DNA of 32,000 nucleotides from positions 47,710-79,709 of the forward strand of contig JAITBP010000005.1 of the NCBI GenBank assembly GCA_031283585.1, written 5' to 3'. The DNA comes from Puniceicoccales bacterium. Its GTDB lineage: Bacteria > Verrucomicrobiota > Verrucomicrobiia > Opitutales > LL51. A program made the translations under genes and the position numbers. Within the stretch, counting starts at the first letter, position 1. Every line of letters starts with the position of its first letter. The notes below the pieces were generated by a model that searched no databases, had not been told where the DNA came from, and saw only the letters and a program-made list of their open reading frames with translations. This document shows positions 1 to 32,000 of the stretch, piece by piece.

Positions 1-461
1 CTCTCATTTTGCACATCCCTGATACTTTCCTCCAGCTCCTGGGGGTCGATGGGGCGATTGAATTCCAGCAGATCATTTAGTAATTTGACTCGCATAAGGA
101 TTATGTGATCCACAAACTCTGCATAGGGCCCCTCGTTTTCAGATATCACATTTGGCAGAAAAAACAATTTTTCGACAGACTCCAGTGCTTTGGCATCAAC
201 CCGGGCAAGCTTGACCTTATTATCATTGATAACATCTTCTATACGAAATTTATAGAAAGCATTATCCAGTATATCCTCTCTGAATCCATAGGCTTTCAAT
301 GGAGCAACAAGATCGACAATGTAATCGAATTGTTTTGGATCTATAATGCTTAAACAATCCACATCCCATTGAATATCACTACTGATCTTATCGACCCACC
401 AATTAAAATCATCTCCTAACCGAACCACACACCATTCAAGATTATCTTTATTTGACACCAT
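1..461 (-). CDS. hypothetical protein, N-terminal part only (ORF runs off the left edge)
   Basis: Own translation of the minus strand from ATG at 461..459 (MVSNKDNLEWCVVRLGDDFNWWVDKISSDIQWDV...) stays open for about 153 codons to position 1. It is absent from the ORF track because it has no stop in the window. No family recognised. Confidence 0.5.
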   Translation of the reverse strand, partial: MVSNKDNLEWCVVRLGDDFNWWVDKISSDIQWDVDCLSIIDPKQFDYIVDLVAPLKAYGFREDILDNAFYKFRIEDVINDNKVKLARVDAKALESVEKLFFLPNVISENEGPYAEFVDHIILMRVKLLNDLLEFNRPIDPQELEESIRDVQNE

Positions 462-619
462 TTACATTAAAGTTAGCTAAATGTGCCAATATTAATCCCA
501 CCCTAGGCGTAAAGTAAAAAATTATATAGTATTCATTTTGGTATCGCAGAATCCACAATTTTTGTTGTGCAATAAATATAATATTTGTATTATTTTTAAT
601 TCAGAAGTCTACTTATAAA

Positions 620-1993
620 ATGGCCGAAACAACTCAAGACTATAACCAGAAAAACCCTGATCAATATGATTTCGAAGAACTTCTGCAGTTGCTCGAGATT
701 GGCATCGATTCAATAGACGTTAGGAAACTTTCAAATACGCCACCGGCTGATGTGGGTAAATTCCTTGAACGCCTACAACCAACGGAACAGCAGTTTATAA
801 TACAAAAACTGTCATCAACCATTGCATCGGCAGCCCTGGCATCCATGGCACCGGACGATTCGGCCGAAATAGTAAGAACCATGAGAGATTTCCGGGCCGT
901 CAAAATCATCGAAAAACTGGCACCAGATGATGCAGTTGATCTATTTTTAAATCTCGAAGTCAGAGACAGGGAAAGGCTTATAACAAAACTGCCAAAAGAA
1001 ATCGGTGCCACCATACGGAACCTGCTCAAATATGATCCCAATACGGCCGGTGGCGTCATGACTCCCTATGTAACAACCCTACGGGTGTCGATGATCGTCG
1101 ACGAGGCCATACAGCATATCAAAAAAGAAAAAAATGAAACGGAAAATACTGATACTCTATATGTTATCGACCATCAACGGAAATTGGTTGGCACCACATC
1201 CGTAAGGAATCTAATATGGGCCAATTCGGATCAAAAGGTGGCCGACATTATGGACACAGACATTAGCCATGCCTGTAATTATCAGACCGAAGACAAAAAA
1301 GTCGCACAAATAATGACCGAATCCGGCCTGCAAACATTACCAGTCATCGACGGCCAGGGCAGATTGTTGGGAATCATTACCCACGATGACGTCATAAATA
1401 TACTCCAGGAAGCCGCCACGTCAGACATACAGAAATTCCATGGTGCTGGTTCCGATGAGACCATAAATGATTCCATCAGCTATAGCGCCAATAGACGCAT
1501 ACCATGGTTAATCATAAACCTTTTCACGGCAATGATTTCTACAAAAATAATATCCACATTTTCAACCCAGATACGGGAGATGACAGCCCTGGCAGCATTC
1601 ATGAACCTCACCTCAGTCCTCGGTGGAAATTCCGGAGCCCAAACATTGGCAATCGCCATAAGAGGCTTTGCCCTAGGAGATTTCCACATCGGAGATGCTA
1701 AAAAAGTTTGCCTGAGGGAAGTCATTAAAGGCTTCATAAACGGCCTGGTGGTTGGATCGGCTGCAGCAGTTATATCATTGATATGTAGGCACAGTTGCCT
1801 ATTTGCCTGTGTCATATTCATATCAATAGTATTGAACATGATAATGGCCGGCCTCTGTGGCACAATTATACCCATTGTGCTGAGAAAACTCCAATTTGAT
1901 CCGGCCAGTAGCTCCTACATTATGCTCACAACCATTACGGACTCCTTCGGCATATTTGTGTTTCTGTCACTTGGAGCAATGATTCTAGTCTGA
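620..1993 (+). CDS. mgtE: magnesium transporter MgtE
   Basis: 457 aa with the MgtE layout: N-domain, CBS pair (VMTPYVTTLRVSMIVDEAI..., LYVIDHQRKLVG), and a C-terminal membrane domain with PWLIINLFTAMIS and GGNSGAQTLAIAIRGFALGD, as in MgtE. Confidence 0.92.
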   Translation: MAETTQDYNQKNPDQYDFEELLQLLEIGIDSIDVRKLSNTPPADVGKFLERLQPTEQQFIIQKLSSTIASAALASMAPDDSAEIVRTMRDFRAVKIIEKLAPDDAVDLFLNLEVRDRERLITKLPKEIGATIRNLLKYDPNTAGGVMTPYVTTLRVSMIVDEAIQHIKKEKNETENTDTLYVIDHQRKLVGTTSVRNLIWANSDQKVADIMDTDISHACNYQTEDKKVAQIMTESGLQTLPVIDGQGRLLGIITHDDVINILQEAATSDIQKFHGAGSDETINDSISYSANRRIPWLIINLFTAMISTKIISTFSTQIREMTALAAFMNLTSVLGGNSGAQTLAIAIRGFALGDFHIGDAKKVCLREVIKGFINGLVVGSAAAVISLICRHSCLFACVIFISIVLNMIMAGLCGTIIPIVLRKLQFDPASSSYIMLTTITDSFGIFVFLSLGAMILV

Positions 1994-2049
1994 CGATGTT
2001 TTTAGATTGAATCTTTCACCATATTTTTTACAATATATTCCAAGAGGAT

Positions 2050-2526
2050 ATGGCTATGGAAAATAGAGCTTTTATCAATGGAATGCTTGGCGAAGTCGGT
2101 AGATCCCTAGGACTTAATTTAAAACTAAGGGACGATGGCCTTTGCATCATAAAGCAAGATCAATTTGAGACCGAATACATTATTGAACTTTCCCGCACCG
2201 CCGCTCTGCTGCATATATATTCGCCGATTGGTGATCTACCACAGACCAACAAGGCCGATGCGCTGGAATATCTCCTGAAGCTGAACCTCCATGGACTAGA
2301 GACAAATCAGTGCACCATCGGCCTGGATGCGCATACAAACAAAATCGTGCTTTCCTATAGCATATCCACTGAAATTCTCAATGCAAATCTGCTATCAAAC
2401 GTGATTTGCAATTTTTTCACAACGGTACCAAAAATATTGAAAAAAATAGAAAATTTCGTCCAGTCCGATCCACAACAATCATTTGAACATTCAGATAACA
2501 TAACCCAACTGCTTACGATAGTGTGA
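2050..2526 (+). CDS. type III secretion class I chaperone, CesT/Slc1-like
   Basis: 158 aa, small and acidic. Segment order matches CesT and chlamydial Slc1: LGLNLKLRDDGLCII / LHIYSPIGDLP..ALEYLLKLNLHG / IGLDAHTNKIVLSYSISTEILNANLLSNVICNFF. An AGAGGA Shine-Dalgarno favours the second ATG at 2056. Confidence 0.7.
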   Translation: MAMENRAFINGMLGEVGRSLGLNLKLRDDGLCIIKQDQFETEYIIELSRTAALLHIYSPIGDLPQTNKADALEYLLKLNLHGLETNQCTIGLDAHTNKIVLSYSISTEILNANLLSNVICNFFTTVPKILKKIENFVQSDPQQSFEHSDNITQLLTIV

Positions 2527-2527
2527 G

Positions 2528-3355
2528 ATGAGTGACGACCTCACAGTCCATTCTTCCAGTAATACCGATAGGATAAGTATAATAAACGACTATCTCGATG
2601 CGGTAAATCAGGAGACCAAGATAGAAAATCCAACGATTTCGACAGTCGGCGAGCTTAGCATTGGCACAGAATCACTTACGGATGCACCAATGGGTGTGAA
2701 CCTAGCCGGTCTTAGGGTAACAGACGATCCGCCAAGCATCAGCTCCGTGGGTCTGGTCCAGCACCAGGGAAATGAGCACAAAATAGATGTCAACGACGAT
2801 GACCATGATGGTGTCCCGAATTATATTGACGCAAAAGACACTGATAACCAACCAGCCGTAGATAGCGACAAGGATGGCATCCCGGATGACGTCGATGTAA
2901 CCGGAAGTGCATCCGATGTTAAACAATCCCATAGGAATGAAAGCGCTTCTGCAGAACGAGTTAGATCATCGTTAATGTCCGCTCTAATGACATTCTTGCA
3001 GTTCGATTTCAGTCTACTCCTTGGAGGAGCTGATCCCAGCGATAACGAAGCCCGCAAAATCGGTGCATTGGCCCAAACATCGCTTGGAATAACAACGACC
3101 AAAGAAGCCAAGGTCGCCGACATGGACAATTCGCGAAACGTACACCAGGAGATGCGTCAACATAAAATCAGGGCTAATCTAGGCAAGCGTCGAAACCTTG
3201 AAAATGAAGTGCTGACTGACACCAGGCCACTATCCGGCGTAACAAAAAATAAATTCAAGGAATTGGAAAAACCACTCATGGCATCGCAGAAAGATCTTGG
3301 CATTAAAAGTGCAGTAATCCAGGATCAACCTATCAAAAAACCTCCCATGATATAA
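2528..3355 (+). CDS. candidate type III secreted effector with two thrombospondin-type-3-like Ca-binding motifs
   Basis: Starts 1 nt after the chaperone stop. 275 aa with no signal peptide or TM segment and a Ser/Thr/Asn/Ile-rich N-terminus. Carries DDDHDGVPNYID and DSDKDGIPDDVD (DxDxDGxxDxxD pattern, nt 2795..2896). No other family recognised. Confidence 0.45.
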   Translation: MSDDLTVHSSSNTDRISIINDYLDAVNQETKIENPTISTVGELSIGTESLTDAPMGVNLAGLRVTDDPPSISSVGLVQHQGNEHKIDVNDDDHDGVPNYIDAKDTDNQPAVDSDKDGIPDDVDVTGSASDVKQSHRNESASAERVRSSLMSALMTFLQFDFSLLLGGADPSDNEARKIGALAQTSLGITTTKEAKVADMDNSRNVHQEMRQHKIRANLGKRRNLENEVLTDTRPLSGVTKNKFKELEKPLMASQKDLGIKSAVIQDQPIKKPPMI

Positions 3356-3416
3356 TAGAAGGCCAGAGCGAAGAGGCAGAGGCATTAAATTACTTGAATT
3401 TCGCCCAATTTGTATC

Positions 3417-4562
3417 ATGGTGGGGGTTGCGATCGAAATGAATGCAGCCAGCCAGATGGTTTCTAATTACACAAATTATCTAGCCAAATTAGAAAAATCT
3501 GGCCTGTTGAGATCGCTCAAAGCACAGCACCAGGGTGGACTGGATTTTTCCAGCAATGACTATCTGGGACTGGCCAACTCCCCAGCCCTCTTAGAAGCCG
3601 GTTATGAAGCAGCAAGACTCTATGGCTCAGGAAGTACCGGATCGAGGCTTTTGTCCGGCAACAGTGATCTATTCGAAGATTTTGAAGCCCAAATAGCCAA
3701 AGACTATGGAACAGAAACGGCACTGCTATTCAATTCCGGCTTTGATGCCAACATCGGGATTATTCCAGCCATTTCGGACAAAACCAGCCTAATCATCTTC
3801 GACAAATTAAACCATGCGAGCCTATATCAGGGTGCCCTGCTTAGTGGAGCCAAGTTATTACGCTACAACCACTTAGATTACACGATGCTTGGCGAAATTT
3901 TGAAAAAAAATATAAATAACCACGGAACGATTATCATCGCATCGGAGACTGTGTTTGGCATGGACGGTGACAGGGCAAACCTGAAAATTTTGGCTGATCT
4001 ATCCAGCAACTATAACGCCATCTTATACCTAGATGAAGCCCATGCCATTGGACTGCAGGGCAAAAACGGCTATGGCCTATCAACGGACTTCGATCTGGAT
4101 AAAAACAGAACGATTATCCTGGGAACTCTCAGCAAAGCCCTGGGCTCAACCGGAGCCTATGTGGCTTGTAATTCTTTGATTAAAAACATGTTAATAAACA
4201 AATGTCAGAGCTTCATCTATTCGACAGCCCTGGCCCCATTTTGCATTGGAGCAGCGGCCCGGGCCTGGAAAATAGCCAAAACCATGACAAAAGAACGGAG
4301 GGCACTGATTGAAACATCTACCCGACTGAAAAATTATCTCAAGGACCTTGGATACAATGTGTTAGGAAACGGAACCAACATAATCCCAGTCCTATTCAAC
4401 GGCCCGAATGAAGTGATGAAAAAGAAAGAAGATCTATGCAAAAACGGCCTGCTGGTATCGGCCCTGCGAAGGCCGACCGTAGCCAAACCACGCCTGCGCA
4501 TCGCCGTCAATGCTAGGCATACCCAAAATGATATCACAAAACTACTAAGTGCCTTCTCATGA
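3417..4562 (+). CDS. bioF: 8-amino-7-oxononanoate synthase
   Basis: 381 aa class II aminotransferase-like protein: DFSSNDYLGL, the PLP-lysine motif GTLSKALGSTG, DEAHAIG, and a bio gene context. The start could instead be the ATG at 3438 or 3456. Confidence 0.88.
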   Translation: MVGVAIEMNAASQMVSNYTNYLAKLEKSGLLRSLKAQHQGGLDFSSNDYLGLANSPALLEAGYEAARLYGSGSTGSRLLSGNSDLFEDFEAQIAKDYGTETALLFNSGFDANIGIIPAISDKTSLIIFDKLNHASLYQGALLSGAKLLRYNHLDYTMLGEILKKNINNHGTIIIASETVFGMDGDRANLKILADLSSNYNAILYLDEAHAIGLQGKNGYGLSTDFDLDKNRTIILGTLSKALGSTGAYVACNSLIKNMLINKCQSFIYSTALAPFCIGAAARAWKIAKTMTKERRALIETSTRLKNYLKDLGYNVLGNGTNIIPVLFNGPNEVMKKKEDLCKNGLLVSALRRPTVAKPRLRIAVNARHTQNDITKLLSAFS

Positions 4563-5191
4563 ACAGCTACACGTTTATTTTAGCCCATGGTTTTGGCTTC
4601 GATCACAGCTATTGGGGAAATTTTATCAACCGGCTGAATGGTCAAAAATGGATGTTTTTCAAGGACAATTTGGTCCTGGATCCCAGGGAAAAATATATAG
4701 GGCTGGGCCATTCCCTTGGTTTTGCAAAGCTAAGCAACTCAACACTAAATTTCGATATCCTAGTGGGATTGCAGTGTTTTTGCAACTTTCTTGGCAACGG
4801 TGAAAAGCTTCGCCGACTTAGAAAGCCCCACCTTGACCGTATGGTTAGCTCGGTTCATGACAACCCAACGGCCCACCTGGAACAGTTTTACAATTCCTGT
4901 GGCCAGGGCATAATTCCCAAATCCAAACCGGATACCGACCGACTGGCGATGGATCTGCAAATGTTATATAACTCCTTCCTACCTAGGCAATTGCCAACGC
5001 TCATCATCGGCGGAACGAAGGATGAGATCGTTCCAAAATCATTAATCGAGGACAATTTTCGATCCCACAGCCAGGTCACAATAAAATATCTGGACCTGGC
5101 CGGGCACACCCTTGGCTATGATCTTGCCAGTGAAGTCATTAAAACCCTAATTGAATTCATTCGGGACCATGAATCACCTAATCGGCAGTAA
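4559..5191 (+). CDS. short alpha/beta-hydrolase, probable pimeloyl-ACP methyl ester esterase (BioH-like role)
   Basis: 210 aa with HGFG oxyanion motif, GHSLG nucleophile elbow, GGTKDEIVP (Asp) and AGHTLGY (His). ATGA overlap with the bioF stop. Lies between bioF and bioC. Confidence 0.6.
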   Translation: MNSYTFILAHGFGFDHSYWGNFINRLNGQKWMFFKDNLVLDPREKYIGLGHSLGFAKLSNSTLNFDILVGLQCFCNFLGNGEKLRRLRKPHLDRMVSSVHDNPTAHLEQFYNSCGQGIIPKSKPDTDRLAMDLQMLYNSFLPRQLPTLIIGGTKDEIVPKSLIEDNFRSHSQVTIKYLDLAGHTLGYDLASEVIKTLIEFIRDHESPNRQ

Positions 5192-5897
5192 ATTCGACCT
5201 GGCTGCTGAACACTACGACGCCCAGGCCATTGTACAGAAAGAAACCGCGATACAACTCGTTGGTATGGTTCGAGATTTACAGGGAACCCGCTCGGTGCTG
5301 GACGTTGGTTGTGGCACAGGGTTCGCAGCCATCGAAACGCTAAAATATTTTCCCAATGCCAAACTCCAGGTCCTGGACATTTCCAAAAAAATGCTAGCCA
5401 TTGCCAGGCGTAAGCTCCAGGGCCATAAGGTGATATACACCGAGTGCGACGCCGAATCCCAGGAGTTTGGCACGAACTTCGATCTGGCCATTTCAAATCT
5501 CTGTGTCCAATGGTTCAACAACCTCGAAAAATTCATCCAAAAAATACTAAAGGTCTCAAAATATTTCGCATTCTCAACCCTGGTCGATGGTAGTTTTAGA
5601 GAATTTTCAAAAATATTTGAAACCAGTGGGAAAACTTCGCCGTTACTTAACTACAAGACCCAGCAGGAGTTAGAGGGTATTTGCCAATCTTTTGGAGAAA
5701 TAATAGCCAGCCAGACAAAAACCTTCAAACTATCATTCCCTTCGGCCCAGGCCGCCGCAATGCATTTCAAAAAAATAGGAGCAAACATAGCTAGTAATAA
5801 TTCTAATAACGCGCTCGCGCTGCTTAACCATCGATCTCCGATTAACCTAGAATACAAGGTATACTTCTGTCTAATCAGGGCAACAGCCACCAATTAA
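5151..5897 (+). CDS. bioC: malonyl-ACP O-methyltransferase
   Basis: Class I SAM methyltransferase motif VLDVGCGTG and the BioC-like N-terminus FDLAAEHYDAQAIVQKE. Overlaps the esterase gene by 41 nt, or by 23 nt if the ATG at 5169 is used. Confidence 0.78.
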   Translation: MNSFGTMNHLIGSKFDLAAEHYDAQAIVQKETAIQLVGMVRDLQGTRSVLDVGCGTGFAAIETLKYFPNAKLQVLDISKKMLAIARRKLQGHKVIYTECDAESQEFGTNFDLAISNLCVQWFNNLEKFIQKILKVSKYFAFSTLVDGSFREFSKIFETSGKTSPLLNYKTQQELEGICQSFGEIIASQTKTFKLSFPSAQAAAMHFKKIGANIASNNSNNALALLNHRSPINLEYKVYFCLIRATATN

Positions 5898-5912
5898 ATT
5901 AAATAAGTATTT

Positions 5913-5989
5913 TGGTCGGGCTGGAGAGATTCGAACTCTCGACCCCTTGCACCCCATGCAAGTGCGCTACCAGACTACGCCACAACCCG
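5913..5989 (-). tRNA. tRNA-Pro (anticodon GGG)
   Basis: Hand-folded 77-nt cloverleaf on the minus strand: CGGGTTG acceptor, anticodon stem CTTGC/GCAAG with loop ATGGGGT, T-arm GAGAG-TTCGAAT-CTCTC, encoded CCA. Confidence 0.9.
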
Positions 5990-5995
5990 TTCAGC

Positions 5996-6024
5996 ATATA
6001 CTAACCAAACCTAATGCTGGTCAA
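5996..6024 (-). promoter_or_regulatory. putative sigma70-type promoter for tRNA-Pro
   Basis: Minus strand reads TTGACC - 17 nt - GTATAT, ending 6 nt before the mature tRNA 5' end. Confidence 0.35.
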
Positions 6025-6050
6025 TAACCATTTACAATTACCTGACTTTT

Positions 6051-6120
6051 CAACCAAAAAATCAAAAAACGAAAAAACAAAAGAAACAGAAAAAACAAAA
6101 AAACAAAAAAAACAAAAAGC
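6051..6120. repeat. interrupted poly(A) low-complexity tract, (A5-8 followed by C/G) about 9 times
   Basis: caaccaaaaaatcaaaaaacgaaaaaacaaaagaaacagaaaaaacaaaaaaacaaaaaaaacaaaaagc, lying directly between the murJ stop and the tRNA-Pro promoter region. It is T-rich on the transcribed (minus) strand. Confidence 0.8.
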
Positions 6121-6121
6121 A

Positions 6122-7648
6122 TCAAGGTTTGGTTAGGATTTTTTTAAATCCAAGCAAGTAGAGTGACACCAAATAGGAACCAACTCCAACCGGAACACCG
6201 ACCAGGATGGATAAAACACCGTATAGTTTTTCTGAGCAAACCGCATTTTTTAACCAAGTACAGCAAAACACCACAACGGTTGACATAATTAGGCAGGAAA
6301 AAATCACCGTGGATAACGTGTCATACAGATTTTTGAGCCTAAACAAATGATCTATTCTAATAAGAAACAGATATAACAAAACCGTCTGCACAACCACAGA
6401 TAACAGGTTGGCCATGGCCACTCCCTTCACCCCATATGGTTTCATAAGTATCAACGTCGCAATAAAATTCACTATAAAACTAACCAAGGATATATATACC
6501 GGAATTTTCGTATTTTTCATGACATGGAAGCCTCGAACAAAAAATGTGGACAGTGCATAAAACACCATGGCAATCATGAACACATATACCACAGGTAGTG
6601 TATCAAGCATATCGTCCAGGCCAAAATTCCCATATTTAAACAGAACGATAAAAATCTCACTTCGTAGGACGATTATCCCTAGGGCAGCCGGTAGTACTAT
6701 AGCAATGATCATGTTCGCGCCACGCTGAAAAGCTGCAGATAATCTGGCCCTATCATTTTTTGATGCAAATTTTGACATGTTAGGAAACATCACCGTTGTA
6801 ATGGCCACAACAAACACGCCCAGGGGTAATTCCATCAACCGATTAGCCAAATATAGTATGGACATCGCGCTATTGGATAACCCAAAGGCTAACCATCTGG
6901 ACACAGCTATGTTTACCTGCATTATCGATGCCCCGACGAAGCCGGGTATAAATAATTGCTTAAGCCTATGAAATTGAGGGCTCGTGCCCAGGTCAAATTT
7001 TACACGCCAGCCAAGTTTATAAAGCTGGATCACCGGCAGCATTAGCTGGACCACTCCACCTGCAAGTACGCCGGCGCACAGCCAGTAAATCCTACTCACC
7101 AGTCCATATTGGCAGTAATAACCGGATATATAGAAAAATACAATCATGCTCACATTTAGCCAGATAGCATTCATCGATGAAAGAAAATACTGGCCAAGCA
7201 CATTCAGAACCGCAGAAAATATCGCAGCCAAACATACAAAAATCATATAGGGTAACAATAGCGCCGAAAAGTTAAGGCTATAACGCCACCTGTTGCCAAT
7301 CTGATCCAGGCCCAGGGCAAAAAAAACACCTATAATCAGCATACCCGACGCAACTATCCCTAGTAATATTAACGCTACCCTGGTAACAGTCTTATTCAAA
7401 AGAGAGAAAGCTGACTGTAAGCTGTTCTTGTGAAACTCATCCGAAAACACCGGAACCAATGCCGACGTCAATGCACCTTCACCGAATAGCCGTCTAAAAA
7501 GATTCGGCAGAGTAAATGCAAAAATAAACGCCGAGTTCTCTATGCCGGTACCAAGTGCAGTAAACGTCAATATATCTCTCCACAGTCCGAAAATTCTCGA
7601 ACTTAAGGTGATGATCGCCACAATAAATATATTGTTCAAAACGCCCAT
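6122..7648 (-). CDS. murJ: lipid II flippase MurJ/MviN
   Basis: 508 aa polytopic membrane protein. The N-terminus SRIFGLWRD ... FGEGALTSALVPVF matches the MurJ signature region. Confidence 0.9.
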   Translation of the reverse strand: MGVLNNIFIVAIITLSSRIFGLWRDILTFTALGTGIENSAFIFAFTLPNLFRRLFGEGALTSALVPVFSDEFHKNSLQSAFSLLNKTVTRVALILLGIVASGMLIIGVFFALGLDQIGNRWRYSLNFSALLLPYMIFVCLAAIFSAVLNVLGQYFLSSMNAIWLNVSMIVFFYISGYYCQYGLVSRIYWLCAGVLAGGVVQLMLPVIQLYKLGWRVKFDLGTSPQFHRLKQLFIPGFVGASIMQVNIAVSRWLAFGLSNSAMSILYLANRLMELPLGVFVVAITTVMFPNMSKFASKNDRARLSAAFQRGANMIIAIVLPAALGIIVLRSEIFIVLFKYGNFGLDDMLDTLPVVYVFMIAMVFYALSTFFVRGFHVMKNTKIPVYISLVSFIVNFIATLILMKPYGVKGVAMANLLSVVVQTVLLYLFLIRIDHLFRLKNLYDTLSTVIFSCLIMSTVVVFCCTWLKNAVCSEKLYGVLSILVGVPVGVGSYLVSLYLLGFKKILTKP

Positions 7649-7796
7649 TCACTATTATAGGCTCTGATTTTGCCAAAATTTACAAGAACATTTTTGTTCT
7701 GTAACATTTTGACATATTAAAAACTATAATACATCAGTAATAATTTATTGTAATTTGCGTAGGAATTTTATTTTCATTTTTCAAAACTTTTAACTC

Positions 7797-9398
7797 ATGA
7801 TTTCTTTCCTAGAACGTATTTTGCAAAAACATCACAAATGGCTATTTTCGATATTACTATTTATTATTATCGTCAGCTTTGTTTTCACCGTGGGTTCCTC
7901 ACCGGGCATAGGGAGAAGCAGGGTTAAGGCCATAAATTTCTTTGGCTATAACCTAAGTTCGCAGAAAGACATCAACTCTCTGCTGGAAGAAACAAGAATG
8001 AGTGCAACCCTCAACGGCCGATTTGATTTGTTATACTTCGGTGGTCTTCAGGATGAAGCACTTATGCGTGCCGTGAAAATAGACATGGCAAACAAAATGA
8101 AAATACCAATCCCGGACAAAAAGATTTTGGACGATTTTGTAGAAAAATACAAAATGTTTATCGATAAAGACGGTAAATTTAGCCCATCGGCCTACAACAC
8201 AATCATCGGTTCTCTGGTAAGGCGTGACCACGATGCCGAAACATTAAAACGCACGATGGAAAATGATTTTCGTTTGCAATTCATCGAAAATGCCATCGGT
8301 GGCTGTGGTTTTGCCCTGGAACAACAGGCAGAGGAACTGGTCAAACAGAACGAAACCAAATGGTCCTTTTATCTGGTGGAGCTGAATGCGGATGAGCCAT
8401 CGACAAATTTTTCTGAAGAAGAGCTAAAGGCGTTTTTTGATGAAAACCCAGGCCGCTACTATTTTCCAGAAAGATTCATAGCCACCTATGTTGAATTCGA
8501 AAAAGATGCGTTTCGCGAATCCATGACTCCGGCCACAAAAGACATCCTGAAAAAATTTTACAGCGACAAAAAAGCCCAATTTGATAAATTCAAGGACGAT
8601 AAGGAGGCTCTGAAAAAAGAAATAATCGACGAATACGAAAAATCCCAGTTGAAAAAACTAGCGATAAAAGCCGCCGGAGATTTTGTGTATGGTCTCTATA
8701 CAAATGGCATAGCCTACGACAGCGAAATGTTCCATAATATCTTAAAAGCCAATAGGATAACCGAAAAACCAATTCCCTGTTTTGACCTGGATAATCTTCC
8801 CACGGACCTGAATCTACCTTCCAAAGCTATAAAAAACCTAGTTGATCTTGACAAAATCAGGTACTTTTCGGATCCCTACGAAACAATCAATGGCAACGCC
8901 GCGGTGCTATTTTTAAAAGAAAAAATATATCCGGTCAAAATGTCATTCGACGAAGCTAGGTCATTGGTACAGGCCGATTACGTAAAAAAAGAAGCTTCGG
9001 CGGCATTTGACAGAAAATGCTCTGAAATACTTAAAGAGATAGAGTCTTCACTTAAAAAAGATGTAACATTCCAGGCCATCGCACTCGAAAAACAGCTAAA
9101 GATCCAGGATCATAAAGACAAAACGCTAAATGATCTCCAGCGAAGTGACTTACAACAGGTCTTGGATCATATATCCAAGGGAAATATCGGCAGACTGGTC
9201 AAGGATAAAAAGAGTGATGAACTATGCAATCTAATCTATATATATAATATGGATGTGCCAGAAGTTACCGATACAGAAAAGCTAACCAAAGCCATGGAAA
9301 ACCTAGAGTCCGAATCAGCCGATCTTTTTGCCCGATACTCGGTGATAGATATGGCCGAAGATGTGCTGACAAAATACAAAGAACTCAATGAAAAATAA
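7797..9398 (+). CDS. PpiD-like periplasmic chaperone, membrane anchored, no obvious parvulin domain
   Basis: N-terminal anchor KWLFSILLFIIIVSFVF. Blocks DGKFSPSAYNTII and EEELKAFFDENPGRYYFPERFIATYVEF parallel E. coli PpiD (DGKFDNSRYNAIL, EQEIASYYEQNKNNFMTPEQFRVSYIKL). 533 aa. Confidence 0.6.
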   Translation: MISFLERILQKHHKWLFSILLFIIIVSFVFTVGSSPGIGRSRVKAINFFGYNLSSQKDINSLLEETRMSATLNGRFDLLYFGGLQDEALMRAVKIDMANKMKIPIPDKKILDDFVEKYKMFIDKDGKFSPSAYNTIIGSLVRRDHDAETLKRTMENDFRLQFIENAIGGCGFALEQQAEELVKQNETKWSFYLVELNADEPSTNFSEEELKAFFDENPGRYYFPERFIATYVEFEKDAFRESMTPATKDILKKFYSDKKAQFDKFKDDKEALKKEIIDEYEKSQLKKLAIKAAGDFVYGLYTNGIAYDSEMFHNILKANRITEKPIPCFDLDNLPTDLNLPSKAIKNLVDLDKIRYFSDPYETINGNAAVLFLKEKIYPVKMSFDEARSLVQADYVKKEASAAFDRKCSEILKEIESSLKKDVTFQAIALEKQLKIQDHKDKTLNDLQRSDLQQVLDHISKGNIGRLVKDKKSDELCNLIYIYNMDVPEVTDTEKLTKAMENLESESADLFARYSVIDMAEDVLTKYKELNEK

Positions 9399-9463
9399 TG
9401 TCAAAAATCACGAAAACATCAGATATGTTATTATATGCTAATTTTGTTGACTTATAATATAAA

Positions 9464-10588
9464 ATGGTTGTTTACACTACATACTATAGTGAAAATGAAA
9501 TGAAAAACTATCTGATAATTGTTGGAGTTGCAGTTGCGTTATTGAGTGGATGTCAATCGACAGGCCCTGACTCTATTAAAGAAGCCCAGCCGGAATATAA
9601 CTATGCGCTGGCTGAAACTGCAAATGAACAGATGTTGCTTAACCTTGTTAGGTTAAAGTACCGCGATACGCCATATTTTCTAGAAGTTAGCGGCATAACC
9701 GAATCCAGGTCAGCAAAGGTTTCCATGGGACTTGGGAAAACCCAATGGAACGTCAATGCGCATAATTCTGGACCTACAGCAGTCATGGCTTTTCCACTTT
9801 TAGGAACCGAAGAAACCAGGACCCCAACCATAACCTATGCTCCCCTTCAGGGCGAAAAATTTGTTAAACATCTTGTGTCTCCAATCCCACTATCAATAAT
9901 ACTCACCATGGTTCAGGCTGGCTGGACCATAGACCGGGTATTCAACCTGTGTGTGGAACGGATCAATGATCTGGATAATGCATCAACCGCCTCGGGCCCA
10001 ACTCCAGAAACAAAGCCAGAATATGAAAGCTTCTTCCGCACCACGGAGTTATTGGCCAAGCTCGACCGCAGTGGCGAGATAGAAATAGGAACGAAAAACA
10101 ATGAATTGGTTCTTAAACTTTCATCGAGCCCCTATCTGGCATCGGAAAAATACGAACTAAAAAATCTCCTGGATTTGTCTCTGGACACTGACGAATTCAC
10201 TTTCGGAAACAATTTTATAGACAGCTCGGATAATACCCTGACCATACGTACACGTTCGATCATGGAAGTGCTTTTTTATCTATCCCATGCCGTCACGGTC
10301 TCCCAAAATGATATCAATGCCGGTCTGGTCACATTGACCTATGATGACACCGGAGATATTTTTGATTGGACAAACAATCTATCTGGAGAACTGCTCAAGG
10401 TTCATTCTTCGGAGGAAAAACCTCAGGGAGCGTTTGTATCGATAAAATACAGAGGTTCATGGTTTTACATAAACGACAACGATTTAAATTCCAAAACGAC
10501 TTTTATGTTATTGAATCACCTATTCAATCTTCAGTCAGGAGAATCTAAATCCATAGCTCCAACATTAACCCTGGCCGTTGGTAGTTAA
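9464..10588 (+). CDS. lipoprotein of unknown function
   Basis: The internal Met at 9500 gives MKNYLIIVGVAVALLSGCQS, a positively charged n-region followed by an LSGC lipobox. The rest is not recognised. The likely true start is 9500. Confidence 0.7.
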   Translation: MVVYTTYYSENEMKNYLIIVGVAVALLSGCQSTGPDSIKEAQPEYNYALAETANEQMLLNLVRLKYRDTPYFLEVSGITESRSAKVSMGLGKTQWNVNAHNSGPTAVMAFPLLGTEETRTPTITYAPLQGEKFVKHLVSPIPLSIILTMVQAGWTIDRVFNLCVERINDLDNASTASGPTPETKPEYESFFRTTELLAKLDRSGEIEIGTKNNELVLKLSSSPYLASEKYELKNLLDLSLDTDEFTFGNNFIDSSDNTLTIRTRSIMEVLFYLSHAVTVSQNDINAGLVTLTYDDTGDIFDWTNNLSGELLKVHSSEEKPQGAFVSIKYRGSWFYINDNDLNSKTTFMLLNHLFNLQSGESKSIAPTLTLAVGS

Positions 10589-10612
10589 TATTTAAAAAAT
10601 ATATCAAAATAC

Positions 10613-10641
10613 AGGCATCGACATTCGGTGCCTTGTTTTTT
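10613..10641 (+). terminator. rho-independent terminator downstream of the lipoprotein gene
   Basis: aggcatcg-acatt-cggtgcct forms an 8-bp stem (one G-U pair) and is followed by tgtttttt. Confidence 0.6.
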
Positions 10642-10656
10642 AGATAGTGCTTTAGA

Positions 10657-10740
10657 TGGTGCTCAAGAGGGGACTCGAACCCCTACACCTTGCGGCACAT
10701 GCACCTCAAACATGCGTGTCTACCATTCCACCACCTGAGC
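10657..10740 (-). tRNA. tRNA-Leu (anticodon GAG)
   Basis: 84-nt class II tRNA on the minus strand: acceptor GCTCAGG/CTTGAGC, anticodon stem CATGT/GCATG with loop TTGAGGT, long variable arm, T-arm AGGGG-TTCGAGT-CCCCT, encoded CCA. Confidence 0.88.
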
Positions 10741-10832
10741 TGAAATCTGCGACAAGCGAAATACATTCAATCATGTTAGCAATAAAAATATTGTAGTTGC
10801 CATAGTTTTGGAATTAATTTTATCAACTTGTT

Positions 10833-13550
10833 TTGTTGGAAAGGAGACATCGGCCCATGGACAGAATTGAAAGACCGAATAGCGCAGATGACATAGCTGA
10901 AATAACCGAAATAGCTGAAATAGCTGAAAAATCAGAAAGCAAGGATACTCCGTTGGGTTCCAATCTCAAGTTTGGAGTAAAATGGAGCGATCCCGAAATT
11001 AAAAATTCCAGCCAAAAGTATCGGCAATATCCGCAAAGATCACCCAGGCGTAACCAGGGCAACTTTCGGGCTGATAATCACAGGAAATATCAGCAGCACA
11101 ACAGGTTCAGGCCCGTAAGGCGTCCCTTTGAGCCCATCGTCGACGTCGCCTTTTACCAGAACGATGAACCATTTAAAGCCATGGTCGCGATGATGCAGAC
11201 CTCCTGCAAAACCTATAAGTTGTTCAACGTGGCTCGGTTGATGCTTGAAAAACCAGAAAATTTCGTCGTCACAATAAAAAAGAAACCAAACGCAAACGGA
11301 GAGCTGGAGCCACTGTATCTATCTCTGCCCGATGGTGTTCCTTTCGAAACCGAACAAGATGTTGTTCTCCACATAGCTAGACATCATATGGACAAATTTT
11401 TTGACATAACCGAAATCGATGTGGAGAAGCCAAAAGGTAATTTCACCAGTGTCCACAGATGTGGCATTACCGGGAAGCTGCTGGCTCCACCTAACTACCA
11501 CAAATACAGGGCGATAGTCAAAGAACACTATGAGTCCGAGATAAAATTCATGTCTTTTGGTAAATTTATGTCAAAAATAGAGATCGTCCATGACGAAGCG
11601 GAGATCCAGAAATGGCTTGAGCAAATGTCTAGGCGCCTAATATACAAGCCCAAAATGCCAGAAAATACCGACGATTTGCCAAAAATTGAATCGATATCCG
11701 AGGCTAAGCAGTATCTTTTGGAGAATTTTAAAGACAAAGCGATAAAGGAATCGATAATGCTAAGGATACCAGGAACGGTACTAGTGACCATGCAGCGCTG
11801 CCTGCTCAAAAAATCGATAGACTATGCCTGGCTATGGCAAAAAAGGATCCCGCTCGATACCGCTAACCGGCTCCGTGGCAAATTCAGAAGCTTTCATTTT
11901 TCCGTATATAAAAATGGGAAAAGTGGCATATCCTACGTCTGCGCCGCTCGTAGAAAATTTGTGCCAAGCAACTCCGTTTTTACCAATGAAATCCGCCAAC
12001 TGATAGAATTTTTAGAAAAAAATAATGGTATAAAAATATCCGAACTGGAACAGAAGATTCGCAACCCGACCAGCGGGATTAGTGCCCCCATCGAAGAAAT
12101 TGCAAAAAATCTAAATTGGTTGATCCATGAAGGCTATGTAATTGAATATGAAGATGGTAAGCTGGAAACTTTGCCAAAGATGGAAGAGCCAAGAGAAAAA
12201 TCGGAAAAGTCGGAAAAACCGGAAAAGTCAGAAAAGTCTGTTCAGAATAGCAATCAATTGGCTCTAATTAACCCATCGGACACCACAACTTTATCATTAC
12301 GCGTTGATGAAGAAATAGTTATAGAACCATACAACAGAGAAACTGCAATTGTCGTGGACAAGGAAACCACCATGGTCGCAACCGGCAGTAGTCCATCCAT
12401 GGATGGCAACAACCTCCAGGAACAAGCCAATCATAATAGAAATGTATTTAGGGCAAAACTCATTGAGCGCAAAAGACTTAGCGGACCAAACACAGAAAAA
12501 GTTGGCTATCACCTGGTATTCGAAAATTCCGGCGGCCACAGTTATAAAAGCGGCGATGCCCTGGCTGTGATGCCAAAAAATCCAGAAAAAGATGTGGTGA
12601 GTATATTAAACAGGCTTGGATTAAATTACGATGAAATTGTAAAAATTGGAGAATCCGGACTAACTATCGGTAAAGCACTTACAGAAAAATTATGTCTGAC
12701 ACATCTGCCAAAACGCTTCTGGGAAAGCCTTGCAAAAAAAATCAAAGATGAAAAAGAATTGGAAGAATATTTCGATATAACCAGCGGTGATGGCCAAAAA
12801 TTTGAGACTTTCTTGAAGACCAATGGCCTGGCCGATATACTACAAAAATTCGAAAGTATCACATTGTCAGCCAAGGACTTAGCCGATACATTAGGAAGGA
12901 TGCCGCCCAGACTGTACTCCATATCGTCTGCCTATAGCGCCACACCGGACAAAATCCACCTACTGGTCGCGGCTGTTAAGTATGTGGTAGAGAACAACAA
13001 AGAGCGCCGTGGTGTGGCTTCAACCTATCTGTGCAATGAGCTACAGGTTGGAGAACAGGCCGAGGTGTTTATAGTGAATTCAAAATTTTCCCTACCGGAA
13101 AACTCCGCTGACATTATCATGGTAGGACCCGGCACCGGCCTCGCACCTTTCATGTCATTTCTTCTGGAAAGGGCTACCCGCCGGGCCAAAGGTAACGCCA
13201 TCGGGCGCAATTGGTTGTTTTTCGGAGAACAACATCGAACGGAAAATTTTTATTACAAAGATGAACTGCTTTCTCTGGTCGATCAGGGAGACCTGTGGCG
13301 TCTTGATTTGGCATTCTCCAGAGACCAAGAGCATAAGATCTATGTCCAAGATAAGATGTTAGAAAACGCTAACCTGATACTCGACTGGATCACCAACGGT
13401 GCCTATTTTTACCTATGCGGAGACGCTTCGAAGATGGCAAAAGATGTTGAGGCCACTCTAAAAACAATACTTAGCAAACATACCAACGATCCTGATGGAT
13501 TCGTCAAACAGATGTACAAAGATAAACGCTATCAACGTGATGTCTACTGA
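10833..13550 (+). CDS. fusion protein: unknown ~500-aa N-terminal region + CysJ/diflavin-reductase-type FAD and NADPH binding module (no FMN domain)
   Basis: The C-terminal ~380 aa carry RLYSISS (FAD), GPGTGLAPF (NADPH), YLCGDASKMAKDV and the CysJ-like C-terminus RYQRDVY. No flavodoxin motif is seen upstream. The N-terminal part is unrecognised and contains a basic Q/R-rich stretch. An alternative start is the Met at 10857. Confidence 0.75.
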   Translation: MLERRHRPMDRIERPNSADDIAEITEIAEIAEKSESKDTPLGSNLKFGVKWSDPEIKNSSQKYRQYPQRSPRRNQGNFRADNHRKYQQHNRFRPVRRPFEPIVDVAFYQNDEPFKAMVAMMQTSCKTYKLFNVARLMLEKPENFVVTIKKKPNANGELEPLYLSLPDGVPFETEQDVVLHIARHHMDKFFDITEIDVEKPKGNFTSVHRCGITGKLLAPPNYHKYRAIVKEHYESEIKFMSFGKFMSKIEIVHDEAEIQKWLEQMSRRLIYKPKMPENTDDLPKIESISEAKQYLLENFKDKAIKESIMLRIPGTVLVTMQRCLLKKSIDYAWLWQKRIPLDTANRLRGKFRSFHFSVYKNGKSGISYVCAARRKFVPSNSVFTNEIRQLIEFLEKNNGIKISELEQKIRNPTSGISAPIEEIAKNLNWLIHEGYVIEYEDGKLETLPKMEEPREKSEKSEKPEKSEKSVQNSNQLALINPSDTTTLSLRVDEEIVIEPYNRETAIVVDKETTMVATGSSPSMDGNNLQEQANHNRNVFRAKLIERKRLSGPNTEKVGYHLVFENSGGHSYKSGDALAVMPKNPEKDVVSILNRLGLNYDEIVKIGESGLTIGKALTEKLCLTHLPKRFWESLAKKIKDEKELEEYFDITSGDGQKFETFLKTNGLADILQKFESITLSAKDLADTLGRMPPRLYSISSAYSATPDKIHLLVAAVKYVVENNKERRGVASTYLCNELQVGEQAEVFIVNSKFSLPENSADIIMVGPGTGLAPFMSFLLERATRRAKGNAIGRNWLFFGEQHRTENFYYKDELLSLVDQGDLWRLDLAFSRDQEHKIYVQDKMLENANLILDWITNGAYFYLCGDASKMAKDVEATLKTILSKHTNDPDGFVKQMYKDKRYQRDVY
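10893..10928 (+). repeat. in-frame 9-bp tandem repeat x4 (IAE/ITE)
   Basis: atagctgaa ataaccgaa atagctgaa atagctgaa, encoding IAEITEIAEIAE near the N-terminus of the 905-aa ORF. Confidence 0.9.
12196..12240 (+). repeat. in-frame 9-bp tandem repeat x5 (EKS/EKP linker)
   Basis: gaaaaatcg gaaaagtcg gaaaaaccg gaaaagtca gaaaagtct, encoding EKSEKSEKPEKSEKS. It sits between the unknown region and the reductase module. Confidence 0.9.
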
Positions 13551-13551
13551 C

Positions 13552-14790
13552 CTAGGCTGAAAATTTTTTAGCTATAACAACGGAATTTACACCCATCATT
13601 CCAAAGGAATTGTTCAAAATCACATCCGGGTTATCTAGCTTTATTGCCTTGTTGCACACCAGATTATCGATTCGACAGCTGGGATCTATGTCATCGATAT
13701 TGATCGTCGCATGGACATAATGATCATCAAAAGATGGCAAATTCCCAGCCAGCTCCAAGGCTCCAGCAGCTCCCATGGCATGACCTATAAGACTTTTAGT
13801 ATTATTGAAATACGTATTGCCAACGGTAAACACCTCCCGTAGCGCAACGCACTCAGATATATCTCCCTGGGCTGTCGACGTGGCATGGGTGCTAACTATA
13901 CTCACGTCACCGGGCTGCATATTGGCCATTTTTAAAGCAAGACGAATGCATTCCGCCTGCCTGGTCGAATTCGGCTTGACAGCATCCGTGGCATCGGAGT
14001 TTATCGCATAGCCAACTATCTCGGCATAGATCTTCGCGCCACGTGACAGAGCATCCCTCAGCCGTTCAACAACATATAGGCATCCACCTTCGCTCACCAC
14101 AATCCCGTTTCTTGCCTTGTCAAACGGTCGGCTAACCCGGTTCGGATCCTGGTTATAACCCAGCGCACCTTGACTCTTAAATCCAGCAAATATGCCAAAA
14201 GACCTTATGCTTTCGCTGACACCACCGGCGATGGCAATGTCAACTTCGCCAAGCCGTAACATTTGAAGTGCCTGGATTAACCCTGCATTACCAGCCGCAC
14301 AGGCAGCGCCGATGGTATAATGAGGCCCGGTTATCCCCAGATTTATGGTAATCTCACCGGCCGGATTGTTGGCTATGGTCCGTGGGTTATGATAGTGTCC
14401 CCAGTATTTTACATCATAGTTAAACCGGGACAAATTATATATCTCGTTCTCTGTCTCAACGTTACCGTGCTCTGTTATGCCCACGTAGACGCCAATTCGT
14501 GCTCTGTCCATCGTCGCAAAATCAATACCGCTGTCGCTAATCGCCTCGTTGGCACAATAAACGCCAATGCTGCCGGCGCGGGTACCATTCCTAATGTCCT
14601 TCTTGCTTTGATAGCGAGTGGCTTCAAAATCACATACACCGGCCGGAACAACCCCAATATACCGAATATCGAGCATTTCGATATTTGACTTTCCGGCTAG
14701 CAAGTTACTCCTGAACTCCTTCAGAGAGTTGCCGTTAGGTGCAGTCAATCCCACACCGGTTATGACTATTCTTTCATCAGCTGTGTACAT
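13552..14790 (-). CDS. beta-ketoacyl-ACP synthase I/II family, divergent FabF-like
   Basis: 412 aa with the catalytic Cys context IGAACAAGN, His motifs STHATSTAQGD and IGHAMGAAG, and the C-terminal NSFGMMGVNS. No adjacent ACP or other fab genes. Confidence 0.85.
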   Translation of the reverse strand: MYTADERIVITGVGLTAPNGNSLKEFRSNLLAGKSNIEMLDIRYIGVVPAGVCDFEATRYQSKKDIRNGTRAGSIGVYCANEAISDSGIDFATMDRARIGVYVGITEHGNVETENEIYNLSRFNYDVKYWGHYHNPRTIANNPAGEITINLGITGPHYTIGAACAAGNAGLIQALQMLRLGEVDIAIAGGVSESIRSFGIFAGFKSQGALGYNQDPNRVSRPFDKARNGIVVSEGGCLYVVERLRDALSRGAKIYAEIVGYAINSDATDAVKPNSTRQAECIRLALKMANMQPGDVSIVSTHATSTAQGDISECVALREVFTVGNTYFNNTKSLIGHAMGAAGALELAGNLPSFDDHYVHATINIDDIDPSCRIDNLVCNKAIKLDNPDVILNNSFGMMGVNSVVIAKKFSA

Positions 14791-14849
14791 CCTCGATCAC
14801 CTTAGATAAAATTAAATTCCAGGAAAGTAAAAAATAACCCAAGTTATAT

Positions 14850-14880
14850 CAATTAATTATCCGAAGCACCCAATTAATTA
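14850..14880. promoter_or_regulatory. pair of direct caattaatta repeats in a divergent promoter region
   Basis: caattaatta at 14850..14859 and again at 14871..14880 (21 bp centre to centre). Each contains the palindrome aattaatt. Lies between the KAS gene and the pilM-like operon. Confidence 0.3.
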
Positions 14881-14927
14881 AATACTTTGCACTGTTACAA
14901 ATTAATGTAGAATAACAACCTAGGATA

Positions 14928-16559
14928 TTGTGGATGAAGCGGCTAAATAAAGTTATACTCCATTACAGCAATGACATGGTAACGATTTGCGATGTCTCCT
15001 TTAAAGAAGAAAATTACCTTATAAATGTGCTAGGAACAATGGAATTAACCAGAGACAAAACCATTGATACCATCCTAGAGTCCCTACCGCAGAAAATAAG
15101 AAAAAGCGTCGGCCAGATCATACTGGCGGATTCGATCCTAAAATATGTGCCGCTTCGAACATACAATACGAGAGAAGACAGGCTTAAAAAAGCAATCGAG
15201 TTCGAATTTGCCAACATTTTTAAAGAAAAAGCAGACCAATTGGCCTACTATATAGATCCGACTCCAACCAATGACAAAAATATCGCAAACTGTTTTGTAG
15301 CAGAACCCTGTGTGTTAGGCTCTCTGCACCTTGCTTTGAAAAAAGCCCAAATGTCTCCAAAAATACTGCTGCCGGACCCGGTGCTGCGCATCCGCGGCTT
15401 CAATAGGTACAACAGGCCAATACTGTTCATTCATTTAGTAAAAAACGCTCTATTCCTGCATCTAGGCGAGGAAAACAAACATCAAACCAAGGTGATTCCA
15501 CTTGGGCTGGATTCCCTGGCGAAAAAAATCAAACGGGACCATCAGGTCCACCTGTCAACGGATGAACTGGAATCGGTATTATTTTCAAGGCCAATATCGA
15601 TAGCATCTGATAAAAATGCGCCGATTATAGAGCAAATTACCGACGAGATATCTACATATTTAATGGAAGAATTGAGAAATTTTATATCAGAATTTTTTGA
15701 CAATAAAAGAACAATCTATTCAGGGCCAATTGTTCTTAGCGGACTGACCGACGATTTCGTTTGCATGCCAAGGTTGGCCGATGTAATACCCCAGGAAAAT
15801 ATCAAAGATATAAACAATGTTATAAAAATTCACCTAAAGCTAAACAATGATTCAGAACAAGTTATCGCCGGGATCATTCCAGCCCTTATCGGTGCCATTA
15901 ACCTATCCAATGAAAAAGACAATGTCTTAAATTTATCAAAAAATATCAATGAATCAGAATATGCCGATGGTATTCTACCGTCCTATCTCAAAAATTTGAT
16001 CCTGATCATGGTTCTATTGACCTCGGCAAACCTATTTGCCTACTCGGCCATTCTGAGAAAAAATATAGTTCTGCGCCATATAAATTCCAATCTTATAAGC
16101 GATAAAGCCGATCTATCGAAGCTTGCAAGTAGCATTGCGGCTGCCAAAAAAACCGTCGAAGCCAGGCAAAAAATTACAAATACAGCAAATTTTGCCAAAA
16201 ATCACCAGGATCTGTTGATAGAATTTTTCCGAAATCTACAGGCTTCGGTGGCAGAGATTAATGACCTCTGGCTGGATGAGTTAGCGATTGATCCATCTGA
16301 ACAGAAAAATGCTGGTGAAAAACTTCCTACCCAGCCTTCGATAAAAATAATCGGCAGAATGTTTGTAAAAAACATGTCAAATTTACCAGAATTCACATCA
16401 CTGACCAATGAACGATTTAACAAATTATTCGAAAAAATGAAAAAACTACCTGGTGTAACCAATGTGTCTAAAATAAAAATACAGCCTCCGGAAAACAACA
16501 CCATACTATTTCGGTGCGAGCTATTTTTAAAAAACAATTCCCAGATTTTCAGCCCATGA
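14928..16559 (+). CDS. PilM-like actin-fold domain fused to a PilN-like transmembrane/coiled-coil segment
   Basis: 543 aa. The N-terminal ~340 aa have PilM-like features (KKAIEFEFANIF resembles the PilM EAVRWEAEQYIPF block). There is a single TM at about aa 354-376 (LKNLILIMVLLTSANLFAYSAIL) preceded by VLNLS (compare the PilN INLLP motif), then a ~165-aa periplasmic tail. Confidence 0.5.
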   Translation: MWMKRLNKVILHYSNDMVTICDVSFKEENYLINVLGTMELTRDKTIDTILESLPQKIRKSVGQIILADSILKYVPLRTYNTREDRLKKAIEFEFANIFKEKADQLAYYIDPTPTNDKNIANCFVAEPCVLGSLHLALKKAQMSPKILLPDPVLRIRGFNRYNRPILFIHLVKNALFLHLGEENKHQTKVIPLGLDSLAKKIKRDHQVHLSTDELESVLFSRPISIASDKNAPIIEQITDEISTYLMEELRNFISEFFDNKRTIYSGPIVLSGLTDDFVCMPRLADVIPQENIKDINNVIKIHLKLNNDSEQVIAGIIPALIGAINLSNEKDNVLNLSKNINESEYADGILPSYLKNLILIMVLLTSANLFAYSAILRKNIVLRHINSNLISDKADLSKLASSIAAAKKTVEARQKITNTANFAKNHQDLLIEFFRNLQASVAEINDLWLDELAIDPSEQKNAGEKLPTQPSIKIIGRMFVKNMSNLPEFTSLTNERFNKLFEKMKKLPGVTNVSKIKIQPPENNTILFRCELFLKNNSQIFSP

Positions 16560-17479
16560 ATTTTACACTTACAAAAAAACGTGCTACCTATCTGTCCGCA
16601 ATAATTTTTTTGATTATTCTATTTCTGGCATTGCCAACGCTGCTGCTTGCCACGATAAAAAAAATGACAGAAAACAAAAATTTAGACGAAGCCAACAGAA
16701 AACTCCGGCTAGAAGTCTCTCATCTCCAATCAACTAAGCCGCAACCAACCGAAGCCACGCTGACTTCCCTGAGACGCAGGGCCAGCGCCTATGAGCTTAG
16801 ATCAAACATCTACCTGGAGGAATATAGAAAATATTCACTGGCGATAACGGACAGTTCCGCACCAAAAAACGAAGTCGATCTATATTTTTCACTGATGTCA
16901 CTGGTTAAGTCACTGCATACAAAAGCAATCAAGGCCAGAATCAGTGTTCCGAAAGACTACTACTTTGCCTTTGAACCCTATGTAAAAAAAGATCTGATAC
17001 CGCGGCCAGAAGAAATTCATCTGCTTTATAGCCAAAGCCTAGCCATACTGAAACTATTATCCGTGCTGTTCAAATCCAATGAAAATGAAATGGCACTGAT
17101 TTCCGTGGAAAGAGAATCTATTTCCTTGGACAAGAACAAACTAGACGCACCGGATACATTTTCATCGGCAAAATTCAATAGCTTCCGAACCAAAGGAGCG
17201 GAATCCTCTCTGTTCACAATAACATTCGCCGGTTACACCAGATGTTTTCGCAATTTTCTGAACGGCATAGCCCAAAAATCCCTGCCTGTACTTTTCAAAG
17301 AAATAAAAATTTCGCCACTGGATTCGAAGACGAAACCAGATAATAAGCCCCAGGCTAAAAAGGAAGAAAAGACGATAGTTGTTGAATCGAGGAAATCAAA
17401 AATCAAAGTGACGGTGGAGTGGTTATTCATGAACAATAATGAAGAACTCCTTCGGTCAGAACAAGTAATAAACGAATGA
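16556..17479 (+). CDS. membrane-anchored coiled-coil protein, PilO-like / Amuc_1100-like architecture
   Basis: The track ORF begins at 16514, but the ATG at 16556 forms an ATGA overlap with the upstream stop and gives MNFTLTKKRATYLSAIIFLIILFLALPTLLLATI (a TM anchor). This is followed by a coiled-coil region and a C-terminal domain (FTITFAGYTRCFRNFLNGIAQ...KIKVTVEWLF). Confidence 0.4.
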   Translation: MNFTLTKKRATYLSAIIFLIILFLALPTLLLATIKKMTENKNLDEANRKLRLEVSHLQSTKPQPTEATLTSLRRRASAYELRSNIYLEEYRKYSLAITDSSAPKNEVDLYFSLMSLVKSLHTKAIKARISVPKDYYFAFEPYVKKDLIPRPEEIHLLYSQSLAILKLLSVLFKSNENEMALISVERESISLDKNKLDAPDTFSSAKFNSFRTKGAESSLFTITFAGYTRCFRNFLNGIAQKSLPVLFKEIKISPLDSKTKPDNKPQAKKEEKTIVVESRKSKIKVTVEWLFMNNNEELLRSEQVINE

Positions 17480-18354
17480 TGTCTCTAAATATGTTAGGAT
17501 TAGCAAGCTGTGTCCTATTTTTTCTAGGCACAGCCTATGAGTTTTTTTGCATGAAAACCGCCAAAAATGAACCACTAAAACCGCCGGATCAACCACTTAA
17601 TCAAAAAATAGACCTGGCTTATCAGGACGATCTGCTCAGGTACGATTTCAATGAGTTTTCCTGGCCAGATCCAACCCCATCGGACCGGGGCGAATTCTGG
17701 CTATTTGATCTATTTACACCACCGCAAATTTCTGTCAGCAATGGGGTATTTTCGGCCTCATTGCCACAATTACACAGCGAAAATCTCGATTTAACTGTCA
17801 CATCAATTTCAAGACAACAATATAAGATACAATTTTTCGGTTATTTTCAAAAGCCAGCCGGCTTCGGCGATAACAATAAATTTACATTAATACTATACGA
17901 TATAACAAAAGACCAAAGCTTCCGATGCGAAGTTGGGGATGAACTGACTGATAAAAACATTTCCATAATCGGCTTCAAGGAAAAATTCTCCTCCGCTGAT
18001 CCGCTATTGAAAAATAAACCGATGGTGACAATTTACGACAAAGACCTTGCTAAAAACATTGAGCTATCCAGTCATACAAAATTCTACGATGATAGATACA
18101 CAATAGTAATAAAGTCTGGCACTTCTGCTAAGTCGTACACCATTAACAAGATAAATGACTCCATTAGCCTGGATGGCATCAGCTATTCCCTGACCGAAGT
18201 CAACATGGATGCCGGATATATAAAATTAACCCAGACCGGTGGCGATGGCCATGAATCAGCCAAGATAATCAGGGTTATCGGCTTAGCTGACAATACATTA
18301 CAGAATGAACCCAGACAAAAACAACCGATCATCGATGGACCAGACAGGAAGTAA
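17476..18354 (+). CDS. N-terminally anchored protein of unknown function (third gene of the pilM-like operon)
   Basis: ATGA overlap with the upstream stop. N-terminal hydrophobic segment LGLASCVLFFLGTAYEFF, then a beta-rich-looking region (FWLFDLFTPPQISV...). No family recognised. Confidence 0.4.
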   Translation: MMSLNMLGLASCVLFFLGTAYEFFCMKTAKNEPLKPPDQPLNQKIDLAYQDDLLRYDFNEFSWPDPTPSDRGEFWLFDLFTPPQISVSNGVFSASLPQLHSENLDLTVTSISRQQYKIQFFGYFQKPAGFGDNNKFTLILYDITKDQSFRCEVGDELTDKNISIIGFKEKFSSADPLLKNKPMVTIYDKDLAKNIELSSHTKFYDDRYTIVIKSGTSAKSYTINKINDSISLDGISYSLTEVNMDAGYIKLTQTGGDGHESAKIIRVIGLADNTLQNEPRQKQPIIDGPDRK

Positions 18355-18408
18355 TTTTGATAATTTTCTCGTTTGACATCCTGATAATTTTATGAGAAAA
18401 AATCGAAA

Positions 18409-19542
18409 ATGAAGCTAGCTGGGCTGACAAATACGCAATTGCTAATGATACTGAGTTCATTGCCAACCATCGGCAGCATCACCTTCTTCAAGCTATATAA
18501 TAATTTCAAAAAAAATCTTCACCAAATATTCTCGGCAACCAAAGAAGAACTCATGGAGATCGGACTTGTATCCGAAGCCATTGCTAATAAAATACTAAAC
18601 TGGGAGAAATTTTTCGACCTAGGTAAAACTGAAACAAAATTGGCCAAAATTCGAGGGGATTTTATTGGCTATTGTGACAATGAAAATTATCCAAAATCAC
18701 TAAAAAATATCCACGATCCACCCATTGGGCTGTATTCCATCGGCAACGGATCTTTGCTAAACTCCCGATGTATAGCTATCGTAGGTACAAGAAAACCAAC
18801 GCTTTACGGCATTAAGGTAGCCACAGAATTTGCGATAAACCTGGCAAATCTGGGGTTTTGTATAGTCAGTGGCCTGGCCCAGGGAATAGACAGTTCGGCC
18901 CACGAAGGAGCCATCGCAGCCGGTGGCAAAACCATCGCTGTTCTCGGTTGTGGCATCGACATCATTTACCCATCCGAAAATCGCCGCCTATACAAAAAAA
19001 TCGCTGAACAGGGTTGTATTATTTCGGAATTTCCTCTGGAAAAAAGGGCTGACAAGCAAACTTTTCCCATACGAAATAGGCTTATTTCAGGGCTTTGCGA
19101 CAACGTCATCATCATTGAAACCGCAAAACATGGCGGCAGCATGATAACGGCAAACATCGCCTGCGAACAGGGAAAAAACGTATTTGTTATACCTGGCAGA
19201 ATAGATCAAACCTCCAGCGAAGGCTGCCACGAATTGATCAGAAATGGAGCAACCCTTGTGACCTCGGTGGATGATATATTGGAGGAAATAAATTTTCCAA
19301 TGCAACAGGCTCTCGTTTTTGATGATCAAAAGGAGGAACCAAAAATCTCCGATCCTGTTGAAAGACAAGTCCTTAATTTTCTAAAATCCTGTGACAATGC
19401 TACCATAGATGACATAATGATCAATAGCCAGCTGACTCTCGGGCCGATTCTAAAATCCATACAACTGCTTGAAATAAAACAACTCATAACAAAAAATTTC
19501 GATGGATCATTCCAGGCAAATTTTATGCACATGCACAAGTAG
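18409..19542 (+). CDS. dprA: DNA processing protein DprA (Smf)
   Basis: Rossmann-like core GTRKPTLYG ... GLAQGIDSSAHEGAI ... IAVLGCGIDIIYPSEN ... FPIRNRLISGL ... GGSMITANIACEQGKNVFVIPG, plus a C-terminal winged-helix-like tail. Confidence 0.9.
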   Translation: MKLAGLTNTQLLMILSSLPTIGSITFFKLYNNFKKNLHQIFSATKEELMEIGLVSEAIANKILNWEKFFDLGKTETKLAKIRGDFIGYCDNENYPKSLKNIHDPPIGLYSIGNGSLLNSRCIAIVGTRKPTLYGIKVATEFAINLANLGFCIVSGLAQGIDSSAHEGAIAAGGKTIAVLGCGIDIIYPSENRRLYKKIAEQGCIISEFPLEKRADKQTFPIRNRLISGLCDNVIIIETAKHGGSMITANIACEQGKNVFVIPGRIDQTSSEGCHELIRNGATLVTSVDDILEEINFPMQQALVFDDQKEEPKISDPVERQVLNFLKSCDNATIDDIMINSQLTLGPILKSIQLLEIKQLITKNFDGSFQANFMHMHK

Positions 19543-19544
19543 TA

Positions 19545-20390
19545 TTGCTTTTGGGCCATAAATCAACAAAAGATATCCGGTTTGTGGCCCTGGAGAGCAA
19601 AAATAATCCAAAGATAAAATTTCTCGACAAGTTGAAAAAGAAATCCTGTCGAGAGCGATATAAAACCTATTTGATCGAAGGCCATCGAGAACTGATGCGA
19701 GCCTTCCAAGCCAACCTGGTAACCGAGGTGTATTTCTGCCAAAAGTTGTTCACTGACAACACATTTCATGGATCATTAGAAAAATTATCCTCGGCGAATA
19801 TTCCGATGATCGAAGTCGGTGAACAGGCCTATCAAAAAATATCTATCAGAGAAAATGGCGATGGCCTGATCGGACTGGGCAAGCCATTCGTAAAACCATT
19901 GGACCATATTCGACAAGAGGAGCCCGGCAATCCATTAATAATTGCCGCTGAGAGTCTAGAAAAACCAAGCAATTTGGGTGCGATAATTCGAACGGCCGAA
20001 TCTGCCGGAGCAACCGCACTGGCCGTGCTGGATGCGTCAACTGACCCCTATAACCCAAACACAATAAGATCTTCCCAGGGCGCAATATTCTCAATTCCGA
20101 TAATAGGTTGCAGCTCAATAGCTTTCGATGAATTTTGCCATAGCAATGGTCTGAAAATTATCTGCACAACCCCGCACGGCAACCGGATTTATTGGGAGGA
20201 AAATTTGACAAATAGCCTGGCAATTATCGTCGGCAGCGAAGCTAGGGGCCTTTCGGATTTCTGGCTTAGGAACACGAATTCTATCTCGGTTAAAATCCCC
20301 CAGCTTGGCAGTTCAGATTCCCTAAATGTATCCGTTGCAACCGCAGTGGTTACCTATGAAGCAGTTAGACAACGTAACTTAATTTTATAG
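19545..20390 (+). CDS. SpoU/TrmH family RNA 2'-O-methyltransferase (RlmB/TrmH-like)
   Basis: N-terminal substrate-binding-like region (NPKIKFLDKLKKK...YLIEGHRE). SPOUT motifs PSNLGAIIRTAESAGA, IVGSEARGLS and IPQLGSSDSLNVSVATAV. Apparent TTG start at 19545. Confidence 0.85.
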   Translation: MLLGHKSTKDIRFVALESKNNPKIKFLDKLKKKSCRERYKTYLIEGHRELMRAFQANLVTEVYFCQKLFTDNTFHGSLEKLSSANIPMIEVGEQAYQKISIRENGDGLIGLGKPFVKPLDHIRQEEPGNPLIIAAESLEKPSNLGAIIRTAESAGATALAVLDASTDPYNPNTIRSSQGAIFSIPIIGCSSIAFDEFCHSNGLKIICTTPHGNRIYWEENLTNSLAIIVGSEARGLSDFWLRNTNSISVKIPQLGSSDSLNVSVATAVVTYEAVRQRNLIL

Positions 20391-20404
20391 CTCGAAAAAA
20401 ATCG

Positions 20405-20710
20405 TTACTTTTTTTCCCTGCTGGCCTTGTCCGTCAACTGTCTATCCAATTTTTGCACAAGCAGATCTATGGATTTATACAAATCATCGCTGGAGGCCAC
20501 GGCTATGATGTCCGGGCCGTGGATTTCCACATGACCTTTTGCCACAAATTCATTACTAGGATCCTTGCTCTGTTCATGTTGCAACTCAACCCTTATGCGC
20601 ACAATCCCTTCGCCATGCCGAAATAATTTTTCAGCTTTTTCGTGAACTTTTTGCTTAAGTGCTTCTGTAAGTGTTAGATGCACACCAGATACGATTATAT
20701 CTTTTTCCAT
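20405..20710 (-). CDS. hpf: ribosome hibernation promoting factor / RaiA family (short form)
   Basis: 101 aa. IIVSGVHLTLTEALKQKVHEKAEKLFRH ... GHVEIHGPDIIAVASSDDLYKSIDLLVQKLDRQL is typical of the S30AE/sigma-54 modulation protein family. Confidence 0.85.
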   Translation of the reverse strand: MEKDIIVSGVHLTLTEALKQKVHEKAEKLFRHGEGIVRIRVELQHEQSKDPSNEFVAKGHVEIHGPDIIAVASSDDLYKSIDLLVQKLDRQLTDKASREKK

Positions 20711-20836
20711 ATTTTCCTCCTAATTATCTGGACCACTTTAAATTGCTGGACTTTATTTGCAATCATGAAAGAATATATTTCAACGGTTAGTAATAGGTTA
20801 CAAAATTCATAATTAACACATCATCAATTAGTTATT

Positions 20837-21628
20837 ATGCACGATACCGATGCGAAGTTACTGGACATACGCAATTTGACTGTCCGATTTAAAAACCCAG
20901 AAGTCCTGGCGATAAACAATATTTCGTTCCACGTAAAACCGCGCGAAACCTTTGCAATTATCGGGGAAAGCGGCAGTGGGAAAACTTCCGTGGCTTTAAG
21001 TATAGCAAATTTGTTCAACAAAAAAATAGCGAGCCTGTCGGGAAACATCCTGTTCGACGGCGTAGATCTATTGTCGATTCCAGAAAAAAATATGGCATCC
21101 TACCGAGGGCACAAAATAGCCTACATCTTTCAGGAGCCAGGCCTTGCACTAAATCCTTCACTCACAATAGGATATCAAATCCGCGAATCGATGAAACAAA
21201 AGTCCAAACATGCGGTCATGGAACTCATGGATGATGTGGGATTAACAAATAAGCGATTTTATTATGCTTATCCGCATGAACTTAGCGGTGGCATGCAACA
21301 GAGGGCGATGATTGCCATAGCCATAGCCAGCCACCCAAAATTATTGATAGCGGACGAACCCACCACTTCGTTGGACGTAACAATCCAAAAACAAATCATA
21401 ACTCTACTAAAAAACATTAAAAAAGAACGTGAACTTGCGATACTGCTGATAACTCATAACTTCGGCATAATCAATGGCTTCGCTGACAGAGCCATGGTAA
21501 TGTTCAACGGGGAAATCGCAGAAATAAACAGTACCGGAAATATATTCAAAAATTCTAAAAGCCCATACACTACCAAACTTTTGAATTGCGTTCCAGAACT
21601 CGGTAACCCAGGCAAATTGGACCTGTGA
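20837..21628 (+). CDS. ABC transporter ATP-binding protein, OppD/DppD-like
   Basis: Walker A GESGSGKTS, signature LSGGMQQR, Walker B LLIADEPTTSLD, H-loop LLITHN. 263 aa. No permease or binding protein gene adjacent. Confidence 0.88.
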   Translation: MHDTDAKLLDIRNLTVRFKNPEVLAINNISFHVKPRETFAIIGESGSGKTSVALSIANLFNKKIASLSGNILFDGVDLLSIPEKNMASYRGHKIAYIFQEPGLALNPSLTIGYQIRESMKQKSKHAVMELMDDVGLTNKRFYYAYPHELSGGMQQRAMIAIAIASHPKLLIADEPTTSLDVTIQKQIITLLKNIKKERELAILLITHNFGIINGFADRAMVMFNGEIAEINSTGNIFKNSKSPYTTKLLNCVPELGNPGKLDL

Positions 21629-21658
21629 CTAAGAGCCTGATGTTAAAATACTTACCGC

Positions 21659-22384
21659 CTAGGAACGTTGGGACACTTTTTCGCTTTTTTCGATGGGCGT
21701 TAGACTTTTTACTTTCTTTTGACCAAAAATATCGAAAATTATGCCCATTAGCGACGAACTCAGATACTTGAAAAACACAACGGCGGTCATGAATATTATG
21801 CTTGCATCCAACCACAAGTTCTTCTCCTTCAAGTACTCAAGGTTGTATTTCATTTTTTTCGGGAAAACAAAACGCAGGTAAGCATCGGCCCTATCCTCGG
21901 CATTATTCAACACATTGGCTTCGTACTCAAGGATTTTCAGCGTCGCATAGCCGGTTATTCCGGGCTTAAATTTCAAAATTTTCCTGTATTCAACATCGTT
22001 ATTTATGACATCAAAAAAGTCCATCGTCAACGGTCGATGGCCAATAAATCCCATGTCGCCCTTGATAACGTTAAAAATCTGGGGAAGCTCATCTAGCCGA
22101 GTCTTTCTCAAAAATTTACCAAATTTCGTGACTAATTTTTCGTTAAATGAATTCAGAGCAATATCGTCATCTTTGGTATCGGCAATGGTTCTGCGCATCG
22201 TCCTGAACTTTATTATTCTGAACGGCTTACCATTTTTGCCAATCCTTTCCTGGGTAAAAAAAATGCCAACTTTTTTGATCTCAAATCTAGACAAAATGGC
22301 AATTATGAACATGATTGGCAGGAGAATGAGCGCAATGACCAGGGCACAGCTAAGCTCTAGGAATCTTCCAATCTTCACATCCAT
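21659..22384 (-). CDS. small monotopic phosphoglycosyl transferase (bacterial sugar transferase family)
   Basis: N-terminal re-entrant helix LSCALVIALILLPIMFIIAIL, FTQERIGKNGKPFRIIKFRTM, and RLDELPQIFNVIKGDMGFIGHRP. Confidence 0.85.
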   Translation of the reverse strand: MDVKIGRFLELSCALVIALILLPIMFIIAILSRFEIKKVGIFFTQERIGKNGKPFRIIKFRTMRRTIADTKDDDIALNSFNEKLVTKFGKFLRKTRLDELPQIFNVIKGDMGFIGHRPLTMDFFDVINNDVEYRKILKFKPGITGYATLKILEYEANVLNNAEDRADAYLRFVFPKKMKYNLEYLKEKNLWLDASIIFMTAVVFFKYLSSSLMGIIFDIFGQKKVKSLTPIEKSEKVSQRS

Positions 22385-22444
22385 GTTCGAAGGTTATCAA
22401 AAATCTCCAAACTTGCAATACTCAATTTACTAATTTAAAACATG

Positions 22445-24805
22445 TTACAAACCATCCTGGCTATCTTCCGCCGAGGAAACAAGCCCTTTTTCCCTCAAAG
22501 TATCCATGATTCTTGCGGCCCGGTTGTAGCCTATCTTCAACTTTCTCTGCAAAAACGAAGTTGAGGCCCTGTCATTGGAGCGGATGATTTCCAAAGCCTT
22601 AGGAATCATGTCATCATCCCAGTCTTCGGCCGACTCGCCATCCTCCACATCTCCGGTCTCTATCCGCTCCTGCACGGCTTCCTCGTACTTTGGCGCGCCA
22701 TTCGTCGTGTACAAAAACCTAACCAGGGCATTTATCTCATCGTCCGAAACCAGCGCGCCCTGGGCCCGTAGCAGTCCGCCAGAACCAGGTGGTAAAAATA
22801 ACATATCTCCTTGGCCAAGAAGTGATTCCGCTCCACCAATATCAAGAATTGTACGGCTGTCGACTTTGGAAGCTACCTTGAAAGCGATCCGACTTGGAAG
22901 ATTCGCCTTGATTATTCCGGTGATCACATTCACCGAAGGTCGTTGAGTTGCAAGGATTAGATGAATACCGGCCGCCCTCGCCAACTGAGCCAATCGGGCA
23001 ATGCAGGTCTCTATATCTCCCGGCGCCACCATCATCAAATCGGCCAACTCATCTATTATGCAAACAATGTAAGGCATCTTTTTAGCTACCAGATTATGTG
23101 ACTCATCTCCTTCTGCAATAGGCACTTTTGATTGCGAATCAACAACCTTCGCATTGAAGCTGGCTATGTTTCGCACCCCAACCTTCGCAAATATCTGATA
23201 GCGATCCTCCATCTCTGCAATCAACCACTTCAAAGCGTTGGGCACTTTTTTTGGATCGGTGACCACCGGAATCAGCATATGCGGTAGATCATTAAATGTC
23301 TGCATCTCAACGATTTTTGGATCAACCATTATAAATCTTAGGGCATCCGGCGACGCATGAAACAGCAGCGAAGCAATGATTGCATTTATGCAAACCGTTT
23401 TGCCAGAACCAGTTGCTCCAGCAATCAACAGATGCGGCATCCTGGCCAAATCGGCTATTATCGGCTCACCGGTAACGCCACGGCCAAGAACAATCGGGAT
23501 ATCTGCCCGCATTCCGGCCCAGGCTCTAGATTCCAGGATTTCCCGAAGCCTAACAGTAACCGGTTCTTTATTAGGTAGTTCTACACCTACACAACCTTTC
23601 CCAGGCACCGGCGCGATGATTCTTACGGACTTCGCCGCCAGGCCAAGGGCAATATTTTTATCCAACCCTACGATTTTCTCAACCCGGACGCCTGGCTCGG
23701 GCAAAATCTCATATCTAGTTATGACCGGCCCCCTGTGTATCTCGCTCGGCTTCACAGAAACACCAAACTCGGCAAGAGTGCTAACAAGCTTAATTGCAAC
23801 AGATTCATGATCCTCGCCGGACACCAGATTTAAACTCCCGCGCTCCAACAATTCGGTGCTCGGAAACACATGATCACCGATTTTACAAGAAGCTCTAACG
23901 AGGACCGGCTCGACGGAACTCACATCAGCCGAAGAACTTGCATAACCGACCGGTTGATCCACTGGCAGCTCAATCCCAGAGCTCGATACCAAATTCCCGG
24001 TCCTAGTAACCTTATCTCGACTTGCTTTGCCCACGAAAACCACCATTTTCCCGGCCAGTCTAGTCAGACCAAATAATCCGCTGACAAATCTGCAACATGC
24101 ACGTAGTGAACTAGATACAACACGCAACCATCGGATGCCTAGCCTTCTAATGGCCATCATCAACCGAAGGCTTTTTTTTTCAGATCCGGACACAGGTTCG
24201 GTTTTCCTGAAAATCAGCCATCCATCTACTAAAAATACCGCCAACAGCAGTATAAATCCACCCAATGGGCCAAATAGCGGGTCCAAAAATTGATTAAGTA
24301 TTTTCAGGCCAAATATTCCACCAAGGCCAGCAGAAAATTTGTTCTCAAAAAAACCAGTAAATACTTTGTCCTCAAGAAGATATTTGTGAAAAACCGAAAG
24401 CAATCCAGCCAGAGATAAAATCATGCAAAGTGAATGAAGCCAAAGCCACCTCGAAAATGGTCGAGCTAATTTGAATGCAACCACGAAGGAAAACCATATC
24501 AAAAGCCCGGAAACCAGCAGGCTCGCCAACCCAATAAATCTGACAATCCAAAACGAAAACAAAGGCCCTAGCCTCCAAACCATATTTCTATGTGGCTGAA
24601 CATCAAGAGCTTTTGTACTAATCAACCAGCTTTGATCCGGATCAAAATCCAATAGCCAGATCAGCGTCAACAATCCGAGGACAAAAAGAAAAGTCCCGCC
24701 AACAATATCTTTGACTCGACTACATTTTTTTTGTGGCTGGCTCATGACTCTTATCCGGTTAATAGCAAACAATATATAGTAGAGTATAAATTTCAAACAA
24801 ATCAA
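22445..24805 (-). CDS. ftsK: DNA translocase FtsK
   Basis: N-terminal TM segments, a linker, a motor domain with Walker A GATGSGKTV, and a gamma domain SFLQRKLKIGYNRAARIMDTLREKGLV. The likely true start is the Met at 24745 (MSQPQKK...). Confidence 0.92.
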   Translation of the reverse strand: MICLKFILYYILFAINRIRVMSQPQKKCSRVKDIVGGTFLFVLGLLTLIWLLDFDPDQSWLISTKALDVQPHRNMVWRLGPLFSFWIVRFIGLASLLVSGLLIWFSFVVAFKLARPFSRWLWLHSLCMILSLAGLLSVFHKYLLEDKVFTGFFENKFSAGLGGIFGLKILNQFLDPLFGPLGGFILLLAVFLVDGWLIFRKTEPVSGSEKKSLRLMMAIRRLGIRWLRVVSSSLRACCRFVSGLFGLTRLAGKMVVFVGKASRDKVTRTGNLVSSSGIELPVDQPVGYASSSADVSSVEPVLVRASCKIGDHVFPSTELLERGSLNLVSGEDHESVAIKLVSTLAEFGVSVKPSEIHRGPVITRYEILPEPGVRVEKIVGLDKNIALGLAAKSVRIIAPVPGKGCVGVELPNKEPVTVRLREILESRAWAGMRADIPIVLGRGVTGEPIIADLARMPHLLIAGATGSGKTVCINAIIASLLFHASPDALRFIMVDPKIVEMQTFNDLPHMLIPVVTDPKKVPNALKWLIAEMEDRYQIFAKVGVRNIASFNAKVVDSQSKVPIAEGDESHNLVAKKMPYIVCIIDELADLMMVAPGDIETCIARLAQLARAAGIHLILATQRPSVNVITGIIKANLPSRIAFKVASKVDSRTILDIGGAESLLGQGDMLFLPPGSGGLLRAQGALVSDDEINALVRFLYTTNGAPKYEEAVQERIETGDVEDGESAEDWDDDMIPKALEIIRSNDRASTSFLQRKLKIGYNRAARIMDTLREKGLVSSAEDSQDGL

Positions 24806-24865
24806 CCACTATAACCCACACATTTTTCTTGATAGGCTATTCCAAATTAATTCTCTAACAGCCAA

Positions 24866-24942
24866 GGGGGATTAGCTCAGTTGGTTAGAGCGTTTGCATG
24901 ACACGCAAGAGGTCACTGGTTCGAGCCCAGTATCTCCCACCA
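24866..24942 (+). tRNA. tRNA-Val (anticodon GAC)
   Basis: 77-nt cloverleaf: GGGGGAT/ATCTCCC acceptor, D-arm GCTC-AGTTGGTTA-GAGC, anticodon loop ATGACAC, T-arm ACTGG-TTCGAGC-CCAGT, encoded CCA. Confidence 0.9.
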
Positions 24943-24974
24943 GGTGGCACAATAACGTCCGAACTATCAACAAC

Positions 24975-26753
24975 TTACTCGTTCGCCGAAGCCATTCCTT
25001 CCCACAGAGCCTGAACCGGCACCTGCAGATTAAGCAACTTCTCCGCCTTAACATCGTTGTCATGATCACCAAAAATCCTTCTAATATCGAAGAAACTAAC
25101 ATAAACCATGAGAAGCATGAGCAGGACCATGAATAGAAATTGAACGGCTGTCGTAAGCCGGCCTGACAGATTTTTTCCCATTATTTTCTCTGCCACTGCC
25201 ATCATAATATGGCCACCATCCAAAAACGGAATCGGCAAAATATTCAATACGGCCAGATTGACATTTAGGGTGATTATAAACAGTAAAAACAATCTGAAGT
25301 CACACAACGCAAACATGTTAAGCGTCTTCACTATGCCAGGTAAGCCCATCAGATTTTTTAGCGCCACATTGGATTTTCTTGAGATCAAACTATTGAGAGT
25401 TATCAGCGTGTTCCTGACACTATCTAACAACTGGGATACGGGATTACAGTGAACCATCCTAGTTCCCTCGGAAAAAAGAACGCCGATGCTATTAACTCTC
25501 TCTGGCTGTACAAGTTCTAAATTCTTTATATTTCCATAGCTGACTTCCCGAACTAGGCCTTTCTTCGTCATAAATCTCAACTGTGGACTCTTTGTGTTCT
25601 TCAGGATAAACACCAAATCCGCCATGGTTTCTATCTCTTTTGAATTCACAGCCATAAGCCTACTGCCAGGAGTAATATCCCTGTATGTATTGCTTAGGTG
25701 CTTATATTCCAATAACTTACAAATCACCTTGTCATCAAACAAGTTGGAAAGTTTTGTTCCCTCGGCATAGTCTGGATAGATCTCCATAAAACAATCATCA
25801 AACTGCAGCTTGACATAGGGCTTCTTTACTGGTATGGTCATAGGGTCTAGTCTGAGGGACTTCGATTCATTGCCGGACTGAACCAGCAGCGAATGAGGCT
25901 TATTGGTTGACTGAAGAATATGGTTCAGCTGGGAAAGGGAAAAAATGTCCTGATCATCGATTTTCAAAAGGATATCGCCATTTTGTAACCCAGCTTTTTC
26001 TCCGGGCGAATTTTTAAATACCTCATGGACAATTAGCTTCTGAGCCATCTCCACACCTATCGTACGCATATAATCACCGGCAGCTTCATTTTTCATCACA
26101 AGTTCCGGATAGACATCAACGTCAAAAACGCTACCATTCCGCTCCACCTGCAACCTGGCCAATGGCTTATCATCGAGGCTTCTATTGGTACCAAGTACGA
26201 TGTAATTCATTAGATCAAAATGTGTTCTAACCTGTTTTCCATCAATACTCAGGACCTTATCGCCTGGTAACAGTCCGGCCTTATAAGCCGGTCCTTTAAC
26301 TTTCAGGTCATCCTTAATCCAAATCTTCTCATGGACATAGCCAATCACATTTGTCATCGAACTTCCAGGCTTTTCGCAGCCAACAACCCAGATGATCGAT
26401 GCCAAAACAAATGCGAATATCATATTGAAAATAACACCCATCGATGCCGCGATTATCTTATCCATACAGGATGGTTTTTTAAACCCCTTGGGGATATCGA
26501 ACTCGCCCTCTATCTCTTTCATTTCAGCAAGTTGCGGTAAAGCCACATAACCGCCAAATGGTAACAATGATATGCGAAATTCGGTTTCGCCATGTTTCCA
26601 GGAAAATAACTTCGGCCCGAACCCGATGGAAAATCTAGGTATGTAAAATTTCCTACTTTTCGCTGCAAGGTAATGGCCAAGTTCATGGACAAATATAGAG
26701 CCACCAAAAAATATCACCACACAGATACATGACCAAATGACATCAAAGCACAT
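24975..26753 (-). CDS. rseP: site-2 protease RseP (M50 zinc metalloprotease), long form
   Basis: HELGHY at the N-terminus, PDZ-like segments (AGLLPGDKVLSIDG, AGLQNGDILLKIDD), and the C-terminal NILPIPFLDGGH motif. 592 aa. Confidence 0.88.
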   Translation of the reverse strand: MCFDVIWSCICVVIFFGGSIFVHELGHYLAAKSRKFYIPRFSIGFGPKLFSWKHGETEFRISLLPFGGYVALPQLAEMKEIEGEFDIPKGFKKPSCMDKIIAASMGVIFNMIFAFVLASIIWVVGCEKPGSSMTNVIGYVHEKIWIKDDLKVKGPAYKAGLLPGDKVLSIDGKQVRTHFDLMNYIVLGTNRSLDDKPLARLQVERNGSVFDVDVYPELVMKNEAAGDYMRTIGVEMAQKLIVHEVFKNSPGEKAGLQNGDILLKIDDQDIFSLSQLNHILQSTNKPHSLLVQSGNESKSLRLDPMTIPVKKPYVKLQFDDCFMEIYPDYAEGTKLSNLFDDKVICKLLEYKHLSNTYRDITPGSRLMAVNSKEIETMADLVFILKNTKSPQLRFMTKKGLVREVSYGNIKNLELVQPERVNSIGVLFSEGTRMVHCNPVSQLLDSVRNTLITLNSLISRKSNVALKNLMGLPGIVKTLNMFALCDFRLFLLFIITLNVNLAVLNILPIPFLDGGHIMMAVAEKIMGKNLSGRLTTAVQFLFMVLLMLLMVYVSFFDIRRIFGDHDNDVKAEKLLNLQVPVQALWEGMASANE

Positions 26754-26897
26754 AAAACAGCAGGGACTAATACTTAACTTTCATCAAAAGTCCAGAGACA
26801 ATGTTGTAATTTTAAAACAACTTTGACATAAAGAATTTGTTAATCAAAATAATCCGGCATAGACTGTGTTCAGGTATTTTAATAACCACCGATATAG

Positions 26898-28055
26898 ATG
26901 ACCTCAAATGATAGTGAATCTCCCATAATAAGATTCGTTAATCATGTTTTTGAGCATGCCATCGCAAAAAAAGCGTCGGACATTCACTTTGAAACATTCA
27001 CCGATGCGGTGGTGATAAGGCTACGCGTGGACGGCGTACTGGAAGAACTCCCTTCCCCTGATAGACATCTGGGCAACGCGATAATTTCAAGAATAAAAAC
27101 CATTGCCGGGCTGGATCTTGCGGAAAGAAGACTGCCTCAGGATGGCCATGTAGAAATAAAATATCTAAACCGAGTGGTGGACTTCCGGGTATCTACATTA
27201 CCAACCCAATATGGCGAAAGTGTCGTGCTGCGTGTACTGGACAAAGATTCGTGGCATTTTGATTTAAACCTAATGGGCATACCGGAGAATGTGTTAGCAG
27301 AAATTCGTAAAAATTTACACACGGGCTCGGGAATCATATTGACCACGGGACCCACAGGTAGCGGTAAAACAACCACACTTTACAGCGCATTGCATGAAAT
27401 AAACAACGAAGAAATAAAGATCCTCACGGCCGAAGACCCGGTGGAATACGAAATCGATGGAATTGTGCAAGTTAACATACGAGACGATATAGGTCTGTCC
27501 TTTGAAAAAACCCTCAGATCATTCCTGAGGCACGATCCGGACAAAATACTAATAGGCGAATTAAGGGACTCCATTACGGCCAAAATAGCCATACAAGCAG
27601 CACTCACAGGCCATCTGGTACTCGGAACACTGCACACAAATGATGCTCCAGCCGCCATAACAAGACTCGTCGACATGGGCATAGAACCATTTCTCATCGC
27701 CGACACAATCAGAGGAATTCTGGCCCAAAGACTACTGCGAAAAATATGTGAAAATTGTAAAGAAAAAGCACCAAGAACCAGAATTTTTGAAGAAAAATAT
27801 CCAGAACTAGCTGACTCAGAATATTATATAGGAAAAGGCTGTCCCCAGTGCAACAATACAGGTTACTCCGGCCGGTTTGGCATCTATGAATGGCTTGACA
27901 TAAATGCAGAAATCAGACAGTCAATAAGAAACCTGGTCCCGCTGGAAAATTTGCAAAAAATAGCCCTAGATCAAGGCCTTGTGCCATTGAAAACCCAGGC
28001 AATCGAAGCAGTAAAAAATGGCCAAACCACCATCCATGAACTGGATAAGGTGTAA
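26898..28055 (+). CDS. PilB/GspE-family secretion ATPase, short form without N-terminal N1 domain
   Basis: Walker A GPTGSGKTT, Asp box, Walker B ILIGELRD, His box GHLVLGTLHTNDA, and the tetracysteine motif CENCKE...CPQCNNTGYSGR, which is typical of PilB/GspE rather than PilT. 385 aa. Confidence 0.85.
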   Translation: MTSNDSESPIIRFVNHVFEHAIAKKASDIHFETFTDAVVIRLRVDGVLEELPSPDRHLGNAIISRIKTIAGLDLAERRLPQDGHVEIKYLNRVVDFRVSTLPTQYGESVVLRVLDKDSWHFDLNLMGIPENVLAEIRKNLHTGSGIILTTGPTGSGKTTTLYSALHEINNEEIKILTAEDPVEYEIDGIVQVNIRDDIGLSFEKTLRSFLRHDPDKILIGELRDSITAKIAIQAALTGHLVLGTLHTNDAPAAITRLVDMGIEPFLIADTIRGILAQRLLRKICENCKEKAPRTRIFEEKYPELADSEYYIGKGCPQCNNTGYSGRFGIYEWLDINAEIRQSIRNLVPLENLQKIALDQGLVPLKTQAIEAVKNGQTTIHELDKV

Positions 28056-28111
28056 ATAATAGCCCATTGATTACCGAGAGATCCGTACACACACCTTCAC
28101 CAATAAAAACC

Positions 28112-28188
28112 TGGCGTCCCGTATGGGATTCGAACCCATGTTGCCGGAATGAAAATCCGGTGTCCTTGACCGACTAGACGAACGGGAC
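28112..28188 (-). tRNA. tRNA-Glu (anticodon UUC)
   Basis: 77-nt cloverleaf on the minus strand: GTCCCGT/ACGGGAC acceptor, anticodon stem CCGGA/TCCGG with loop TTTTCAT, T-arm ATGGG-TTCGAAT-CCCAT, encoded CCA. Confidence 0.88.
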
Positions 28189-28231
28189 AATCACTATGTG
28201 CAAGCTACATCTATCAGATATTTTGCAAGTA

Positions 28232-28261
28232 TTTTTTAAAAAACCCTGGCCAAAATTAGGG
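28232..28261 (-). terminator. weak terminator-like hairpin overlapping the symporter stop codon
   Basis: Minus strand reads ccct-aattttggcc-aggg followed by tttttt. The stem is only 4 bp. Confidence 0.2.
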
Positions 28262-29638
28262 TATATTGTATTTTTTTAAATCCCTAAAAAACATTTCGGT
28301 TTCATCTATCACAATTTTTCTTAGTCCTATCAATCCTATTAGATTTGATATGGCCATAAGCCCAATCACAATATCCGCCAGAGCAAGTACAGTGTTAATT
28401 CTAAAGAATGGGCCCAGCGCAACAAAAAAAACAAAAAATATTTTATAGAGGCCCAGGGCACTGTCTCCCCAGATATATTGGATGCACTTCTCTCCATAGT
28501 AATTCCATCCAATAATAGTGGTAAACGCGAATAATATAATGCTGAGGCTAACTATCAATTTTCCAAGAGAAATCACTCCAAGACCCTGTTCAAACGCATA
28601 GGCCGTAAGCATTGCGCCTTCCAACGGTGGCGATAGATTAAAAATGGCTCCACCGTCACAGGAAATCACTATAACCAAGGCGGTCATGGTACAGACGACT
28701 ATGCTAAGCAATGCACCGGCCGCGGCTGCTAATCCCTGTTTGGCCGGAGAATCTGTTTTGGCAGTGGCAGCGGCTATGGCCGAACTGCCCAATCCTGCTT
28801 CATGGGAGAAGATTCCACGGCTAACTCCAACGCTAGCTGCCAATGTGGCGGTTATTCCAACACCACCGCCCAGTATCGATTTCGGCATGAATGCACTCGA
28901 GCATATCAAATAAAATACCTGGGGAATTTTAGAAAAATTAATTACCAACACCGCGGTCGCAGCCCCAATGTAGAACAGTGTCATAATTGGAACAATTTTT
29001 TCAGCCACCGCAGAGATTCTATGCAATCCACCCATGGTTATTGCCATGACCACAAGGCTAAGCACCGTCGCTGTAACAATATTAGGAATGCCGAAAGATC
29101 CAAAAGCAGCTGCTATGGAATTGCTCTGAGCTAAAGTCCCTGTTCCAATCAAAGCAACCATCAGACCAAAAAATGCAAAGATTTTCGCCAATCCATTGCG
29201 ACCTAACCCAAACCTAATATAATACATTGGGCCTCCGGAAATGCTGCCATCCGCAGCTATTTTTCTGTATTTTATCGCCAAAACACCCTCCGCATACTTA
29301 ACCGCTAGGCTAAGAATAGATGAAATCCATAGCCAAAATATCGATCCCGGACCGCCTAAAGTCACCGCCACGGCAATGCCTACTATATTGCCTGTGCCAA
29401 GAGTTGCTGATAGGGCGGTACATATGGACGCAAAAACAGAAATGTCTCCACCGCAATTTTTATTTTTTGCATTGCTTTCGATGATGCATTTCATCGCCAA
29501 TTTCAAATTGGAAAATCGCAACATTTTAAGCTTGTATGAAAAATAAATACCAACAGCTAAAATAGATATAATTAGCGGCCAATTCCAGATTAGCCTGGAA
29601 ATTGCATCCAAAAATGATTCAAGCTGTTTTGGTTCCAC
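28256..29638 (-). CDS. alanine/glycine:cation symporter (AGCS family)
   Basis: 460 aa polytopic protein. The N-terminal LIWNWPLIISILAVGIYFS, then GDISVFASICTALSATLGTGNIVGIA and GGPGSIFWLWIS, are typical of sodium:alanine symporters. Confidence 0.88.
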   Translation of the reverse strand: MEPKQLESFLDAISRLIWNWPLIISILAVGIYFSYKLKMLRFSNLKLAMKCIIESNAKNKNCGGDISVFASICTALSATLGTGNIVGIAVAVTLGGPGSIFWLWISSILSLAVKYAEGVLAIKYRKIAADGSISGGPMYYIRFGLGRNGLAKIFAFFGLMVALIGTGTLAQSNSIAAAFGSFGIPNIVTATVLSLVVMAITMGGLHRISAVAEKIVPIMTLFYIGAATAVLVINFSKIPQVFYLICSSAFMPKSILGGGVGITATLAASVGVSRGIFSHEAGLGSSAIAAATAKTDSPAKQGLAAAAGALLSIVVCTMTALVIVISCDGGAIFNLSPPLEGAMLTAYAFEQGLGVISLGKLIVSLSIILFAFTTIIGWNYYGEKCIQYIWGDSALGLYKIFFVFFVALGPFFRINTVLALADIVIGLMAISNLIGLIGLRKIVIDETEMFFRDLKKYNIP

Positions 29639-29742
29639 AAATTGTTATATTAGAAATTATCAAAAAATACTCTGTCAAGGCTAATATTTTCCTGAAAAGG
29701 CGCCCGACGGCCATCAATATTTCTAATTTTAAAAACCATAAG

Positions 29743-29766
29743 GTCATAAAGTCATAAAGTCATAAT
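29743..29766. repeat. 8-bp direct repeat x3 (gtcataaa gtcataaa gtcataat) in a divergent intergenic region
   Basis: Read directly from the sequence. Lies between the symporter (minus) and the APC permease (plus). Confidence 0.8.
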
Positions 29767-29836
29767 ACACATATTAGCCTTCTTTTTATACAACGAGCGG
29801 CATAAAACAAAATTTTCTCTTGCGTTATTTTTTAAC

Positions 29837-31204
29837 TTGTTAGTCATGCCAGCCGAAATGGCCCATCGATTAGATAATCGCACCAGCAAGAAACAGCTTG
29901 GGATTTTAATGCTAATTTCGCTTGTAATAAGCAGTCAGGTTGGGTCGGGAATCTTCGTTTTTCCGGCAATTCTAGCTCCCTATGGGACAATTGGATTGGT
30001 AGGATGGATTTTTTCCGGAGCAGGAGCCATATCGCTGGCCCTTATTTTTTCCGAACTTTCTTCAAAAATTGTAAAAAATGGAGGACCACATGTCTATGTA
30101 ACCGAAGCCTTTGGCCAAAAGACAGGATTTTTTATCGCCTGGATCTACTGGATCATATCCTGGGCCAGCAATTCCGTCTTGTTAGTCACCATAACGAACT
30201 ATCTATCAACAATCGTCGGAACTCTTAGCCCGGCACAAACGATTTTCATTCAAATTGGAGTGCTTTTAGTCATAACTTTCATCAATTTGATGGGTATTCG
30301 CACCTCCGGCTTCATAGAACTGATACTAACATCTCTAAAAGTCATACCCCTATTTATACTTCCTTTTATATTTTTCACGTCGTTTAACCTGAAGCACTTC
30401 AAGGTTTCTGGACCGGTGCTGTCAATCACAGATACATGGACAATAATTTCAAAGACTGCGCTTCTAGGATTCTGGGGATTCGTTGGAGTCGAATGTGCGA
30501 CAACTCCAGCGGAACGTGTCAAAAATCCACAAAAAACACTTCCAAGGGCGATTATCTTTGGCACGGCCTGTGTTGCTTTCATATACCTTTTCAACCTGGT
30601 ATCCGTCTTTGGTGTAACAGGATTTGAACCGATGGTCGGTGCCAATGCACCCTATGCCATTGCCATGAACAAAATTTTCCCAGGCTATGCCAACGGAAAT
30701 ATTATCATTTCGCTTCTGGCGGTAATTGTTTGTTTTGGCACGCTAAATGCCTGGACTCTAAGTGCCGGCCAGATCGCCCAGGGTGCGGCAGCTGATAGAT
30801 TATTTCCATCTTTTCTGGGCAAGACCAACAAAAACGAAGCTCCGGCACTTTCAATTTTGATAGCGTCATTTGGTATTATCATTCTTCTCATAATTGCACA
30901 ATTTTCCAGCCAAGGAGGACTTGAGCGTCTAATCGATTTCATGGCAAGCCTTTTTCTGATTATCTATTTGGCCTGCAGTGTTTCCTATGCTAAAATGGTA
31001 AAAAACTGGAAAAAAGATCCAGCAGATAGAATCAAATCCTATATGCTTGCTGCATTTGCCATTGCTTTTTGTATTTTTGTGGTTGCTCAAGACATTCTGA
31101 ACACCATACTAGCTTTGGCGGTTTTCATATCCATTGGTATTCCGGTTTACCTATCTGTCAAAAAACGTCTCGTACTGGCCGAAACACAGGATCCTATTGG
31201 GTAA
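29837..31204 (+). CDS. APC superfamily amino acid permease (APA/AdiC-like)
   Basis: About 12 TM segments. The N-terminal block LISLVISSQVGSGIFVFPAILAPYG...GWIFSGAGAISLALIFSELS...GGPHVYV parallels basic amino acid/polyamine antiporters. The track start is TTG, and the ATG at 29846 is more likely. Confidence 0.82.
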   Translation: MLVMPAEMAHRLDNRTSKKQLGILMLISLVISSQVGSGIFVFPAILAPYGTIGLVGWIFSGAGAISLALIFSELSSKIVKNGGPHVYVTEAFGQKTGFFIAWIYWIISWASNSVLLVTITNYLSTIVGTLSPAQTIFIQIGVLLVITFINLMGIRTSGFIELILTSLKVIPLFILPFIFFTSFNLKHFKVSGPVLSITDTWTIISKTALLGFWGFVGVECATTPAERVKNPQKTLPRAIIFGTACVAFIYLFNLVSVFGVTGFEPMVGANAPYAIAMNKIFPGYANGNIIISLLAVIVCFGTLNAWTLSAGQIAQGAAADRLFPSFLGKTNKNEAPALSILIASFGIIILLIIAQFSSQGGLERLIDFMASLFLIIYLACSVSYAKMVKNWKKDPADRIKSYMLAAFAIAFCIFVVAQDILNTILALAVFISIGIPVYLSVKKRLVLAETQDPIG

Positions 31205-31241
31205 AAAGCTTTTTGTCAGACCTAACTAATGCCAAACATTT

Positions 31242-31303
31242 TGGCGGAGAGAGAGGGATTCGAACCCTCGGTACTATTACTAGTACACAGCATTTCACTG
31301 CTG
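31242..31303 (-). pseudogene. tRNA-Ser(UGA)-like 3' fragment: anticodon arm, long variable arm, T-arm, 3' acceptor and CCA; no 5' acceptor or D-arm
   Basis: Minus strand reads CAGCA-GTGAAA-TGCTG, GTACTA-GTAA-TAGTAC, GAGGG-TTCGAAT-CCCTC, TCTCTCC-G-CCA. The required 5' partner GGAGAGA is absent in the next 100 nt, and the anticodon loop has 6 rather than 7 nt. Confidence 0.6.
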
Positions 31304-31384
31304 ACAAACGGGTTAAACAATGGGTTAAATTATTTTTTTACAATTTCTTGACAAATCAAAAGAAACAATGCTAGCATAAATTTT

Positions 31385-32000
31385 ATGTTAGTAAAAAAAT
31401 ATTTAAAAATAATAAGGTCAATGTTGTTGTTATCTTGCCTTGCTGTGCTTTGTTTTTGTCAGAACAGTTCTTGTTCTGCTGTAACCAAAGGACACAGTAA
31501 GCTAAGAAAAAAGATTTCTCTTAAACGCAGTAGGCGGCGTACCTCTAGGCGCAGTAGACGGCGCACATCTAGGCGCAATAGGCGGCGTACCTCTAGGCGC
31601 AGCAGTGGCAATCAAATGACAATGTCCTATGCTCCATCGACTAGGCAGCTAAACCCAATTACTATTTTTAGCGATCCATTCATTCCGTTTATGCAGCTAA
31701 AACCAATTGCCATATCTCCGATCATTCCACCGACTGCATCGCCAGAGCCAGCTGCTAAGTCTCCGATCGTTCCACCGACTGCATCGCCACAACCAGCTGC
31801 TAAGCCTACAGTTATTCCACCGACTGCATCGCCACAGCCAGCTGCTAAGTCTCCAGTTATTCCACCGACTGCATCGCCACAACCAGCTGCCACGGTTAAG
31901 CCTCCAGCCGCTCCATCGACTAGGCCACAACCAGCTGCTAAGTCTCCAATCGTTCCACCGACTGCATCACCAAAACCAGCTGCCACGGTTAAGCCTCCAG
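31385..32000 (+). CDS. secreted repeat protein (Arg/Ser-rich repeats then Pro-rich 15-aa repeats), C-terminus beyond window
   Basis: Own translation, with the frame open from ATG 31385 to the window end (205 codons): MLVKKYLKIIRSMLLLSCLAVLCFCQNSSCSA (signal peptide), KRSRRRTSRRSRRRTSRRNRRRTSRR, then (SPIVPPTASPQPAAK)n. Not in the track because it has no stop in the window. Confidence 0.7.
   Translation, partial: MLVKKYLKIIRSMLLLSCLAVLCFCQNSSCSAVTKGHSKLRKKISLKRSRRRTSRRSRRRTSRRNRRRTSRRSSGNQMTMSYAPSTRQLNPITIFSDPFIPFMQLKPIAISPIIPPTASPEPAAKSPIVPPTASPQPAAKPTVIPPTASPQPAAKSPVIPPTASPQPAATVKPPAAPSTRPQPAAKSPIVPPTASPKPAATVKPP
31526..31606 (+). repeat. 24-bp in-frame tandem repeat, about 3.4 copies
   Basis: cgcagtaggcggcgtacctctagg / cgcagtagacggcgcacatctagg / cgcaataggcggcgtacctctagg / cgcagcagt..., encoding (S/N)RRRTSRR units. 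Confidence 0.9.
31715..32000 (+). repeat. 45-bp in-frame tandem repeat, at least 6 imperfect copies, continues past the window
   Basis: Unit tctccgatcgttccaccgactgcatcgccacaaccagctgctaag (SPIVPPTASPQPAAK). Some copies carry a gccacggttaagcctccagcc insertion. Locally more GC-rich than the rest of the window. Confidence 0.9.

Follow-up and report, generated by a model that had tools for sequence, protein, structure and literature searches.

A probable lineage-restricted fusion of an FMN-less CysJ-type reductase to a class-wide protein family of Opitutia

Background

The closest described counterparts of the protein analyzed here are the diflavin reductases, namely, CysJ, CPR, MSR, and NOS reductase. 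To our knowledge, all characterized reductases of the FAD_binding_1 type hand electrons to an FMN domain. Natural fusions in which a CPR/CysJ-type NADPH module shares one polypeptide with its client domain include P450 BM3, NOS, and pyruvate:NADP+ oxidoreductase; these enzymes keep the FMN shuttle, and the cofactor of the client is obvious (heme, or Fe-S with TPP). A CysJ derivative that consists of the FAD, connecting, and NADPH domains, SiR-FP43 (PDB 1ddg), with the signatures RxYS, GxGxxP, SR(D), and CGD and a terminal aromatic residue, is a laboratory fragment. Proteins of Opitutia named 'sulfite reductase subunit alpha', such as those of Ereboglobus luteus (P0175) and an Opitutaceae bacterium (P0239), are full-length orthologs of the reductase module described below; no characterization of these standalone proteins was found in the papers searched.

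Here we describe a gene from a 32,000-nucleotide stretch of a Puniceicoccales genome (hereinafter, the window) that encodes a reductase module of this kind downstream of an unrelated N-terminal module. Like P450 BM3, NOS, and pyruvate:NADP+ oxidoreductase, the protein tethers a CPR/CysJ-type NADPH module to another domain but, unlike these fusions, lacks both an FMN domain and a recognizable cofactor site.

The gene and its start

The open reading frame at 10833..13550 on the plus strand is unbroken and comes to 905 aa when counted from TTG. In the initial annotation, this full length was taken as the protein; the frame is indeed present and intact, but the start is probably located at ATG 10857, yielding 897 aa. 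This start is favored because it is preceded by a GGAG sequence (10843-10846, 10 nt upstream) and because the equivalent Met begins every homolog. Promoter-like and terminator-like sites do not exceed their frequency in shuffled sequence. The features of the gene as a whole are as follows.

10857..13550, plus strand: fusion gene, encoding 897 aa if translated from the probable ATG (open reading frame, GGAG, and homolog starts)
10889..10929, plus strand: 9-bp tandem repeat close to the N-terminus, translated as AEITEIAEIAE (TRF)
12195..12238, plus strand: 9-bp tandem repeat encoding (EKS/EKP)5, 4.9 copies (TRF)

The N-terminal repeat differs by one unit from that in the 99%-identical protein P0001, which is 3 aa shorter at this position of the alignment. 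The second repeat, annotated previously as an (EKS) repeat and reproduced by TRF, lies inside the tail of the N-terminal module, approximately 170 nt upstream of the junction between the two halves, and is missing in the alignment from two other fused proteins, P0002 and P0003.

The reductase half is an ortholog of standalone FMN-less reductases

The C-terminal half comprises three features.

12432..13028, plus strand: FAD-binding domain and connecting subdomain (Pfam FAD_binding_1), with RLYSISS (Pfam, alignments with 1ddg and orthologs)
13119..13451, plus strand: NADPH-binding domain (Pfam NAD_binding_1), with GPGTGLAPF, FSRDQ, and LCGDA (Pfam, alignments)
13530..13550, plus strand: C-terminal RYQRDVY and stop codon (1ddg alignment; invariant in 12 Opitutia reductases)

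The match to FAD_binding_1 (PF00667) covers residues 534-732 and profile positions 4-222 of 222 (E=8e-31), and that to NAD_binding_1 (PF00175) covers residues 763-873 (E=2e-12). The alignment of the last 365 residues (~541-905) with SiR-FP43 of E. coli (PDB 1ddg; E=7.7e-63) runs from end to end, across RLYSISS, GPGTGLAPF, FSRDQ, LCGDA, and the terminal RYQRDVY, such that the terminal Tyr corresponds to the last residue of SiR-FP43. The FAD and NADPH motifs are invariant in the alignment of 12 Opitutia orthologs. The Pfam matches and the end-to-end alignment bear out the assignment of the last ~380 aa to a CysJ-type FAD/NADPH module, and the FAD/connecting and NADPH domains that characterize the diflavin reductases are all in place.

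The FMN domain of these enzymes, in contrast, is lacking, as originally proposed: no flavodoxin domain was detected by Pfam at E<=1 anywhere in the protein, and the alignment with the NCBIfam cysJ models does not begin before about position 219 of the 597 in the profile. The scores remain below the cysJ equivalog cutoffs (327.6 vs 668 for TIGR01931 and 268.5 vs 838 for PRK10953). The protein further differs from CysJ in having no N-terminal octamerization segment and no CysI partner in the window. Pfam scans of every ORF of at least 150 aa in the 32-kb window, including the search for NIR_SIR, identified no cysI-like or flavodoxin gene, in agreement with the earlier claim that no cysI is found nearby, and a NIR_SIR protein is likewise absent, by Pfam, from the syntenic loci L001, L088, and L089.

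The nearest relatives of the reductase half are standalone proteins of 360-390 aa, the named ones all from Opitutia, with 40-46% identity over 95-99% of the query. Judging from these alignments, the C-terminal module is an ortholog of a common standalone FMN-less reductase of Opitutia. Unlike the window fusion, these reductases consist of a single module, and their genes occupy unrelated surroundings (gpsA, fabG-acpP-fabF, ndk, SpoU). The same search missed P0001-P0003, despite their 72-99% identity, and hence could not be used to count fusions. In the initial annotation, the N-terminal region was thought to have replaced the FMN domain. This interpretation fails, given that the FMN-less reductase exists already as a standalone gene across Opitutia. 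Whereas SiR-FP43 is a product of the laboratory, the window protein lacks the FMN domain by nature, and FMN-less reductases are widespread standalone proteins in Opitutia, which raises the question of the electron acceptor of these reductases.

Given the complete conservation of its motifs, the reductase module (residues ~530-905) should move hydride from NADPH onto FAD. Because it contains neither an FMN nor an Fe-S domain, the electrons must pass from FAD to a flavodoxin-type carrier on another protein or to an acceptor held by the N-terminal module. An internal start for the reductase half was considered at M523, which aligns with the ancestral start position of the reductase, and was rejected, as no Shine-Dalgarno sequence was found there.

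The N-terminal module belongs to an Opitutia-wide family

The N-terminal ~520 aa represent a separate protein family (hereinafter, N-family). In species-representative genomes, at least 586 sites proved to be members, of 600 that matched a search pattern, and a profile search yielded 1764 representatives at 50% identity. Among the matches listed, all 80 sites belong to Verrucomicrobiota, and the more precisely named ones to Opitutia; the family was present wherever Opitutia genomes were checked. The typical member is a standalone protein of about 550 aa, and the closest of these match the N-terminal module of the window protein with E-values down to 1e-104. The layout of the module in the window is as follows.

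10944..10985, plus strand: family-wide N-terminal motif, consensus D-L-x-x-L-x4-F-G-x-x-W, partly degenerate here (DTPLGSNLKFGVKW) (conservation)
10986..11132, plus strand: basic Q/R-rich segment, probably disordered (beginning QKYRQYPQRSPRR) (low complexity, variable length)
11133..11981, plus strand: globular alpha/beta core, ~290 aa (AF2 pLDDT 93.8 and 91.3, conservation)
11985..12170, plus strand: C-terminal winged-helix domain of the N-family (LNWLIHEGYVIEYEDGKL) (AspA profile match, Foldseek)
12171..12419, plus strand: low-complexity tail of the N-family, now the linker between the modules (alignments with split pairs)
12315..12380, plus strand: clade-specific tail motif (IVIEPYNRETAIVVDKETTMVA; consensus VI.L...ETAIEK..DGTL.V..ET) (motif survey)

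The Q/R-rich basic stretch, already recognized in the initial annotation, is part of a disordered segment that is basic throughout the family (median net charge +5); it was left out of the structure models. The core displays the hallmarks of the family (T, F, K, P-G-F, C, P-N-x-H, W, P-L-D-T-A-N-x-x-R, and L-x3-G-Y-V), with T127, F131, K140, P200, G202, C210, N221, H223, W261, P340, and R348 (905-aa numbering) being nearly invariant. The window protein retains 34 of the 37 near-invariant core positions, and the fused proteins retain 34-36.

The N-terminal region could not be assigned in the initial annotation, and so it has proved: no Pfam or NCBIfam model matches the N-terminal module in searches with the whole protein, and its core lacks structural neighbors. 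A Pfam search with 60 N-family members at E<=1 produced nothing consistent in this module, and long members of the family (730-860 aa) contain no additional Pfam domains, only longer disordered regions. Two AF2 models were examined, one of 371 aa (pLDDT 93.8) and one of the first 283 core residues without the winged helix (pLDDT 91.3). In a Foldseek search of the PDB, the 283-residue model showed no domain-level neighbor (best E=1.4), whereas the 371-aa model, searched against PDB and BFVD, retrieved only winged-helix matches, none below E=1e-3. Neither family was described in papers on Opitutae signature proteins and on FMN-less CysJ, as far as these were searched.

The winged-helix-like end suggested earlier for this region is supported by both sequence and structure, within the last ~70 aa of the module. 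The sole match of the family profile among PDB sequences is the wHTH of archaeal AspA, a PadR-like protein, on the LNWLIHEGYV region (E=0.006). The Foldseek matches extend over ~64-85 columns, with best probabilities of 0.8-1.0, RMSD of ~3-5 A, and no E-value of 1e-3 or below, and the corresponding part of the AF2 model consists of helices 296-307, 313-321, and 331-344 and strands 347-350 and 354-357. The winged helix accounts for less than 20% of the module, and the preceding 283 residues have no neighbor; matches to tandem-WH 'kite' or ESCRT-II-type proteins are weak (E of 0.1-1, RMSD >9 A). The N-terminal module is most likely a nucleic-acid-associated protein. This reading leans on the winged helix, the charge, and a weak YhaM/KsgA neighborhood only.

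Adjacency and fusion in a single clade

The same fusion is found in four independent assemblies, at 56-99% identity: the window, Logan SRR14710909, JGI 3300042596, and GCA_031268545.1. The window protein, P0001, P0002, and P0003 are fused and share synteny; a scan of metagenome contigs recovered no further fused copies. Members of the sister clade have the two genes split but adjoining on the same strand, with gaps of 1-270 bp (L003-L006 and L008-L010). In a neighbor-joining tree, the fused and adjacent forms make up one clade, with L007 as the sole exception within it. A reductase gene is found within ~6 kb in none of the 73 loci outside this clade, and L007 likewise has none, so that 74 of the 81 non-fused loci lack such a neighbor. 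The phyletic distribution is Opitutia-wide for the N-family, whereas the fusion is confined to one small lineage.

Considering that the linker contains a tandem repeat and that the halves are separate genes in relatives, one might suspect that two genes were merged artificially near the EKS repeat, be it by a frameshift, by an error of sequencing, or by an assembly join, or else that the protein is a normal diflavin reductase whose flavodoxin domain has degenerated. However, an artificial merger is contradicted by the occurrence of the fusion in four independent assemblies, including two (P0002 and P0003) without the EKS repeat, and by the position of the junction, ~170 nt past the repeat. Neither Pfam nor Foldseek, the latter with the core model of pLDDT 91 (best E=1.4), detected a flavodoxin domain or fold. 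We give this explanation next to no weight; as far as sequence data permit, it is refuted.

In alignments with split pairs, the point at which the reductase gene was joined in evolution falls at about 12381-12430. Standalone N-family proteins end in an acidic disordered tail with a median length of 82 aa. Within this tail, the clade-specific motif is restricted to P0001-P0016, among 219 family proteins with a locatable winged-helix anchor motif; these are the 16 closest relatives and include all fused and adjacent cases examined. Identity between the window protein and P0002 is 60% in the N-terminal half and 73% in the C-terminal half, and both halves of the fused proteins are under purifying selection.

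It is highly probable that the gene is a genuine, lineage-restricted fusion of two separately conserved Opitutia genes. In the first step, the two genes would have become a same-strand pair in one Puniceicoccales clade, placed behind a YhaM-like exoribonuclease gene in 5 of the 6 loci of that clade; in the second, the intervening stop codon would have been lost in the sublineage of the window, and the natural disordered tail of the N-terminal module would have become the join between the halves. The N-terminal module is accordingly not a substitute for an FMN domain, as had been suggested, but an independent class-wide gene that came to adjoin the reductase gene and was then fused to it.

Functional coupling or incidental fusion

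Among the neighbors of N-family genes in 70 loci, ThiL-like, TsaE, and CPBP protease genes recur, are convergent, and are uninformative. Clustering of these loci identified an informative block in the sister clade only: the YhaM-like/N-family/reductase block is retained in 5 of 6 adjacent-clade loci while the flanking genes vary. We favor the interpretation, with a probability of roughly 0.55, that the pairing is conserved in this clade because the two proteins are true functional partners, without the fusion being a new self-contained enzyme. The reductase tethered to the N-terminal module would supply reducing equivalents or be recruited to the site of action of that module. The retention of the pair as the flanks change, the clade-only tail motif, and the conservation of both halves all point in this direction. 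Counting against coupling, adjacency arose only once, the reductase gene occurs in unrelated contexts elsewhere, and the N-terminal module contains no recognizable cofactor motif. A class-wide obligatory partnership is unlikely, as most of the non-fused loci examined have no reductase gene within ~6 kb.

A somewhat doubtful alternative is an incidental, tolerated fusion, in which unrelated housekeeping neighbors in a compact, gene-dense genome lost the stop codon between them and the halves work as their standalone ancestors did. The single origin of the adjacency, the lack of linkage in 74 other loci, the unrelated neighbors of the reductase gene elsewhere, the long low-complexity linker, and the presence of an acidic disordered tail (median 82 aa) already in the standalone N-family would all fit such an origin. 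However, the pair is kept in a clade that is only ~40-46% identical to the window protein while the flanking genes change, the tail motif is specific to the very clade that has the pairing, and the fusion has survived 56-65% protein divergence, both halves remaining conserved. The flexible linker of ~80 aa is compatible with two independently acting halves.

The fusion might instead be a new self-contained redox enzyme, in line with the initial annotation, with a catalytic or metal site in the N-terminal module reduced directly by the FAD of the reductase module, bypassing the FMN carrier. Candidate site residues would perhaps be C210, N221, H223, H232, and C370. The core loop is rich in invariant residues (PxGxF...RCGxTG...PPNYHxY) and resembles an active site, several Arg and Lys residues of the core are invariant, the fold has no neighbor, and an electron-input unit is attached to the N-terminal module. 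Nevertheless, we regard such an enzyme as distinctly improbable. Cofactor-binding residues were sought in the N-terminal module, and no recognizable flavin, Fe-S, or heme motif emerged; the module contains only one invariant Cys, one Cys conserved at ~90%, and two conserved His, a set too small to hold an Fe-S cluster. Furthermore, the FAD_binding_1-type reductases known to us use an FMN domain as the acceptor, and the two genes stay apart in most Opitutia.

A redox-sensing regulator, in which DNA binding by the winged helix would be controlled by the NADPH/NADP+ ratio or redox state as read out by the NADPH/FAD module, is very unlikely, even though both a winged helix and a tethered nucleotide-binding module are present. 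Unlike small wHTH regulators, the N-family is normally standalone, ~550 aa in length, and dominated by a large conserved core outside the winged helix; the gene neighborhoods of 70 loci contain no conserved divergent target gene; and all catalytic residues of the reductase are kept, which a pure sensor would not need.

The reductase half is ordinary, and the value of the fusion lies in the attached class-wide protein, for which there is no Pfam or NCBIfam model. The pairing and fusion provide the first, putative functional lead for the N-family and the sole clue found. A bolder and quite unlikely version is that the N-terminal module is a class-wide, possibly essential Opitutia enzyme or nucleic-acid-processing factor with a new fold, whose activity requires electrons straight from the FNR-type FAD domain, neither FMN nor Fe-S acting in between, with the tail motif mediating docking. 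If so, CysJ/CPR-type reductases would have a client of a new kind, and a redox-dependent function would be implied for about 1,700 uncharacterized protein clusters.

The fused gene

The feature under study is a lineage-restricted gene fusion, in which an ordinary FMN-less reductase is joined to a class-wide protein of unrecognised fold. Both the uninterrupted reading frame and the 9-bp (EKS) repeat reported in the initial annotation were confirmed in the window.

10833..13550 (+), uninterrupted ORF, 905 aa counted from TTG
10857, ATG, candidate start of an 897-aa protein
10889-10929, first 9-bp tandem repeat
12195-12238, second 9-bp tandem repeat, encoding EKS (12196-12240 in the initial annotation)
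12315-12380, tail motif VI.L...ETAIEK..DGTL.V..ET

The ATG is probably the true start, because GGAG lies 10 nt upstream and all homologues begin at the equivalent Met. In the first repeat (AEITEIAEIAE), the window differs by one unit (3 aa) from P0001, a 99%-identical fused protein of an independent assembly; by alignment, the repeat varies in length without loss of frame, a polymorphism in a predicted disordered N-terminus.

The C-terminal reductase module

Pfam assigned residues 534-732 of the 905-aa protein to FAD_binding_1 and residues 763-873 to NAD_binding_1, and a scan of the whole protein at E<=1 returned no domain beyond these two. The NCBIfam cysJ-type models matched over their C-terminal two thirds only, with scores well under the cutoffs, and the last 365 residues aligned from end to end with 1ddg, a crystallised fragment of E. 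coli CysJ that comprises its FAD and NADPH domains (E=7.7e-63), every motif named in the initial annotation being present in this alignment. The three comparisons agree on a complete CysJ-type FAD/NADPH module without an FMN domain, homologous to the corresponding portion of CysJ and CPR and working like it. Lacking the FMN domain, the module falls outside the diflavin reductases, and it is not CysJ proper, given the sub-cutoff score and the lack of a CysI in the window.

The closest relatives of the module are not full-length CysJ, but standalone proteins of 360-390 aa consisting of FAD_binding_1 and NAD_binding_1, 40-46% identical over the full length, with all catalytic motifs invariant. 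The named sources belong to Opitutia (Ereboglobus luteus, Opitutus, Opitutaceae, and many Puniceicoccales MAGs). Thus, the FMN-less state is normal for this reductase in Opitutia, and nothing was replaced by the N-terminal region, contrary to what had been proposed for the FMN domain. Elsewhere, the surroundings of the standalone gene are unrelated: it follows gpsA or a SpoU methylase, precedes fabG-acpP-fabF, or lies near ndk. Counts of fused architectures obtained by word-indexed protein search would be underestimates, as such a search with the C-terminal module missed three fused homologues (P0001, P0002, and P0003) whose own C-terminal modules are 72-99% identical to it.

The N-terminal protein family

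Residues 1-520, used as query, yielded 182 matches, nearly all standalone proteins of ~500-700 aa without a Pfam domain, labelled 'hypothetical protein' and originating from Opitutales and Puniceicoccales. A scan of species-representative genomes confirmed at least 586 family sites among the 600 pattern-matched sites listed; all 80 listed family loci belong to Verrucomicrobiota, and those named more precisely to Opitutia. Searched with a family profile, 1.84 billion representatives yielded 1764 family members at E<=1e-3, of which 953 at E<=1e-30. No consistent Pfam match was found among 60 family members scanned individually, and, the winged helix apart, the remaining ~283 residues of the modelled core received no assignment by profile and structure search; the initial annotation had left about 500 aa of the N-terminal part unassigned. 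Judged by these sequence searches, the N-terminal half constitutes a distinct protein family, class-wide and outside every described one. Its members share five parts:

Part 1, short conserved N-terminal peptide, D-L..L....FG..W
Part 2, basic segment of variable length, median net charge +5
Part 3, conserved core, ~370 aa
Part 4, winged helix at the end of the core
Part 5, acidic tail, median net charge -13

The Q/R-rich stretch singled out in the initial annotation is present and falls in the variable-length basic segment. In the core, near-invariant residues (numbered on the 905-aa protein: T127, F131, K140, P200, G202, C210, N221, H223, W261, P340, R348, and several further Arg) resemble a binding or active site. 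Only one Cys is invariant among them, with another ~90% conserved, and the set forms no known cofactor motif.

An AlphaFold2 model of residues 90-460, built from a 91-sequence alignment, was confident (pLDDT 93.8, pTM 0.84). No match at E<=1e-3 came from Foldseek searches of PDB and BFVD; the credible matches were all winged-helix domains covering the last ~70 residues, to which the likeness to winged-helix proteins is limited. The family profile concordantly matched the archaeal wHTH protein AspA (E=0.006), supporting the winged-helix-like end suggested earlier. A second model without the winged helix (pLDDT 91.3) had no PDB neighbour (best E=1.4, probability <=0.03). The winged helix is therefore the only recognised element, and a degenerate flavodoxin domain in the N-terminal half is excluded.

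Distribution and history of the fusion

A reductase module was sought downstream of the family gene in all fetched loci. The fused form was found in the window, in L001 (the locus of P0002), and in P0003 and P0001. In L003/L004, L005, L006, L008, L009, and L010, loci of the sister clade, the reductase is a separate same-strand gene 1-270 bp downstream; in the other 74 loci, no reductase module was found within ~6 kb of the family gene. Neighbour-joining of the family proteins groups the fused and adjacent-gene forms in one clade, with all other loci outside; L007 is the only clade member with neither arrangement. Of the 219 family proteins whose winged-helix anchor motif could be located, only the 16 closest relatives (P0001-P0016) carry the tail motif, and all fused or adjacent cases examined are among these 16.

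The outer flanks of the adjacent-type loci differ. In five of the six, a gene for a YhaM-like OB+HD 3'-5' exoribonuclease lies upstream of the family gene (L003, 6913-7899, with equivalents in L006, L008, L009, and L010; NCBIfam PRK13480, E=9e-39, below cutoff); in L005, a KsgA-like gene is directly upstream instead. These neighbours hint weakly at an RNA-related context.

Four independent assemblies carry the fused gene, all in the same syntenic order: MurJ, a PpiD-like gene, an uncharacterised protein of 374-385 aa, the fusion, a convergent KAS, and a pilus-like cluster. Two of the fused proteins, P0002 and P0003, have no EKS repeat. The junction maps near residues 517-530, which places it ~170 nt downstream of that repeat. 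When the window protein is compared with P0002, identity is 60% over the N-terminal half and 73% over the C-terminal half, and the fused proteins keep 34-36 of 37 near-invariant core residues. The shared synteny, the repeat-less fusions, and the conservation of both halves exclude an assembly join or frameshift, as far as sequence data allow.

Proposed mode of action

The C-terminal module holds everything needed for FAD and NADPH binding, the N-terminal module is an intact family member, and the ~80-aa low-complexity linker derives from the natural tail of the N-terminal family. By analogy with the FNR/CPR superfamily, NADPH would reduce FAD. Because the polypeptide has neither an FMN nor an Fe-S domain, electrons would then pass to an external one-electron carrier, for which flavodoxin is the natural candidate given the retained connecting sub-domain, or to something held by the N-terminal module. 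The reductase fusions of P450 BM3, NOS, and PNO, in contrast, have an FMN shuttle, and the partner domain here has no obvious cofactor.

Gene order suggests, with a probability of roughly 55%, that the pairing is a real functional partnership in this clade: the pair was kept while its surroundings changed, the tail motif marks the same clade, and fusion followed. A neutral fusion, tolerated and running through a disordered tail, is the main alternative, possible but doubtful; it is favoured by adjacency having arisen once and by the two genes being unlinked in the rest of the class. Under the partnership, the tethered reductase would supply reducing equivalents to the N-terminal module, probably a nucleic-acid-associated protein, or be brought to the place where that module acts. 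The self-contained new redox enzyme initially envisaged found no specific support and is improbable; a redox-sensing regulator, likewise without specific support, is very improbable. What the fusion offers is a useful lead that can be tested, not proof of a new system.

Genomic neighbourhood

As initially noted for cysI, the 32-kb window contains no cysI-like gene, nor a flavodoxin gene. Around the fusion lie housekeeping genes: MgtE, a CesT-like protein, an aminotransferase, a methyltransferase, MurJ, the PpiD-like protein, an unannotated 374-aa protein, tRNA-Leu, a convergent fabF-like KAS, the pilus-like cluster, DprA, SpoU, FtsK, RseP, and others.

5913-5989, tRNA-Pro-GGG
10657-10740 (-), tRNA-Leu-GAG
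24866-24942, tRNA-Val-GAC
28112-28188, tRNA-Glu-TTC

The tRNA-Leu lies between a terminator-like hairpin of the upstream gene (10613-10633) and the fusion gene; given this separation, the latter is probably monocistronic with its own promoter. One base separates its end (13550) from the stop of the convergent KAS (13552-13554), leaving no room for a terminator, and the same arrangement recurs in L001 and two further syntenic fusion loci, L088 and L089. In L086, another Opitutaceae genome, a standalone reductase lies directly upstream of fabG-acpP-fabF.

The 374-aa ORF (9464-10588) has no Pfam or other family match and an N-terminus resembling a lipoprotein signal (...LLSGC); its counterparts at the same position in the syntenic loci L001 and L089 are 385 and 378 aa long, respectively. 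The CesT-family (type III secretion chaperone-like) protein (2050-2526, E=7e-15) is followed after 2 bp by a 275-aa ORF (2528-3355) without a Pfam match; the two could be a chaperone/effector-like pair, and no other secretion-system genes were seen alongside in the window. A T2SSE/PilB-like ATPase is encoded at 26898-28055. Three consecutive ORFs at 14928-18354 (14928-16559, 16514-17479, and 17476-18354) have no Pfam match in the window; the middle one has orthologues in L001, L088, and L089 with a precomputed PF28028 (Amuc_1100) match, and the three may correspond to the pilus-like cluster Amuc_1098-1102 of Akkermansia.

Follow-up and report, generated by a model that had tools for sequence, protein, structure and literature searches.

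Three tandem genes in a stretch of Puniceicoccales DNA of 32,000 nucleotides (the window) probably code for the inner-membrane core of a Verrucomicrobial type IV filament machine, of the Amuc_1099-1101 (MUL2) type. The host belongs to a fast-evolving, uncultured group of Puniceicoccales, and the partners of the core are most likely encoded elsewhere. The triad is a very diverged, secretin-uncoupled form of a cluster already described, Amuc_1098-1102/MUL2, and does not represent a system of a new kind. In Akkermansia muciniphila, this cluster comprises Amuc_1102/MUL2A (pilin-like), Amuc_1101/MUL2B (PilM-type), Amuc_1100, Amuc_1099, and the PilQ secretin Amuc_1098, and it is required for mucin acquisition (PMC10688800, PMC13174399, bioRxiv 10.64898/2025.12.30.696933). 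An earlier note on this DNA had set the PilM-PilN fusion apart from classical type IV pilus systems. The architecture is not novel: judged from the NCBIfam model of the Amuc_1101 family (608 positions), its members are normally long proteins with an extension after PilM.

The three genes and their products

The open reading frames and both junctions were verified. ATGA stop/start overlaps join gene 1 to gene 2 (16556–16559) and gene 2 to gene 3 (17476–17479), as the earlier note had described. Gene 1 starts with the ATG at 14934, with AGGA 9 nt upstream of it; an in-frame TTG is also present at 14928. The promoter-like site upstream of gene 1 (Table 1) is by itself not significant because the scan found 16 such sites against 12.9 expected. 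Such overlaps are nothing special in this genome; an unrelated gene pair has one too, at 4559–4562. The gene 1/gene 2 ATGA was kept in all seven tabulated orthologous loci (synteny contexts A and B, see below). The gene 2/gene 3 junction of the same loci was ATGA in four, an 8-nt overlap in two, and a 1-nt overlap in one.

Table 1. Features of the triad and of its neighbors in the window
Feature	Coordinates	Strand	Evidence
Promoter-like site TTTGCA-16-TAGAAT, upstream of gene 1	14886..14913	+	Site scan, weak evidence
Gene 1, 541 aa, PilM-PilN fusion of the Amuc_1101/MUL2B type, GspL-like architecture	14934..16559	+	AlphaFold 2 model, Foldseek
Gene 1, cytoplasmic actin-like (PilM/FtsA-type) domain, residues 1 to ~325	14934..15908	+	AlphaFold 2, Foldseek
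Gene 1, VLNLS, residues 331–335, degenerate PilN-type INLLP-like linker motif	15924..15938	+	Family alignment
Gene 1, single transmembrane helix, residues ~351–373	15984..16052	+	Hydropathy scan
Gene 1, periplasmic part: long coiled-coil-type helix to residue 440, then beta-beta-alpha-beta-beta (445–532)	16053..16529	+	DSSP of the model
Gene 2, 307 aa, TM anchor (~12–35) and periplasmic domain; probable distant Amuc_1100-family protein, putative PilO/GspM slot	16556..17479	+	NCBIfam, hydropathy
Gene 3, 292 aa, putative Amuc_1099/PilP/GspC position	17476..18354	+	Family alignments, hhalign, AlphaFold 2
Gene 3, conserved motif W-x2-P-x5-G-x2-W-x-FDLFTPP-x-I, residues 63–85	17662..17730	+	Family alignments
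dprA, downstream neighbor	18409..19542	+	TIGR00732, E 1.6e-75
Solitary PilB/GspE-type assembly ATPase, 385 aa, without N-terminal N1 domain	26898..28055	+	Pfam, NCBIfam

In the AlphaFold 2 model of gene 1 (pLDDT 81), an actin-like domain precedes a single transmembrane (TM) helix, after which come a long helix and an alpha-beta-beta x2 domain. When the model was searched against the PDB with Foldseek, the top match was PilM (5eoy, E 6.5e-14, probability 1.00). Further matches were PilM 2ych and 3jc8_Ma, FtsA (E ~1e-11), and the cytoplasmic domain of EpsL/GspL (E ~1e-8). The domain order therefore indicated a PilM-PilN fusion with a GspL-like architecture. Model and fold search thus agreed with the earlier proposal that a PilM actin-fold domain and a PilN-like TM and coiled-coil part share one polypeptide. 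In the model, the TM segment is part of one continuous helix (residues 350–440). The periplasmic part is the best-conserved region in the family alignment. Its predicted topology is alpha-beta-beta x2, a permuted ferredoxin-like arrangement, as in PilN, PilO, the periplasmic part of GspL, and GspM, and the order of secondary-structure elements fits what is known of these proteins (PMC4471445).

Sequence profiles detected much less. Gene 1 had no match at E ≤ 10 to Pfam PilM_2, TIGR01175 (pilM), or NCBIfam NF045709 (Amuc_1101_fam), and no Pfam T2SSL or PilN match by sequence. NF045709 matched 11 of the 15 family members at E ≤ 1, the best at 260 bits (cutoff 650). One distant member, P0025, was the only one to pass Pfam PilM_2 (43.5 bits, cutoff 27), and one member matched T2SSL (E 0.0025). 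The top match of the family profile among PDB sequences was GspL 4pht (E 0.079). A search of 1.84e9 representative proteins gave only 18 relatives of gene 1. Where P0025 has NCGSTH, the first beta-hairpin of the actin-like domain reads VILHYSNDMVTI in the family alignment, and the DxG phosphate-1 motif of the actin fold seems not to be recognisable in gene 1. The missing PilM_2, T2SSL, and Amuc_1101_fam matches and the apparent lack of the phosphate-1 motif were counted against the reading preferred here.

VLNLS was confirmed to stand just before the TM helix, 15 residues ahead of the only such segment in gene 1. P0025 has SINLIPK, a PilN-type INLLP motif, in the same linker and within a few alignment columns of VLNLS; MAFFT put the two in different columns, and a manual shift of a few columns aligns them. 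As model confidence around VLNLS is low (pLDDT 46–71), we only infer that it docks onto the PilM-like domain.

The single GspL-like chain, the EpsL/GspL fold matches, GspL as the best PDB sequence match, and the T2SSL match of one family member would also fit type II secretion. The triad would then be a GspL-GspM-GspC set that exports folded proteins via a pseudopilus, not a surface pilus. Gene 3 would fit as well, being TM-anchored like GspC and not a lipoprotein like PilP. However, Foldseek ranked PilM above GspL, and at ~325 aa the cytoplasmic domain has the size of PilM. Moreover, the gspC-O operon context is absent, and the homologous Akkermansia cluster has been described as type IV pilus-like with the pilin-like MUL2A (PMC13174399). 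We regard type II secretion as improbable.

The resemblance of gene 2 to the Amuc_1100 family, noticed earlier, was supported, and gene 2 is probably a distant member. Gene 2 matched NCBIfam NF038287 over residues 19–249 (231 residues, E 2.2e-11) at 43.8 bits, below the equivalog cutoff of 180, and the NCBI protein identical to it is named 'Amuc_1100 family pilus-like protein'. PF28028 is recorded for that protein and for all homologs of gene 2. The hhalign comparison with the Amuc_1100-like gene of a distant locus (L016) gave E 1.1e-12. Gene 2 had no PilO or GspM profile match in Pfam or NCBIfam and no detectable homology to the C-terminal region of gene 1. Its profile had no significant similarity to the sequence of the Amuc_1100 crystal structure 6KNY, which was counted against the preferred reading. 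Amuc_1100 is stated in a preprint to be structurally similar to PilO/PilN (bioRxiv 10.64898/2025.12.30.696933). Gene 2 may be placed in the PilO/GspM slot, with a putative PilO-like fold. In PilO and GspM, an N-terminal TM helix and a coiled coil lead to a ferredoxin-like periplasmic domain, which pairs with PilN or GspL.

Gene 3 consists of a TM anchor (residues 4–24), a disordered linker, the conserved motif, and an all-beta region (100–270). Its AlphaFold 2 model had a pLDDT of 72, and of 77–93 in the beta region. Gene 3 had no Pfam, NCBIfam, or PDB sequence match. A Foldseek search of the model against the PDB gave nothing at E ≤ 0.001 (best E 9e-3), and the PilP, GspC, and GspC-HR folds were absent among the best 50 matches listed, which was also counted against the preferred reading. 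In PilP and GspC, the HR domain is a beta-sandwich that binds the N0 domain of the secretin. With hhalign, gene 3 matched the family of genes preceding the secretin in L016–L019 (probability 99.8, E 1.7e-30). By this profile comparison, gene 3 is homologous to the gene before the secretin in distant relatives.

The rest of the window

The absence of a pilin, PilC, prepilin peptidase, or secretin from the 32 kb held up in all searches. Secretin, T2SSF, and prepilin-peptidase domains were in no open reading frame of at least 150 aa, a class III (prepilin) signal motif was in no open reading frame of the window, and tblastn of a Verrucomicrobial secretin against the window gave no match. Secretin, PilC/GspF, prepilin peptidase, and pilin were also absent from the flanks of related loci. 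These absences were counted against the preferred reading.

Of pilin, prepilin peptidase, PilC/GspF, and PilB/GspE ATPase, only the ATPase is present in the 32 kb, 8.5 kb from the triad. It had been overlooked in the earlier note. It matched Pfam T2SSE (E 1e-125) and NCBIfam GspE (1.9e-150, model positions 103–483 of 486), and it aligned to positions 174–561 of 564 of the PilB model. The ComGA match was 2e-74, and that to the PilT family only 2e-49. The ATPase is at the same place in a related locus, L001. A lone PilB/GspE-type ATPase away from the triad in both loci indicated that filament-machine genes are dispersed in the genome. The ATPase is a candidate motor for the same machine as the triad. 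Its slightly higher score on GspE than on PilB speaks for type II secretion, but it has no N1 domain, the part by which GspE binds GspL. The missing N1 domain was counted against the preferred reading as well.

The dprA gene does follow the triad, after a gap of 54 nt in which no plus-strand terminator-like site was found. It is possibly co-transcribed with the triad but is not a conserved partner. The close spacing, the presence of dprA after the triad in L001 too, and a short ATPase without N-terminal domains, as in ComGA, could mean that the triad serves DNA uptake, as part of a competence machine that is expressed together with dprA; transformation of Thermus thermophilus needs PilMNO (PMC6325625). 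We consider this very improbable, as the dprA adjacency is limited to one synteny context and the more widespread one has other flanks, dprA is near-universal in bacteria (PMC5399837), and neither comEC nor comEA is nearby.

Gene order in related loci

The order gene 1-gene 2-gene 3-secretin was found in 8 of 8 distant environmental loci whose contig continues past gene 3 (L016, L023–L027, L029, and L030; L017 is a duplicate of L016). About a dozen distinct loci of the Puniceicoccales type, which fall into three synteny contexts, had the triad without an adjoining secretin; no secretin lies directly downstream of gene 3 in the window or in any of these loci. The triad is therefore a secretin-uncoupled MUL2 variant. 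Context A comprises the window and L001, and dprA follows the triad only there. In context B, the triad is followed by a thymidine phosphorylase gene; in the more widespread context, rbfA and a thymidine phosphorylase gene flank the triad.

The earlier note had reasoned that a standard secretin-ended order in close relatives would make the locus only a local rearrangement. Distant relatives do have that order, but all closer relatives do not, and the secretin-less order is conserved among them. The secretin-less locus is therefore a clade-level state, not a one-genome rearrangement.

The three open reading frames are intact in about a dozen distinct loci, with conserved lengths, conserved motifs, and tight junctions at 15–55% identity, indicating purifying selection. 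Extreme divergence and the loss of neighboring cluster genes could point to a functionless remnant of a lost pilus system, but with intact genes and overlapping junctions in three contexts, decay is hardly credible.

The triad might also be a repurposed module, in which the PilM-PilN fusion, the PilO-like protein, and gene 3 form an inner-membrane and periplasmic scaffold without a secretin or pilus, as in the Helicobacter pylori flagellar cage. The secretin linkage is lost in all three contexts with the triad intact and tightly coupled, gene 1 has diverged so far that PilM and Amuc_1101 profiles no longer match, and pilin, PilC, and peptidase are not nearby. There are precedents: flagella have co-opted type IV pilus proteins (PMC10823254), and PilMNO occurs in Gram-positive bacteria without secretins (PMC4471445). 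We nevertheless think repurposing unlikely. The window still has a PilB/GspE ATPase of the assembly type, gene 3 is homologous over its full length to the gene before the secretin in secretin-linked loci, and the flanks show no obvious alternative partner. Besides, genes missing from the locus may be present elsewhere in the genome. We consider it likelier that the partners are encoded elsewhere than that the role is secretin-independent.

Proposed machine and comparison with known systems

Homology, gene order, conservation, the predicted topology, and a PilM-like gene 1 fold come directly from the results above; the contacts, partners, and functions that follow are our proposal for the core of a MUL2-type filament machine. 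Gene 1 would combine PilM and PilN in one chain, as GspL does. The motor and the platform may dock at its actin-like domain in the cytoplasm, and the TM helix, the coiled coil, and the alpha-beta-beta x2 domain of gene 1 may pair with their counterparts in gene 2. Gene 3, held by one TM anchor, could bind this pair through the W..P..G..W.FDLFTPP.I segment, and its beta domains would project toward the outer membrane, in the PilP/GspC position. Through the ATGA overlaps, the three subunits would be translated in a coupled manner. In this clade, the locus has presumably lost the secretin gene and the upstream gene for a signal-peptide protein. The module would then work with partners encoded elsewhere, as the lone ATPase already is. 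Its function could be attachment or the capture of substrates, which have been proposed for MUL2, or else secretion or DNA uptake.

Amuc_1100 is among the most studied probiotic effector proteins, and its native role is unclear. A conserved four-gene unit of PilM-PilN fusion, Amuc_1100-like protein, third protein, and secretin, found well outside Akkermansia, would put its family in the PilO/GspM slot and suggest in concrete structural terms how the MUL2 machine is built. The secretin-uncoupled variant offers a natural experiment on the three-protein core. If complete genomes of the clade have no secretin, the core must have an autonomous function; if a secretin is found elsewhere in them, the clade shows the core to be the selectable, co-translated unit of the system. 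It is rather doubtful that this host-associated clade has dropped the Amuc_1098-1102-type secretin and pilin altogether and keeps the coupled three-protein complex under selection. If it has, the core would have a secretin-independent envelope function, and the Amuc_1100 family would primarily be an inner-membrane PilO-like scaffold, not a surface pilus protein.

Like the PilM/PilN/PilO homologs of the H. pylori flagellar cage, the triad is kept without pilin or secretin genes nearby. Unlike them, it has no linked flagellar genes, and the cage serves as a precedent for repurposing only (PMC10823254).

The equivalences used here are PilMN with GspL, PilO with GspM, and PilP with GspC-HR, and that of PilM plus PilN with GspL is textbook knowledge (PMC4471445). 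Gene 1 resembles GspL, a natural single chain of PilM plus PilN (PMC4471445), in its architecture and in its EpsL/GspL cytoplasmic-domain matches. Gene 3 has the topology of GspC, an N-terminal TM anchor with a periplasmic beta domain. In contrast to GspL, gene 1 has a PilM-sized cytoplasmic domain and ranks PilM first; in contrast to GspC, gene 3 has no HR-domain match among the best 50 listed. The triad order also differs from the C-L-M order of gsp operons, and the nearby ATPase is without the GspL-binding N1 domain.

The triad shares with the type IVa PilM-PilN-PilO-PilP(-PilQ) set the PilM fold, the position of the INLLP-like motif, and tight operon coupling. As in the type IVa alignment subcomplex, it has a predicted bitopic partner with a coiled coil and an alpha-beta-beta x2 domain, and second and third bitopic periplasmic proteins. 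It differs in that PilM and PilN are one polypeptide, no pilQ is at the locus, and Pfam and NCBIfam give no PilN, PilO, or PilP match. Unlike the lipoprotein PilP, gene 3 is TM-anchored, and its model has no PilP match among the best 50 listed.

The triad locus differs from the Akkermansia MUL2 locus in having neither a secretin gene nor an upstream signal-peptide gene at the MUL2A position. Its proteins score far under the equivalog cutoffs (gene 2, 43.8 versus 180 bits; gene 1, no match), and its lineage, Puniceicoccales, is not mentioned in the MUL2 study PMC13174399. The two loci are alike in their core order of a long PilM-like protein, an Amuc_1100-family protein, and an uncharacterised anchored protein. 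Gene 2 matches Amuc_1100 models, most gene 1 relatives match the Amuc_1101 model, and the distant relatives of the triad, like the MUL2 locus, end in a secretin.

Composition of the three-gene cluster

The three plus-strand ORFs described in the earlier note (gene 1, gene 2, and gene 3; together, the triad) exist as claimed, and the ATGA overlaps it reported were found at both junctions. The ATG at 14934 was considered the most plausible start of gene 1: AGGA lies 9 nt upstream of it, and P0001, a database protein 99% identical to gene 1, has the same start. An unrelated gene pair in the window has the same overlap (4559–4562). Overlaps of the ATGA type are ordinary in the compact genome of the window, and their conservation is the informative part. 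The gene 1/gene 2 ATGA was present in 7 of 7 tabulated orthologous loci from synteny contexts A and B, and the gene 2/gene 3 junction of the tabulated loci was either ATGA or an overlap of another length (8 nt or 1 nt). In more distant relatives, the genes were separated by gaps of 0–32 nt, and Shine–Dalgarno-like sequences were found in L019 and L016.

Each protein has one predicted TM segment (gene 1, ~351–373; gene 2, ~12–35; gene 3, ~4–24). The gene 2 product is identical to a GenBank protein of a Puniceicoccales bacterium MAG (Verrucomicrobiota) annotated as "Amuc_1100 family pilus-like protein", and the gene 3 product is identical to a hypothetical protein from the same MAG. The MAG series containing the window probably comes from termite guts.

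Features of the window and gene neighbourhoods of the triad in homologous loci
Feature	Position or loci	Strand	Description
Gene 1	14934–16559	+	ATG at 14934, most plausible start
Gene 2	16556–17479	+	
Gene 3	17476–18354	+	
Actin-like domain	Gene 1 residues ~1–325		AlphaFold2 model
Linker with VLNLS (331–335)	Gene 1, after actin-like domain		Low confidence; AlphaFold2 model
Single continuous helix	Gene 1 residues 350–440		TM segment and coiled-coil-type stalk; AlphaFold2 model
C-terminal beta-beta-alpha-beta-beta	Gene 1 residues 445–532		AlphaFold2 model
PilB/GspE-family ATPase, 385 aa	26898–28055	+	Solitary, between rseP and Na:alanine symporter gene
Context A	Window, L001, L007/L010		fabF-like gene, triad, dprA
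Context B	L003–L006, L008, L012, L013, L015, L020–L022		nusA-infB-rbfA, triad, thymidine phosphorylase
Third triad neighbourhood	L019		
Order in L016/L017	L016/L017		206-aa signal-peptide protein, PilM_2 fusion, Amuc_1100-like, 309-aa protein, Secretin

Direct sequence searches with gene 1 gave no match in Pfam, NCBIfam, or PDB sequences. A word-indexed search of 5.8 billion proteins returned two relatives, and a HMMER search of 1.84 billion representatives returned only 18 (E ≤ 0.001). The link of gene 1 to PilM and Amuc_1101 runs through distant family members. P0025 (557 aa), a relative from L016/L017, scored above the Pfam PilM_2 cutoff (43.5 bits versus 27) and matched both the NCBIfam "Amuc_1101 family PilM-like pilus complex protein" (E 4e-77) and TIGR01175 pilM (E 5e-10). 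Eleven of the 15 aligned family members matched the Amuc_1101 model at E ≤ 1. An AlphaFold2 model of gene 1 (mean pLDDT 81) was built from this 15-sequence alignment and compared with the PDB using Foldseek. The top matches were PilM of P. aeruginosa, Thermus, and Myxococcus (E 6.5e-14 to 1.6e-12), followed by FtsA (~1e-11) and then by the cytoplasmic domains of EpsL/GspL (~1e-8). GspL (4pht) was also the top PDB sequence match of the family profile, although a marginal one (E 0.079). We judged it quite unlikely that the three genes form a type II secretion GspL/M/C set.

The same linker of P0025 has the sequence SINLIPKHF, in which basic residues follow a PilN-type INLLP motif, with the TM helix coming next. 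VLNLS of gene 1 appears to be a degenerate version of this motif; the two lie a few columns apart in the MAFFT alignment, and matching them needs a small manual shift. The PilM-first Foldseek ranking, the TM/stalk helix, and the linker motif of P0025 support the earlier reading of gene 1 as a PilM–PilN fusion. GspL is considered orthologous to PilM and PilN combined (PMC4471445), so the fusion architecture has a well-known precedent. The Amuc_1101 model is 608 positions long, indicating that the fusion is the norm in the Amuc_1101 family.

Gene 2 matched the NCBIfam Amuc_1100_fam model over residues 19–249 (E 2.2e-11; 43.8 bits versus an equivalog cutoff of 180). Beyond this sub-threshold match, it had no other in Pfam, NCBIfam, or PDB sequences. 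PF28028 (Amuc_1100) was precomputed on all eight gene 2 homologs found, and hhalign linked the gene 2 family to the Amuc_1100-like gene of L016 (E 1.1e-12). The resemblance to the Amuc_1100 family proposed earlier thus held, and gene 2 is, as judged from these profiles, a probable remote member. The alignment of its family with the Amuc_1100 crystal-structure sequence (checked to be identical to PDB 6KNY) was not significant (E 0.39; 0.019 with a larger alignment), and family profiles from two alignments found nothing in the PDB. An hhalign comparison of the gene 2 and gene 1 families for PilN/PilO paralogy gave no signal. Amuc_1100 is stated to resemble PilO/PilN (bioRxiv 10.64898/2025.12.30.696933), and a PilO-like fold of gene 2, taken over from that statement, is putative.

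Gene 3 had no profile or PDB sequence match, even with a 13-member family profile. Past the anchor and a disordered linker, its family carries the motif W-x2-P-x5-G-x2-W-x-F-D-L-F-T-P-P-x-I, followed by ~170 residues of beta structure. The AlphaFold2 model (pLDDT 72 overall, 77–93 in the beta region) gave nothing significant with Foldseek against the PDB, and no PilP/GspC appeared among the 50 matches listed; a PilP/GspC assignment of gene 3 therefore reflects position and topology only. Its candidacy as a lipoprotein (LASC) was rejected, as the Cys is not conserved among orthologs. The family aligned with the 309-aa pre-secretin protein of L016/L017 and relatives (hhalign probability 99.8, E 1.7e-30), and by this profile comparison the two are clearly homologous.

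Gene order in related loci

As the earlier note had asked of related genomes, the secretin-less order recurs in them (contexts A and B and L019). In Puniceicoccales-type loci, the triad stands alone in three different neighbourhoods. This conservation contradicts a decaying remnant, a reading to which we give next to no credence. A competence machine linked to dprA was considered highly improbable, since dprA adjoins the triad only in context A.

Two context B loci, L020 (7724–7897) and L021 (1938–2108), have a small called ORF of 56–57 aa separating rbfA from the gene 1 homolog. L003/L004, from a related Puniceicoccales MAG, encode a 561-aa protein with many eukaryote-type Myb DNA-binding repeats next to grpE-dnaJ (13711–15396, minus strand). 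In L019 (7104–15164, plus strand), which belongs to one Puniceicoccales MAG, a run of seven or more same-strand genes (522, 125, 336, 862, 318, 198, and >434 aa) lies downstream of the triad. All but one had no family match, and the exception had weak sub-threshold TPR-type matches only. No secretin was found in this run; its 522-aa and 862-aa proteins were rejected as secretins, having no similarity to one. The run may be an accessory operon of unknown kind.

A metagenome scan seeded with the gene 3 motif yielded eight further, more distant environmental loci. In every scanned locus with a continuing contig (L023–L027, L029, L030), a secretin 38–51% identical to that of L016 lies within ~0.3–1.2 kb 3' of the gene 3 homolog. 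Gene 1 and gene 2 homologs lie upstream wherever the contig extends far enough. The same secretin query had no match in the window or any Puniceicoccales-type locus. A four-gene unit with a terminal secretin is thus the arrangement of all checkable distant environmental relatives, and presumably the ancestral one.

Directly 5' of the PilM-fusion gene, L016 (9356–9976) and L027 (2923–3591) encode ~206–222-aa signal-peptide proteins, 33% identical to each other, at the position of Amuc_1102/MUL2A. The L016 protein (206 aa) had no match in the PDB when tested for homology to Amuc_1102 (7DSZ), and its equivalence to MUL2A therefore reflects position alone. No such gene precedes gene 1 in the window, where only 143 bp separate it from fabF. 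The window shows a derived state shared across its clade: the triad no longer adjoins the secretin or the upstream gene.

Other genes of the window

Every window ORF of at least 150 aa was scanned against Pfam. No secretin, PilC/GspF, or prepilin peptidase was found, and no ORF had a prepilin-type N-terminus, in agreement with the earlier note. That note had overlooked the PilB/GspE-family ATPase. Its alignment began at model position 103 for GspE and at 174 for PilB, indicating that it has no N-terminal N1/MshEN-type domain(s), and it scored far better against assembly ATPases than against PilT. Its rseP/symporter neighbours are the same in L001. The lone ATPase shows that filament-machine genes are dispersed in the genome, which makes any conclusion drawn from missing partners beside the triad less secure. 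Repurposing has precedents in H. pylori (PMC10823254) and in PilMNO of Gram-positive bacteria (PMC4471445); a repurposed, secretin-independent scaffold is a possible reading, on the unlikely side.

Several other genes were recorded. A gene for a CesT/SicP-type chaperone of type III secretion (2050–2526, plus strand; Pfam CesT, E 7e-15) ends 1 nt before a 275-aa ORF without a family match (2528–3355, plus strand); they look like a chaperone–effector pair, unexpected in a Verrucomicrobial MAG. A 905-aa protein (10833–13550, plus strand), conserved in location in both L001 and L007, combines a C-terminal FAD_binding_1/NAD_binding_1 reductase module with a ~530-aa N-terminal region that has EKSEKSEKPEKSEKS-type repeats and no family match. 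A 374-aa ORF 3' of a SurA-like gene (9464–10588, plus strand) had no Pfam/NCBIfam match, and its position is conserved in L001 (385 aa) and L007 (378 aa).

Proposed role and comparison with the Akkermansia cluster

We favour, with moderate confidence, the triad as an inner-membrane alignment/assembly subcomplex of a MUL2-type (Akkermansia pilus-like) type IV filament machine with partners elsewhere; our confidence in its homology and gene-order parts alone is high. In such a machine, the cytoplasmic domain of gene 1 would engage a motor or platform, gene 2 would pair with the periplasmic half of gene 1, and gene 3 would form the outward bridge. The overlaps would couple translation of the three subunits, and the triad's partners would be encoded elsewhere. 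The finding would gain interest if complete genomes of the clade turn out to have no secretin.

The analysis also defined the gene 3/Amuc_1099-position family as widely conserved, with a sharp motif and no known fold match. By-products were an explicit PilM–PilN (GspL-like) reading of the Amuc_1101 family and a clean split of the loci into secretin-linked and secretin-unlinked ones. Puniceicoccales are not mentioned in PMC13174399. In Akkermansia, the order is Amuc_1101-1100-1099-1098, Amuc_1098 being PilQ (PMC5332112, PMC10688800, PMC13174399), the same as in the secretin-terminated four-gene unit of the distant relatives. The system described here is a highly diverged homolog of MUL2/Amuc_1099–1101 in Puniceicoccales, uncoupled from its secretin.
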